A stretch of 63,032 nt of DNA, filler included, from Olpidium bornovanus S191 (taxonomy: Eukaryota > Fungi > Olpidiomycota): the NCBI GenBank assembly GCA_017911155.1. It is 27 parts of 27 records of this genome, joined end to end, with 100 filler letters (N's around TTAATTAATTAA, not from the genome) between each part and the next. Parts side by side here need not be neighbours in the genome. Positions count along the whole stretch, not along the records: positions 50,329 to 54,229 come from JAEFCI010007190.1; 26 more parts are not named here. The stretch is one strand, 5' to 3'. The position numbers and the translations under genes were made by a program. The notes below the pieces were generated by a model. That model saw only the letters and a program-made list of their open reading frames with translations. It ran no database searches and had not been told where the DNA came from. Positions 1 through 63,032 of this stretch are shown one piece after another. Numbering within the stretch: the stretch's first letter is position 1; every line of letters begins with the position of its first letter.

Positions 1-975
1 AAAAAAAAAAAAAAAGAAAAGACAGGAAAAAAAAAAGAAAAGAAAGAGGTAGCTGGCGCAGCTTCAGAGCCAAACCCCTTCTCCCCCCTTGAGCCGCCGC
101 CGCCGTCTGCTGCGTGGCAATTCGTCTCGGCAACTGTGTACCGGAGGCTCAAGTTGTTCGAGCCGCGTGTCGCGCGTACGGTGGCCGAATGGCAAGGACG
201 TCAAAATGCTTCACTGCCGGATATCTATGAAGATTCCGGGTTTTATTCGATCTTTTTGTCCCCTCGTTAGCTCCCGCGTCATGCAACGATATGTTGGTCG
301 GGAAAGAGAAAACTTTTTTTTTCATCAAAAACAAAGCCAAAAATAAAAAAAAGCGTTCGCGGTCATTTTTCCCCTGCCTCCTTTTGTCGGAAAGAAGCAC
401 TGCGCCCCCTCTGATACGCCTCACCCGCATGCATTTACACACCCATGTTTCACCCCTGAAACTTAACCGTTTACCGGTGTTCTACTCTGAAACGCCCTCT
501 CTCTAAAAAGGCAGAGCTGAGCAGAAATAGAAGCTCTTCATAGCTCTTTCAGACCCCGAACTCAACACCTTGCCCCCCCCCTTCCATCCCCTCCCTTCCC
601 TTTCCTCCCCCATCACTGGGGTGGGTACCTGCGAGGGAGTGAGTCTAAGTGGACAAATTGAGAGATGTTCCTTTGTCTCTCCCCTCGGCGGTCGGAATTT
701 TTCCGAGAGTAGCGGGATTTTTTTTTTGTGCCCCCCCTTCTCCCGGGGGGGGGGCAAAAGTTTTTCGGGCCGCAAACCCCGCCGCAGGTTACTCTCCCGT
801 CGCATTTTCCGACTACCGAAAACTCTCGTTCCGCCGCCGCCCCGGGACCTTCTGTCCTCTGACCTGCTCACCAAATCGAGCAAACGCACTCCCCCCCCCC
901 CACCTCTTTCTCCCCTCAACCGTCAACACGCCCTGCAGCGATGGGGTCCCACGCGGCCGCGGTTCCGACGCTCGA

Positions 976-2420
976 TCACGGTTTGTTCTCCCTGATAACG
1001 CCGAGGAGACCGCAGAGGTCAGCCCACGACTTGTCGGCCTCCGCTGCGGCGGCGGCGGAGACGGCGGCCGGCAGGAGAGCGTCGTCGTGTTCGAGCCTGA
1101 ACCGCCAGGGAGCGCCGGCGACCGAAATCGCCGCACCGGGCTCCAGGCGAGCTTCCGTGTCGTCGATCCCTCGCAGGACGAGCCTGGCAGCCGGGAACGC
1201 CATCGTCGAGGAGGCGGAGGGTTTTGTGGACGCCGCCCCGGCCCCCACCTGCGCGCCGCCTGCCGCCGGGACGACAGCGACGACCAGCGAGGCGCCGTCG
1301 GCCGAGGGAGGGCGGTGCGCTCGTGGGGAGGCCGAGGCTCGGCGCCGCGCCTCGAAAATGCCAGACTCGGGCGTCTCCGCCGAAACTACCGCACGGGCCT
1401 CCTCATCCGCAGAGCACCTTCCAAGAGCTGTGCAGGCAGACGCCGCAGTATCCGGTACTTCCAGACGAGGTTCTATATCTTCCAACGTCACCTCCCTCGT
1501 TGAGTTGGACGCCTTGTGGCGCCGCCGCTTCGTGTCCCGATCCAGCAGGCCGGTCGAAAGTTCCGAGCGGGACAGGTCGGGCAGAGTGTAGAGGCTAGCA
1601 GCGCCACGGGGTCACGTCTTCACTTCTTCCGCCGCCCACACCTGACCCGATCGTCACGCGACTGTCGTTCCCAAAGCGGCGCCCTCAAAATTTGGCACAC
1701 AAAGACACACGGCTGACTTGAACGCGTGGACTCATTCAGAGCGCGAGTGTGCGGCTGAGGCGAACAACCACGGCGCCAGTCCGATGGCAGCCTTGGTGGC
1801 TTCGTGATTTCCGTGGCGTACGGCATAACGGGATCTCCGATTTCCACCGGTGTTTTGCGTAACAGTTGAAGAGACGGGCTGTTCATCGCAGGACAGGTCC
1901 CTTTGTGAAGCCTTCGTTGTTATTGAGGTCCTTCCAAGAGGGCCTTCTCCTGGCTTCCTGCAGCCAGACTTCAAGAGATGCCTTCCGTTTCCCGCCTCCT
2001 TCTTTGCGAGACTGCTGCGTCGGCCGGCAGCAACGGAAGCAGGGTGGGTAGGTAGGCCTCAGCAGCACTAGCACCAGCAGCAGTGTTGATAACCTAGGCA
2101 GCACAACAGCGGCGTTGACCTCACCAGGGCAGTGCGTAGCAGTCTCTTCTCGCCGTCTTGCATTGGCGTTCAACGCATCACATTCGCGAAAAACGAGACT
2201 GACACTGCAGAAGTACGGTCGGAACTGAAACATTGGGCAGCTCACCTAATGAAACGGAACAGAGTCCATTCACACGACATAGGTGGAATGACGACGGGAC
2301 GCAGGCGATTAGGTGTCAGCTGGAGAGGTGTGGAACTCACCTTGGTGACGCGCGGACTTGCCCAGGAATCAAGAAAGATCGTGAAAACTGAATGTTGAAT
2401 TTTTTCTGGGGTAAACGTGA
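976..2420 (-). CDS. Probable spliced gene fragment, product unassigned
   Basis: The minus frame is open from about 1610 to 976 (LYTLPDLSRSELSTGLLDRDTKRRRHK...DKSWADLCGLLGVIRENKP). Upstream there are exon-like pieces with a GTGAGT donor after FTIFLDSWASPRVTK. No recognisable family motif. Confidence 0.3.
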
Positions 2421-2476
2421 AGAAGTCATCTCTACGTTTCACCTCCAACCTGGAACGCTTTTGTCTTGGCCGCATG

Positions 2477-2576
2477 NNNNNNNNNNNNNNNNNNNNNNNN
2501 NNNNNNNNNNNNNNNNNNNNTTAATTAATTAANNNNNNNNNNNNNNNNNNNNNNNNNNNNNNNNNNNNNNNNNNNN
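2477..2576. other. Artificial contig linker N44-TTAATTAATTAA-N44 (first of 26)
   Basis: Identical 100-bp spacer with stops in all six frames, starting at 2477, 4761, 6144, 8890, 11415, 14025, 18241, 21856, 23309, 24930, 26234, 28198, 29796, 31051, 33231, 35329, 38704, 41278, 43076, 46411, 48656, 50229, 54230, 56815, 59306 and 61856. Confidence 0.99.
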
Positions 2577-4538
2577 CATCCGCTTGATCCTCTTTCGTTT
2601 TCTTTTTGGTGCGCTTCCTCTTCTTCGCATCTTCCCGGTTTCTTTTCTTCGGGAACGTCTGCTTGTAACACGAGAGCAGCTCCTAGAATACGGCGGGTCA
2701 GGCAAACATCAATTTGAACTCGGCACCACTCCGCGCGGCTTTCCCGCACGGACCATCCATCCCCACCTCTATCAGCGAGGTTGCCTCATCCGGCTCGGAC
2801 ATGAGCTGCAGAGCTGCATGCGAGAGCATGAGCTCGAACGCGCGGTGCTCCGCCCCGCTGCCGTCAGCGCTCGTCTTGCGGATCTCCTTACGCATCCTCT
2901 CGACGGCCTTGACGACCTTGGATCTCGCCACGGCGGCCTCCTCGCTGAGTGGCTTGATCAGCGTGAGCTCCTCCGGCCTGGACTCCAGTTCCAGAACGGT
3001 CCGCAGCGCCTTATAAGCCCAGAACTCGCCGTCAGCGGTTGCGCCCTGCTCTATGCTCCTCTTTCGCGGCCTCGCCTGAGAGCCCTGCTTGTCCTCCCCT
3101 TGGCCCCCGTCGTTGGGATTGACGGGCGGTATGGCCGACGAGAGATCGCCCAGCAAGCTCAGGAACCGCTCGCGACACATCGTTCGTGTCTTCTCGCTTA
3201 AAGGCGGATTAGGTGCCGGACCCGGGAAGACGTTCGTGTCCGTTTTCACTTTGAAGAACCCGTGCACGAGGAAGAAGCGGAGCACGCGCTGTAGCAAATC
3301 TTCGTCCTTGGTTAGGCTTTTGCTTCGCGTCATCGACAGAAGGCCCGACGCCGCGAAGGCGCGCGTCGCTTCCACATTTCCCCGGTCGTTCGAATTGTCC
3401 CTAATATATTAACCAGCGCAAGAACCGTGAGGAACACAAACAGCCAGCCCGCGCCCGTTTGCTTCTGTGCATACCGTTCCGCCTCGGTACCCAAGAAAAG
3501 AGCCATAAGGTAATCCGTATAATCGTTGAGCCCTTGGACATCCAGCATCGCCGTCAACGACTCTATCGTTTTCGTGTTGGTCTGCTTATCAAAGCTAACA
3601 GTGCAAGTTTTCCCGGTAAGCTGCATAAGCAAGGTAAGACCCGCGGCCTTGTTTGTTTCCGCAACCGTTAAAACCGTTTTAATCTGCAATCACCGTGACA
3701 TGTCAGCATTTTACCCAATGCCGAAAACAATTCGCTGGATTCCGCAGCCCATACAGCATGGTGTGCAGCCTTGTTGAGGTACATCTCATGAGACGCCAGC
3801 TGACTGGTAAGCGTCTTCACGAAATTCGGTGTGAACAGCCGCGGTGCCTCGGATTCCGGTAGCTGCGGGAGGAGCTTTTCGAACAGCTTGAAACCCCAGT
3901 ACTTGCGCTCGGGAGTGGCAGTCGGACTGAACAAGCCGTCTGCAGGCGAAGCAACCCGCGGTTAGGACATTTTGCGAACGAATGCTGCACCAGAGGCAAG
4001 ATCGCAGTTGTTTGGATGTGGCCTCATACCGTCCACGACCGTCCTCCACAGGTCGTGTAGGGTTATGTGCCCGCTGGCGATCTCCTTGACGCCGTTGGCT
4101 TGGTTGCCTTTTCTTTTCTTGCTCGGTTTCGTCTCCTCCATATGCTTCATGACAGCGGCGAAGACGACGTCCCAAACGCCGTGGAGCTGCGCAGACCATG
4201 AGCCGGAACCGGGCACCCCAGGATTCCCAGATTCGCGGAGCACGGTGGAAAGGCGTCGCAGGTTTGCCCGATGCAGCGGATCGCCGTGCTCCCATGTCGG
4301 CAGGTAGGTCGACAAGTTTTTATTCTGCGGTGGAATTCGTAGCGGTCAGAAAATCTGTTCCCGGCTCCAAACTATAGGATGTCGCCCAGCCGGAACTAGG
4401 CATTCACAGGTCCCTTACAGGGAAAAGTGCCCTCAGTCTTAGAGCAATTTCCAGATGCTCCGGCTCCTCGATTTCGCGCTCGAACACCCTCGGCAGAAAC
4501 CAGTCCACTGCCACCTCCGCGTAAGGCTGCCTCGTCAC
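2577..4538 (-). CDS. POL5: DNA polymerase phi / Pol5 / MYBBP1A family nucleolar protein (partial, multi-exon)
   Basis: Successive exons carry Pol5-family motifs: GSWSAQLHGVWDVVF, LWRTVVDG, ERKYWGFKLF..LFTPNFVKTL..YLNKAA, FDKQTNTKTIE, LRFFLVHGFF, CRERFLSLLGDLSS, DGEFWAY, AFELMLSHAALQL. Exons are separated by GT-AG introns. Confidence 0.85.
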
Positions 4539-4706
4539 CTATAACGAAGAAGGCAAACGGATGTTGACAAATTGATAACAATGAAGCGGGCGCACTATGC
4601 CCCGCCGCCTAGCAAAAAAAAAATTATGAAATCTCCAGCGGCGACAGGAAGGCAGCGCGCGCCGCCAGCAAACGAACAGACTCCCGAAATCGCCAGCGAC
4701 GAATTT

Positions 4707-4760
<54 letters not shown>

Positions 4761-4874
4761 NNNNNNNNNNNNNNNNNNNNNNNNNNNNNNNNNNNNNNNN
4801 NNNNTTAATTAATTAANNNNNNNNNNNNNNNNNNNNNNNNNNNNNNNNNNNNNNNNNNNNAAAAAAAAACAAAA

Positions 4875-4938
<64 letters not shown>

Positions 4939-5606
4939 CGGCCTCGGGGCGCACCCGGGAACCGCCCTCTCCCTTCAAGCACTCCGCCTCCCGCCTTCCG
5001 AAGCCGCAAAACCGGGGGCCCCGTACTTACTACGCCTCGGACGCCCGCACGTTTACCGGCGCAGTTTCGAAAACCCCGGAATAACCGTGTGCCGCTCCCC
5101 ATTGCCGCCACGACACGCGCCACACGCACACACCGGACGGAGCTGAAAGCCGGCGAGGCTGTGCCCGTTGGGCTTGAGGAAAGGGGCTCTGCAGAACGAG
5201 AGAAAGCTTGGGTCGCGTCGGGTGGCGAGTTGCGGTTGGGGGGGGGGGGGGCCTCTCTTTACGCGCGCGCGCGCGTGTAAAACCTCCGCCGCAGCGTTAT
5301 TTTGCATCTGACGCCTCCCGGAATGGCGCCAGAGAAGGCGCGCGGCGGGGGAGGGCCGGGAGACGCACCCGCCGACGGTGTCTGGTTTGCACCAATTATG
5401 GCCCGATGTAAATGAAGTGCACACAACGCAGTGCAGACAGGGGTCGCAGTGCGCTGTGCGTGAAACCCCGCTTCCCCTCCACAACCCGCTCGGCCCAGCC
5501 CCCCGCCACAGTCCCGCTCTCGGCAGCGAGAAAACAGAAACAAAAACTCCGGCCTTCGTCCCTCAACCCGGACCCAGACGATGGGGTCAGACGACTAGCT
5601 TTGGGA

Positions 5607-5650
<44 letters not shown>

Positions 5651-6077
5651 AAAAAGGGGGCGCACTGCATCCCCAGCGGCGTGTCCAGGGCCAAGCCGCC
5701 CGGCGGACGACGATAACCTCGGGGACCCCGTCCGCCGTCCGCGCCGAGCCGAGCCGCCGGCGCCCAGTCGGGTGGGTCCTCCTCCCCGGGCATTCCCCCA
5801 TGCCTCGGTCTACCTGCGACGCGGCCGCCACGAGGGGGCAACCGAAGTGCGGCGGCTCCAGAGTTCCGTTGCCGATCCACAAGATCACGGTGTCGCATTG
5901 CGTCGGTTCGAGCGCCGGCCGACGGAATCCGTCGGTAGGGTCTCCCCATCCCCCTCTTCCCCCTCTTCGTACGCGGGTCTCGCGAGGGGAGGAACACCGG
6001 CTTTCCTCGGCTGCGAAAGAAAAAAGCCAAAAACCAAAAACCAAAAAAAAAAAAAAAACGAAAAAAAAACCACTCAC

Positions 6078-6143
6078 TCTTGGTACACCTCTACTATGTC
6101 GCCCGGCTGGATCGTTATCTCGTCGTTGAGCGTCGGCGTGTAC
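6078..6143 (-). CDS. SH3-domain exon fragment
   Basis: YTPTLNDEITIQPGDIVEVYQ followed by a GTGAGT donor (6077-6072). Matches the SH3 pattern Y...DEL...GD.I.V. Cut by the contig end. Confidence 0.6.
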
Positions 6144-6409
6144 NNNNNNNNNNNNNNNNNNNNNNNNNNNNNNNNNNNNNNNNNNNNTTAATTAATTAAN
6201 NNNNNNNNNNNNNNNNNNNNNNNNNNNNNNNNNNNNNNNNNNNCATGGCCGGGTCTTTTGGCCCGCGAGGGCGGGACTTGCCCCGCGTGGGCGGTTCTTG
6301 CCCCGCGGTGGCGGGACTTGCCCCGCGTGGGAGGTTCTTTGGCCCTGTGGCGGGAGCGGGTGGCGCCGGCGGGCGGTGCGGCGGCGGGAGCGGGCGGTGC
6401 GGCGTCCGC

Positions 6410-8111
6410 ACATCGCAGATGATGGCAAGAGCTTTATTTTTTTGTGTGTGGATACTTCAGCTCCGCAGGCGTCAACCTTCGGCTGGCGAAAGCGACTGGG
6501 TGGAACAGCCATCGTCACCTGCTTGACAGAGAACGGCGCCCAACCCTTAGTCGCTGGCATCCGTTTGCAGGGTGAATTTGAAGTTGCGCGTGAAGTCTGG
6601 GAGCCGCAGGACTGGTGGCGTCGTCATGAGCCATTTTAGCTCGTTAAAGGCCTGTTGCTGCGGCTCGTCCCAATGCCAAGGGACTGATGGCTTAACGAGG
6701 TCCTGGATAGGAGCCGCGATACGGGTGTAGCTTGGGATGAACTGGTGGTAGTGGCCGGTCATGCACAGAAACGTGCGAACACCAGATACGTCGCGTGGCA
6801 GTGGGTAGTCCAGAATCACTCTCTCTGTTGTCGGATTGGGTTTCAAATCCTCTGGCGTTATGAGGTATCCGAGGTAGAGGAGCTTTGTACAGCAGAAGAA
6901 GCATTTCGACGGTTTCAATTTAAGACCGGCTTCTAAAATTCGTTCAAAGACAAGGCGCAGGTCGCGCATTTGCGTGTCAAAGATGAGTGAGAAAACGAAG
7001 ACGTCGTCGAGGTACACCAGGCACCACTGCCATTTGAGGCCGGCGAGGACAGTGTCCATCATGCGCTGAAATGTTGCTGGTGCTGTGGTTAGGCCAAAAG
7101 GCATGCAGGTCCATTTGAAAAGGCCTTGATGCATTACGAAGGCCGTTTTTGGTGCATCTTCCGGTGCAAGCGGCACTTGCCAGTAGCCCGAAAGCATGTC
7201 GAAGGCAGAAAGGAAGCAGGCACCATTGAGGGCATCAACGATGTCGTCAATGCGGGGCAGCGGGTACACGTCTTTGCATGTGACCTTGTTAAGTTCGCGA
7301 TAGTCAACGCAGAAGCGAATACCACTGTCTTTCTTGGCTGCAGTAAAAAAAAACCACGGGGGCAGCCCATGGGAAGCGGCTTGGTCGGACGAAACCGGCC
7401 TTGAGCATACATGTGGTTTCTTCTTCCACAAGTCTACGCTTGGCCGGGGCCTGTGTGCGAGGTGGAAAGGAGATGCGTTAAGCATCCCCAGTTTTGACTT
7501 GGTAGACGGCAACGGCCGGGTCCACTTGACCAGAGTTTCTGTTTGCAGAGAAGAGGCCTTGGCCTGCATGGCGCGGAGGAGGTCGGTCAGCTCGTTGAGC
7601 TGGGGGTCTGAGATGTCATCGATGCCGCATCCAACGTTAAGGTCAGGAGAAATGCTGGACCAGTTGACACCAGGCCGTGCAGCAGCCATGTCGGCACTTT
7701 TCCAATCTTTTGGAATTTTATCATTCAGAAGGGACTCCTTCGTGGGCGCGTAGGTTGCAACGGTGGCGACGTCAAGCGTCATGGGAGCAGTTCCCTCCAC
7801 GGGCTGCACAGGAGGTGCGGGGGATGAGGTGTTGGGAGGGGCTGTTTTGTCAAAGAAGTTGAAATCGAGTTGGACTATGCTCCATTCCGTTTCGTTGGCG
7901 GGTGCGTACGTGCCAACTGCTTGTCCACGGCGGATTCTGGGTGCGGTTTTGGACAGGTTTGCGAGGTTTACCAGGGCAAGACCCTTCTCCACGCGGGCCA
8001 CGCCTTTCATGACGTCGACGGCAGCGCTGGAGGAAAGGCTTTCAATGAAGACCTCGGAGGTGTCTTCAGGGAGTTCGACGTCCAGGAAAACAGCAGACAA
8101 AGGGGGGAGGA
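6410..8111 (-). mobile_element. Degenerate Ty3/Gypsy pol (spacer, RT, start of RNase H)
   Basis: RFCVDYRELN, YPLPRIDD, FDMLSGYWQV, MPFGLTTAPATFQRMMD, VYLDD (7003-7014), LLYLGY and FTLQTDASD*GLGAVL. Compensating frameshifts near 7350-7520 and in-frame stops. Confidence 0.95.
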
Positions 8112-8644
8112 TGTCACAGGCGTGCTACTCTAGTCACGTGCCGGGCCACTAGACGCACCAAGGTGCGCCTACACCGTGGGGTGGGCCCCGCTCCCATCAC
8201 ATGACCCACATGGGCCCGCCCACACAGGGGGGCCCGCACGCTCGATGCCCGCATGGGGAACTGTTCCTCCATGAAACTGTCTCCGCGCGGAACCCCACAC
8301 GGCGCGCCGTGCCCATGCCCGGCACGCGCCGCCTGGAGTGCCCCACATGGCATGCACATTCCCGGCCCGCCCATGCCGTACATGCCCCGTCCGGAGCATC
8401 CCACATGACGCGCCCCGCACGACAAGCCCACACACGATGAGGGTGCGGCTGTGCTCACACCCGCGCGGCGTGTATATAAGGCGTGTCTCCGCGTTCTAGA
8501 ATGTGGACTCAATAGTCGAACATAGTTCCCAGATCCAGAGCGCACAGACCCCGAACTCGATCCCAAACCCGACTCACACAAGTCTCTAGATAAATCCGTC
8601 CCTCGATAGCACTGCTTGTGCATGACGTAAATAGACTTGTTACA
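8112..8644 (+). mobile_element. 5' LTR (533 bp) of a second LTR retroelement, opposite in orientation to the Gypsy pol
   Basis: TGTCAC...GTTACA inverted termini, TATATAA at 8473-8479, and an immediately following PBS-like TGGTATCAACGCG (8645-8657). A gag-like start MTYTPELAG... follows near 8714 and runs to the contig end. Confidence 0.75.
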
Positions 8645-8989
8645 TGGTATCAACGCGCATCGATCTCGGACAATAAAAAGCAAAAAAAAACTCCTTTACC
8701 CCGAACACAAAGAATGACGTACACTCCTGAGTTAGCTGGCGTCCACGGCAATACACTGCAGAGGGTAACCCCAGAGATCACCGAATACTTCTCCCGGCTT
8801 GCCGCGCAGCAGATAGAAGTGCTGCGCGCTAAACTGCAGGCTGTGCGAGAAGAGGCCCTTGCCCCGCGCGAGAAGCCATCAGAGCAGGANNNNNNNNNNN
8901 NNNNNNNNNNNNNNNNNNNNNNNNNNNNNNNNNTTAATTAATTAANNNNNNNNNNNNNNNNNNNNNNNNNNNNNNNNNNNNNNNNNNNN

Positions 8990-9215
8990 CCTTGGGCGAC
9001 GGAGCTTGCTCGGTACTTTGTCGAAGATACCGTCCGGCGGAGGTTACGTTTTTGAACACCCATCATCCGCACAGGATGCGACGATTCAGCCGCTGGAATA
9101 GCTCCCCATGCTGGACAGCTGCAAAGAGCGTTGATTTCTAATTTCATTGCTTGTCGCCAACTTTCTACGTCGTCGCTGTCAATGGCTTCTTGATAGGAGT
9201 GTGGTTCCAGGTGCG
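8990..9215 (-). mobile_element. Ty1/Copia reverse transcriptase N-terminal fragment
   Basis: EPHSYQEAIDSDDVESWRQAMKLEINAL...W...KYRASSVAQG matches the Copia EP.SY.EA..W..AM..E..L and YKARLVAQG pattern. Degenerate. Confidence 0.8.
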
Positions 9216-9989
9216 GGGGCGCCCCTGCCGCTACCGCAAAGGGCTTGCTTGACGAGCGGGGCAACAGTGCGGTCTGCTGGTACGCGCCACGCACGCTGCG
9301 CAGCGCACGGGCCGGCGAAAACCCGCAGCGGCCGACGCGGCAAGGGAAAACGGAACATCATTGATTTTCTTCTACTTCGGGGGGAGGCGGTGCTGTTTTA
9401 TCGATCATGCGTTCGGATTAAGCCCTCCTCCGCCTTCGTGCGGTCGGGAGCATGTCGGGAGGCGAGGCAAACCGGAGAAGAGCGGGAACCGGGAGGTGCA
9501 GGTTTCGCGATGCGTCCGGCGCGCAGTGCGAGCATTCGAAGGGGACGGCCACGGCGGGACAAGGATTGTTTCTGCCGTCCCTGACGAGTGAAGATTCGTG
9601 GCTACCCGACGCGCTTGGTTGTGCGTTTCGGTTTGCACCTGGCAGTGTGGGGAGGGGCGAAGGGGCGGCGGCCCACAGCGAGGGGATGTGAGGGGGAGTG
9701 GGTGAGGGGGGCGGGCCCTTTTGCTGGCAGGGCGTACGCCGTGGCGTCCGAGGGCGATGATCCGACGGCCCAGGAAGAGGTCCAACGTAGCGCGGTATTC
9801 AGCAGCCGATTCCGGCAAACGGCCCCGTTTTCCGAGTCGCCTGTAGGCGCTGCAGCGACTTCCTCCACCCTCTCGCAAATCTGATGATTGTGAGAGATAT
9901 GGCGGGAAGTTTGGGTTCACGCTTCCCTGACCGGGGGACTCGCTGGAAGGACAAATCTGACGCGATCCGAGAAGTGGAGCAGGTCACTC

Positions 9990-10830
9990 GGAATGTACCG
10001 GGAGTTTTTTTCCGAGCAGGTGCAAACAAACCGCTGGTAACAAGTTGTGCGTTGCCCTTGTCGTGGACATCAGGCCCCGCCGTGCTTCGTGTTCGGCATC
10101 GAAGGAGTACGCAAGGCCGCGGAGGAATCAGACGCCTGCCACGCTCTGCTGGAGAGCGATTGCTGTAGTGCCGTGGATCTCTCTTCACTCCAACCTAGCG
10201 GCGGTTCCGGAAAAAAAAAAGCGACGAGGGGCCCCCCCCCCACGTCGCAACCGCTCCGTTCCTCCTCCCGGCCTGAAGTTTCGCTTGGCTGTAATTTTAA
10301 GTCTTGGGCGACTCGCTCGCAATTGGGGCGCCCGATCTCGCCGTGCGTTCGACGGGCCGGCGTAACGGTGGGGTGGGCTTTTGTTTCGCGCGTGGCCCTC
10401 TTAGGCCGAAAGAGATCACTCCGCCGCCCTCAGACACCAAAAAAAAAAAGAGCCCGACTTACCCAAACGCTCGCCTCCGCCGCCGAATGCGTCGCCAAGT
10501 TGATCCCGCCGGTCGCCGCGGAGAAAAAAAAAAGAAGAAAATAAAAATAAAATTAAAAAAGAAGAAACAAAAGCGTGGCTGGGCGCGCACTCCCCTTCTC
10601 TTCGGCTGCCTTTCCCCACTCTCACCCCCGCCCCCGCGCTTGCCGAAACAATTCGAAAATTCTTTTCTTTGGCCCTTGCGTAGCTCAACAACAAAATATC
10701 GTCTCACCTGTTGTTGCGTCCACGCACAACGACAAATAATGCCTTTTAGCAGATGTTTTTATTAGCGTGGTTGTGTTTGAACGCAACGAAGGAACCATGA
10801 ACTTTCCGGCAGTAGCGTTTATTAGTAATG
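9990..10830 (-). CDS. Possible spliced gene fragment, unassigned
   Basis: Exon-like pieces end at GTGAGA (about 10708) and GTAAGT (about 10462) donors: TTLIKTSAKRHYLSLCVDATT and GINLATHSAAEASVW. No confident family. Confidence 0.2.
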
Positions 10831-11341
10831 CTACATCAATCGATATCCATCGTCACCTCTGCTGCCTCCGCTGCACCGTCTGTCACGCACACGTCATCCG
10901 CAGAATCCGTCTGGCCCCCGATCAAGCGCGGTCGTCGCGAAGAGAGAGGTCTTGGGCACGCTTTTGCGGCGCAACGCGCTCGGTCGCCAGACCGCATGGT
11001 TCACAATGCTCTTGCGGCGCACCACGCGCTCGCCTGCCTGACCGTCCGGTACATAATGTCCTTGCGAACCGTGAGAGCGCCTTGAGCTGCGTGTCACACG
11101 ACCGCCAATGTGCCGCGGTGTTGAGGCCGTTCCGTGCTCCAACCTCGGGGTAGGCCGGCCCGTGGCCAATGCGCAATCCCGGTTTCCCGCCCAGCACGCG
11201 AGCGGCATTTGGGAGGGAAAGTTGCAAGTTTCGCCGAGAAGAGAAGCAGAGCCGCCCCCGCCCCGCCCCCCGCGCACTGAAAAAAGCCGCCTCACCCTTT
11301 TTGCCCCGCCCGCCCGCTTCCCCTGCCAACGCCCGCCCCCG

Positions 11342-11378
<37 letters not shown>

Positions 11379-11514
11379 CCCGCCCGGCCCCCCCCGCCCG
11401 CCCACCGCCGCCCCNNNNNNNNNNNNNNNNNNNNNNNNNNNNNNNNNNNNNNNNNNNNTTAATTAATTAANNNNNNNNNNNNNNNNNNNNNNNNNNNNNN
11501 NNNNNNNNNNNNNN

Positions 11515-12035
11515 CATGGATGGCGCAACTCTCGGTATGGGGCTCGATACTGACGGTGTTCGCCTTCACCATTATATACGGCGAGTTTCAGGATTCCCCG
11601 CTCGCCGGGACCGCCGTCGCGCTGTTCAGATCGGTCGATTTCTGGCTGTTTCTTGGCTGCGGGCTCGTCGTCTGCCTCCTCCCGCGCTACACCTTCCTGT
11701 TCGCCAAGCGGAAGTTGCGCCCAGCCGACGACGACATCGTCCGCGAAATACAGCAGCTTCCGAAACCCCGCCCGAACCGCCGGGAGGCCGCGGCCTCGGA
11801 AAGGGACGAAGCCGGCTCCGGCCCGGCCGCCGGCGAATTCGACGAGGACCGCTACTTCGAAGTCGCGCAGGACGCCGCCGCCGCCGCCGGCGACGGCAAA
11901 CCGCCGGACGGCGCGGCGAAATCTGATCCCGCACGGCCGCCGGAGGCCAAAAATCCGCAGCCGAGACATCGCGCCTCGTCCGGGTCCGAGCGAAGAGTGC
12001 ACCCGTATCTCGCCATGTGTTTTTGGCATTGGTAG
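11515..12035 (+). CDS. P4-type ATPase (phospholipid flippase, Dnf/Drs2 family), C-terminal part
   Basis: LSVWGSILTVF..., FWLFLGCGLVVCLLPRY and RPADDDIVREIQ correspond to the last transmembrane helices and the P.D.DI.RE tail of P4-ATPases. Confidence 0.75.
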
Positions 12036-12694
12036 TGACAATCGATTTGACACCGTCTGACGGGTTGCGTTTTGTCTCCTGGCGCGCCATCCGCCCACTT
12101 TTCGAGGTGGTGTCGTGGGCTTCCCTGCGTGCCGGAGGCCGAACAAAAATCCAGTTTTGTTTATTTTTTTTTGTTGTTGTTTTTTTTGGCATTGAGAGTG
12201 AAAATTTGATGATGCAAGGCCGTCAGACAGCTGCCTTGCTTTCGGAAGTGCTGACGGCCATCTCTGGGAAACATCGGCCTGCGTGCGTCTGGGCCTGATC
12301 GAAGCTTTGTATCCGTTATCTGGCCAAGGTCTTTTGGCGTTTGTTTTGAAAGTTTCGTCTGGCGTAACCAACCATTTTCGCTACTTAACGGGATCTGCGT
12401 AGCAGTTTAAAGGGAACGCGACGCTTGTCCCCATATCTTTAACAGACCGCCTCTGTGTCGAGCTATCAATGTCATACAGCCTGCCTCCTGGCAGCTGGCG
12501 AATTTCGCACGTGGTTTGGCATCTGTGTTGGATATCGATCCAACGCGGTCTGGCAAGCTGCACTGCTATCCGGAGCGCGAGGCTGTCAGAACCCTATGTA
12601 TTAGAGTGGGAGACAGTGCGTGTGTGTGGCAGTCAGCCGGGTCCTACTGTGCACTACCGGGTGGCCGGATTCCCAGGTCTAACCACCAAAACAA

Positions 12695-12747
12695 TGTTGG
12701 AATGGCTTCGCAGGGCGAGCCAGACACCTGGTGAATAGGGCAGATAG
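12695..12747 (+). mobile_element. 5'-portion (53 bp) of the tRNA-containing TRIM LTR, truncated by another LTR
   Basis: TGTTGGAATGGCTTCGCAGGGCGAGCCAGACACCTGGTGAATAGGGCAGATAG differs at only 2 of 53 positions from the start of the LTR at 52210. Confidence 0.85.
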
Positions 12748-14024
12748 TGTTGAAGTGTTGAATTTCGCGTTGTTTTTTCCTTCTTTGTCTTTACTCTCGT
12801 TTGAACCACAGGCGGTTAGTTAGAACCCCTTAATGTTTAACCGCTATCCCCTGGCTAACGCGTAAAACTCTCTGAATAAAACGCCCCACGGCGGGCGCAA
12901 AACCACAGAAAGAAAACGAACAGGTTATGAGCCCAAAGGGACTCTGACGCGTCGCCGCTCACCGGCGCTTCCCCGTCAGCCCCCCCCTCTCCCGCCGCAG
13001 CCGCCGCTCACCGGCCGCTCGCCCACCGCTCATCCCCGCAGCCGCTGCGCTCACAGCCGCCGCTGCGCATCCGCCGCCTTCTCCGCTGCTCGGCTTTTTT
13101 CGCAGCCGCATTTTGCGGTGCTGCCCTGCACTCAGCGCTTCGCCCCGCTTTCTGCAAGGAGAGAAGCGCCATCTTAGCCGCCGCCGCTGCGCTTTTTGCA
13201 AGGAGAGAAGCGCCATCGCCGCCGCTTCGCCGCAGCCGCCGCCGTTTTTTTCGCCGCCGCCGTTGCGCCGTTCGCCACTGCGCCTTCCTTTTTTCTCGCC
13301 GCCCGGCACCGTCGACGCTTCACCCCCCATCGGCACCACTCCATTGGCACCGACGCTTCGCCACCGGCACCCGCAGTTTTTCGGCTTCGCTTCGGCTTCG
13401 CTCTGCGCTTCACTTTGGCCGCCGCTGCCTCCGCCGCCGTCATCGCCATCCGCCGCTAAGCTTCACCTCACGCCGGCACCCCGACAATGCCGTATGATAA
13501 TGACCATTCAACTGCACCAAAACCTAGCAAAGGCGCCATTTTCTCGACCGGACGCCTAGCCGGTGCTAACGACATACCTTTCACGCCTTCCCCAAACCCC
13601 GCCACCACGGACACTAACCTTCCCCAAGACCGTGACCGTGAACTGCAGGACACCAAGGCTACTTTACTCGCCACTCAACAGCAATTACGAGACCTTATAC
13701 TGGCACAGTCCGAGCACTCGTTTACGCGACCGGAAGCTTCAGGCCGCATTTAACGTCGAAAGTTGAACATTTCGTCTAACTCGATCCGCCTCATCTTTTC
13801 TGAAATTCCAAAAAATGAAGGGAAAGGTGGATCTTTTGCAACTTTTATTGGACAGCGCAAAATGACCCAAGAAACTATGTAAATGCGTTTCTCGAAAAAC
13901 GAAGAAGAGGCTGCAATTTCTCAAACTTTTACGGCTTGGTTCTCGATGAGTTCGCAACGGATTTGAATGCCGTTTGGTATGATGATGCGCGTCACGAAGA
14001 CGAATAACTTCCTGCTTGCGCTGG
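12748..14024 (+). mobile_element. 5' end of a short-LTR retrotransposon: LTR 12748-12922, PBS 12923-12934, GC-rich leader, degenerate gag
   Basis: TGTTG...GAACA termini, PBS GGTTATGAGCCC, about 550 bp of GCC/CTCACCGGC-rich leader, then a disrupted ORF from 13487 (KGAIFSTGRL...RLIFSEIPK) resembling the gag at 41387-42000. Confidence 0.8.
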
Positions 14025-14199
14025 NNNNNNNNNNNNNNNNNNNNNNNNNNNNNNNNNNNNNNNNNNNNTTAATTAATTAANNNNNNNNNNNNNNNNNNNN
14101 NNNNNNNNNNNNNNNNNNNNNNNNCATGTCGGATGCGGGCGACAAAATCGAACCGCGGCGCGCAGCGAGTATTAAGCAACGGGATACGTACGCCTTTTC

Positions 14200-15227
14200 A
14201 GCTGCTTGGGCGCAACGGGTGGAGAAACGTCTTTTGCCACTCTTGAATACAGGACAGGTGGAAAGTGTGGCCGCATCCGGCGCCCGGGATGGACACCCCG
14301 TGTTGGGCCAAATCGCGGAGGCATATCGCGCAATCCTGGGCATCAATATTGCGCCAAGATTTTGCGGGGCCGGGCGACGAGCACGAGCCGATCCCACATG
14401 GCCAAGTTGCGACCACTGTAAAGCGAGTGGCAGCCCAGCGCGTTTGCATCGTTCCACCCGCCCATAACGAAAACGCTTTCGCCAGTCTTCTTGCCGTCAA
14501 ACCTCTATTCACAGTGATAAAAGCTGCATGTGGAGGAAACCACTTTTGTGCCGGACGCCGGGCACTCGCACGCGTCCCCCGTTACCGAGAAGGCCGTCAT
14601 GCCTTTGCAGCAGATGATCACTTGATTGCGCCACGCGTCGCACTTCCGGTTGCGGCAGGTACCCTCCACGCACAAGCCGCCAGTCGGGTGCCCGGGGATC
14701 GAAGCGGGAGAACTTCAGCCCGCTCAGGCCGCTGACGTCAGAGAAAGATCGACATTGTTTTCCGCCTAGCAAGGCAAATACCAGGTGGAGAACGTTTTCC
14801 TCAGCTAGACCGTACTCGGACAGACGCTCTGTGTCTTCAAGTTGTTTCCTGCAAATATCAGCCGCTGTTGGTCGGGCGGTATTCCCTCCGAATTTTGGAT
14901 CACCCCCTTTAGATTTTCCACGGTGTCGTCGGCCGGGATGGACGCCCGAATCGCCTTTCCTATTATTTTGATCCACAGAGTGAGGCAGCCTGGCTTCCGG
15001 CTTAACGCCGTGAATCTAATCGACGAAAGCGGCCTGTCCGGCAGATATTTACACAGCACTTCATCGTCCTTCAGACGCCTTCCACTATACCGGAGCTCGA
15101 CCCGCCCTTTGTTGTCCGGCACCACCAGAGCGGTGCGGACTTGCACGACCCGCGCTGTATCCGCGCGGCGGACCGGTAAGGACAAGAAGCGGAAATCGCC
15201 CGACGGCGAGAAGTATTGCACGATCAT
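14200..15227 (-). pseudogene. Disabled gene: two ubiquitin-like domains, Cys-rich APxWR/GLCxEGxC domain, RING-H2-like finger
   Basis: GIPPDQQRLIFAG/KQLED..LSEYG..LHLVFALLGG with a 1-nt deletion at 14845-14847. APDW/GLCVEGTCRNRKCDAW has a deletion near 14679. HCE*RF has TAG at 14505-14507. CAICLRDL..GCGHTFHLSCIQEW (14237-14332) lies in another frame. No introns seen. Confidence 0.75.
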
Positions 15228-15996
15228 CCTTGCGGGTTATTTTGCTTAGCGCGTTTGGGTCGTGTTTCCTAAAAGATCGTTTTTCTGGGGAGTGTGTTTG
15301 GGATAGGTTCCGCGTTCTTTTCTTTTTTTTTGTTGCTGCCGCCGAACCGGTGGACATCACCCTGATGACACGCGCGAATCGCGGACTGCGCGTTTCCGTC
15401 CTGATTCACGACCGCATGAGCGCATGGTGGCGCCGGCCTGCTGCTGTCAATCGCTGCCGTGGATAAACAAGGTGACGACCGTGGGTACCTATGACGACTT
15501 GCGGTCGCATTGTGTCCGAAATTTGCGGCTTGCGCGTGCTGAGTCCACACAGGTTTGGCGAACGTTCAGGTGCGCGGCGGAAGTTCCCGTGAAGATCGAG
15601 CTGCAGGACCGGGCCTCTTTGGAGGCCGCTTCTTATAGCTCCTAGTTGCAGAGCCAGGGACAACCCAGCAGAGACAGGCTGCCCGTTGGCCTTCCAACTA
15701 TGGCATTTGCCGTTCCCCGACTATATGGCGCACGCAACAATCACCCGATTTTCGGTTTTGTGCAGAATGAGCCACCGAAGCAAAAGCCGCCGGCAGATGG
15801 TTCTCCGCGTTTGGCGGACCGGATTTAAACACGGGCAGCGCCAATCAGAGTTGCGAAAAGTTACTTCAATCTATGTCACGGTCTGCGCTTCGCCACCATC
15901 TTACGCCCCGTCACCTGCACTCGCCCGTCCGGCAGATAGCAGGAAGAAACCAGGGAAGAGAAAAACAGAGCTGCAATTTCTGTTTCGCTGGTTTCG

Positions 15997-16561
15997 TCAA
16001 GATTTCGGGGCCTTCACCGATACGACGACTTCCTCTTTCATAAGGTACGGCAGCTGCTTTCCTCTGTAGTTGACGTGCGCCGTCCCCGACACGCGGATGA
16101 CGTAATCCCCTGTCGCTTGAGGCGCCGTCCAGTTTGCGCACGAACTCCAGGGGCCCAGGATCGGCTTGGTGCGGGTGCTGAGCACGGCAGCGCAGACCGA
16201 GCCGACGGACCGCGCCATACCCGCCGGACAACCGAGAGCCTGCGGCCGGCTCCGACGCTCCAGGACCCAGATCTCGGCGAACTTAAGATTTGCCATGCCG
16301 TCGTAGCGAACTCTATACTGTATGCGCACGGTCGATCCCGGGTGAGCGGTAGACCCGTTCGCAGGCGACTCGATGAAAATCGTGTCTGAGGCGCGGCGCA
16401 CGCGCGCGCGGAGGGGGCGGAAGGATTTTAACGAATCGCTTTAGGACGGTAAACGAGGTTTTCCTGTGCGGACGGCGAATCTCACCGGCGGCACATGACA
16501 TATTTTCACCGAGGATAACTGATCCCGCGATCCATGCCAGCAGCACGGCAGCACGTAGCAT
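15997..16561 (-). CDS. Small predicted secreted beta-rich protein (about 154 aa, 2 exons)
   Basis: Hydrophobic leader MLRAAVLLAWIAGSVILG. A GTGAGA...CTCAG intron (16386-16485) keeps frame into DTIFIESPANGSTAHPGSTVRIQYRV...WTAPQATGDYVIRVSG. Confidence 0.6.
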
Positions 16562-17820
16562 GGTCCTTATTTCCTGGCCTAAAATATTGCAGAACAGTGC
16601 CCCTCGCTTTAAATGCCCCCAGAAGTTCGGAGGAACGGTGCGTGCAAAGCTTACAACAGCGTAGAAGTTTAAGCGCGAACGCGCTGATGGCGTCAGAAAG
16701 GATAAATGAAGGCCTTGATGTGAGCTGGCCCCTCTTCGTCCCCTCCCCCCCCCCCCCCTCCCCCCTTTATCTTCGCGGAGTCAAAATTTCCAACCGAGGC
16801 CGGCGCTATTCACGTCCTTCCAGGCAACTAACGATATCTTTCAATATTTCGCACTGCAACGGACCTGGCTATATATACGACTTTGGACTCTCTTTGGCAA
16901 GTTGCGCTAAATTGGGTGCATCTCTACTAAGTGCGGCAATCGTGTCTAGGCTAATCGTCCGCCGCCGCTCAGCTTCACGACGTTGCTCACCATTCTGAAC
17001 TAGCTAATATAAAAATTCGTATTCTTTCTCCTGGAGTCAAACGCGGAAACACAGCTAGTTTGCGCTCAGGGATGAGGCGTTGTGGCAGAGGATGTCGCCT
17101 GCCCGCCACGCTGCGGCCCTGATACGCACTCCGGCGGAATACCTTAGTGCGAGACCTGCCGGTGCTCGACAGACCACCAACCAGCAGCGATCGGAAACGG
17201 CCCATGGGCAATAGAACCTCTACTCTTTTCTGACGCTTGGAAATTTCGCAGCTTGCACTTCCGGGTGGTTTCCGTAATTCTTGGCAGAGAAGGCCAAAGT
17301 GAAAACGCCGCAGAAAGACTAAGTATCGCCTGAAGCGACGGCGGCCAATCCTACCCTACTTCGATATGAGTGCCGGCGTCCGCCCCACCGTCAACGACAC
17401 CTCCCTCAAGGGGATGTCAAGTTGAATGTATGAGAAGGTGCGACCGTGAAAAAAAAGTTGATACCGGCAAATAGCTACCTGCGCGGCTTTCGCCCATGCA
17501 TCGGCGGCGCCTCCAAGCAGCAGCTTGGAGAAGAACGCCGACATGTGGAGGCCGCAGCAGTAGCACAGGGGCCTGCCGCCTCATCTAAATACGCGGCAGC
17601 CAGATCGCCGTCCTCCTCTGGTGAAGCTGCTTCCGGGCGAAGCGCAAGCGCGAGGAAAGTTTATAAATAATGGACAGAAACGCCCTCGTTTGCGCACATA
17701 CACTCCGCGGAGGGCCCTCGCGTCGACCAAATCAGCCCAAATTTAGGAACAGAGAAGGAGCGTAAATACCGAACTGTTGACTTCGTCGTTGCATATTTCT
17801 TCCGGAATTGAAAACGGTTT

Positions 17821-18009
17821 CTTTGGTCGCGCGGGATTCTCGGAGCTTTAAACCCGATTTTCATTTTCATTTTGACCGCACGTGTTTCTTACACGTCTTG
17901 GCAATATTGCGGGAGCCCTTTGGTCGCGCGGGATTCTCGGAGCTGTAAGTCCGATTTACATTTCGTTTTGACGGCGCGTGTTTCTTACACGTGTTGGCAA
18001 TATTGCGGG
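17821..18009. repeat. Tandem duplication, 97-bp period, 2 copies
   Basis: CTTTGGTCGCGCGGGATTCTCGGAGCT...GTGTTTCTTACACGT.TTGGCAATATTGCGGG starts at 17821 and again at 17918. Confidence 0.9.
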
Positions 18010-18340
18010 GGCGTCCTAGAAGATAGGCGACAGTTTTTTCGTACGTGATTCTTACTTAAATCCATCGTCGGGGCTGCCGGTTAGTTATTCTTTATCTCAA
18101 TTAAGCCGGGCGGAATTGCTAATAGATGTTCTCAGGGGCTTAAGCACGCATCAATGGATGGCTTTGGCCGTTTTACCCTTCCAATGCACCGTCACTCAGC
18201 GTCCAGGCAGGCTCGCCAAACATTTGCGGCCCGGTCGGGGNNNNNNNNNNNNNNNNNNNNNNNNNNNNNNNNNNNNNNNNNNNNTTAATTAATTAANNNN
18301 NNNNNNNNNNNNNNNNNNNNNNNNNNNNNNNNNNNNNNNN

Positions 18341-18450
18341 CATGAGTTTTTCCTTGACGTGCTCAGTTTTTTACCAAGGCCTTACGTGAGCTAAACTCCT
18401 TCGACGACTCTTGTCGTTTTTAGCTGCTCAGGGTATGGCCCTTCGAGTGA
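18341..18450 (+). CDS. Possible last exons of an unassigned gene
   Basis: HEFFLDVLSFLPRPY, then a short GTGAGC...TTTTAG intron, then LLRVWPFE*. Confidence 0.3.
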
Positions 18451-18936
18451 AGAGGAGTGTTGTGACCTGAAAGATGCGCTCTGCGGGATTGAAGATGCAA
18501 CCAATCGGGCTGAGAGCTCTCCGAACCTCCCACACCCCTTCAAAAGCAAACAAAGGAGAAAAGAAGAAGAAGAAGAAGAAGAGAGCAGAATTGCAGCATC
18601 TATCTTCAATTTTTATTTTGGCGGCGAGACCGGGAGAGGTAAAAACGGAAGGAAAAAAAATTCGTTTTCAATTCTAGACCGTAACGCGGATCGCCCGTGG
18701 CCTGGAAACGTGATCCCCGTGGGGCGCATTCCCCGGCGCTCGCGCCTCCTCGGCGTTCAGACGGCACACGCGCGGTGAGGCGCGCCGAGGTGCAAACCCC
18801 GACGCGGTCCACGCCGACAACACCGGGTTGCAGCCTTGCCGCGTCAGGCGCGAGGCGGCGTCGGCCGACCGACAACTCCATTTGGCGGACTACACCGGGC
18901 CGCTGCTATCGGAAGGGGACCGAGAGGGAGCCCTCT

Positions 18937-19878
18937 CTAAAACAGTCTGCTGACGAGGGCGGTGATGGCAGTCTCGGTCTTCAGGATCCTCTCGCCGAGA
19001 GTGACGCACCGAAACCCGTGGTCCCTGAGGAGCGCGCCCTCGTCCGGGATCCAACCGCCCTCCGGGCCGACGGCGAGGACGGTGTTCCGGTCTCCGACGG
19101 CCCGGGGGCACGGTATGGGAGCCGCGACCTCGTCGGGGTGGGCGAGCAGCTTCAGGGACTCCTCACGCGCAATGGCGGGGAGCCCGTCGGCGGCGAACTT
19201 GGCCCACGCGTCGTACCGGAGCATCGAGGGCAACACGGTGTCCTTGGCTTGCTCCAGGCCGATGGCAAACTGATGCTCAACGTTTTCGGGGTGCAGCACC
19301 GAGGAGGACCAGTAGCTCTTCTCGACGCGCGTGGCGCCGACCAGCGCGAGCTCCCGGACCCCCAGGGTGGCCACCGTCTGGAGGATGCGGTTGAACACCT
19401 GCGGCCGCGGCATTGCCAGCACCAGCGTCAGCGGGAGTTTAGGCGGCGGCGGGGACGACGGGCTCCTCGTGTCCTCCTCCGCCGCCGCCCCGCACCTCGC
19501 TCCCGCCAGTCCTCCCGCCGCCGCCGCACCGCCGCCGCCGCCGGTCCCGCCCGCAGCCGCCCCGGCGGCGACCTCCAGCTCGATGAAATCTCCTTCCCCG
19601 CGGGCAGCGGCGGCGGCGGCTGCGGCGTCGAGTTCGACGTCGGAGGCGGCAGCGGCCCGTCGGCCGCCCGAGGAGCGCGGGGAGGCCGCTGCCGCCCGGC
19701 GCGGCGAGGGCGCGCGCGTGAGCCTGGCGAGCAGCCTGTTCCCGCCGAGCACACCGACCTGCAGCAGGTCGCCCTCGCGCGACTTAAGGACGTCGCGGAC
19801 GTGGTTGCACCTCCGCCCGGCCAGGCGCACGGTGGTCTGGGACACGAAGTCCTTGGGCGTCAGGAGAATCAGGTTCAT
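18937..19878 (-). CDS. rsmE: RsmE-family SPOUT rRNA methyltransferase (16S m3U1498 type), intronless
   Basis: MNLILL..., HVRDVLKSREGDLLQVGVLGG, LTLVLAMPRPQVFNRILQTVATLGV, RVEKSYWSS, GLEQAKDTVLP, LAVGPEGGWIPDE and the C-terminal TLGERILKTETAITAL. Contains a long Ala/Gly/Pro-rich insertion. Confidence 0.9.
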   Translation of the reverse strand: MNLILLTPKDFVSQTTVRLAGRRCNHVRDVLKSREGDLLQVGVLGGNRLLARLTRAPSPRRAAAASPRSSGGRRAAAASDVELDAAAAAAAARGEGDFIELEVAAGAAAGGTGGGGGAAAAGGLAGARCGAAAEEDTRSPSSPPPPKLPLTLVLAMPRPQVFNRILQTVATLGVRELALVGATRVEKSYWSSSVLHPENVEHQFAIGLEQAKDTVLPSMLRYDAWAKFAADGLPAIAREESLKLLAHPDEVAAPIPCPRAVGDRNTVLAVGPEGGWIPDEGALLRDHGFRCVTLGERILKTETAITALVSRLF

Positions 19879-20043
19879 CGGCAGGCGGGGTTGCTTTGGG
19901 CAAAAGCGGGCGGTTCTCGCACGCGGAGGAAAAAAACCAAGCGGGGCGGCAGTGCGGAAGCGAAACGCCACATTTGGAAATCAAAAAAGAAAAAAAAGAA
20001 AATATAAAAAACACAGCCGGGAAGAAAGAGCGCACCAGCGAGA

Positions 20044-21586
20044 ATGGCGCCGATCGCCGCCCGGAAGCCGAGGGCGGTCGTCGTCGGTTCGCTGAACCTG
20101 GACGAGGTGTTCGTCGTGCCCCACATCGCGGCGGAGGGCGAGACCCTCTCCGCCGCGGAGTACACGGTGCAGGCCGGCGGCAAGGGTGCGCGGACGCCGT
20201 GTCTCCGCGCTGCTTCCCCCCTGGCGTTCGAACGCTGACTCCGCCCGCCAACCTTTTGCTATTTTTTTTCTTTTGCCGGACGGAACTCGTCGTTTACCAA
20301 CTGGCCCGCCGCCGCCGCCAACGCTGGCTCCCCTTTTTGCAGGCGCTAACCAGTCGGTGGCCCTGGCGAAGGTACAAAAAAAGGGATCCCCGGTTTTCGT
20401 TTTTTTTTTCTTGATGTGGCCGGTACGGGGTGGTGGGATTCGGTTGGTGCGCGCGAGTTAACCGGCTGAACTGAAACACTGTCGTCGAAATTTCCCTACG
20501 GTGGGGGCGGGGGGGGGATGGGTGCGTGGACAGGCTGGCGTCGAAGTTTATCACTGCGGCAAGATAGGCAGTGACGGTCGGATGCTCACCAGGCGCATGG
20601 AGGCGGATGGCGTTCGCGTGGGACGCGTTGTCGTCTCTGAGAATGAAGTACGGCCGATTTGCCTTTATTATTCGTTCCCGGCGAAAAGCGTACCCCTAAG
20701 ATTTGCGAGGCCCGCAGCACACCGGACGCGCCATCATCCAGCTTTCGGCTTCTACGAGGGACAACGCCATTGTTCTTTTCCCGGCAGCAAACCATCGCCT
20801 GAGCATGAGCGACGTGAAGGACGCCGTGCTGGGCGAAGCGGGGCAACCGGGCGACTGGCTGGTTTTGCAGAACGAGGTGAGATTCTCCGAGGAAGACGGA
20901 GGGCCTCGGGCCTTCCACGACCTGATCAAGCTTGCCAAAGAAAAAGGTGCTCTTCCCCCTCTTCCCTGCAAAATGCCGGTGTTTGCCGTTTTATGGTCTG
21001 CGCGTCGCGTCCCGCGCATGCTGACCGCACCCGGGTTGCGGCGGCGGGCAAAAAAGGTATGCTCGTCGCGCTCAGCCCAGCGCCTTACGAGGATGATGTC
21101 TCGCGGATTTACCCTTTGGAATCGGTGGACGTCCTGTTATTGAATGCGCACGAGGCGCGCGGCCTGGCCGGAGAGGGCTGGAGCGGAGCACAAGCGGCGA
21201 CGCCCGTGCAGCTGCTCGCGACCATCTGCACGAAAATTCCGTCGGTGCGCCTGGTGGTGATGACCCTGGGGGCGGAGGGCGTCGTCGCGCGCTGGCGTTC
21301 AGGCTCCGGCGAGTACGAGGACACTCATTTGCCTGCGGCAAAGTTGCTCCGCCCTGTCGTGGACACCACGGGAGCGGGGGACACGTTCGCCGGCTACCTG
21401 ATAGCGGGGCTCATGCGGACGGTCGACGGCGACGGAAGCCGGCCGGTCAATTTCCAGGTGGACAATGCCCTGCGGGAAGCCGTCGTTGCGGCGGCCATGG
21501 CGTGCGAGACGCACGGGGCCATGGCCGGGGTGCCCACTTTCGCCGAAGTCAGCCAGCGGATAATAGACCTCCGCGACAAAAAATGA
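20044..21586 (+). CDS. RBK1: Ribokinase (PfkB family), multi-exon
   Basis: VVVGSLNLD, GETL...GGKG/ANQSVALAK, GKIGSDG, TGRAII, LVLQNE, LLLNAHEA, VMTLGAEG and VDTTGAGDTFAG. Confidence 0.9.
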
Positions 21587-21955
21587 ATTTTTTTTTTTCC
21601 TTTTTCTTTTTCGGCTGCCAGGACAAAGTTGTGACACGAGGTTGAAACGAATGTAGCCTCTTCTGAGGTTGCACTGATTTTCGTGATGCGTATCACCTCC
21701 ATGTAGACTAATTGTGGGCGCATGCAGGAAAACTTCATTCACATTCACACGTTTTTCGAGGACTGGGAGGTTGCGGGTTGCATATTTCCGGCCCAACGAC
21801 GTGTTCCGATGCCGGGGGATTGAATGTGGCGTTCCGAACGCAGCGACAGGCTTGGNNNNNNNNNNNNNNNNNNNNNNNNNNNNNNNNNNNNNNNNNNNNT
21901 TAATTAATTAANNNNNNNNNNNNNNNNNNNNNNNNNNNNNNNNNNNNNNNNNNNN

Positions 21956-22167
21956 AGTCCTTACACTGTCGACGGCCGCGACGCTGGGATACGAATTAGA
22001 CGTGTAGCCTCTCAGCGTGGCATCCCACCCTGGCCGGAGACTTATGCGTTCAAGAATATTGGGCACCGAAAGCATGGTCGCGGCCACTCTCAGTGCGGCA
22101 AAGCACAGTTCATCTGAACCGAACTGGCCGAGACCGGATGCCGGCTGGGAATAACGCCGAGAGAGAC

Positions 22168-22208
<41 letters not shown>

Positions 22209-22809
22209 TTGGCTGGAAGGGACCAGACGGTTTCCTAATAGTAAGCGTCCGAGACTTTCGCACCGGCGAAAACCTGCCGTACCTTGGGAAGCACGCGGCT
22301 CAGCGCCGCGATGAAATCCGGGACCAGCAAACGTATGCCCTCTAGATCCGCGGCGAACAGGCCCGTCGAATTCAGGAGGATCGTGGGCAGACACGTGTTC
22401 GTCCGCAGGCCCTCGCACAGCGCGCAGTAGAACTGCTCGATGTACGTAACCAGGAACCTGTTGCGCCGCTGCGGCCGGCAAAATATGCGACACACCACCC
22501 CGATCGCTTCCGCTTGGCCGGCCTGGTAGCTGCCGAAAAAGGGGCCGAAGAATAAGGCGAAACCAAGCCCGTGCCCTTTTGGCCGCCCCCCCCCCCTCGA
22601 AAAAGCAAAAAGACCTCGGCGCGCGAACGTACTCGCTATCCGGGCGCGAGCGGCGGGCGGAGCAGGCCTGGAACAGCCAACTCCCGAACATGTGCAATAT
22701 GGTGTTGCCGTCGAGCGGTTCGACGTTTTCGGGAGTCTCCTAATAAAGGCTCGATCCTTGGCCGTTAGTCGCGGTGAGTGGTTCACCGTTTGAACGGACG
22801 CGCCCCGCC

Positions 22810-22847
<38 letters not shown>

Positions 22848-23260
22848 TGCCCCCCCCCCCCCCCCCCCCCCGCCCCCCCCCCCCCCCCCCCCCCAAAAGA
22901 AAACATCCAGAAATGAGAAAACGAATTCGAGCTTTGCGGGATGGAAAGGGGGACCGGGAAATCTCACCTGTCTCCGGCTCCTGTGACGCTGACGATCTCG
23001 ACGTCGCGGGTCCGCGGGCCCGCCACGTGGCGAAACGAAAGAGTCCCCGGCCGCGCTCCGCCGGCGTTCCACCGCACCAAGGCCTCCTCGCGACAGCCGC
23101 CGCCGCCGCCTCCCCGGAAGGCCAGCGCGGTTTCGAACGGCGCCTCCCCCACGTGCCGTTCGGCGAGCACGACCCCCCTGGCTCCCAGTTTGATGAACAG
23201 CGTCGGGATGTGGCGAAGCAGGACCGTCGCGTCCCGGACAACCGAACCGATCGCTTCTGT
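21956..23260 (-). CDS. RALGAPB: Ral GTPase-activating protein beta-subunit-like (internal exons)
   Basis: GNTILHMFGSWLFQAC, YQAGQAEAIGVVCRIFC, YIEQFYCALCEGL and ILLNSTGLFAADLEGIRLLVPDFIAALSRVLP parallel the RALGAPB N-terminal half as I recall it. Confidence 0.7.
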
Positions 23261-23273
23261 TGTTCGGGCGAGG

Positions 23274-23308
<35 letters not shown>

Positions 23309-23408
23309 NNNNNNNNNNNNNNNNNNNNNNNNNNNNNNNNNNNNNNNNNNNNTTAATTAATTAANNNNNNNNNNNNNNNNNNNNNNNNNNNNNNNNNNNN
23401 NNNNNNNN

Positions 23409-24440
23409 AGAGGGGGGTGGGGATGGCTCCTCGATAGCAGACGTACATTCCACGTGACAGAAAGCGAGGCGCATCACCTGTGGGCAAGCTGGCAAAGGCC
23501 AACTGAAAGTGCAGGGCGATCCACTCATGAGGACCAGCGACGTCCTCGTGATGCCGGTCCTCACCTGCAACCTTCTGTTTCTTGTTGGCCAAAAAGGGCG
23601 TGAAGGCTGTTTCTGACGGCTGATTTTGCAAACTCTTTTACCAGGGGTGTCACCCTGGGCACGAAGACATTGACAACCTCCCAGACGTGCTTGCTGCAGG
23701 CGGAGACGGCACCAGAGAACTGGGGTGCTTGTTTCCACAATATCCCATGCCAGGGTTGCGCACGCGGGGAAGTGCGACGGATGCGAAACCTGCTACGCCG
23801 GCAAAGGCGCCAGAGCCGCCCGTCCGCGCCAGAGAGAAGGTACGCCGAAGAAGGCCAAACTGGAAAAAGTCCATACTGACTTGCTGGAGTTTCCCACGCC
23901 ACATGGGGGGTGGGGGGCTCTCAAAGTGGATAATCATTTTTCTGGATGAGGTAACGTGTCACCTCCGTGTCTACTGTCTTAGATGAAAAGAAGAGGCCCT
24001 GACTGGCTTCCGCATATATGCCGTGGTCGTCCGCCTGGAAACTGGGGATCGGTCCAAATGTCTACAGGGAGATGGGGGACGCAAATACGCCAGTAGCGAA
24101 TGGGCAGTTCTTTCGGAGGAGACGGGCTTACGCGTTTAATTTACGGCGAGGAATTCGCCCCATCAGAATGAAATGGCAGAATGCATCAATCGGACACTGC
24201 TGGAGAGAACGTATTGCCTCCTCCTCCACCATAACGCCCCGGAGCGTTCCTGGGCAGAGGCAGCAGTTCACGCCTGCAACCGGATTATTCACTCCGACCT
24301 GGGTATGAGTCCCCTTTAAGCTTGGCCCGGAAGGGCGCCGCCTCTATGACACTTACGTGTGTTTGGCTGCCTGGCTTACGCCCATGTGCCCAAGGAGCTC
24401 TGCAAAGGAAACTTGCGCCGAGGGCAAAGCCAATGGCCTT
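23409..24440 (+). mobile_element. Degenerate Ty1/Copia pol (protease, GAG-pre-integrase, integrase core)
   Basis: WLLDSRRTFHVT, DVLVMPVLTCNLL, CETCYAGK..LEKVHTDL, QGDGGRKY, SPHQNEMAECINRTLLER, WAEA and HLRVFGCLAYAHVP, with many stops and frameshifts. Confidence 0.9.
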
Positions 24441-25066
24441 CATGGGGCGGGGGGAAATGTTAAAAATTGTGGGATCCGGAGACCCGTCAATTCGTATGGA
24501 GCACAGTTACAGGTGTTGTTTGTGTCGCACGGTTCACAACCAACTCGGGCCCAGCACATTGGGCAGCAGTAGAAAGGGTATTGCAATATTTGAACGGGAC
24601 AATGGATCACGGCCTCCACTTCCAACATGTGCCAAAATGAGGGAGCGAAGCTCACCGGAGTTTATAAATTCTATGGGGTCAGAGGGGGGGAGGGGTGGGT
24701 GGTGATTCGGGGCGTGCGTGCGCGGCGTGTGTGTAAAAGAGTGGAGCGTGTGTGGGGTATAATGGCACATACAGTGAGGAAGGAGGATGGACCAGGCTCC
24801 TCTACCCCTCCCCGCCCACTCCCCCATCCCTTCTTAAAATGGGCCACGCCTCGGCCCGCTTATTTTTCTTTAATTGGCTCGGATTCTGTTTTTCGGGCGG
24901 TTCACGGCCCGCAACGGCACCCTTCATGCNNNNNNNNNNNNNNNNNNNNNNNNNNNNNNNNNNNNNNNNNNNNTTAATTAATTAANNNNNNNNNNNNNNN
25001 NNNNNNNNNNNNNNNNNNNNNNNNNNNNNAGAAGGGGTTTATCCGCATTGCTCGCTTTGGGAAGAG

Positions 25067-25900
25067 CTAGCGTACGTTCGTCAACGCCCTTTCCAGAAAT
25101 CCCGCGGTGTCAGGTATGTCTGGCGGCAGCGTAAGATTGCGGAGCTCATGCTCGAAGCTGTAAGTCTGCTCCGCTTTGAAAATGCCGACGGTCCTAAGCG
25201 CAACCAAACGTTTACAAAGTCTGATTTCGGGAAACGACCGGCAGAGCACCCAAGTCGTCACGAACCGCTCAATAAGGTCGTTGACACCAGTCCAAAATTT
25301 GAAGATCCTTTCCTGCTCGGCGAATTCTTCGGGAGGGAGACTGTTTGCATCTTCGTTTGTCGATGGCGGGGGATATGCCTGCTCGATCTCAGAATGCAAC
25401 TAAGTTTACAAAAAAAGGCGCGAACGGAGTTGTTCATTCATCTCAAACATGCTTGTATCTTGAAACGCCCTCCAGATTCTTGTCCCCCAGTAGCCCCGTT
25501 TCCCATCGCCCTCCTTTCCTCCCCCAAACACCGCCTCCTTCCCCACACGCTTCGTGCACAGTTACACGCCAACTTGAGAAAAGACTAACGTTCGCCAGCT
25601 CGTCCTCGTTTTTGGCAATGTTGAAGTTGCTCTCCTTTACTAGGGCGCAGTGTACCGAATGCTGGTCCAGCTTCGTCTGCGGAACGCTTTGCTCGCAGAT
25701 CCGGCACACCACGTCCGCGGGGGCGTCGTTGCCGGCCGCGGACGTCTCCTCCCAGTCAAACCCCTTGCTCACCAGGCCCTCAAACTGGCCGTACTGGCTG
25801 GTCGAGCCATCGAGATTGAGCCGCATCCGGAGCCCGAGGGCGCCTTCGCCTGTGTTCGAACTGCCCGACCCCAAAACAGAATCGTCCTTCCCCGACACCC
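25067..25900 (-). CDS. Internal exons of a probable Rim15/Cek1/IRE-like kinase gene (N-terminal region)
   Basis: VVCRICEQSVPQTKLDQHSVHC...NFNIAKNEDEL resembles the CRICE..V....E.HS..C motif of Rim15/IRE kinases. The kinase domain is not in this contig. Confidence 0.45.
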
Positions 25901-26438
25901 GGCGCCAACGCGGGTTCGGACGGCGTTGTTGTTGTCAGACGACACGCTCAGAGGCAACGGGCGACCGGAGAACAAAAAGCTTCGTGTCGCGTGAATTGTG
26001 TCGAGCTCACCGTGCTCAAAGGAGCGTTTGCCCGCCTCATTTTGACGGAAATGAGCAGCGCGGGGAAGACACGCGGCACGTTTCTCGCGAAGCGGAGGGG
26101 AAGAGGAAGTGCGTCGGTTGACGAGAGGTGCGTGTACGATGTTTTTTGGCGAATTTTCTTTTTTTTTTTTTTTTTTTTTTTTTTTGTTGGGGGGGGGGGA
26201 ACGGGGTGGCCCGGGGGGGCGGAGGGGGGGGGGNNNNNNNNNNNNNNNNNNNNNNNNNNNNNNNNNNNNNNNNNNNNTTAATTAATTAANNNNNNNNNNN
26301 NNNNNNNNNNNNNNNNNNNNNNNNNNNNNNNNNCATGGCGTGAAAAGTGAGGTTTGCAGTGTGATGACGACGGCGGATAGCGGGGTTGGTGAAGAGAGAA
26401 AGCCTGTGGTGGGCGACGAAATGACTCTTGTTTACGGC

Positions 26439-27310
26439 TTAGCCGGAAGAGGAGTCCGAGGAACCGGAGGAGTCCGAGTCCGAGCCCGAGCAAGACGAGG
26501 ACCGCTTCTGGTGATGCTTCTGGTGGTTTTCCATTTGGCCATGCTTGCTGTGCTTTTTCTCCTTTTTCTCGTGCTTGTGGTGTTTCTTCTTCTCCTTTTC
26601 GTGCTTGTGGTGTTTCTCCCCCGCGTTTTCGTCGTGATGCTTTTTCTCGTCGTCGTGACCGTGATGTGCGCCCAGTTTGTCCTGGAGAACGCTGCCGCCG
26701 ATAGCTCCGGCAATCTGCGAGGCGCAGGGGCAGAACAAAAAGGGAAGGGACTGAGACGCGTCTCGTTTTCCACCGGAGAGAGAGTAGGGCAGGAACGGCG
26801 ACGGGCGGAGCTCCCGAAGCGCTTTTGTTTTTTCGCTAGCAACCTGCGGAGAAGAACAAAAAAAAAAAAAAAAAAAATAAAAAATAAAAAACGCGGCATT
26901 GTACACAACGTACCGCGCCGATGACGCCGTGGCCGAGCTTGTGGCCGGCCAATCCGCCGGCCAGCCCGCCACCGGCAGCGCTTTTTCGGGAAAGCGCGGA
27001 ACGGACGAACGCCACCCGCGATGGACACGCGGGGCAACGCGGCGAGAGTCAGGGAGCCGCAGGAAGCATCGGCAACGGGCAACCCGGAGAGGAACCAACA
27101 AAAAAAAAACTTAGATTCGCGGGGGGCAAGGTTCCGCCAAGGGCTGACTAACCCCAAGAGGCCGCGGTCATCGGTCGCCCCGGAGTGCGGCTGTTCGGAA
27201 CCCTGCTGCTGCTGGTGCTGCGCCGGCGGCGGCACGTGTAAGCACCCCGGGTTTCCCTGCTGCTGCTGCTGCTGCTGCTCGGGCGGGAAGTTCGGGTTGT
27301 AGAACGACAT
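26439..27310 (-). CDS. Glycine-zipper protein with Gln-rich N-terminus and His/Lys/Glu-rich tail (3 exons)
   Basis: MSFYNPNFPPEQQQQ...DDRGLLG / AGGGLAGGLAGHKLGHGVIGA / IAGAIGGSVLQDKL...HHKHEKEKKKHHKH...SSSCSGSDSDSSG*. Confidence 0.7.
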
Positions 27311-28541
27311 CAGGTCTCTCACTCTTTTTTTCTTATTTTTGTTTTTTTTTTCCTTCTCTCAACGGACTCCGCAAGGAGGGGCTGGCGGGCACCTGCGGGG
27401 GTGCCGCCCACCGCCGAAACACCGGGCACAAAGGAGCTTCCCAGCAAAGCAGCGTGCCGGCTGACGATTCCATGCTGAATCGTTTTGCCTGGCCGACCCC
27501 AGCGGGAGCACAGACCGGAGAACAGGCCGGGCAGGCGAGCAAGAAGGCGAGAAACTCTCCACAGAACAGTCCAAGACTCCAGCTGGTCTGGGAGCCGAAG
27601 TAGGCCGGTTTTTTGTTTTTTTTTCACGCTGTGCACCGTTAGTACTATGTAGAGCGCGGCACGCGTACACTGCCGTCGTTACGGTCGTTGCGGACATTGC
27701 GATCCGCACTTTACGAAGGTACGCCGTGTGCGGCCGTGCGCTGTCGTGCCCCGTCGTGCGCCGTCGTGTACTGCATGCCGCCGTTGTGCTCCCGTCGTGC
27801 CGCCGTCACGCGCCAGCGGGCGTGCGCCGTCGTTAAGAGTCGCGTGCACTGTTTATACACCCCTAGAGACTAAGAGAGGCCAACACACGAGCAATTCCAG
27901 TAGACATGGACTTGTTGGCAACAGAAAAAACCAAACCACTCGTGCCAATTCGTCAAGCTGGATACGGACCCGCAGGGCGCGTTTTCATGCACGTGGGGAA
28001 GTAAATCCACAGCTGCAGAATTTATTATCCTTATATTCGTTCCCATTTAATTTAATAATTCATATAATAATATATATAATGTTAATAATTGCTACATTGC
28101 TCACTCTGCAAAGCAGAAGGGCAATAACTCTCAAACGTTTCCACCCACCCCGTATATATTATATACTTATATACTACTACATATACTTATTCCCATGNNN
28201 NNNNNNNNNNNNNNNNNNNNNNNNNNNNNNNNNNNNNNNNNTTAATTAATTAANNNNNNNNNNNNNNNNNNNNNNNNNNNNNNNNNNNNNNNNNNNNCCC
28301 CCCCCGCACGGGGCACCGTCTCTCTCTGTCTCTCTCTCTCCCTCCCTCTCGCGCTCCTGCGCTGCTGCTGCCGCTGCAAACCCAGCGCCGCGCTCTTCGC
28401 CCCGCGCCCTGAGGCGGCACGCAGCTTTTACCCTTCGAATCCGCCCCCCTGTGCCCGCCCAGTTGCGTGCCCGCGCCGGGCCGGCACCCCGTCTCTCCGG
28501 ACACGCTCGCCCTTTTAATTTTATTTCCAGGTGCGCATACA

Positions 28542-29718
28542 ATGATAGCTGCTATGGACGGGACCGCCACGTACGCGGCGGAGTCGCCGCCCGCCTCGCC
28601 GAACTGCCAACCCGACGGTGCTGAGCGCCGGTCACTCAAGCCTGGGTCCCCCCCACCGCGGCGGTGTCTCTCCTCTTCCGAGGTGGAGAGCGCGATCCGG
28701 GACGAAATACCGATGCTGGACACCGTGGTCCACCACGACCGGCTGTTCGAAGGTGCCGCCAGGATCGTCTTGGACCTATTCCCGGAGTGGGAAGAGGGAG
28801 GTCTGCACATGGTCCAGGTGAGGCCAACAGGCTCTCGTGTTTGCGGGAGGGGTTACCGGTTGCTTACCGTGGCCGACGGTTCTCGTGCCCCGACGGTTCT
28901 CGTGCCCCGACGGCAGTGCAAAGACGGCATCACCAACAAGCTCGTGAAGGTCACGCATTCCGGACCCAATAACCGGCCGGAAGTGGTCCTGGTACGTGCG
29001 TACGGGAAGAAGTCGGAGGTCCTCATCGACCGCCACCAAGAAATCGTCAACATGGTGACTCTTAGCAAACTGGGTCTCTGTCCGCCGCTGTACGGGCGCT
29101 GGACAAACGGGCTGGCGTACGGTTATATCCCGGGCAGAGTGTGTACGCCGGAGGACCTGACGGAGCCTGATGTCGGGAGGGCCGTGGCAAAGAGTCTCCG
29201 TGTATGGCACTCGGTTGAGTTAGCAGAGCCGGATGAATCGACGCAGAACGGGTTGGACACTGCCGTCCAGGCCGGTGGCAAACCTGGAACCGCCAGCGAA
29301 GTGCACTGTCACCGGCCCAAACTGTTCGACACTCTCAGGAGATGGATGGCCGAAGGTAGCGTTCCGTGCCGTTTGTGCTCGTTGCAACGGTGCCTCATGA
29401 CGCTAAATGCACGTCGTGTCGTCCCGCAATCCACGCGCGGCGTGGCATCTCGCAACCCGCGCAGTTCCCTTTGCGTATCAAAATCCCTCCAAGAATGCGC
29501 TTTTCCAATCACGCTTCGACCATCACACGCTTCGCCGTGAACTTGAAAATCTGCAACTGCGCCTTCAAGTGGTCCATTCACCTGTCGTGTTCTGTCACTG
29601 CGACTTACTCGCCGCAAACATCATTTACGACGATGTGAAAAAGGAGGCGAGTTTCATTGATTACGAGTACGGTGCATGGAGCTATCGCGGATTCGACATC
29701 GGTAACCACTGGAACGAG
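28542..29718 (+). CDS. ETNK: Ethanolamine/choline kinase (3' partial)
   Basis: DGITNKL, VLVRAYGKKSEVLIDRHQE, PPLYGRWTNG..YGYIPG, VVFCHCDLLAANII and FIDYEYG..YRGFDIGNHWNE. Confidence 0.9.
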
Positions 29719-29895
29719 GTCAGCCGCGCCCCCCTTCGTCTTTTGTCCCCCGCGTGTTTCGGCCGCCAGATCGTGTCGAATCCTGCAGCTTACGANNNNN
29801 NNNNNNNNNNNNNNNNNNNNNNNNNNNNNNNNNNNNNNNTTAATTAATTAANNNNNNNNNNNNNNNNNNNNNNNNNNNNNNNNNNNNNNNNNNNN

Positions 29896-29957
<62 letters not shown>

Positions 29958-30607
29958 TTTCCCCCCCGCCCCCCCCCCCCCCCCCACACCCCAGGCTCTC
30001 CACGTCCGGCAGGCGCTCCCGCCCTGCGTCCCAGCGCCGCCTGTTCCCGCCGCTGCCTGCGCTTTGCCAACCCGCTCCGCCAAGGGCCTCCAGCTGCCGC
30101 GGACGATCTTTTCCCCCTCCGGCAAAATACGCCACGCGGCGAACATCGATCACATCGGTGATCTGAGCCTGCCGCGCCCACGCGATCGGGCTTCTGCGGG
30201 GGGACCACCTCGAAACGTGGGTGTCCTCGCGCCGCGTCGATCCGTTCGACCCGCCGTCGTCGTGGGGGGGGGGGGGCCGTCGCGCGCTGTCCCGCCCTGC
30301 TCCCTTAGGGAAGCCCGCCCAGGCACCCGCCGTTCTTTCTGCTCGTCTGACGTGGGGCGCGGCGTCGTCGTTTCGTTCGGAAGCCTAGGCTTTACTTCCG
30401 GAGCCGCACGCGCACCTTCTTCAGAAGAATACCACGCGTCCCTCCCCCGCCCCTCTCCCCCCTCCCCTCTCCCTGCTTCGGGCTCGAGGCGGTCCAGGAA
30501 CGCCACTACATAAAAATCCCGCGATCCCTTCCCCGGCCCCCTCCCCCCCTCCCCCACCGCCCGACACCCAACCAGGCAGCGGATCCCCGACCCCGCAAAC
30601 GTAAATA

Positions 30608-30866
30608 ATGATCTCGCGCGAGGGGAGACGGGAGAACACGACCAGGGCCAAGCAGAAGGCCTTCAAGGTTTACTCCGGTATCACAGTAGACGAGATCACC
30701 GTGAGGGGCGTGCAGGTCATGCGCCGCCGGTCGGACGACTGGATGAACGCGACGCAGATCCTTAAGGCGGCGGGGCTCGAAAAGGCCCGGCGGACGAGGG
30801 TCCTCGAAGGGGAGGTCCAGCATTGCGAACACAGCAAAGTCCAGGGCGGGTGCGGGAAGTATCAAG
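30608..30866 (+). CDS. APSES (KilA-N) transcription factor, Mbp1/Swi4/Res type, N-terminal exon
   Basis: [45 protein letters not shown]...[13 protein letters not shown]. Confidence 0.9.
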
Positions 30867-31150
30867 GTTCGTTGTCCAGGGTTGTCTCCCCCAACCCGCC
30901 ACCTCTCCCCCCCCCCCCTTCCCCTCCCCCCCCCCCTCCCCCTCCGGCTTCCCACCCACCTTCCGCCGCCACACCCCTCCTTTCCCCCCCCCGGCGAAAA
31001 GAGATAGGGGTAAACCGCGCTGTTCCCCCTCACCCCCCCCCTCTTCCCCCNNNNNNNNNNNNNNNNNNNNNNNNNNNNNNNNNNNNNNNNNNNNTTAATT
31101 AATTAANNNNNNNNNNNNNNNNNNNNNNNNNNNNNNNNNNNNNNNNNNNN

Positions 31151-31585
31151 GACGACGGCGACGTATCCGTACCAAGTGTTGAAGTCCAGATTGCAGGCGA
31201 GAAGTTTGTGCGGGAAATCGCGTTTTCCACGGTAAATGCTGCCGGTTCTTTGTCTCACGAACAATGGCATGGTTTGCTCTCTTCATTACGTATACCCAGG
31301 TTACAGGGTCTGTCTACGCTGGAGTTTTAGACTGCATCTCCCGGACGTACAGGTGAGGGTCGCGCCCGGGGAGAAAGTGGCCAACAGGGCACCTCCGCAC
31401 AACATTGACGGAATTGGCGGGGCATCGCCTGGCGTGTTGGTCCCCGCAGATTAGAAGGATTGGTGGGATTCTACAAGGGTTTGGTGCCGAACGTGATCAG
31501 AGTGCTGCCGGGCACCTGCGTCACATTTGTCGTGTACGAGACGGCGGCTGGCTACTTTAGGCAGCATCCACGATACGCCGACTGA
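31151..31585 (+). CDS. FLX1: Mitochondrial folate/FAD carrier (Flx1/SLC25A32), 3' exons
   Basis: TYPYQVLKSRLQ / YAGVLDCISRTYR / EGLVGFYKGLVPNVIRVLPGTCVTFVVYE...*. Confidence 0.75.
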
Positions 31586-32209
31586 CCAAATTCCTGGAAG
31601 TCAACGTAGTCGAGATCGCAACTATTTCGGAGGGCGAGGAAGCTTTCTAGACAATACCGGACGCGCCGTCGGCAGGGTATCCCAACGATGACGAATCCCG
31701 TTCTAGGCGGCCGTCCGCGGTAATACGTTTTACCAAGATCATCCCCGGCTGAAGGCCCCATCTAGGAATCTTCGAGCGGCGTAGGGCGGTTTCTCAGACC
31801 GCCGAAAGCGGACTCTGGAAGATGAGGCCACGCCACCACGACGGCAAGTTTTGGACATCTCCGCCACGTCCAAGGTCTACGTCCTCCGGGTTTTGGCAGC
31901 TTCCGGCCAGAATTCCAAGTCTGCTCTCGCCTTGGCGGTCCGGTAACGTAGCAGTACCGCACGCCGCTCATATATTTACCGTATGGAGACATCCCAACAA
32001 ACCGCGAGTGCACGAGCGGATGCCGGTCTTCCCGCGTGTCCGTCGGTACTTGCCTGGTCCGCGGTCCGCGCGGCAAGTACGCGTTGCGGAACGCCCAATC
32101 ACGCTGGTCTTTCTGTCGGGGGGGGGGGATGCTGCATTACTACCACCTCCAGTTTGCTACGAGGCGCCGACGCCACCGAGTAAAAACCTCGCGTTCCGGG
32201 TGTGGCCGG

Positions 32210-32905
32210 TCAATAGAATCTCGTGTACAGGTATACGAAGACGATGACGCCCATGGCAAAGAATATGAGGTAGAACAGGTATTGGCCGTTTCGAGTCTGG
32301 GCCACGGTCTTCAGCTGTCGCAGCGTCCCCGACAGCATGGTCTCGGTCTTCCCGAAATCGCTTTCCTTCACTCCCCCACCCATCCGACCGCGATATAGAG
32401 ACACACGCACACACACAAATAAATACACACGCGCGCACATATTGCACGAGCCACGTTAGCCTTGCACACGGCATAACAAACCTGCTCTCTAACGCCCCGG
32501 GGAAGAACGCAAACGGCGTACCATTTTAGCAAACATCTTGTTCTGTTCTCGGATCGTCTCCCCTATGTTGAGCGTGATCTGCCAGGCGAAAGAGAGGTTT
32601 AGTGGGTTTAGGAAGGGGGGGGGGACAGGAGGGGGCGGCATCCTTTCGTTTTTTCGCCTCTTCTCCGATTTGCATTGCGGAACCGTGGTGGCGGGGGACG
32701 GACGGACCTGCTTCAAGACATCGACCTTCCCAGAGAGGCCGGATATCCGCTCTTCGTTTTCCTCTTGGAGAAAGGCGCCACCGACGGCGCCAACGGCGGC
32801 CGGCGACCGGCCGGCGCTGACGCCCGACGACCCGCCCTGCTCGGCCGCGGCCGCGGTCGAATTTTGAAACAGCCGGGACCGCTGGTCGTCGAAGGCATGG
32901 TGTGC
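32210..32905 (-). CDS. BET1: Bet1/Sft1-type Qc-SNARE
   Basis: AFDDQRSRLF, FLQEENEERISGLSGKVDVLKQ / ITLNIGETIREQNKMFAKM / ESDFGKTETMLSGTLRQL, and a C-terminal TM segment YLFYLIFFAMGVIVFVYLY. Confidence 0.8.
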
Positions 32906-33330
32906 TCTGTTTTATTAGAATGAAAACGAAGGAGCGCGCCGGCCCGGCGCGGGGGCGCAAGAATCCCTTTTTAGTTTCTGGTTTTACTTTTTTTTTTTTT
33001 CGGTTCTCTTGAAGAAAAACGTCGGCGGGAAAATGGGCAGTAATGGAGGCCGGGGTGAAAAGGAGGGAAAAAAGAAGGGCCGGCGGGATAAGGAGAAGGT
33101 GCGGGGCAAAGGTCCTTTTCGCGCGCACCTCTGCGGCCTCGATCGGCTGCCGGACATGCCCCGTTTCTCCCTCGCTCCCTCCTCGCCCGCGGCTCCCTCC
33201 TCGCCCGCGGCTCCTCCTCCCGCACGCCCANNNNNNNNNNNNNNNNNNNNNNNNNNNNNNNNNNNNNNNNNNNNTTAATTAATTAANNNNNNNNNNNNNN
33301 NNNNNNNNNNNNNNNNNNNNNNNNNNNNNN

Positions 33331-35211
33331 CTTATCGGTCGCCCATACCAGAAGCAGTTCGATCGTAGAAATCGTCGTCGTCATCTTCGTTTTCCTTCAA
33401 CAGCTTCTTCAATCTGGTTGACCTCATATCTAGGCATTGTGTTTCGCATGCCCACAAGACAGGTGAGGCCGAGAGACGATATACTAGTCCTGGTCAATCG
33501 ACACACGCACGGACACACCTGCGGCTGAAGGAACAGTAGAATCCGACCTGAGTAGACCCCGCGCGTCCAACTTTTCCATGGCATTTAGAGCCGCCGCCTG
33601 CTCGGTTTCCCTAAAGCAGGCATCAGCACGCCCTCATTCTTCGTTCGCCCCTCAAAACTTGCTTCGCAGCGTAACAGTAAGGCTTCACGTTACCTTTTGC
33701 GGCTGCCAACAGCAGTCCCGTAAACTGGGCCATCTTCGTCGTCAAAACCAAGATGAATTCTGAGGACAATAGCAAAACTTTCAAATAAACCACAAGCAGT
33801 AGTCTTGCGTGCGGTAATCAGTTTCACTCTTTTATACCGTGAGGTGTATACTCGCGCGTGTCCCGGTCCCTCCTCGGTTGTTTCGTACTCCACAGGCAAG
33901 CTTCGATGCTCCAGGTAGTTTCTTAACGACTTCGCGAAAAGAAAATTTCGCGTATAGTGTCGACTTCAGGCGACCGCAACGCAGGAAACGGAGGCAGGCC
34001 TTCAAAGCGCCCCGTCCTCACCGTTTTAGGATCTTTCCTGTAGAACGCGTCCTCATCAGGTAAAAAGCCAGAACCTCCCGCAGCAGTCGTCGCAAGGCGC
34101 TGATCCGCTTCCCTGAGGAACGTTGGCCGGGTTCCCGAGGGGCCGTCTTCGCGGTCCTCGTCCTCCTCCTCCGCGTCATCAGCCATGCCCCTTCAAGGGG
34201 TTTCACGCAAAGAATGCGTCAGCAACGCCACGGCGTCAAGCATACCGCAGTAACGCTCAAACCGGCTATTACCAGCTGACGCCTCGCTCCTCTTCCAATC
34301 TATTCTCCTCAGCAACTTCCAAAACCCTCCTTCTCCTTTCTTCCGCGCGCGCCTCGAACGCCAGATAATCCAGTTCGGGCGGCCCTGTGAAGCAGTAAGA
34401 CCGAGTACTCTCGCCGAAGCGCAGCTGGTCTCCTATCCGCAAACGCTGGTAGGAGCGCGGGGCGATCGGCCGTTTGTTGAGTTTCGTTCCGTGAGCCGAC
34501 CCCAAGTCATAGATGTGGGCAGTGCCGTCAGCAAAGAATTGCAGAACCGCGTGGTAGCGGGAGATCGACTGGCGTGGGGGAAGAGAGAAAAACGGCCCTG
34601 CGTTAAGGCTCGGGCACTCGGCGGGCGAATGCGGCCGGCAGAGGCCAGGTGGCTACCGCGCTTACGGGGTGTTCCATGGGCAAATCACACATGGGCAAAC
34701 GTCCTAGAGGCCAACGAGAAAACGCGTCAAGAGAAAAATACAGACACCACGCGACGCCGGGTAATGAGCAACTCGGCGGCCCCTCGAGTCCCGGCGGAGT
34801 GAGGCCGGTTCTGGATGCAGCGCACCGACCGAACACGACAAACTCTTGGTCCGGCATGTCGAGGGTTTCAAGGAGCGCTCCGCTCCTCACCACCTCAAAA
34901 CCGAGGCCGGGTCTCGGCAAGGACGAGCCTTCCGGCCTCTCGTACTTGAGGGGTGGGGCGTCGGGCCGCGCTGCCCGCCCTCCGGCACGCCCGTTCTGAG
35001 GCGCAAACCCGTCCGGGGTGCTGGCGGCGACGGCTTCTAAATCGGCTGCAGCGGTAACCTCGCCGGCTGGCGTGTCGGTGACGTCGTCCGGCGCACAGGC
35101 GGCGACGTCGGTGGCATCGGCTTCGGCGGCGGGGGCAGGGTCGGGGGCGGAGGCAGGCTGAGGGGCGGCGCTTGCTTTTGTCTTCGGCAGCGGTACGGCA
35201 AAGGTGGCCAT
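33331..35211 (-). CDS. SLC4A1AP: Kanadaptin-like FHA-domain protein (3' partial)
   Basis: PPLKYERPEGS..FEVVRSG..VVFGR / LPMCDLPMEHP / SISRYHAVLQF..YDLGSAHGTKLNK..GDQLRFGESTR, GVSWGM and FYRKDPK. Confidence 0.75.
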
Positions 35212-35428
35212 GCTGGGCGTCTTCCGCCTTCGGTTTTTTTGGAGGGGAGGGATCTCACACGCATAGGCGCTTCGCGCATTTTGGCTTGCGTGCGCATGAC
35301 GGCACGTGACCGGAGGTAAACGCCACCCNNNNNNNNNNNNNNNNNNNNNNNNNNNNNNNNNNNNNNNNNNNNTTAATTAATTAANNNNNNNNNNNNNNNN
35401 NNNNNNNNNNNNNNNNNNNNNNNNNNNN

Positions 35429-36963
35429 CATGTTCAGGAACGACGATCCGGATAGGCAGTTGTTAGTAAGTCGAACGAGAACATATGTCGTTGTCGGCGC
35501 GCGTGGCCGGACGCGAGAACTTCGCTGTGCAATACTCACCGTGGCGCTTTTCCTGCGACGGGCTGCGACAGCTGCTTTCAGCAGCACGAAAGCAGTTCGC
35601 GGAAGGAGGAGACCGCATCAAGTACACCCTGCCGACGATAGTGTTTGAGTCTCTTAAACTGGCAAGGCGGTACAGGAATTTGGAGGGGAAGGTGGGTCAC
35701 TGGGGCACTAGTCCTAAATCAATTTATATTAGCCCGGACGCACATATGTATATCCCTGACCTTCTGGCAATTTGCTGAACGTTGGAAAAAAAAAAAAAAA
35801 GGACGAGAGCTGGGAGAAGAAGTGCACGACGCTTTTCCGGTTCATCCACCAAGTCATCTCGGTGTTGTATTCGAAGGCGGAGAGCAGCGAGATGAGCTTT
35901 CGTCTCTTCCTTGCCACCGGCCAGAGCGCGGACGAGTGCGGGTTTGAGGAGATCGCGTACGAGTTCTTCGTGCAGGTACGACTCCCCGTGGAATTCCCGC
36001 CGTTGCCCGTACGGGGTGCTTCTCGTAAATGTCGAACCTCACCGGCGTCCGTTCATTTTTTTTTCCGCCTCAAAAGGCCTTTACAATATACGAGGACTCG
36101 ATATCGGAGTCCAAGGCACAGTTCACGGCGATGACACTCCTGATCGGCGCGCTGCAGTCGACGAGCGTGTTCTCGACCGACAACTACGACACACTGATTA
36201 CCAAGTGCGCTCTGCACGCCTCGAAGCTGCTCAAGAAGCCCGACCAGTGCCGGGCGGTGTATCTGTGCAGCCACCTGTTCTGGGCTACTCCTGACCTCGC
36301 CGCAGCCAACGGCCGGAAAAAGGGCGGTCCGACGGAAAGCGGGGGCGCGGCAGAGGGGGGGACGGTGGGTCTCTTCTCGTTTATGTGGGGATGTAAGGCA
36401 TTTTGGGAAACGACGAGGGTCGAGGCTGAACGGTGGCGGGGTTGCGCAGGCGTACCGGGATGGCAAAAGGGTTTTGGAGTGCCTGCAGAAAGCGCTGAAG
36501 ATCGCGGACTCGTGCATGGACGCCTTGTCAAACGTGGAGCTCTTCGTAGAGATCCTCAATCGATACATATACTATTACGAGAAGCGGAACGAGGCGGTGA
36601 GGACGCGGGCGCGGAAGCCGACACGTTCTTCCCGGGCGGTGCCCCGAACCCGCTTGCAGCGCTGACTTTTGCGGTTCTCCCCGCCGAAAGGTCACGGTCA
36701 AGTACCTCAACGGCCTGATCGATCTCATCAACACAAACCTGGGCAACGTGGAGACGGCGGACGCGGTCGCTCAACCCGGGACGTCGTCGTCGTCAGCGCT
36801 GGTCGAGCACCCCGCCGGCGGCAGCTTGACCGAATACGTGCACCGGCATTTCCGCAACACCGTCGCCCACCTGCAGGCCCGCAAGGAGCAGCGCCGCGGC
36901 GGCGGCGGCGCCGACCGGCCGAGTTACGACGAGGTGGACATATTGTCCGTCCTCGAGCGATAG
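35429..36963 (+). CDS. VPS35: Retromer subunit Vps35 (C-terminal exons)
   Basis: [28 protein letters not shown] / [66 protein letters not shown] and [13 protein letters not shown]. Confidence 0.95.
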
Positions 36964-38803
36964 CGGAGGGGGAGCGAATTTGTCTGTTCGCAGTCGTCTG
37001 GGCCGTCACGTTTTCTAGCATTTTATCGGGTTAAAAAGAACAGTTAAAAAAAGACAAGAACTGGGGAGAAGGAGGGGTGGGGGGGCAGACTGGGAGAGAG
37101 AGAGGGCGAAGAGGAGGGAAAAAAAAGTATGGCGGGAAAGCCGCGAAAAACGGGGAAAGACAAGGAGAGAGCGCGAAGAGCGCGAAGGAAAAAAAAACGT
37201 CGTGGGGAACGCCGCGAGTTCTTCGCATTTTCGCAGGAAAGTGGCGGAGAAATCAAGTTGGCTCCGCCGCCGGGCGTACATCGGCCAGCACGCGGCGTAA
37301 CGCGGGGGTAACCAACCGTGATGCGTCGGGGGGACCAATCCCGGGGGGTTGTCGGGACAAGCGCCGCCGGTCAAACATCGCTGATTTTTCTTTTCCCGTA
37401 CGAACAAGGAATCCCAGCCCGCCCTTCTTCCCCCCCCCCCTCCCTTCCCCCACTCCCCGTTCTCGTCCCGCGCGCAGCGCACCCGCCCGCACAATGTGCT
37501 TTTGACTGCTGTGCGTGCCCACGCAGGCGTTTTTTTTTCCGCCCTCGAAAGGCGAGCGGACAGAGCAGGCGGGCGCCTGGATCCTCCCCTCTCCCCCCGA
37601 GATTTCCCTACACACACACCCCTCCCTCCCCCCCACCCCCCGGGCCCAGAAGGGGGCTGGCCGGCTCCGGCAAAGCCCGGTTGTCGTCTCGGCCCAGACT
37701 ATCGCGGACTGATCTGTTTTCCGACTTCTGCTCCGCAAAATAAAAATCCCTGCCCCCCCCCCGGCGGTGTCACTCACGCCACGGTACTTTCCGAAAACTT
37801 TTTTTTTGGTTTTGTCTTTTTTTTTTTGCTCCCCGCGACCTCTTAATCCTTGTCCCTGTGACTTGAACGTTCTGCTGCGCAAACAGCTCATGGTCTCCTT
37901 ATTCCTCCGGAGTTGCCGCGCTGTGTTTGTTGATTTTTTTTTTTTGTTTCTTTTTTGGTTGTTTGTTTTTTTTTTTTTTCTGTTTTCCTTTTGTTTTCTT
38001 CTTTTTTTGTTTGTTTGTTTTGTTCGTTTGTTTTTGATTTATTTTTATTTTTTTTTTCAGCATTTGCCCTCGCAAATTGTGATTTTGGAGGAGGTCGAGC
38101 CCGACTTCGTGGAAAACGAACGGAGAACAACAGAAAAAAAAAAAGTAAATAAATAAAATAAAATAAAATAAAACAAAAACCTCACAACAGAATCCTTCTC
38201 CGCGTCGGGGCCGAAGGAGGCCCCTGGCGCAGCGGCACCACCGCGCTCCAGCTCCATTTCCCCTTTTGTCCCTTCGCGGTAGAAATCCCTCCCTGCCCGG
38301 GCCGCCTTATCGAACAGGCCCGGAGTCAGCCACAGCCTGAACCCAGACAAACAGACAGGAGTTCTTTGTACGGGCCTCTCCTTCTCGTGTCCGTGACGAC
38401 CCCCGGCGGCGCTCCACTTCTCGGCTCCCAGCACAACGCGGCCGTCTCGGTCGGACGTGGGGGGGGGGGGCAAAATTGCCGGGCGGAACAAACGAGAGAA
38501 ACGAGAGAAAACAGACAGGCGCCTTCCGCTGGATTCCCCTCCCGCGCCTGACAAGAAACCACCACCCCCCCCCCCCCCCCCCCCACACCCCCGCCCCCCC
38601 CCCCCCCCCGCCCCAAAGAAAAAAAACCCTTGCGGGAAAAAAAAAAAAAAAAAAAGAAAAAAGAAAAAAACACGTCTCTCCGGAATTATATGATGCACAT
38701 CGANNNNNNNNNNNNNNNNNNNNNNNNNNNNNNNNNNNNNNNNNNNNTTAATTAATTAANNNNNNNNNNNNNNNNNNNNNNNNNNNNNNNNNNNNNNNNN
38801 NNN

Positions 38804-39750
38804 CATGTCGAAACGCTTTTGCGTGCTGAGGCGCTTTTGTTCTGCGAACGATGGATCCTGACGTCGCAAACCACCCCGCGCCTGAAGGCTTTCCCGATCT
38901 CCCTAAGGGCGCAGTGTCGAACGCGCCGTACACAGTCGTCTTCAAACAGGCGGCGGACGTGACGTTGCTCGTGTTGGAGAGTCTGAACGGACTGGAGATG
39001 ATCAGGGACGCTGTATGCATTTTTTTTTTCTTTTCCCTCGTCATTTCCTTGCGCTGGCTGCCGTAATAATCCGAAATGCGTTAATCTTTGCCTCAACGAC
39101 TAACCGTGGCGTACTACGTTACCTTGCCAGGCCCGCTTCACGTTCGCACGCCTATCTAACGCGCTGGGTTCAGCGATCGTCCCGTACATCCCACCGCTGA
39201 TCACCTCGCTGCTGGCTGACTGCCACGCTGCGGAGCTCGTGGACTTTCTTCCGTTTACGGGATTGCTCGTTCACCGGTTCTCGCCGGACATTGCGCCGAC
39301 GTTAAGCGGATTGCTGGTACCCCTTGTGGAAAGAGTGTTCGTGTTCTTAAACACAACGCCGTCGGGGACAGACGAGGCGGTGCTGCTGAACGATCTAAAG
39401 AAGTCGTACCTCAACTTTCTCGGCGGCATCTTCAACGCGGAACTGGAGGGTATCTTCGTTAACGACGGTAAGAACCTGAACGATTTTCGAAATAATTTAG
39501 TCAAGCACGGTGCGACCTCTCATTCCTCTGTTCATATCTGGCTTCTACCGTTCTGTAGCGAACATGTCCTACCTGAACACCATCCTGCAGTCTGTTCTAC
39601 ACTATGCGACAAATGAGCAGGACATTGCAACAGCCAAGCTCGCCTTCAGCGTCATAAACAAGATGGTGGCGGCGTGGGGTGGGGGCACAACGTTCGCGGA
39701 AGAGGCACAAAAGGCTCTGAAGGCCCATAACCAGAAATCTGGCAAAGGTG
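38804..39750 (+). CDS. LOS1: Exportin-T (tRNA exportin), C-terminal region
   Basis: IRDA/ARFTFARLSNALG..VPYIPPLI, ELVDFLPFTGLLVHRF, PSGTDEAVLLNDLKKSYLNFL..IFN and LNTILQSV...AKLAFSVINKMVAAWGG. Confidence 0.75.
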
Positions 39751-41094
39751 CGTCGGCGTGCGGCGGATCGGGCCATTTAAAAAGCTTTTCAAGAGCAACA
39801 CGTTAGCTGTCACATGGCCTTAAACCGTATCGAAATTGCTAGCTTCCACCTGAAGGCCGGCGGCTGCTATGTCGCCACGACTTGCTTGATTTTCCGCCGG
39901 CCATGGGGTGGTTATGCTGAGCATGAGATGGCCGTTTATACGATTTGTATACTGTACATACAACGAGACCGCGTTCACGTGGAGGGGGCCCCACTCTAAA
40001 AAGTGAATTATGCACGGAACACCTCCGGAATCAAACGTCTCAATTGTCTGGGGGGTGCGCGTGCGCGAAAAGAACGTAGCGCACGGGATGTTTTCCGAAG
40101 TAGATTTGCAAGGTATCACCTGTTCGCCGCGCAAACTATGCCAACGCTCCGGAGAGGACGGATTTCTGTGGGGGCGCTATGTCCGGCCGAACCGCTGGCA
40201 CGCGCACGTGGCAGGTTTATCCTGACTGTGTCCGACGCATCTTGAGAATTCCAGCTATGCTGATCGCCGTGCTCGGGCGTGCTTCCCCAGCAGTGCAAGG
40301 TTTTTTGCACTTGGGTAAGCTCTCCCCCGGCTCGAGGGCGCGGTAGGCCCGTTTGCTTTCAGTCAGCATTCAGCAGTAGTGAAACCCCTTACCGGTCGGA
40401 CTCGGACGAAATGCACACAACAAATAAAACGCAAAGGGGTTACGAGCCCGGCTCGACTCCTCTGACAGCCTTCAAACGCCTCCGCCGCGACCATCAGCGC
40501 CGCCGCGTTCTGCCCGGCCTCTAAAACAGGGGCGCCCTTCTTTTTTGCCCCACCGGTAATACTTTGAGCTTCGATTATGTGTACCGCCCTCGCGGCAGCA
40601 CCTCAGCCTGTGACAAATTCTCACCGGAAAGCTTGCAAATCGCAAAATTTTTGGCACAGATGTGTCTACCGTCCGGCGTTAACCAAACATCATTGCCCAA
40701 CATCAAAGCTCCGCCCGCAAAATCGCGCTTCGCATACGCCCAACTCTTGTCGGATATCTCGATTGATTTTTTTTTTTGTTTTGTTTTGCATAACTAAGTC
40801 CAAGTTCGCAGTGAAGCAGAGGAGCCATGGATTGGAGTTTGAATATAATGCTGCTGTGGAATACAATGCCACAAGCGCAGCCTGTCGTCGTAACGTGAAG
40901 GATGCTCGCTGTTTACCATCGCCACGGCATGGGAAATTTGCTCTCCGGAACGTGCTTCACAGAAAAAGAAGCTGCCCAAACGTGGACGTGAGCTTGCCAA
41001 GGCGGTTTGCCCTGATGCAAGCTCTCTTTACGCACGGCGTCCTCAATTGTTCCTTATTTTTTTCGCGACGGAAAAGTTAAGGCGTCTGGGCCGC

Positions 41095-41277
<183 letters not shown>

Positions 41278-41377
41278 NNNNNNNNNNNNNNNNNNNNNNN
41301 NNNNNNNNNNNNNNNNNNNNNTTAATTAATTAANNNNNNNNNNNNNNNNNNNNNNNNNNNNNNNNNNNNNNNNNNNN

Positions 41378-42561
41378 GCCTCGTAGTTAAGCAACCAAGA
41401 GATTAAACTGGACTGTATAAGCCTTGGCAGTCGTCGTCTGTCGAAGGTGCCGTAGCTTGCGGCTTGCCTCCTCGGCCTCTTGATGTCCGTGATCAAAATG
41501 AAAGCGGAGGAGATTGTTCATCCCCGACCACGACGGGTCACCGCCTGCATCGAGGTGCGCATACCAGAGCGCCTCTGGTGTCTTGAGTAGCTTGTTGGCG
41601 GCAAGATGAGGTTGGAATGGGGCAGAGATCGATGCAAAGGTGAAGTAAGCATCGAGTTTGCGAAAGAACAGCCTAAGCGATTGTGGGGCCCCACTGCCAT
41701 CAAACTTCTCAATCTCCGAAAGCATCTGCCGGGGAGCAGTGTCATCATGGGGTGAGGACGAAGGTGTGGTAGGTGTATCATATCCCCGGGGGGCCTTGTA
41801 GGGCGTTGGAGTTGGTTGTCCCGTCGAGGAATCTCCGAAATCTGAACCAGGGAAAGTTGTAACGAGGCGGTGTGGAGTCGAGAAGACGGCTGTTTTAGAT
41901 CTCATCTTGTCTTTTCCTTTGTCGGTGGGGGGGTCCCGGTCCCGGTCCCTGTCCCGGTCGACAATCCCACGCTCTCCGTCGCGTTCATTGGCAAAGGACA
42001 TAGTTTGGCTGAGCTTGTCGGTAGGCGGTGGCGGCGGCGGCAGTGAGCGCCTGCGGTGAGCGCCGGTGTGCGAAGCGGCAACGGCTAGAGCGGTGGCGAG
42101 CGAGCCGGTGAGCGGCAGAAAGCAGCGGCGGCGGCGGCGGCCGGTGGCGGCGGCGGCGGGGGCCGGTGGCGGCGGCGGCGGCGGCCGGTGGCGGCGGCGG
42201 CGGCGGCCGGTGGCGGCGGCGGCGGCGGCCGGTGAGCGGCGGCAGCGGCGGCCGGTGAGCGGCGGCAGCGGCGGCGGAGGGGCTCGGCGACGGCGGCGCA
42301 GCTCGGAGACAGCGGCGCAGCTGAGTGAGGGCTGCGGAATCCTGACCACTGGACGACGACGGCGAGCTCGGGGCCAAAGGCGAAGCCGAGCTTGGCGAGG
42401 GGGGGTGCCGGCGGCCGTCAGGTCCGAGTTGGGCTCATAACCTGTTGGTTTTGTGGTTTTCCCCTCCGTGAGAGACGGCAGTTTATTGGGAGATTTACGC
42501 GTTGTAGTACAGAGAACATTCAGGGGTTCCGAGGAGGCCTCCGGATTCTCCGGGTTCAACA
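41378..42561 (-). mobile_element. 5' end of a short-LTR retrotransposon: LTR 42561-42443, PBS 42442-42431, GC-rich leader, gag
   Basis: TGTTGAACC...AACCAACA (119 bp), GGTTATGAGCCC, a leader with CTCACCGGCCGCCGCC repeats, then gag SEIEKFDGSG..FFRKLDAYF..W..EEASRKLRHLRQTTTAKAYTVQFN. Confidence 0.85.
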
Positions 42562-43075
42562 CGCGCTAGAAAAACGAAGCGCATCGGGTAATGGCGCCGA
42601 CTCAGTGTAAAAAGCACAAAGCTGGGCGGCGTTCACACTCCACGTTCGACTGGTTTGTGGGTCACGGAGGCGGTAGACGTTATCGAAACGGCGCGCTTCG
42701 ACGAGAAATGGCCTGACCACTTGCGGTCGAGTTTCCGTGACGGGTTGTTGGGCGAGAGGTGCGATCCCTGTGGGTCGTAAAGGAGGACGTACGAACCCTC
42801 GGGAAAAACAGCGTCAGCCGCATTATGGTAGCGGTCGTGGAACGTTTTAGACGACTCAGCTAAACGACGAAGCTGAGAACGAACGATATCATGCGCGTGA
42901 CGCAGATTGCCAGTGATGTGCGTCTTATACACGTGGAGATCTCGATCAATGTCATCCATCGAACCGAGAAGGACGTTCCACGGCAAGTGCGGGTCTCTTC
43001 CGTAGACGAGGAAGAACGGCGTTTCGTTGAGTCCTGCGTGCGGGGTCGTGCGGTACGCAAAAAGAACGGACTCAA
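42562..43075 (-). mobile_element. Degenerate Ty3/Gypsy integrase C-terminal region
   Basis: FAYRTTPH..NETPFFLVYGRDPHLP, GSYVLLY..KLDRKWSG/PFLV..NVYRL. Interrupted by the LTR at 42561. Confidence 0.8.
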
Positions 43076-43461
43076 NNNNNNNNNNNNNNNNNNNNNNNNN
43101 NNNNNNNNNNNNNNNNNNNTTAATTAATTAANNNNNNNNNNNNNNNNNNNNNNNNNNNNNNNNNNNNNNNNNNNNCCCCTCCTTCCCTCTCACACGGTGG
43201 CCGCTCGCCGTCATGCGTGTGGCGGGTCCGCCGAGAAAGACCGCAGACTGAGGTGCAAGGCGGGTTCTCTTTGCACGAAGACGTTTGTTTAGCTTTGGAG
43301 CTCGGGGAAGATGCGAGAGGGTATGGTAGGGGAGATGGCCGGTGGTGTGTTCTGTTTACCGGTCGTCGGTGCCGGCGGGGTGTCCTGATTACCGGTCGCG
43401 GCGGCAGCGCCGGTGAGGGGGGTGGCGCTATTTCTAGGGGGGGGCTACCACCGCCGGCGAG

Positions 43462-45934
43462 TTGGGGACCACCTGCGACAACACCCGGGCGGCACAGTCC
43501 GCCACTCTGGACCACACAATGGAGGCACAGTCCGCCGGCGGCGGCACAGCCCGTGACATGCGTAGGCCGCGGCGCTACCTGCTCTATCGGTTCCCTCCCC
43601 GGGAAGAAATCGATTTGCACCGCAGCGATGGGGCCGACGACGACCCGTCTGGTGCCGAACACCCGGAAGCGACGTCCGCCGAAGCCGCCAGCAGTCGCTG
43701 CGTCAGAGGGAAACACCGGGCGCAGCGTGTAGTCCACTTGGCAGAGGTCTCGGCGGACGGCGGCAAGCTCGAAGTCAGCATCGCCTCCGCAGACTGTCCG
43801 GAGCGTGGATACCGCCCGGCGGTCTACAACTTCCCGGCGGCCTACAACTTCCCGGCGGCCTACGACTTCCCGGCGGCCGGAGAGGCGTCCGACGCAGCAC
43901 GGCACGACGGGAGGGGCGATGCGGAAGAGCAAGCGGACGAAGGAGGCGACGGCGACTTCGTGCTGGAGTACTCGGAGGTCCGCCTGGCTGCGAGCGAAGA
44001 CCAGCCGGTTTTCCTTACTCCATCTCCAGGCCCACGTCCCCCCGACGTTTTGGCAACCGCAGGCGCGGAAACGCCGCAGCTACCACCATCACCGTCTGCT
44101 CACGCGCCTGGTGCGTATCCCGCGTAACAAAGGTGTGCCAGGCTGCGGGCCATTACGTCTGAGAGTCTGACGTGTGTGTGACAGACATTGTCTTGTCGTC
44201 GATGCCCCTGTCGAACGAACTACTCGAGCAGGCGGTTGCGACGCAGCCGGCGCTACCAGAAACTGTCCAGCCGGCGTCGAGCAACGGCGAACCGCAAGGG
44301 GCCCTCTCGGGAGAGGTCGACATGGCTAGCGGCAGTCAGCTCCGAACCTTGAGGATCACCAACGTCCGGAAGATCAAATCGTCTGCGGCGGGAGTCGTCG
44401 GTAACTTGCTATGCATTGTAACGGACGTCCAGGAAACGCAGCCGGTCGGCGCAGGGTACCTTGGAGAGCCAGTGCCGGTGTGCGCTGTCTGGAAACCCCC
44501 GATGCAGTTCGCCATGCTGACTGTTGCCGACTTGACCGATACTCGCCATACTCCCGAGAAGAACCAGACTGGCAAGAGGCGCCGGCTGTCATCACCTAGT
44601 GCCGCATGGCTGAGCGTCACTCTGTGGGGCTACGCCGCGAATTGGGTAACCTCTCAAGCTATTGAAGGGCCGACTCTGAGGAACGAGTGTATTAGAAGAG
44701 GGGATATTATTATCCTTCGAGGTGCGGCAGAAATCCTGTCATTATCGGCAGTCGTTGATTTGTCTCTTCCGTGGGGCTTATTCAGATGCGTCTTCGTGAT
44801 CAAGGTGTTGAGTCCAGAATATTTAGGGGGCGTGTCAGTGCCACCGTCCGCGTTGCTCGCGGGTGGAGGCCAATGGTGCTCCATCGCGTTATCACCTTGA
44901 ACGCCGGCAAGAATTTAAGTTGTTCAATTTGCTCGAACGTCAACGCGTAGCAACTAAAATTTCTGCCCGTTTGCAAAACAACGTTCAGCGGGAAATGTCG
45001 TTGTCAACGCTGAACCATCGCCGCAACTAGAAAAGCACCGGCCGGTCTTTGCTAGAGTAAAAAGGCTGATTGCTTGGGCCAAGGAAGAGATGTCGTTTGG
45101 CTACTACCAAGGTGATGTCGTACGAAACGGTAGGGATACTGCCATCAGGCTCGCGCTGAAACCGCCACGGTAACGGAACGTTCACGTTTGACGGATGCTT
45201 TCATGACGGCGGCGGGCCGTCAAGCTCATCTTGTAATGCCCGGAGTTAGTTCGAACGGCGGGGAAGAAGTCTCAAAATCTGAGGACTCTGAGTTTGCTGA
45301 CCTGGAGGACTTAATTTGCAGTGGTTACAAAGGTATCTGCGGTTTCTGAGTCACAGGTGGTCGTTCGGTGCTGCAAATACGCCTCATTCCAACACTGACG
45401 CGCAACGCTGTGCTTGCAGGGACCGCGGTCACCAACATCTTCTTCGCAGCTGCATGTCATCCGTCACCCGAATGCCCGGTTGTTACTGCGTGCAAGGCCT
45501 GTGATGCGGAAGTGCACTCGGACTCCAACGGGATCTACTGTCACCGCCCAGTGGACTGCCAGGCACCTGGCCGCCCAGGTGCCTTGGACCTCCGGCCCGA
45601 GCTTGAATGGCGGTACCGACCGTTCGGCGCGTTTGTTCGTCTTCCGGAGCTCCGCCCTGCTTGCGGCCGGTCGGGAACGTCCGGCGCGCTTGCCGAATGC
45701 CCCGTCCGCGAGGGTGACTCTCTTCTCGCGGTGCTTCTGACCCCCTCCGCCGTCCGCGACCTGTTCTGCGTACACCCGAACGCGTTCTCTTTGTCCGCAG
45801 ACCCGCGGCGTCGACGCCGGTACCTGGCGATTTTTGCCCGGCTCCTCCGTGCGCTAAACGTTTCCAGCAGCAAGAGCCTCCGTGCTCGCCTGCGCATCGT
45901 TGCCGGCGTCCCGCACATATTGAGCGTCATTTGA
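43462..45934 (+). CDS. Multi-OB-fold ssDNA-binding-type protein with C-terminal Cys cluster (SHLD2/RPA1/POT1-like), multi-exon
   Basis: VVGNLLCIVTDV..AMLTVADLTD..LSVTLWGYAANW..RRGDIIIL (OB fold), FARVKRLIAWA, and VVTACKAC..IYC..DC..EWRYRPF. Exon structure is approximate. Confidence 0.55.
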
Positions 45935-46551
45935 GCGTTGCAGATTCGTGGCGCAACCGCTCCTAACCAGCTACACGGGTTCGAAATGTTTACAAGAGCC
46001 ACGAATGTCGGTCCACACTGCGGAATTGTGCGGGCAGTATTTGCTGCTGCCCCCTGCTCGTCGAGGTGCAGTGCGCGGCGAGATAATGCGTCTAAGCGCA
46101 GCGCTTCACTGCGAAAATTGGTGTGCAATGTGGTTCAGGGCAAGCGACGTTCGTTGTGATTTCATTTCATGACCGCACATGGAGCGCGGAAAGGGGTATT
46201 GTTTCAGTAGACGCCGGGCGTCTTGAGGGCGGCGCGGACGTCTGTTCAAGAAGCCCATGATCCCATTTTTTTTTATTGCAAGCTTGTTTTCATGATGCTT
46301 GCATAATGAACTACAGCGCCGTCGGCTTGGGTTTTCCGAACGGTTGCGGAGTAGCTCCGCGAGGTTCAGGAAACCATTGAAAGAACAAGAAAGCCGAAGC
46401 TGCTCGCGGCNNNNNNNNNNNNNNNNNNNNNNNNNNNNNNNNNNNNNNNNNNNNTTAATTAATTAANNNNNNNNNNNNNNNNNNNNNNNNNNNNNNNNNN
46501 NNNNNNNNNNAACTTGGGGGGGGGGGAAGGGGGGGGGGGGGGGGAAGGGGC

Positions 46552-46587
<36 letters not shown>

Positions 46588-47709
46588 GCTGCAACCCAAA
46601 GGCGGTTCGCATGGCGACTGTCCCCCGAATCACATTTGCCTGCGACAAGCGTCTGTTGTCGCCTCCCGCGGCGCCCTCCCGAAATTAGCACGCGGGAACT
46701 CGAAGGTCGGGGAGGTCGATGTGCTGACCGATGCTGCCTTTTTTTCCCCTGTTGTTTTTGAATACCGCTGCTGTGTCCACGGGTTTTCGCTACTCCCCGC
46801 GCGCGATTAACTTTGCCTTGCGCGGGGCCCGACGCTTCCCCCACCGCTCTCTTAGGGTCCCTCGTTCTTCATCTGCGCTAAGATTCTTGGAACCTCCGTT
46901 CCCCTCTATTTCATCGGCAGGGCAGGGGAATTGCGCCGCCCGCAGCGGGATATAAGCACTTCCCCCTTGTTCTAAGAGACGTCCCCGAGGTTTCCGCCCG
47001 CTCGCTCCATCGCCGTTGACACTCGCACGTCCCACAACCGGGCGGACAGTACTCGGGGAACGAAGGGGGAAGTGGAAAGGGGGTAGGGTTTAGCAGCCGG
47101 GCGTGCTCGTTTAATTCGATGAGGGGCCTGGCCCATCGTCCGCGGCCACTTGCCCCGGGAAACTCGAAAGACCCGACGCGACATTTAACGGGGGCGAAAT
47201 GGCCCCGGTCGCGCATCGTGATATGGGCGTTGTAGTCATCATCCGTCAGGTCTCGATTTCGCAGGATCCGTGCCCCCGCGATTCAGCATTCTTGCTCGCA
47301 AGCATCCTTTCGACGGAAAGGCCTTCGCCGACCATCAAATTGTCATAAACACCTCGCTCCTAGCAGCAGGCAGCGATCGAACACCGGCGAACTGACGTAC
47401 AATATATCGTTACTTGGCATCAGACTGACAAACAAGGCCTTGCCAAACTGAAAAGATTTTGTCCAAACTCTGTCACTTGCTTATGCGTCACAGTGATTCC
47501 TCCCCGCGGTTCTCAATTGTCGACGGTATCCGCCCACGCCGATGTCGCACGCCCCAATTAGCGGTCGTGCCGAGTGAGGTCGGCGGGAAAACCGCCAGTC
47601 CGGCAAAGAGAAACAGGTCTTTCCCGAATCGCAAACAGGGCAAAGGCGCCATCCGCACCCGGCCTTCGGAACCGGTCGACGCCATGGATAACGAGCACCC
47701 GCAGGTTTA

Positions 47710-48594
47710 TTATCGCCTGTGTGAGCCAGCATTTCCGCCGTTTGAACCATTTTTCCTCTCCTTCACGCGTTCCTTAAAAATCTTCTCCCTCTCGCGCAAG
47801 TCGGAAAACTCGGTAAACCGCGAGTCTCGCTTGTGTTTGCGATAGAACTCATCGAATCTCGGCTGACGCAGTCCCGTAAAGCCGGAAAGAAACTCCTTCA
47901 CGAGGGCGCAGTAGTCGGACAGGGCGTCCTTGGGTTTTCGAACAGGAACCGCATACGTTGGAGACGAGTCAGGCCAAGCCGCACACCAAGGCGAGATAGG
48001 TGACCAACGCCGGAAATCGCGGACCCGCGGGGAATTCACCTTCTGCTTTATTTCCTTTTCGCGTCGGAGTTCGACCGCCCGCACTTGGCAATACTCGTCG
48101 AACAGCGCTTTCCGTTCTTTTAACGTGGGGATCACTGGGACCGGGTTGGACATCAGCACCCGCGTTTACATTTTCTGAGAAATGCGCCAACTCAAACTCT
48201 GTCTGGTGTCCTCACGGCTATATCGACGGTCGTGAATGATGCGCGGAAGTTCTTTTTGCCACAACGAGAACGGAGATACGTCCAGATCTCTGAATATTTG
48301 CTGCGAAGGAAAGGGCAGTATCAGCAAATCGACGAAAACTTCAAACTTTGGCGCAAAAAAACCCCCCCGGCGCAGAAAATATACCAAGAATGCCTGGTTT
48401 TTCTCTTCTGCGGCCATCAAACCTGGATCGCTCGGAACGGACGGCTTTCGGTCTTCCCGCACAGGAGAGCCGTTCCGGCGATCGCCAGACGGACGTCCCG
48501 CATCGACCGGTGGCTGTTCGCCTGCGAGTTCTTCCGGAAACTCGTTCTCCTCTTCCATGCATTGCAACTGAAACGCAATATCGTCTTCGGTCAA
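47710..48594 (-). CDS. TCERG1: TCERG1/CA150-like FF-domain protein (internal exons)
   Basis: TEDDIAFQL, NQAFL / FRDLDVSPFSLWQKELPRIIHDRRY, TLKERKALFDEYC and FYRKHKRDSRF..REREKIFKE. Confidence 0.7.
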
Positions 48595-50954
48595 TCTGGC
48601 GTTGGGCGGACGACACGTTAAAAAGCCCCATACCGGGGGGGGGGGGGGGGGGGAGNNNNNNNNNNNNNNNNNNNNNNNNNNNNNNNNNNNNNNNNNNNNT
48701 TAATTAATTAANNNNNNNNNNNNNNNNNNNNNNNNNNNNNNNNNNNNNNNNNNNNCATGGTTGGATCGGGAGGCTGCGGAGAATTCGTCCCAGAGTTCTT
48801 TTTGCTGGTTTAGCGGGTTCGGACCTGGGTTGGCGGGTGCTGCGGGCCGCAAAGCGCGTATTGAGTGTCGCGGTTTCTCTGTGGGCTGAGAGATTTCTTG
48901 CGCGCGGCAGCATTCAGTTGCGCTCGTAACTGGAAACGGGCGGCAACTGGAAGGATGGCAAAAATTTGCTGACCTAGGCAGAGGGGCTGTCGTTTCGTGT
49001 TTCAAAAGTGGCGCGGCGCGTACGGAGGGCGTGACGCAGCAGTTTGCGACGTCGAATGCAGGATAGATTGGCGGGCGGCTTGGGACGGATGGAGAAGCGG
49101 GAAAACGTGGAGGAGCCATGCGGAAACTCGCGGGTACAGCGGCTCGGTGCCTTCTGCGTATTTGGCCGATCTCCCGATGACAAAGACGGTAACACATGAA
49201 GGCGCGACGCGGCTACCGACGCAGGGGCTGTTTCTGCCGCGGCGAATCCCGCTGCATTCACTGCAGCCCTGCCGTCGACGGCATCTGCCTTCGTGGACTT
49301 GCCGTTACAATCGAATTGGAGACGAGGGCGATGCTGTGTTTAGTGCGTTTAGTGCGGCCGGCGTCGGTAGTGCTATTTTGGTACGGGGAAATCAGCACAA
49401 AAAAGGGCCTCCGTGAATCTGCCGAGCCAGATGCCGGTTTTGGCGCGGTGGACGCCAGCAACCGGTGGGCCGACGAGGGCAACAGAAAAGGTGCCGCAGC
49501 GGTGGGTATGATGTGCCTAGCAGTAGCATTGGGAGAGACGTGCGCCGGCGCAGAGGATATCCTGCGGGCCATCTTTCGCTTTGGGCGGTGGGGAAAGGTG
49601 GGGGGGGAGGGGAGCGGGGCTTTCGTGAGTGCCTCCTGCGCGCTCTGCGCGTGCTGGACGGCCCGAGACGCATAGCAAGCGCACTCACTGAAACAACACC
49701 GCCGCGATTTCCGCCGATTTTGCGCTGGGGAATTCGCACGGCGGCGCGGGGGCGAACCGCGCGGGGCGTCGCGCGATCGCGCACGTGTAAGTAACTGCGG
49801 GGTGCTGTCGTTGCTTTTTGAGCGTTCGGCCGTTAAGGAGGAACTGAAAAGCGTCGGCGGCCCGCAAACCGCCAGTTTCGACGCCGAGGGGCCACATAAT
49901 CCGAAAAGCCCCTCTGAAAAGCTTGACGGAGGGTGCTTTTTGGATGCCGGTTGCGTTAGCACCCGCGGGGCTGCGAGGGTAACTGTCTAGCCGGACCATC
50001 GTTTTGGACCCGGGACGGGAGGCGATGGTGCAATGCAAGCGGCGTGGCGCCAGACGCGCAAAACGGAGTCCGTTGCGCGAGGCGCCTTCTTAGGCGGACT
50101 CGACAGCCATGGGGGAAGATGTTGCGGAGAAGCAACGTAAGAGGGGCGGAGGCTTGGTGGAAGTTGCAGGATCAGGGAACTATAGAGAATTTGCGATTAT
50201 TTTTTGCACGACCCGTGCGGGACCCAAANNNNNNNNNNNNNNNNNNNNNNNNNNNNNNNNNNNNNNNNNNNNTTAATTAATTAANNNNNNNNNNNNNNNN
50301 NNNNNNNNNNNNNNNNNNNNNNNNNNNNCCAAGGCATTTAGAGTGCGCTTGGTAGTCTCAATGCCGACGTTTTCTTTGTGGACTTAAAGTATTTTAGTCG
50401 TGTTTGCATGCTTCGACCGTGGGGTTTCACGGGTCATCACCGCGCGAACACGTTTCGTGACTTGCATCCCTTGCAGCTTGACGGGGAAAGACCTAAACTA
50501 AGTGGTTTTAGACTCATTTTAAAGGCCTCGACGAGGCCTTTCGAACGAGCCTTGAACCGGCTTGGGTAGGTATCTGTGTGTCTGGCGGTGTGGCTTCAAA
50601 GTCGGCCTCCATGTTCAAACCGCGGTAAAAGGAGAAAAAGTGACGTACCTCGGCCTCCAGAGCAGATAGAGACCTGCGGTTTTTTTGGACGGTTTCTCGT
50701 GGAGTTGGTCACCTGACTGACCTATTCTTTGGTCTATGGACCTGCTGCGGTTGGGCAGGCAAAACGATTCTGCATGGAATCGTTAGGAGCCTTACATGGA
50801 TGCTTGGCGTGGGAGTTCCTTTTTGCTCGTTTCGAGTGTGCGGGTTGCGGGCGGGCCCCGCCTCACCCGAGCACCCATCCCCAGCCAACTCGGCGGACCC
50901 CCCATTCATTGTCAGAATCCTTGTCGAAAATTTCCTCAGAACCTCCGTCAGATT

Positions 50955-51685
50955 TGTTCGTTTTGAGGGTTTTACGCGCGCCATTGGGCGTTGTATTATA
51001 CATAGAGTTTACGCGTTATAAGGGATAAAACTTGTGGGGTTCTAACCAAGGAAGGTAGGAAGTAGAGCGAAGTTCAAAGTTCAACACTCCCCCTCGATGA
51101 CATGAGAAAGAAGTGGAGAGTCATCGCAAACAAAATAGAGCGAAGCTAACATTAAGAAATGGGCAACAAACCAAGATGGGTGCGATGAGCTACAAACTTC
51201 GGTTTCGGCAAACCAGCCGGACAATCTCCTGTGCGGCCGCAGAGGCAGCGACGAGTTCTGCCTCGGTAGAAGAAAGCTTGATAGACGATTGTTTCGTTGA
51301 TTTCCAAGAGATGCAACAATTATTGTGAAAGATGACATAACCCGTAATCGAATGCCGGGTCACAAGATCATTTGCATAATCACTATCGGAGTATGCCACA
51401 AGATGACCAATCGGTAACGTAGAAGAGGGCGATCCAAATGATAAGCCATAATGAGCAGTACCCTTGAGATACTGAAGAAGTCGTTTGAAAGCATGCCAGT
51501 GGCCATCAGAAGGATTAGACATGAAGCGACAAAGAAAACTCATCGCACTGGCAGTTTCCAGACGAGTATTCACAGCAAGATACAGCACACTGCTGATAAG
51601 CTCGCGATATCGATTTACTTCATGCGCAGATGCTGTATCAACACGCGGCATCAGAAGACGAACAGCATCAGGCTTGAGGGGTGTG
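50955..51685 (-). mobile_element. 3' end of a Ty1/Copia element: RT end/RNase H start, PPT 51087-51095, 3' LTR 51086-50955
   Basis: YRELISSVLYLAVNTR, HWHAFKRLLQYLKGT, AYSDSDYA..TRHSITGY..ISWKSTKQ..SSTEAE, then GAGGGGGAG and TGTTGAAC...AAAACGAACA. The LTR shares TTAGAACCCC, TAACGCGTAAA and AAAACC motifs with the LTR at 12748. Confidence 0.9.
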
Positions 51686-52010
51686 TGTTAGATTATGTCT
51701 TCCTTCCTGCCTCATTCTTTTCTTCCTGCTTTACTTCACTTTAACACGGGGCGGTTAGCTCCACAATATAACGCGTTCACGCGCACCAAAACCATCAAAA
51801 AATTATGAGCCCAACCCGGACCTGACGGACGCAGCCCGCAGCGCAGCTCCTGCCGCCCTTCTCCGCCACTCTCGCCCTCTCGGCGATCCGGAGAACCGGA
51901 GCGGCGCTTCTCTCTCTCCTTCGACGCTTCCCGCCTTCGGCCCCGTCGAAGCCCCTGCCGCAGCGCCGCCTTCCACTCGTCCGTCACCGCTCTCCGCCAA
52001 AGCGCCTCTC
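51686..52010 (+). mobile_element. Degenerate LTR (about 51686-51800), mutated PBS and GC-rich leader of the same short-LTR family
   Basis: TGTTAG start, GGCGGTTAG and TAACGCGT motifs, and AATTATGAGCCCAACCCGGACCTGACGG, which matches GGTTATGAGCCCAACTCGGACCTGACGG at 42442-42415. Confidence 0.7.
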
Positions 52011-52013
52011 CAT

Positions 52014-52195
52014 CTGATTCTGCGTCAGAATCCCCGTCAGATTTTGCATCAGAATCCCCTTCAAATTGTGGTCAAATTTCCTCCAGATTTTGCGTCAGAA
52101 TCCCTTTCAGATTCTGAGAATTCTCGTTAGATCTTGCATCAGAATCCCCTTCTAATTCTGCGTCAGAGTCACCTTCAGATTCTCAGAATTCTGGT
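52014..52195. repeat. Degenerate tandem repeat, about 24-bp unit TTCTGCGTCAGAATCCCCTTCAGA
   Basis: About 6 imperfect copies. A related motif is at 50908-50954. Confidence 0.7.
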
Positions 52196-52209
52196 GGGGC
52201 CTGCCTGAC

Positions 52210-52568
52210 TGTTGGAATGGCTTCGCAGGGCGAGCCAGACACCCAGTGAATAGGGCAGATAGCTCAGTTGGTAGAGCGTTCCTCCGGGATAAGGTCTCGA
52301 GTTTGACCCTCAGTCGGCCCACTTTTGATGCGCAACAGGTTATGAGCTCAATCGTGACTTTGTCTCTCCGATTGTGGTTGCACGGGTGGCCCAGCCCCGT
52401 TGACAGCAGTGCCTGAGGTGCTTGACTCAAAGGGGGGTGTTGGAATGGCTTCGCAAGGCGAGCCAGACACCTAGCAAATAGGGCAGATAGCTCAGTTGGT
52501 ACGCATCCCTTCGGGATAGGGAAAGTCCCGAGTTTGACCCTCGGTCGGCCCACTTTTGATGCGCAACA
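52210..52568 (+). mobile_element. Complete TRIM with tRNA-derived LTRs (Pol III-type TRIM)
   Basis: LTR-A 52210-52337 and LTR-B 52438-52568 (both TGTTG...CAACA), PBS GGTTATGAGCTC 52338-52349, PPT AAAGGGGGG 52429-52437, and TSD CTGAC at 52205-52209 and 52569-52573. Confidence 0.92.
52481..52557 (+). ncRNA. tRNA-like module in LTR-B (A box, anticodon arm, T arm/B box, T4 terminator); more degenerate copy at 52253-52326
   Basis: Acceptor GGGCAGA/TCGGCCC (6 of 7 pairs), TAGCTCAGTTGGT A box, TCCCT-TCGGGAT-AGGGA arm, CCGAG-TTTGACC-CTCGG arm, then TTTT at 52554-52557. Probably not a functional tRNA; isotype not assignable. Confidence 0.8.
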
Positions 52569-52984
52569 CTGACCTATTGTTTGGTCTACGCTAATGGTGG
52601 GGTTGGGCAGATACTACAATTCTGCATGGAATCGCTAGTGCCCTGCACAGCTGCTTAGTGGGGGGTTTCCTTTCAGCTCAGTGGGGCTGGGGGGTGGGCT
52701 GGGGAGTCCGCCGAGTGGGCTGGGGGGGTTGCTCGGGCGGGCTGGTGGCACCGCCAGGTGGGGCGGGACCCCGCACCCCGCACACTCGAAACGAACAAAA
52801 AGGAACGCCCACGCTAAGCATCCATGTAAGGCGCTAACGATTCCATGTAGAATCGTTTTGCCTGGCCAACCCCAGCAGGTGCATAGACCAAAGAATAGGT
52901 TGAACAGGTGAGCAACTCTGCGAGAAACCGTCCAAAAAAAACCGCAGCTCTCTATCTGCTGTGGAGGCCGAGGTACGGCATTTT

Positions 52985-53950
52985 TTCTCCTTTTAGCACG
53001 GTTTGAACATGGAGGCTGACTTTTAGCACGGTTTGAACATGGAGGCTGACTTTGAATTCACACCGCCAGACACACAGCGACCTACCCAAGCCGGTTCAAA
53101 GGTCGTTCGAAAGGCTTGTCGAGGCCTTTAAAACGAGTCTAAAACCACTTGGTTTGGGTCTTTCCCTGTCAAGCTGCAAGGAATGCAAGTCACGAGCCAT
53201 GTGAGCTCGGTGAAAACCCGTGAAACGGGACACCGCGGTCGAACCATGGTCGCCATGGGCGCCATGGTCGCCCGACCGTGCAGAGAGGAAAGGAAGGAAC
53301 AAAGGTGCGGAGGGCGTCGCGGGGGGCCAGGAGGCTGGCCAACGCCATCCATGGTCGCGGTTTCTCCTTTAGCACTGTTCGAACATGGAGGCTGACTTCG
53401 AAACCACACCGCGGGACACACAAGTGCCTACCCAAGCCGGTTCAAGGCTCGTTCGAAAGGCCTCGTCGAGGCCTTTGAAATGAGTCTAAAACCACTTGGT
53501 TTAGGCCTTTCCCCGTCAAGCTGCAAGGGATGCAAGTCACGTAACGTGTTAGCGCGGTGAAAATCCGTGAAACCCCGCGGTCAAAGCATGGTGGTCGCCA
53601 TGGTCGCCATGGTCGCCCGACCGCACAAGGAGGTAAGGAAGAAAGGAAGGTGCGGAAGGTGTTGCGGAGGGGCTGGAGGCTGGCCGACGCCATCCATGGT
53701 CGCGTTTTCTCCCGTAGCACTGTTTGAACATGGAGGCTGACTTCGAAACCACTCCGCGGGACACAAAGGTACCTACCCAAGCCGGTCAAGGCTCGTTCAA
53801 AAGGCCTCGTTGAGGCCTTTAGAACGAGTCGGTTCGTTTAGGTTTTTCCCTGTCAAGCTGCAAGGGATGCAAGTCACGAGCTATGTTAGCGCGGTGAAAA
53901 CCCGTGAAATAGGTCGCCGCTGTGGAACCATGGTTGTCATGGTCGCCATG
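52985..53950. repeat. Tandem repeat, about 345-bp unit, about 2.7 copies
   Basis: GAACATGGAGGCTGACTT at 53035, 53381 and 53726. Also an exact 30-bp duplication at 52991-53050. Confidence 0.9.
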
Positions 53951-53979
53951 GTCGCCGGACCGCGAACGACGACCATGGT

Positions 53980-54229
53980 TTTGCACGTGCGAATCTTCTT
54001 TTTTTGCAAGGTGCGAATTTTCTTTTTTTTGTGACGTGCCAATCTTCTTTTTTTTGCCACGTACCAATCTTCTTTTTTTTGCGACGTACGAATCTTCTTT
54101 TTTCGCGACATGCAAATCTTCTTTTTTTTGCGACGTGCAGATCTTCTTTTTTTTGCGACGTGCGAAACTTCTTTTTTTAAGAGGTGCGAATCTTTTTTTT
54201 GCGACGTGCGAATCTTCTTTTTTTTGCGA
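53980..54229. repeat. Minisatellite, about 24-bp unit GCGACGTGCGAATCTTCTTTTTTT, about 10 copies
   Basis: Visible tandem array running to the contig end. Confidence 0.9.
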
Positions 54230-56184
54230 NNNNNNNNNNNNNNNNNNNNNNNNNNNNNNNNNNNNNNNNNNNNTTAATTAATTAANNNNNNNNNNNNNNN
54301 NNNNNNNNNNNNNNNNNNNNNNNNNNNNNACAACGCCATTCTCGATCCGTTTTTTTTTTCCTTTTTTTTTTTTTTTTTTTTGGGCGGCTTCGTCACCGAC
54401 ACGGGATCCCGTTGAATTTTTTTTTAGGTCTGCTTCCTGCTGTACACATGACACAAACATTGCCAGAAAAAAATTTTCAAATCCGCCTTTAAATAACCTT
54501 TCTCTGACTTCTTTTCCCTCGTATTTAGGCGTCCGAACCGGGCGTGTCTCACTGCTCTACAAGAGCAAAAAAAAAAAACAAAAGGAAGAAAACGAAATGA
54601 TTCGAAGTCTTCTCACTCTCGCTCTCTAGCTCTCTCTCTTGGATGGCAATATCCTCGACCAGCCCCCCCACCCGCCCCCGCACTGTATATAATAACTGGC
54701 TGCCGCATCAACCGCAAACGATTCCTTTTGCCGAAGGAAGAAAAATGCAATGCTTTTTCAATTCCGCCCCCCTCATCAGCCCCCCCCCCCACCCACACAC
54801 CCGCCCATCTTCTCGTCCAGTACCCCTTCCCGTTACCTCTCACCCCGCCCCCCTGCAATCGTTCTATGGCCGAGATAAAGTCCAAGGAGAGCCGATCCAG
54901 CCGGTTGCAAAGGCCACTCACTGTTCTCAGGCGGAGTTCAACGGCGGGTGCCGGTGCCCCGTTCGTCAAACAAGCTTTCGCCCCGTCAGGACTCCTGTTA
55001 CCTCCTCGCTTTAGAACGCTCTCGCTTGTCTGCTCCGCTCCCGTTCGCTTACGCTTTTCTTCTCTGCGCCTGTTTGCGCACGCTTCTTTTCTCTGCGTTC
55101 TGCCTATTTCGCTGGTCGAGGTCACCAGAAGAGATTTTCTGAGGCAGTTGCAGCGCGTTTAGGCTAAGGTGCAAGGGGGAGGTGGGGGGAATTGGTGTTT
55201 CTCTAGCAACAATTTTTCCTACGTAGTGGAATTTTATTCTCCGATTGTGGGTTTTTCCACTCGCTAGTCGCCTTTCTACGTTTGTCTCCTTTTTTTTTTT
55301 TTTTTTTTCTTTTTTGCGTTTACAACAACGCGCGACGAGAAATTTGGCAGAGACGCGGTTGGAAAAGAAGATTCGGGCGAGAGGGCGAACAAAAAAAAGG
55401 CAGACCACGGTGGCGTATATACAACGGACACCCCCATCTTTCCCCCAAGTAGATTCACAGGAACAGAGGAAGGCCACGCGGAATTCGTAGTGACCCCCGA
55501 AGGCGACTCGCGTCGAGAGAGAAAGAGAAAAGTGAGCATAGCAGAGAATAGAGGATTGCTGCACTAAAACGTGCAAAGGAAAAGAAGAGTCAGACGAGAA
55601 TTGCCGAGCAAAGCGGGAGACTAAATTACCCAACCATTCACGTCACTGCCCTCAGAAAAGCCCAGGGGCTTAACGACTGACTGACAAAGATAATAATAAA
55701 GTTACCGACTCAACACCACCCCACCCATATCAAACATATCCTCGGGTATGAGATCCCTGGGAAGCCCCGGCCTCATTTTGTCCTCTTCCTCAAGAAAGCT
55801 TTATATGGCCTACATCCCTCCCTCCGAAACTTTACAGCCTCAGTTGCAGGCGATCCTATAAGGTACCGGAGGTTATAAATTAGCGGAAAATCATTAAGGA
55901 ATCAAAAATGCGAACATTTGAGTGCCTTCCTACCCAACCAACCAACCACCTAACCAACCAAAACCAAAAAAACAAGAACCAGAAACCCCCAGGACCAGAA
56001 CTGCCACTCACCACCCCATTCTTGCCTTCACCCAACCTCTAGGTAGTTGGCTGTGTGTTTGCAGGTAGGAGATGCAAGGAGACCCTGTTTCTTGACAAAG
56101 CAAAGTCTTTGAGTTTTTGGGGTAGCATACAGTTCAGCCACTTACTGTTGTTTTCTTGTTATTATTAGGTCGTCTAGTCTGCTC

Positions 56185-56310
56185 CGCCTCACTTACGAGC
56201 AAAAACATGAAATCTGCCATGAGAAGTGGCAAACCCAAAGATGAGCCAGACCATGTTGGCTTCCTGGGCAAAGGAGCAGTTCAAACTCCCCAACGGAATC
56301 ATCCAGGTGT
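56185..56310 (+). mobile_element. Pogo/CENP-B-like transposase N-terminal HTH remnant
   Basis: RLTYEQKHEICHEK / frameshift / VANPKMSQTMLASWAKEQFKL resembles the CENP-B/Tigger-type RLT.EQK.EIC...NP..SQ..LA.WA..F.L pattern. Confidence 0.5.
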
Positions 56311-56540
56311 ACTGCGGCAAGGTCGGCAAAGTTCAAGTCTTTTTATTGCGACGTCAGGTCCGAGTGTGCTGTGACACGGCCCTAGTCCCGACCGAACCGT
56401 CGCCTTACGCCAAGGAGGGTGCCACGGAAGGCGGCGGCGGGCGAGAGGGAGGTAGAGGCGGAGGCGGGACAAGGCGGCGCCCGAACCCGGGGCCCGACCA
56501 ATAGAATAGTCCCACTCGAAGTCCGCCAATCGAAGGACTT

Positions 56541-56665
56541 CCCCCTTGCCCCCCCCCCTTCCCCCCAGCGCCACAGCGGGAACTCCCCGCCAACCACAAC
56601 CCCCCTTGCCCTCCCCCTTCCCCCCAGCGCCACACGCGGGAACTCCCCGCCAACCACAACCCCCC
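56541..56665. repeat. 60-bp tandem duplication (C-rich)
   Basis: AACTCCCCGCCAACCACAACCCCCC at 56581 and 56641. Probably intronic in an unassigned minus-strand gene fragment (EETLFMPFDVERKVKP...). Confidence 0.85.
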
Positions 56666-56915
56666 AACTGCCCCCGCACCACCGCACGTGAGAGCCCGGA
56701 GCCCCGCGTGGTAACCGCGCGGGGAGAGACCAGACGCACCGCGTCGATAGACGCGACGTCGACGGACGGCTTCACCTTCCGCTCGACGTCGAAGGGCATA
56801 AATAGCGTCTCTTCNNNNNNNNNNNNNNNNNNNNNNNNNNNNNNNNNNNNNNNNNNNNTTAATTAATTAANNNNNNNNNNNNNNNNNNNNNNNNNNNNNN
56901 NNNNNNNNNNNNNNA

Positions 56916-57028
<113 letters not shown>

Positions 57029-57066
57029 CGGCCGGAAGAGGTCGGAGCGAGCCCCCCTTCCCTTAC

Positions 57067-59066
57067 CTACGACGCCTTGCCGAGCTGCATCTTCTTCCTC
57101 AGGGTTTTCTCGGCCCGGTACAGCACCGAGTCCACTATCCCCGCGACGGTGAATATGCCCCCGACGATGGAACACACCCCGGTGACTAACCACGACAGCG
57201 TGCGCTGGGTTTCCCTGTAGGTGACGACCAGCGGCGAGATCTCGTAGTTCACGAAAAAACCTTTTTTTGTGTGTTTTTTTTAATTGGCGGGGATTGAAAG
57301 GGGGGGTGGGGGTCTTGGTTACTGGGGGAGGCGGGGGCGAAAAAGCAGACAGAAGCAAAACAAAAAAAAGTATCGCACGCGCGCACGGCGCACGCACCAG
57401 GCAGCTGCGTCCTCATGTTCGTGTTTTTCCGCTCGTAGTGGGTCACGGCGAACTGGTTCGTCTGCATGAAATCGCCGTTCCGGTACCAGATCGACGTCCC
57501 GATCACCTTGACGAAGTACGTAAACATGTGGTTCGCTGTGTTTTGACGCCGAAAAGTGGGGGAGGGAAGAGGTAAATAGAGGATGGGTGGAGAGAAGCAG
57601 AGAGAGCAAGCAAGGGAGCAGACCCACACGCCCCCTTTCCCCCACCCCAACCCCAGGACGCCAACCACCCCCTTACGTTCGTCCGTTTCCTTCGTGAACC
57701 CGTTCAGCGGGGCGGCGGCCCCCTCGAAACGATCGCCGAAGCTGAGGTGGTGGATGGTGTGCGAAAAGTCGAACGTGGTCGAGAGGTACGGGAGGAAGTC
57801 GTGCACGTGGATGCCGCCCTGGCTGAAGGACGAGCCCGGGGCGATGTGGAAGTTGCCGGCCACCCTGTTCAGCTCCAGTCGTCCGTGCACGTTGCACCCC
57901 TCTCCCGCCTGCTCCCGGACCTTCTCGCTCCAGCCCTCCCGGGCGCACTTGCATAAGCGCAACACGAGCGGGACAGGAAGAGGGAGGGGGGTGTTGTCAG
58001 TTTCGCGCGAACCGCTGGTCCGGGGGGGGGGATGGGCCCCGGGTTCCGCAAGGCGCGCACCTGGTCCACGGAGTTCGGATCGGAGAAGCTCCACCCTCTC
58101 AGCTTGTACGCCTGCCTCACATCGTCGCACGTGTTACAGCACCCGCTGGCCGGCGGCTGCCCGCCGTAACAGCTGCCGCAATCTTCGACGGCCTTGCCCA
58201 ACGCCTTCACCGTGTCGTTTTTCGAGTTGACGGCTTTGAAAACAGAATTTTTTTTTCCCGACCGGCCCCGCGGGTAAAAGGAAGGGAAAAAAGCCGCGAG
58301 GGGCCAGAAAGGGGGGGGGGAGGGACCGCGCCTGGTTTGAGCGAATTTCGTTCGAAAACGCGCGCGGGGGATGGGCGCACGCGGTTTTCGAGATGGGGGG
58401 GAGGGGGGGGAAGGGTGGTTTTTTCTTTCCCGTGGAATTCTTTTTTTGCGCCGGGGGAGGCGGAAACTTTCGCAAAGATCTCACGTACTTCGGTCCTTTT
58501 CTTTGCTTTTCGGGATCCCGTCCTTGTCCAGCCTGGATTTAAAAATGTCGTGGGCGATCTCGTCTTGGTGCTCCCCGGAGATGTCCATCACGTCTACCGA
58601 CAATACTGGAAAAAGCGGACCAACGACCGAACAGGGCGGTAAGAAATGCGACGGAATTTTCACGCCTCGAGTACACCCCCCCCCTCTCGCGTACTCGGCG
58701 CCGCGCGAACTAACAGTAGCACGGGATTTTCGGAAAAGTGATATTCATGTTGATCGCGAGCTTCTGCTTCCGCGACTTGTCCACGGTGAGCCCCGGCTTG
58801 AACTCTACCGTCAAGTAAGCGGTGAACTCCGAAACCAGGAGGGCGACAATGCACAGACCGGAGATCACGGTGACTGAAGGGAAAACGAGAAGACGAGACG
58901 GGGAGAAGCGGTCAGCTTCCGGTCTGGCCCAGAGAAGCGGCCGGGGTGGGTGTGGGTCCTGCGGGTTCATCGAGCAGGGTACGGGTGTCGTTCAAAAGCG
59001 TAGAGGGCAAGCAATTATCCTTGCCGCAAAAAAAAAGAGAGAGAGAGAAAAAAAAAGGCCCCTGAT

Positions 59067-59100
<34 letters not shown>

Positions 59101-59305
59101 TGTTCCGGTTTTTGCTGTCCATTCCCGCAATTCTCTCCCCCTTCCCCCTCCTGCCCCCCTCCGCTCTCGCCCCACCCCCCCGGACCCCCGCGCCCGCCGG
59201 CGTGCGTGCGACGGACACAAACTCAACTGATCCCGCCTCCGCTGGTCTTGACTCTGAAGTCCTCCAGAGTCTTGGCGTAGGCGTCGAAGCCCTTCAGCCC
59301 GGCGA
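57067..59305 (-). CDS. ERV46: ER-Golgi cargo receptor Erv46/ERGIC3 (nearly complete, multi-exon)
   Basis: FDAYAKTLEDFRVKT, VDKSRKQKLAINMNITFPKIPC, SVDVMDISGEHQ, CGSCYGG..GCCNTCDDVRQAY..GWSF, EGCNVHG..VAGNFHIAPG, YEISPL and CSIVGGIFTVAGIVDS..KKMQLGK. Confidence 0.95.
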
Positions 59306-59546
59306 NNNNNNNNNNNNNNNNNNNNNNNNNNNNNNNNNNNNNNNNNNNNTTAATTAATTAANNNNNNNNNNNNNNNNNNNNNNNNNNNNNNNNNNNNNNN
59401 NNNNNCCCTTTTTTCCTCCCCCCCCCCCCCCCCCCCCCCCCTCCCCTCCCCCCCACCGCCCTCACCGGTCGCGCCGAAAGTCCGGCGCCGCTTTCTCCTA
59501 ACCGGCCACGTCTCCGGGGCGTCTTTCTTTGGCGTTTTCCCTTTTT

Positions 59547-61542
59547 CTTTTGCGCAGGCCGGCCCCGCGAAGCTGCCGAAGGTCCCGCCGGCCGGCGCCT
59601 CAGGACCTCCGACGGCGGTGGAGAAGAAGGAGAAACGCAGGGAGAAGACTTCGACGGCGAAAGGGAAGAACGCGACGGCCGTTGCCGGGAGGACGGCCGC
59701 CGCTGGCGCGAAGCGATCGGAGAAGAAGAAGCGCAGGGGAGGAGGCGAGGACAGGGAGAGCGAGGGCGAGGACGAGGAGGACGCGATAGAGAGGGCGTAC
59801 GAGGCGCGGCATAAGAAGCGCAAGGCCCGGGCGGACTGCGCGGGCGCCGCGGAGAAAGGGAAGCGGCGGCGGAAGGGGGACGTCGGCGGCCGCCGCGGGG
59901 AGGCCGCGGGTGACGCCGTCGCGGAGGAGGAAGAAGCGGCTGCCGGACCGGAAGATGACGACGACGACGACGACGAGCTTGCGGACCTCGACGTCGAGGA
60001 GTCCGAGGAAGACGGAGAGGCGGAGGAGGAGGAGGAGGAGCGAGGCGGAGGAGGGGACGCGGAGGATAAAGGGGTGGCGGCGTGGCCGGAGGAGGCGAAG
60101 GGCTCCGCGGCGGCGCCTCGCGCTGCACCCGCCAAGGATAGCGCCGAAGAACTCGCCAGGACGCTGTTCGTCGGCAACCTTCCCTCATCTGTTGTAACGG
60201 ATAAGGTATGCGGGCTCCGGCGAACATTATTTCTCTTACCCCCCCCCCCCACCTCCTTCCCGGTCGCCGAAAATCGGTAACCCTCGACAAACGGGCGGTT
60301 CTCGGCTTTCCCGTTAATAACGTCTTTATACCAGGCACAAAAGAAGCAGCTGATTAACCTATTCAAGAAATACGGCGAAATCGACAGCGTCCGCTTCAGA
60401 TCCATTGTAAGGCCGTGTGAACGCCGACGTTTTTTATGTTGATTTGGGTATCTGAACAGGATCTGAACAGGATCGCTTCATGCCATTTTCATATTTTTCA
60501 CCTTTTTTTTCAAATCTTGCACGCCGAAGGCGTTCGCTGAGATGAAACCGCGGAAGGCCGCGTTTATCGAGAAGAAATTTCACCCCGAGCGCCACACGGT
60601 GAACTCATATGTCAAGTTCGCGATCGAAGCGGACGCACGGAGAGCGCTGGAACTGAACGGCACGGAGTTCATGGGCCGCCACGTGCGGGTGGACACGGCC
60701 GCGGACGCGGGGAAGAACCACGATCACAAGCGGTCGGTGTTCGTAGGTAACCTTCCCTTGGACGCCGAGGAGGAGGCGTTGTGGGAGGCGTTCGGCATTT
60801 TCGGCACCGTGGAAAGCGTGCGCATCGTCCGCGACAGGGCCACCAACGTCGGGAAAGGTGCTGCACAAGCCTGTTTTTGTTCTTTTTTGTTTTGCTTTGG
60901 ATTTTTGTTGTTTTGTTTTGGATTTTTTTGGATTTGTTTTTCGTTTTTTTTCGTTTTTTTTTTCTTCTGGCGGGCCTTCACGCAGGCGTCCGTCACTTTG
61001 GCCCCCGGTCTTCCTCCCTTTTTGAAACGGCCGATTAATTGTTACCCTCCCGTCTTACAGGCTTCGGCTACGTCCAGTTTGCGAAGCCGCTCTTTGCGGA
61101 GTTGGCCCTGAAGCTCCACGACACCAAAGTCTGCGGGCGCAAGGTCCGGGTCTTCCGGTGCAACAAGCAGGCTGCCAATAAGCGAGCGTCTTCGGCGCCG
61201 GCCGAGTCGCCGGGGCCATCGAAACGTTTAAAGAAGGACTCCTCGACCGCCGGCCCGGAAAAGACGAGTGGGCGCCGCCGCGGCGGCAGCCGATCCCGGG
61301 CGCGCGCGGCCGAGTGGAGAAAAAAGGCGGGGGACTCAGCTGACGCGCGCGAGGGGGCGGGGACGGCGCCGAACGGCCCGCACAATAGGCCGAAACACCG
61401 GGCCAACAAGAGGAAGAAGACGGGCCCGGGCGGTGCCGGCGCCGTGCGCGTTTCGGCCGCCGCCGCCAAAGCCGCCAAGGAGAGGAAGGCGGCGCGGAAG
61501 GTTTCTAAGGCCCTGAAGAAAAGGGAGCGCAAATCCAAGTGA
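59547..61542 (+). CDS. NOP12: Nop12/RBM34 nucleolar RRM protein (5' partial)
   Basis: Acidic/Lys-rich N-terminus, RTLFVGNLP, YGEIDSVRFRSI/AF..PRKAAFI, NSYVKF, RSVFVGNLP..VESVRIVRD..NVGKG/FGYVQF and RKVRVFRC. Confidence 0.9.
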
Positions 61543-61955
61543 ACGACATTATGAACGGGATGCCCACTTCGAAAGCGCGGGTTTTCGACCCCACCCACAA
61601 ACCTACTACTTCCTCCCCCCACCCCCAGATTTTTTTTTGAGGACAACGAGACCCAGGCTGGCTGTCCGTAAAGCCCATGGCACGGGCCACGGAACGTTGT
61701 CTGGTCGACAAGCCCCATATTGCGGGGCACTATACATGTGTACGAGTGCGGGTTGAGCGCTGCAGCGGGAGGTCTGTACCCACTTGCGGTTCCGGAGACA
61801 CAATTTTGGGGGGCCGGTGCGTCTGCCGATTGACCGGCGACGTTTTGGGGCGGAGNNNNNNNNNNNNNNNNNNNNNNNNNNNNNNNNNNNNNNNNNNNNT
61901 TAATTAATTAANNNNNNNNNNNNNNNNNNNNNNNNNNNNNNNNNNNNNNNNNNNN

Positions 61956-62650
61956 GCGGGACCCTCAGCGCAGGCGGCCAGGAACTCCCCCCAGGACATC
62001 GAAACCTCCTGCTTGAGGAAACGCTCTTCCACGAACGACTCGACATCGAAACCCTCCTGGACCTCGCATCGAAGGCACCCTCGAGTGACCTTGTCCTTAG
62101 CCGGGGCCGGCACGGTTTTTCTCTGGGCTCCCTCCCGCTCCAGCTGGTTCCGAGGAGGTGGAGCGCCTTTTTTGTTCGCACCGGCACCACGTAGACCAGA
62201 CTGGGCTATTGACGCCTGCGTTTCGGCCGCCGGCCTGGCCCTCTTTGCCGCGCGGTCGTCGGTTCCGACCTGTGTTCGCTTCTTCTCCACCCATGCATTG
62301 ATATTGTTGTTGACCGTCCGCTCGTGTCCCCCAGGCGGACCCCACTCTCTGAAGTCCCCCTCTGGGTCCCAGCCAAAGTCCCCCTCGGACCCGCAACCCC
62401 ACCCACCTTGCGACTCCCTGTCCTTTCCCTCCCGTAGTTGGATCGCGTTACTGCACGCGGTCCCGCCGGCCGGCGGTTCCCCCGACTGTTGAGGCCGCAG
62501 CCCCCGCTCTTCTCGAACAGTCTGGCGAATTCCTCGCCTCCCGAATCTCACCCCCAGCACGCTTCCATCCAGCCTACAGATCCTCTTGGCCACCAACTGG
62601 ATGGCTCCCGCGTTCAACGCGGCTTGGAAGTCGGAACATTCTGCCCGGCG
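61956..62650 (-). mobile_element. Ty3/Gypsy gag C-terminal to pre-protease region
   Basis: CSDFQAALNAGAIQLV..I..LDG and PAKDK..LRCEVQEGFDVESF..LKQEVSMSWGEFLAAC resemble the gag-protease junction of fungal Ty3/Gypsy elements. Confidence 0.55.
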
Positions 62651-62698
62651 AAAAAAAAAAAAGGAGAGAGAAGAAGGGAGATAGATGTAGAGACGGAC

Positions 62699-62749
<51 letters not shown>

Positions 62750-62962
62750 GGAGAGAGTTTGAAAGGTGCTGGAAACCGGTCAGAAGCTAAGCACTTCCAC
62801 TTTCCTCCATACCTTTTAATAGGGCAAAACCGGTCAGACCCTGCGCGACGCCACCTTCCGCCGCTGCTTAAACAAAAAAAAGAAAAAAAAAAAGATCGGC
62901 GGCACCGAAAAAAAAAAAGGGCAGAGAGAGGAAGGGAGATAGATGGAGAGACGGGCAGAGAG

Positions 62963-63007
<45 letters not shown>

Positions 63008-63032
63008 GGAGAGAGTTTGAAAGGTGCTGGAA
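62650..63032. repeat. Direct repeat, 258-bp period, containing (GA)n microsatellite
   Basis: GAGATAGAGATGGAGAGAGTTTGAAAGGTGCTGGAA ends at 62774 and at 63032. Confidence 0.85.

Follow-up and report, generated by a model that had tools for sequence, protein, structure and literature searches.

The locus studied here raises the question of whether a short non-coding sequence, with a tRNA-like unit in each of two direct repeats, is a mobile element and, if so, of what kind and how it moves. It lies in a stretch of 63,032 nucleotides (the window) made of 27 parts of the Olpidium bornovanus S191 assembly (GCA_017911155.1) joined end to end with filler. The part concerned runs as the reverse complement of JAEFCI010007190.1, a contig of a binned metagenome assembly. 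We consider it very probable that the sequence is a copy of a Helenus-kind TRIM from an uncatalogued O. bornovanus family, for which a mechanism involving Pol III and a Copia helper can be proposed.

A compact LTR element with a tRNA-like unit in each LTR

The first-pass annotation had described a TRIM with a TSD, LTRs of 128 and 131 bp, a PBS, a 100-bp interior and a PPT, and we found each of these parts where it had been placed. The element occupies window positions 52205-52573, as 359 bp plus CTGAC on either side. Its features are as follows.

52205-52209, no strand: left copy of the TSD, CTGAC, identical to 52569-52573
52210-52337, + strand: 5′ LTR, 128 bp, TGTTGG...GCGCAACA, direct repeat of 52438-52568
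52210-52252, + strand: U3-like leader of the 5′ LTR, 43 nt, family-specific, upstream of the Rfam tRNA match
52253-52321, + strand: tRNA-like unit of the 5′ LTR, decayed (RF00005, 32.7 bits)
52260-52271, + strand: A box TAGCTCAGTTGG of the 5′ LTR unit
52299-52309, + strand: B-box-like GAGTTTGACCC of the 5′ LTR unit
52323-52326, + strand: TTTT, 1 nt past the 5′ tRNA-like unit; candidate weak terminator for Pol III, at which R would end
52327-52337, + strand: U5-like tail GATGCGCAACA, 11 nt
52338-52349, + strand: PBS GGTTATGAGCTC (family consensus GGTTATGAGCCC), adjoining the 5′ LTR without a gap
52338-52437, + strand: non-coding interior, 100 bp, PBS to PPT
52429-52437, + strand: PPT AAAGGGGGG (consensus GAGGGGGGG), adjoining the 3′ LTR
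52438-52568, + strand: 3′ LTR, 131 bp, direct repeat of the 5′ LTR
52481-52552, + strand: tRNA-like unit of the 3′ LTR (RF00005, 36.4 bits)
52488-52499, + strand: A box of the 3′ LTR unit
52530-52540, + strand: B-box-like sequence of the 3′ LTR unit
52554-52557, + strand: TTTT of the 3′ LTR; proposed terminator setting the 3′ end of genomic RNA
52569-52573, no strand: right copy of the TSD, CTGAC

The LTRs have TG...CA termini, the 5′ LTR running TGTTGG...CAACA. They are identical at 116 of 132 aligned columns (87.9%) and differ by 11 substitutions (10 transitions and one transversion) and two indels. We considered gene conversion at the divergent patch in the anticodon arm and rejected it, as the patch is a cluster of transitions with two indels. 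Runs of four or more Ts occur only twice in the element, once per LTR, each 1 nt after the tRNA-like unit. ORFs overlapping the element had no Pfam match, and its GC content is 56%.

A homologous empty site at about 50711-50725 had been proposed in support of the TSD. From the TSD onward, the right flank is homologous to 50716-50828 (79 of 107 positions identical), which confirms the right boundary only, and, inverted, to 52799-52900. The left flank is at the level of shuffled sequence: the 55 nt without the TSD scored 7.0 in local alignment to the paralogue against a shuffle mean of 6.9, and only CCTG beside the TSD matches. Lacking homology on the left, the paralogue was rejected as a full empty site.

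The element belongs to a family of at least three copies

Two more full-length copies were present on other contigs of the same assembly (L003 and L004). The L003 copy (317-681, 365 bp) is flanked by CGACC and the L004 copy (355-716, 362 bp) by GTCAG, so that the 5-bp TSD is perfect in all three copies and has three different sequences. Both copies are 86-87% identical to the window copy across their full length; their LTRs are 85-89% identical to the window 5′ LTR and their interiors 85-90% identical to its interior. PBS and PPT are again placed at the LTR junctions, and the flanks of the three copies are mutually unrelated. The L004 copy interrupts a decayed Copia integrase, with a gag_pre-integrs match (E=5e-6) on one side and an rve match (E=1e-3) on the other. 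Since at least three full-length copies have TG...CA LTRs, abutting PBS and PPT, and different 5-bp TSDs, we conclude that the Olpidium TRIM is a mobile family that spread by the LTR-retrotransposon route.

Two tRNA-like units in direct orientation, 228-231 bp apart, might also be produced without any retroelement, if a tRNA pseudogene or tRNA-derived SINE had been duplicated locally in tandem and so mimicked two LTRs. The LTR-interior-LTR arrangement on three contigs, with its different perfect TSDs and unrelated flanks, already refutes such a duplication, and TG...CA termini, a PBS and a PPT exactly at the LTR junctions and the lack of a poly(A) or LINE-like tail make it scarcely credible.

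The consensus of this mobile family is an element of ~364 bp with a 132-bp LTR (individual LTRs, 128-133 bp), in which a 43-nt leader is followed by a 74-nt near-perfect cloverleaf, one T4 and an 11-nt tail. Its A box (TAGCTCAGTTGG) and B box (GAGTTCGACCC) are canonical. The T4 after the tRNA-like unit is kept in all six LTRs, and the U5-like tail is the most conserved LTR segment, with 1 change in 66 cells across the six.

All three copies are old. Within a copy, the two LTRs are 88-92% identical, which is not above the 83-93% identity between LTRs of different copies, so that nothing points to current activity. The window copy is decayed and has become unfit: the two LTRs differ by 12%, the PBS carries one C-to-T change from the consensus, and the B boxes of both LTRs read TTTGA in place of TTCGA.

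A 26-nt likeness between the left flanks of the window and L004 copies was at chance level after shuffling (p ~0.04 uncorrected, 12 tests), so neither a boundary error nor a target motif can be claimed from it. In prokaryote genomes and viral contigs, a pattern fitting all six LTRs had zero matches, and the positive control recovered the six LTRs. The pattern GTCGGCCCAC-N(3-7)-GATGCGCAACA had one match in metagenomes, in a GC-rich bacterial coding region without a tRNA-like unit, which we attribute to chance.

The nature of the tRNA-like units

We considered the units themselves, taking the Rfam gathering score of RF00005 (29 bits) as the threshold for tRNA. A tRNA-derived unit in each LTR had been proposed for the window copy, and both units indeed pass, though weakly (32.7 and 36.4 bits). 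All six family LTRs are above the gathering score (32.7-51.8 bits), the window units scoring 33-36 bits and those of L003 and L004 41-52 bits. ARAGORN called a tRNA-Pro(GGG) in five of the six LTRs and in the consensus; in the window it called only the 3′ unit, at 52481-52553. A permissive Rfam scan of the window piece (E up to 1) returned the two tRNA matches only and no 5S rRNA. By MFE, the tRNA-like units folded no better than shuffled sequences (z between -0.2 and -1.1), nor did a small hairpin in the leader.

These calls, and the 51.8 bits of the best copy, would fit functional tRNA-Pro genes spread genome-wide by the element. We regard this as very improbable. The consensus unit has C at position 33, where U is universal in tRNAs, and its acceptor stem contains an A.G mismatch; its D-arm differs from the one expected of a eukaryotic tRNA-Pro, and a GGG anticodon is unusual for proline in eukaryotes. 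A genuine tRNA gene would combine a canonical cloverleaf and U33 with a matching isotype and anticodon and a typical score, a description that the LTR units do not fit, those in the window reaching just 33-36 bits. For Helenus at large, Kojima (2024; PMC10886601) reached the conclusion that most units are non-functional.

Resemblance to Helenus elements

Helenus elements are TRIMs with tRNA-derived sequence in their LTRs ("TRIMp3"), screened for at under about 1 kb (Kojima, 2024; PMC10886601). Fungal Helenus have 5-bp TSDs, mostly a PBS matching the iMet anticodon loop, and a proposed Copia helper, and tRNA-derived SINEs have been proposed as the source of the unit (PMC10886601). The first-pass annotation was therefore correct in that tRNA-bearing fungal TRIMs with 5-bp TSDs have been named Helenus. 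The Olpidium copies are of this kind: they have direct LTRs, are 359, 365 and 362 bp long without a Pfam match, carry tRNA-derived sequence with A and B boxes in each of six LTRs, have a PBS and a PPT directly at the LTR edges, and are flanked by 5-bp TSDs in all three cases.

Other known systems fit less well. Cassandra is also a non-autonomous LTR element whose LTR unit derives from a Pol III gene with promoter and terminator, but the unit is 5S rRNA and not tRNA, the elements are 565-860 bp, and they are found only in plants; the 5S rRNA-derived LTR sequence that marks Cassandra and Ajax is absent here. SINE2 elements are likewise short and non-coding, with a tRNA-derived head whose A and B boxes form an internal Pol III promoter. 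However, they have no LTRs, PBS or PPT, end in a LINE-related or A-rich tail and are moved by non-LTR elements, whereas the Olpidium unit sits inside a 128-133-bp direct terminal repeat with PBS, PPT and fixed 5-bp TSDs and without an A-rich tail.

Among Helenus elements, those of rusts are similar in layout. Examples are Helenus-4_PTrit (130/95/355 bp), Helenus-9_PSt (112/97/321 bp) and Helenus-1_HemVas (116/79/311 bp) (PMC10886601). Like the Olpidium family, they fall in the TRIM size class and have a 5-bp TSD; their LTRs run TGTTG...CA and carry the unit in the 3′ part, ahead of exactly T4 and a short tail; and their interiors open with GGTTATGAGCCCA, a tRNA-iMet anticodon-loop PBS, and end in a G-rich PPT. 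Unlike the Olpidium family, which is 56-59% GC, they are AT-rich, and their hosts are Basidiomycota rather than Olpidiomycota. The two share no family-specific 9-15-mers, their leaders are similar only at chance level, and their tRNA-like units are at most 75% identical, so that the rust units come no nearer to the Olpidium one than those of plant or oyster Helenus do.

In the agaricomycete elements Helenus-1_CCin, Helenus-2_CCin, Helenus-1_AB and Helenus-1_AmAr, the unit and T4 also lie near the LTR 3′ end and the TSD is 5 bp, but the LTRs are 209-269 bp (132 bp in Olpidium) with unrelated leaders. Where interiors are known (Helenus-1_CCin and Helenus-1_AmAr), the PBS is TGGTAGCA..., from the tRNA-iMet 3′ end and not the anticodon loop. 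The closest tRNA-like unit overall is that of Helenus-1_AmAr, identical to the Olpidium unit at 57 of 76 positions.

Published Helenus families were clustered at 75% identity and 75% coverage (PMC10886601). None of 12 family-specific 9-15-mers occurred in the published sequence file (DataS1.fa of Kojima, 2024). In an alignment that took in 15 of the roughly 250 published Helenus consensus sequences, the 43-nt consensus leader showed chance-level similarity only, and the tRNA-like unit was at most 75% identical to any of them. Having no sequence match to published Helenus consensus sequences, the Olpidium family appears to be new.

Primer binding site and proposed helper

The consensus PBS of the three copies, GGTTATGAGCCC, is complementary to the initiator tRNA-Met anticodon stem-loop. 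Ty5 and Drosophila copia, of the Copia superfamily, use an internal tRNA-iMet fragment as primer and make 5-bp TSDs. Their PBS is complementary to the same stem-loop; in contrast to the 0.36-kb non-coding Olpidium element, they are autonomous, transcribed by Pol II and about 5 kb long. The half-tRNA-iMet PBS had been thought possibly new, but it is already the dominant type in fungal Helenus, and the PBS string of the Olpidium family opens most published fungal Helenus interiors (PMC10886601).

The same PBS is found on other LTR elements of this genome, at window 51801-51814 and, on another contig (L005), beside a gag ORF. Three different elements have GGTTATGAGCCCAA in common. The proposal that the Copia family in the window had mobilised the TRIM gained no specific support: beyond the PBS, the coding-type LTR elements of the window piece and L005 resembled the LTR and interior of the TRIM at chance level only. 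No intact Copia was seen, and an exact look-up of the 153-aa Copia ORF in the window gave no record. A Copia helper may nevertheless have mobilised the family. In this scheme, reverse transcription would be primed by a 5′ fragment of initiator tRNA-Met, its anticodon stem-loop annealed to GGTTATGAGCCC as in Ty5 and copia, and a Copia-type element making 5-bp duplications would provide reverse transcriptase and integrase in trans.

Proposed transcription through the 5′ LTR

For the Helenus class, transcription from the tRNA-derived Pol III promoter has been proposed (PMC10886601), and the sequence of the Olpidium TRIM suggests that it too may be transcribed by Pol III. The internal A and B boxes would place the Pol III start at the 5′ LTR's tRNA-like unit or immediately upstream. 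Some polymerases would pass the weak 5′ T4 and run on from the tail across PBS, interior and PPT into the 3′ LTR, where they would transcribe leader and unit before stopping at the 3′ T4. R would then consist of the tRNA-like unit and T4 (about 78 nt), U3 of the 43-nt leader and U5 of the 11-nt tail. Cassandra offers a parallel: its transcripts begin within the 5S unit in the 5′ LTR and terminate within the one in the 3′ LTR.

How transcription would pass the TTTT in the 5′ LTR is a puzzle general to the class. In all 13 tabulated published fungal LTR consensus sequences, the first T run (four or more) past the tRNA-like unit consists of exactly T4; for 12 of the 13, it lies 22-30 nt past the B box and 6-31 nt before a CA end. 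By analogy with yeast, a plausible answer is that T4 is weak and leaky: T4 has been described for S. cerevisiae as "essentially nonfunctional in vitro", its efficiency beside an RNA stem is only moderate, and Pol III needs six Ts for efficient termination (PMC9278858).

We also examined homopolymer runs in 14 published fungal Helenus LTRs. Runs of four or more Ts numbered 0 against 10 expected, but A runs, the control, were depleted as well (1 against 8), and we discarded strand-specific T-run depletion as evidence of Pol III read-through.

If the TRIM were instead an ordinary Pol II-transcribed element, its tRNA-like unit would be a passenger, the fossil of a SINE or tRNA gene inserted into an ancestral LTR. 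A Pol III genomic RNA sits uneasily with a T4 inside the 5′ LTR, no strand-specific signal came out of the homopolymer test, and the folding of the units is unexceptional (z as above), all of which would suit a passenger. We nevertheless think this unlikely. The consensus, which is the sequence that transposed, keeps a near-perfect cloverleaf, canonical boxes and a T run after the acceptor-like stem; a Pol II promoter would have just 43 nt upstream of the unit to fit into; unrelated Helenus families show this layout too; and the 5S analogue, Cassandra, is transcribed from its Pol III unit.

Host and distribution

Published fungal hosts of Helenus are Pucciniales, Agaricales and Russulales only (PMC10886601). 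The suggestion that occurrence in this lineage may be new was borne out, as O. bornovanus is absent from these hosts. Olpidiomycota is thus a new host phylum for elements of the Helenus kind, on the strength of a host assignment made by tetranucleotide binning of a metagenome from non-axenic zoospores.

The contigs could have been mis-binned from another cucumber-root fungus, such as a basidiomycete, in which case the element would be real and the new host phylum an artefact. The raw data contain Dikarya matches, short TE-only contigs are the hardest to bin, and the PBS and the TGTTGGAAT start are common to rust Helenus. The conservative tetranucleotide binning, which kept 13,695 of 160,327 contigs, also counts on this side. 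Against this, the element is 56% GC and has no match to published Helenus consensus sequences, including those from Coprinopsis, Agaricus and Amylostereum, and its PBS differs from the TGGTAGCA... of Helenus-1_CCin and Helenus-1_AmAr. The adjacent Copia ORF had no basidiomycete match among 89 homologues, its best named match was another O. bornovanus protein, and related TE content is present on four contigs of the same bin. We judge mis-binning distinctly unlikely and retain O. bornovanus as the host.

With this host, the Helenus/TRIMp3 class extends from Basidiomycota to Olpidium, the zoosporic lineage closest to the terrestrial fungi, and the occurrence bears on whether Pol III-LTR hybrids are ancient in fungi or have repeatedly arisen; the overall picture of the class is unchanged. 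Being compact and GC-rich, with a single T4 in each LTR, the family is also a suitable substrate for tests of how a Pol III transcript can act as the genome of an LTR element.

The Olpidium and rust families have in common the PBS 13-mer GGTTATGAGCCCA, the TGTTGGAAT terminus and the placement of T4.

It is conceivable, though doubtful, that Helenus-type elements are older and more widespread in fungi, the Olpidium and rust families deriving from one Copia-dependent TRIMp3 that predated the Olpidiomycota/Dikarya split. If so, the T4 beside the acceptor-like stem would be a tuned leaky terminator that defines the R of a Pol III-made genomic RNA. The common features could equally have arisen by convergence, through the requirements of Pol III and of a similar kind of Copia helper.

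The units also call for care in annotation, as they pass the Rfam tRNA threshold and are called tRNA-Pro(GGG) by ARAGORN. Three MAKER models, BJ554DRAFT_404, _1660 and _3345, cross the element as "hypothetical proteins".

Structure of the TRIM in the window

The part of the window that carries the TRIM (50329-54229, the piece) is identical to the reverse complement of JAEFCI010007190.1 (GCA_017911155.1, 3901 bp). The TSD, LTRs, PBS, PPT, tRNA-like units and T4 were all present as the first-pass annotation had described them.

Features of the TRIM, in window coordinates
52205-52209 and 52569-52573: TSD CTGAC, both copies read in the sequence
52210-52337: 5′ LTR, 128 bp, TGTTGG...GCGCAACA
52253-52321: tRNA-like unit of the 5′ LTR (Rfam RF00005, 32.7 bits)
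52338-52437: interior, 100 bp
52438-52568: 3′ LTR, 131 bp
52481-52552: tRNA-like unit of the 3′ LTR (RF00005, 36.4 bits)

In the interior, GGTTATGAGCTC abuts the 5′ LTR and AAAGGGGGG the 3′ LTR. Comparison of the two LTRs revealed 116 identical columns of 132 (87.9%), with 11 substitutions (10 transitions) and two small indels clustered in the tRNA-like unit's anticodon arm. Both units exceed the RF00005 gathering score of 29, and scanning the piece permissively with Rfam gave nothing besides these two tRNA matches. ARAGORN called only the 3′ LTR unit, as tRNA-Pro(GGG). The A box of both units reads TAGCTCAGTTGG and the B-box-like motif GAGTTTGACCC; TTTT, the element's only runs of four or more Ts, lies one base past each.

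Further copies and their annotation

Using as protein query a 133-aa spurious ORF antisense across the TRIM, we retrieved three "MAG: Olpidium bornovanus" proteins, one on JAEFCI010007190.1 and two on other contigs, and so traced further copies. Full-length copies with TSDs, whose absence the first-pass annotation had named as grounds for doubt, were found on two other contigs of the assembly, JAEFCI010008882.1 (L003) and JAEFCI010011124.1 (L004).

Copies and overlapping features (L002 is the contig of the piece)
L003 317-681, minus: TRIM copy, 365 bp, TSD CGACC
L004 355-716, minus: TRIM copy, 362 bp, TSD GTCAG
L004 2-354 and 728-1084: halves of a Copia integrase around the TRIM
L002 1657-2078, L003 118-627 and L004 2-619: gene models across TRIM copies

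Each contig holds one LTR-interior-LTR copy, 86-87% identical to the window TRIM. Flanking sequences of the three insertions are unrelated (best p ~0.04, uncorrected, 12 comparisons). The family has moved by the LTR route, making 5-bp duplications. The L004 copy splits a decayed antisense Copia integrase into gag_pre-integrs (E=5e-6) and rve (E=1e-3) matches, both below Pfam cut-offs. Since excising the element and one TSD in silico gave no single frame, the Copia copy is itself frameshifted. Elsewhere on L004 (~2122-3000, minus), a putative ORF resembles, by eye only, a NASP/SHNi-TPR histone chaperone.

In the public assembly annotation, the "hypothetical protein" models BJ554DRAFT_404, _1660 and _3345 run antisense over the TRIM copies. 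These models are annotation artefacts, and ARAGORN would add false tRNA-Pro(GGG) genes at the LTRs.

Family consensus and decay

The 132-bp consensus LTR consists of a 43-nt family-specific leader, a 74-nt unit, TTTT and the tail GATGCGCAACA. ARAGORN folds the consensus unit into a near-perfect cloverleaf with anticodon GGG; position 33 is C rather than U, and a single A.G mismatch interrupts the acceptor stem. As tRNA, the copies with less decay reach 41.1-51.8 bits. In the B box, for which the consensus gives the canonical GAGTTCGACCC, decay of the CpG produced TTTGA in both LTRs of the window TRIM and TTCAA in L004. PBS and PPT read GGTTATGAGCCC and GAGGGGGGG in the consensus.

The six LTRs depart from the consensus by 48 substitutions, 30 of them G>A or C>T; CpG positions, 14% of sites, account for 17 (~2.6-fold enrichment). 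This bias fits decay by cytosine deamination, possibly of methylated repeats in the O. bornovanus genome. Because LTRs are no closer within elements (88-92% identity) than between them (83-93%), all three insertions are old, and their ages are similar. The differences among the three copies reflect neutral decay, not function.

Flanks of the window copy

A paralogous repeat copy at 50716-50828, at whose edge (about 50711-50725) the first-pass annotation had placed a homologous empty site, matches the right flank of the TRIM at 79 of 107 positions and contains CTGAC once. On the left, the match is limited to CCTG, next to the TSD, and the 55 nt beyond the TSD scored 7.0 against the paralogue versus a shuffled mean of 6.9. 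Because its homology does not extend to the left flank, the paralogue confirms the right boundary and the single CTGAC but falls short of a full empty site. An inverted copy at 52799-52900 is likewise homologous to the right flank.

The surrounding sequence is rich in repeats. The right flank (52572-52703) and 52769-52900 together make a near-palindrome. A 345-bp tandem repeat (53022-53963, 2.7 copies, 83% matches) recurs inverted at 50407-50637 (90%), and 50407-50904 overall matches 52700-53248 in inverted orientation (80%), giving a nested inverted structure. Left of the TRIM, a 24-bp minisatellite, GATTCTGCGTCAGAATCCCCTTCA (52016-52183, 7.2 copies, 67% matches), ends ~20 nt from the TSD, with a short related stretch at 50904-50954. 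A 25-bp minisatellite, TTTTGCGACGTGCGAATCTTCTTTT (53979-54229, 10.3 copies, 82% matches), reaches the contig end.

Relationship to Helenus and host assignment

Fungal Helenus elements measure 311-724 bp and have 5-bp TSDs (Kojima 2024, PMC10886601). By all structural criteria the Olpidium TRIM is a Helenus element, the tRNA-bearing type that the first-pass annotation had correctly named. It shares with the published consensus sequences an LTR of the form TGTTG...CA, a unit near the LTR 3′ end followed by T4 and a short tail, and an interior that opens with GGTTATGAGCCCA and closes in a G-rich PPT. As published interiors already open with GGTTATGAGCCCA, the PBS is not the novelty it had been taken for.

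None of 12 family-specific 9-15-mers occurred in the Helenus supplementary FASTA (PMC10886601 DataS1.fa), and similarity of the consensus leader to 15 Helenus consensus LTRs was at chance level. The Olpidium unit is at most 75% identical to Helenus units (Helenus-1_AmAr), barely above Selaginella (72%) and oyster (72%), and thus shows generic tRNA resemblance. By sequence, the TRIM represents a new, uncatalogued Helenus-type family, known here from three old copies.

Recorded fungal hosts are Pucciniales, Agaricus, Coprinopsis and Amylostereum (PMC10886601); the absence of Olpidium bears out the earlier suggestion of a new lineage. Since the published screen took Repbase families as seeds and related genomes as targets, Olpidium was probably never examined. 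Our literature search found no other report of Olpidium TEs or of further TRIMp3 elements. O. bornovanus is placed in Olpidiomycota, which, as far as the literature shows, is a new host phylum for Helenus.

The assembly, published without TE analysis, comprises 13,695 contigs (29 Mb) binned conservatively by tetranucleotides from a metagenome of non-axenic zoospores raised on cucumber roots (PMC7865070). There is a small but appreciable chance that the TRIM contigs were attributed to this host by binning error. Unlike the Olpidium family, Agaricomycete Helenus families with known interiors have the PBS TGGTAGCA..., which argues against the contigs being stray Coprinopsis-like DNA.

Other LTR elements and the proposed Copia partner

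The TRIM's PBS is also found on two other LTR elements of the genome, one in the piece and one on the contig L005.

PBS-sharing and Copia-type features (window coordinates unless L005)
51079-51086, minus: LTR-like start TGTTGAAC, after the PPT-like tract
51087-51095, minus: PPT-like GAGGGGGAG, past the Copia ORF
51190-51651, minus: Copia-type RT/RNase H C-terminal ORF, 153 aa, homologues 34-59% identical
51686-51800, plus: LTR-like segment TGTTAGATT...CATCAAAA, 115 bp
51801-51814, plus: PBS AATTATGAGCCCAA, tRNA-iMet anticodon-loop type as in the TRIM, GG changed to AA
L005, minus: ...AAACGACA, then PBS GGTTATGAGCCCAAGG, leader and gag ORF (Retrotrans_gag E=2e-5)

Similarity of the TRIM interior and LTR to both PBS-sharing elements was at chance level beyond the PBS. 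The proposal that a Copia of the window mobilised the TRIM is thus unsupported for any particular element.

The 153-aa ORF gave no Pfam match and has no close relative (best match 50% identical, named matches scattered); its homologues include TNT1-94-like polyproteins and one O. bornovanus protein. The ORF and the PPT-like and LTR-like sequences make up the 3′ end of a decayed Copia whose N-terminal side is cut off near 51684. The LTR-like segment at 51686-51800 abuts this antisense fragment and is not significantly similar to its minus-strand LTR-like end (p ~0.15). L005 has a mirror-image layout at ~3430-3540, where an antisense Copia RNase H fragment abuts a short LTR and the shared PBS.

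A model for transcription and replication

We infer that the internal A and B boxes would direct Pol III to start in the 5′ LTR, either at its tRNA-like unit or just ahead of it. At the T4 abutting the acceptor-like stem, some polymerases would stop and others read through. In the read-through RNA, the unit would serve as R (~78 nt) at both ends, with a U5 of 11 nt and a U3 of 43 nt. Judging from the PBS and the length of the TSD, a 5′ fragment of tRNA-iMet may prime reverse transcription, with enzymes supplied by a Copia-type helper.

Pol II retroelements must bypass a poly(A) signal in their 5′ LTR; for Pol III, the corresponding obstacle is the TTTT. In S. cerevisiae, efficient Pol III termination requires six Ts, and T4 is "essentially nonfunctional in vitro", becoming no more than moderately efficient with an RNA stem, such as an acceptor stem, just upstream (PMC9278858). 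By analogy, T4 beside the acceptor-like stem would terminate only part of the polymerases, and such a leaky terminator is a plausible answer to how transcription passes the 5′ LTR.

Thirteen published fungal LTR consensus sequences were tabulated; in every one, the run of four or more Ts that comes first past the unit is exactly T4, and in 12 it follows the B box by 22-30 nt. T4 is also present in 6/6 LTRs of the Olpidium family. As the families are mutually related, this recurrence is only suggestive of a leaky terminator. Upstream of the terminator, 14 fungal Helenus consensus LTRs, the 13 tabulated among them, contain no runs of four or more Ts versus 10 expected from shuffles. As a sharper test of the T4 model this failed its control, since runs of four or more As were also depleted (1 versus 8 expected). 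In Cassandra, transcripts reportedly begin within the 5′ LTR's 5S unit and finish within that of the 3′ LTR.
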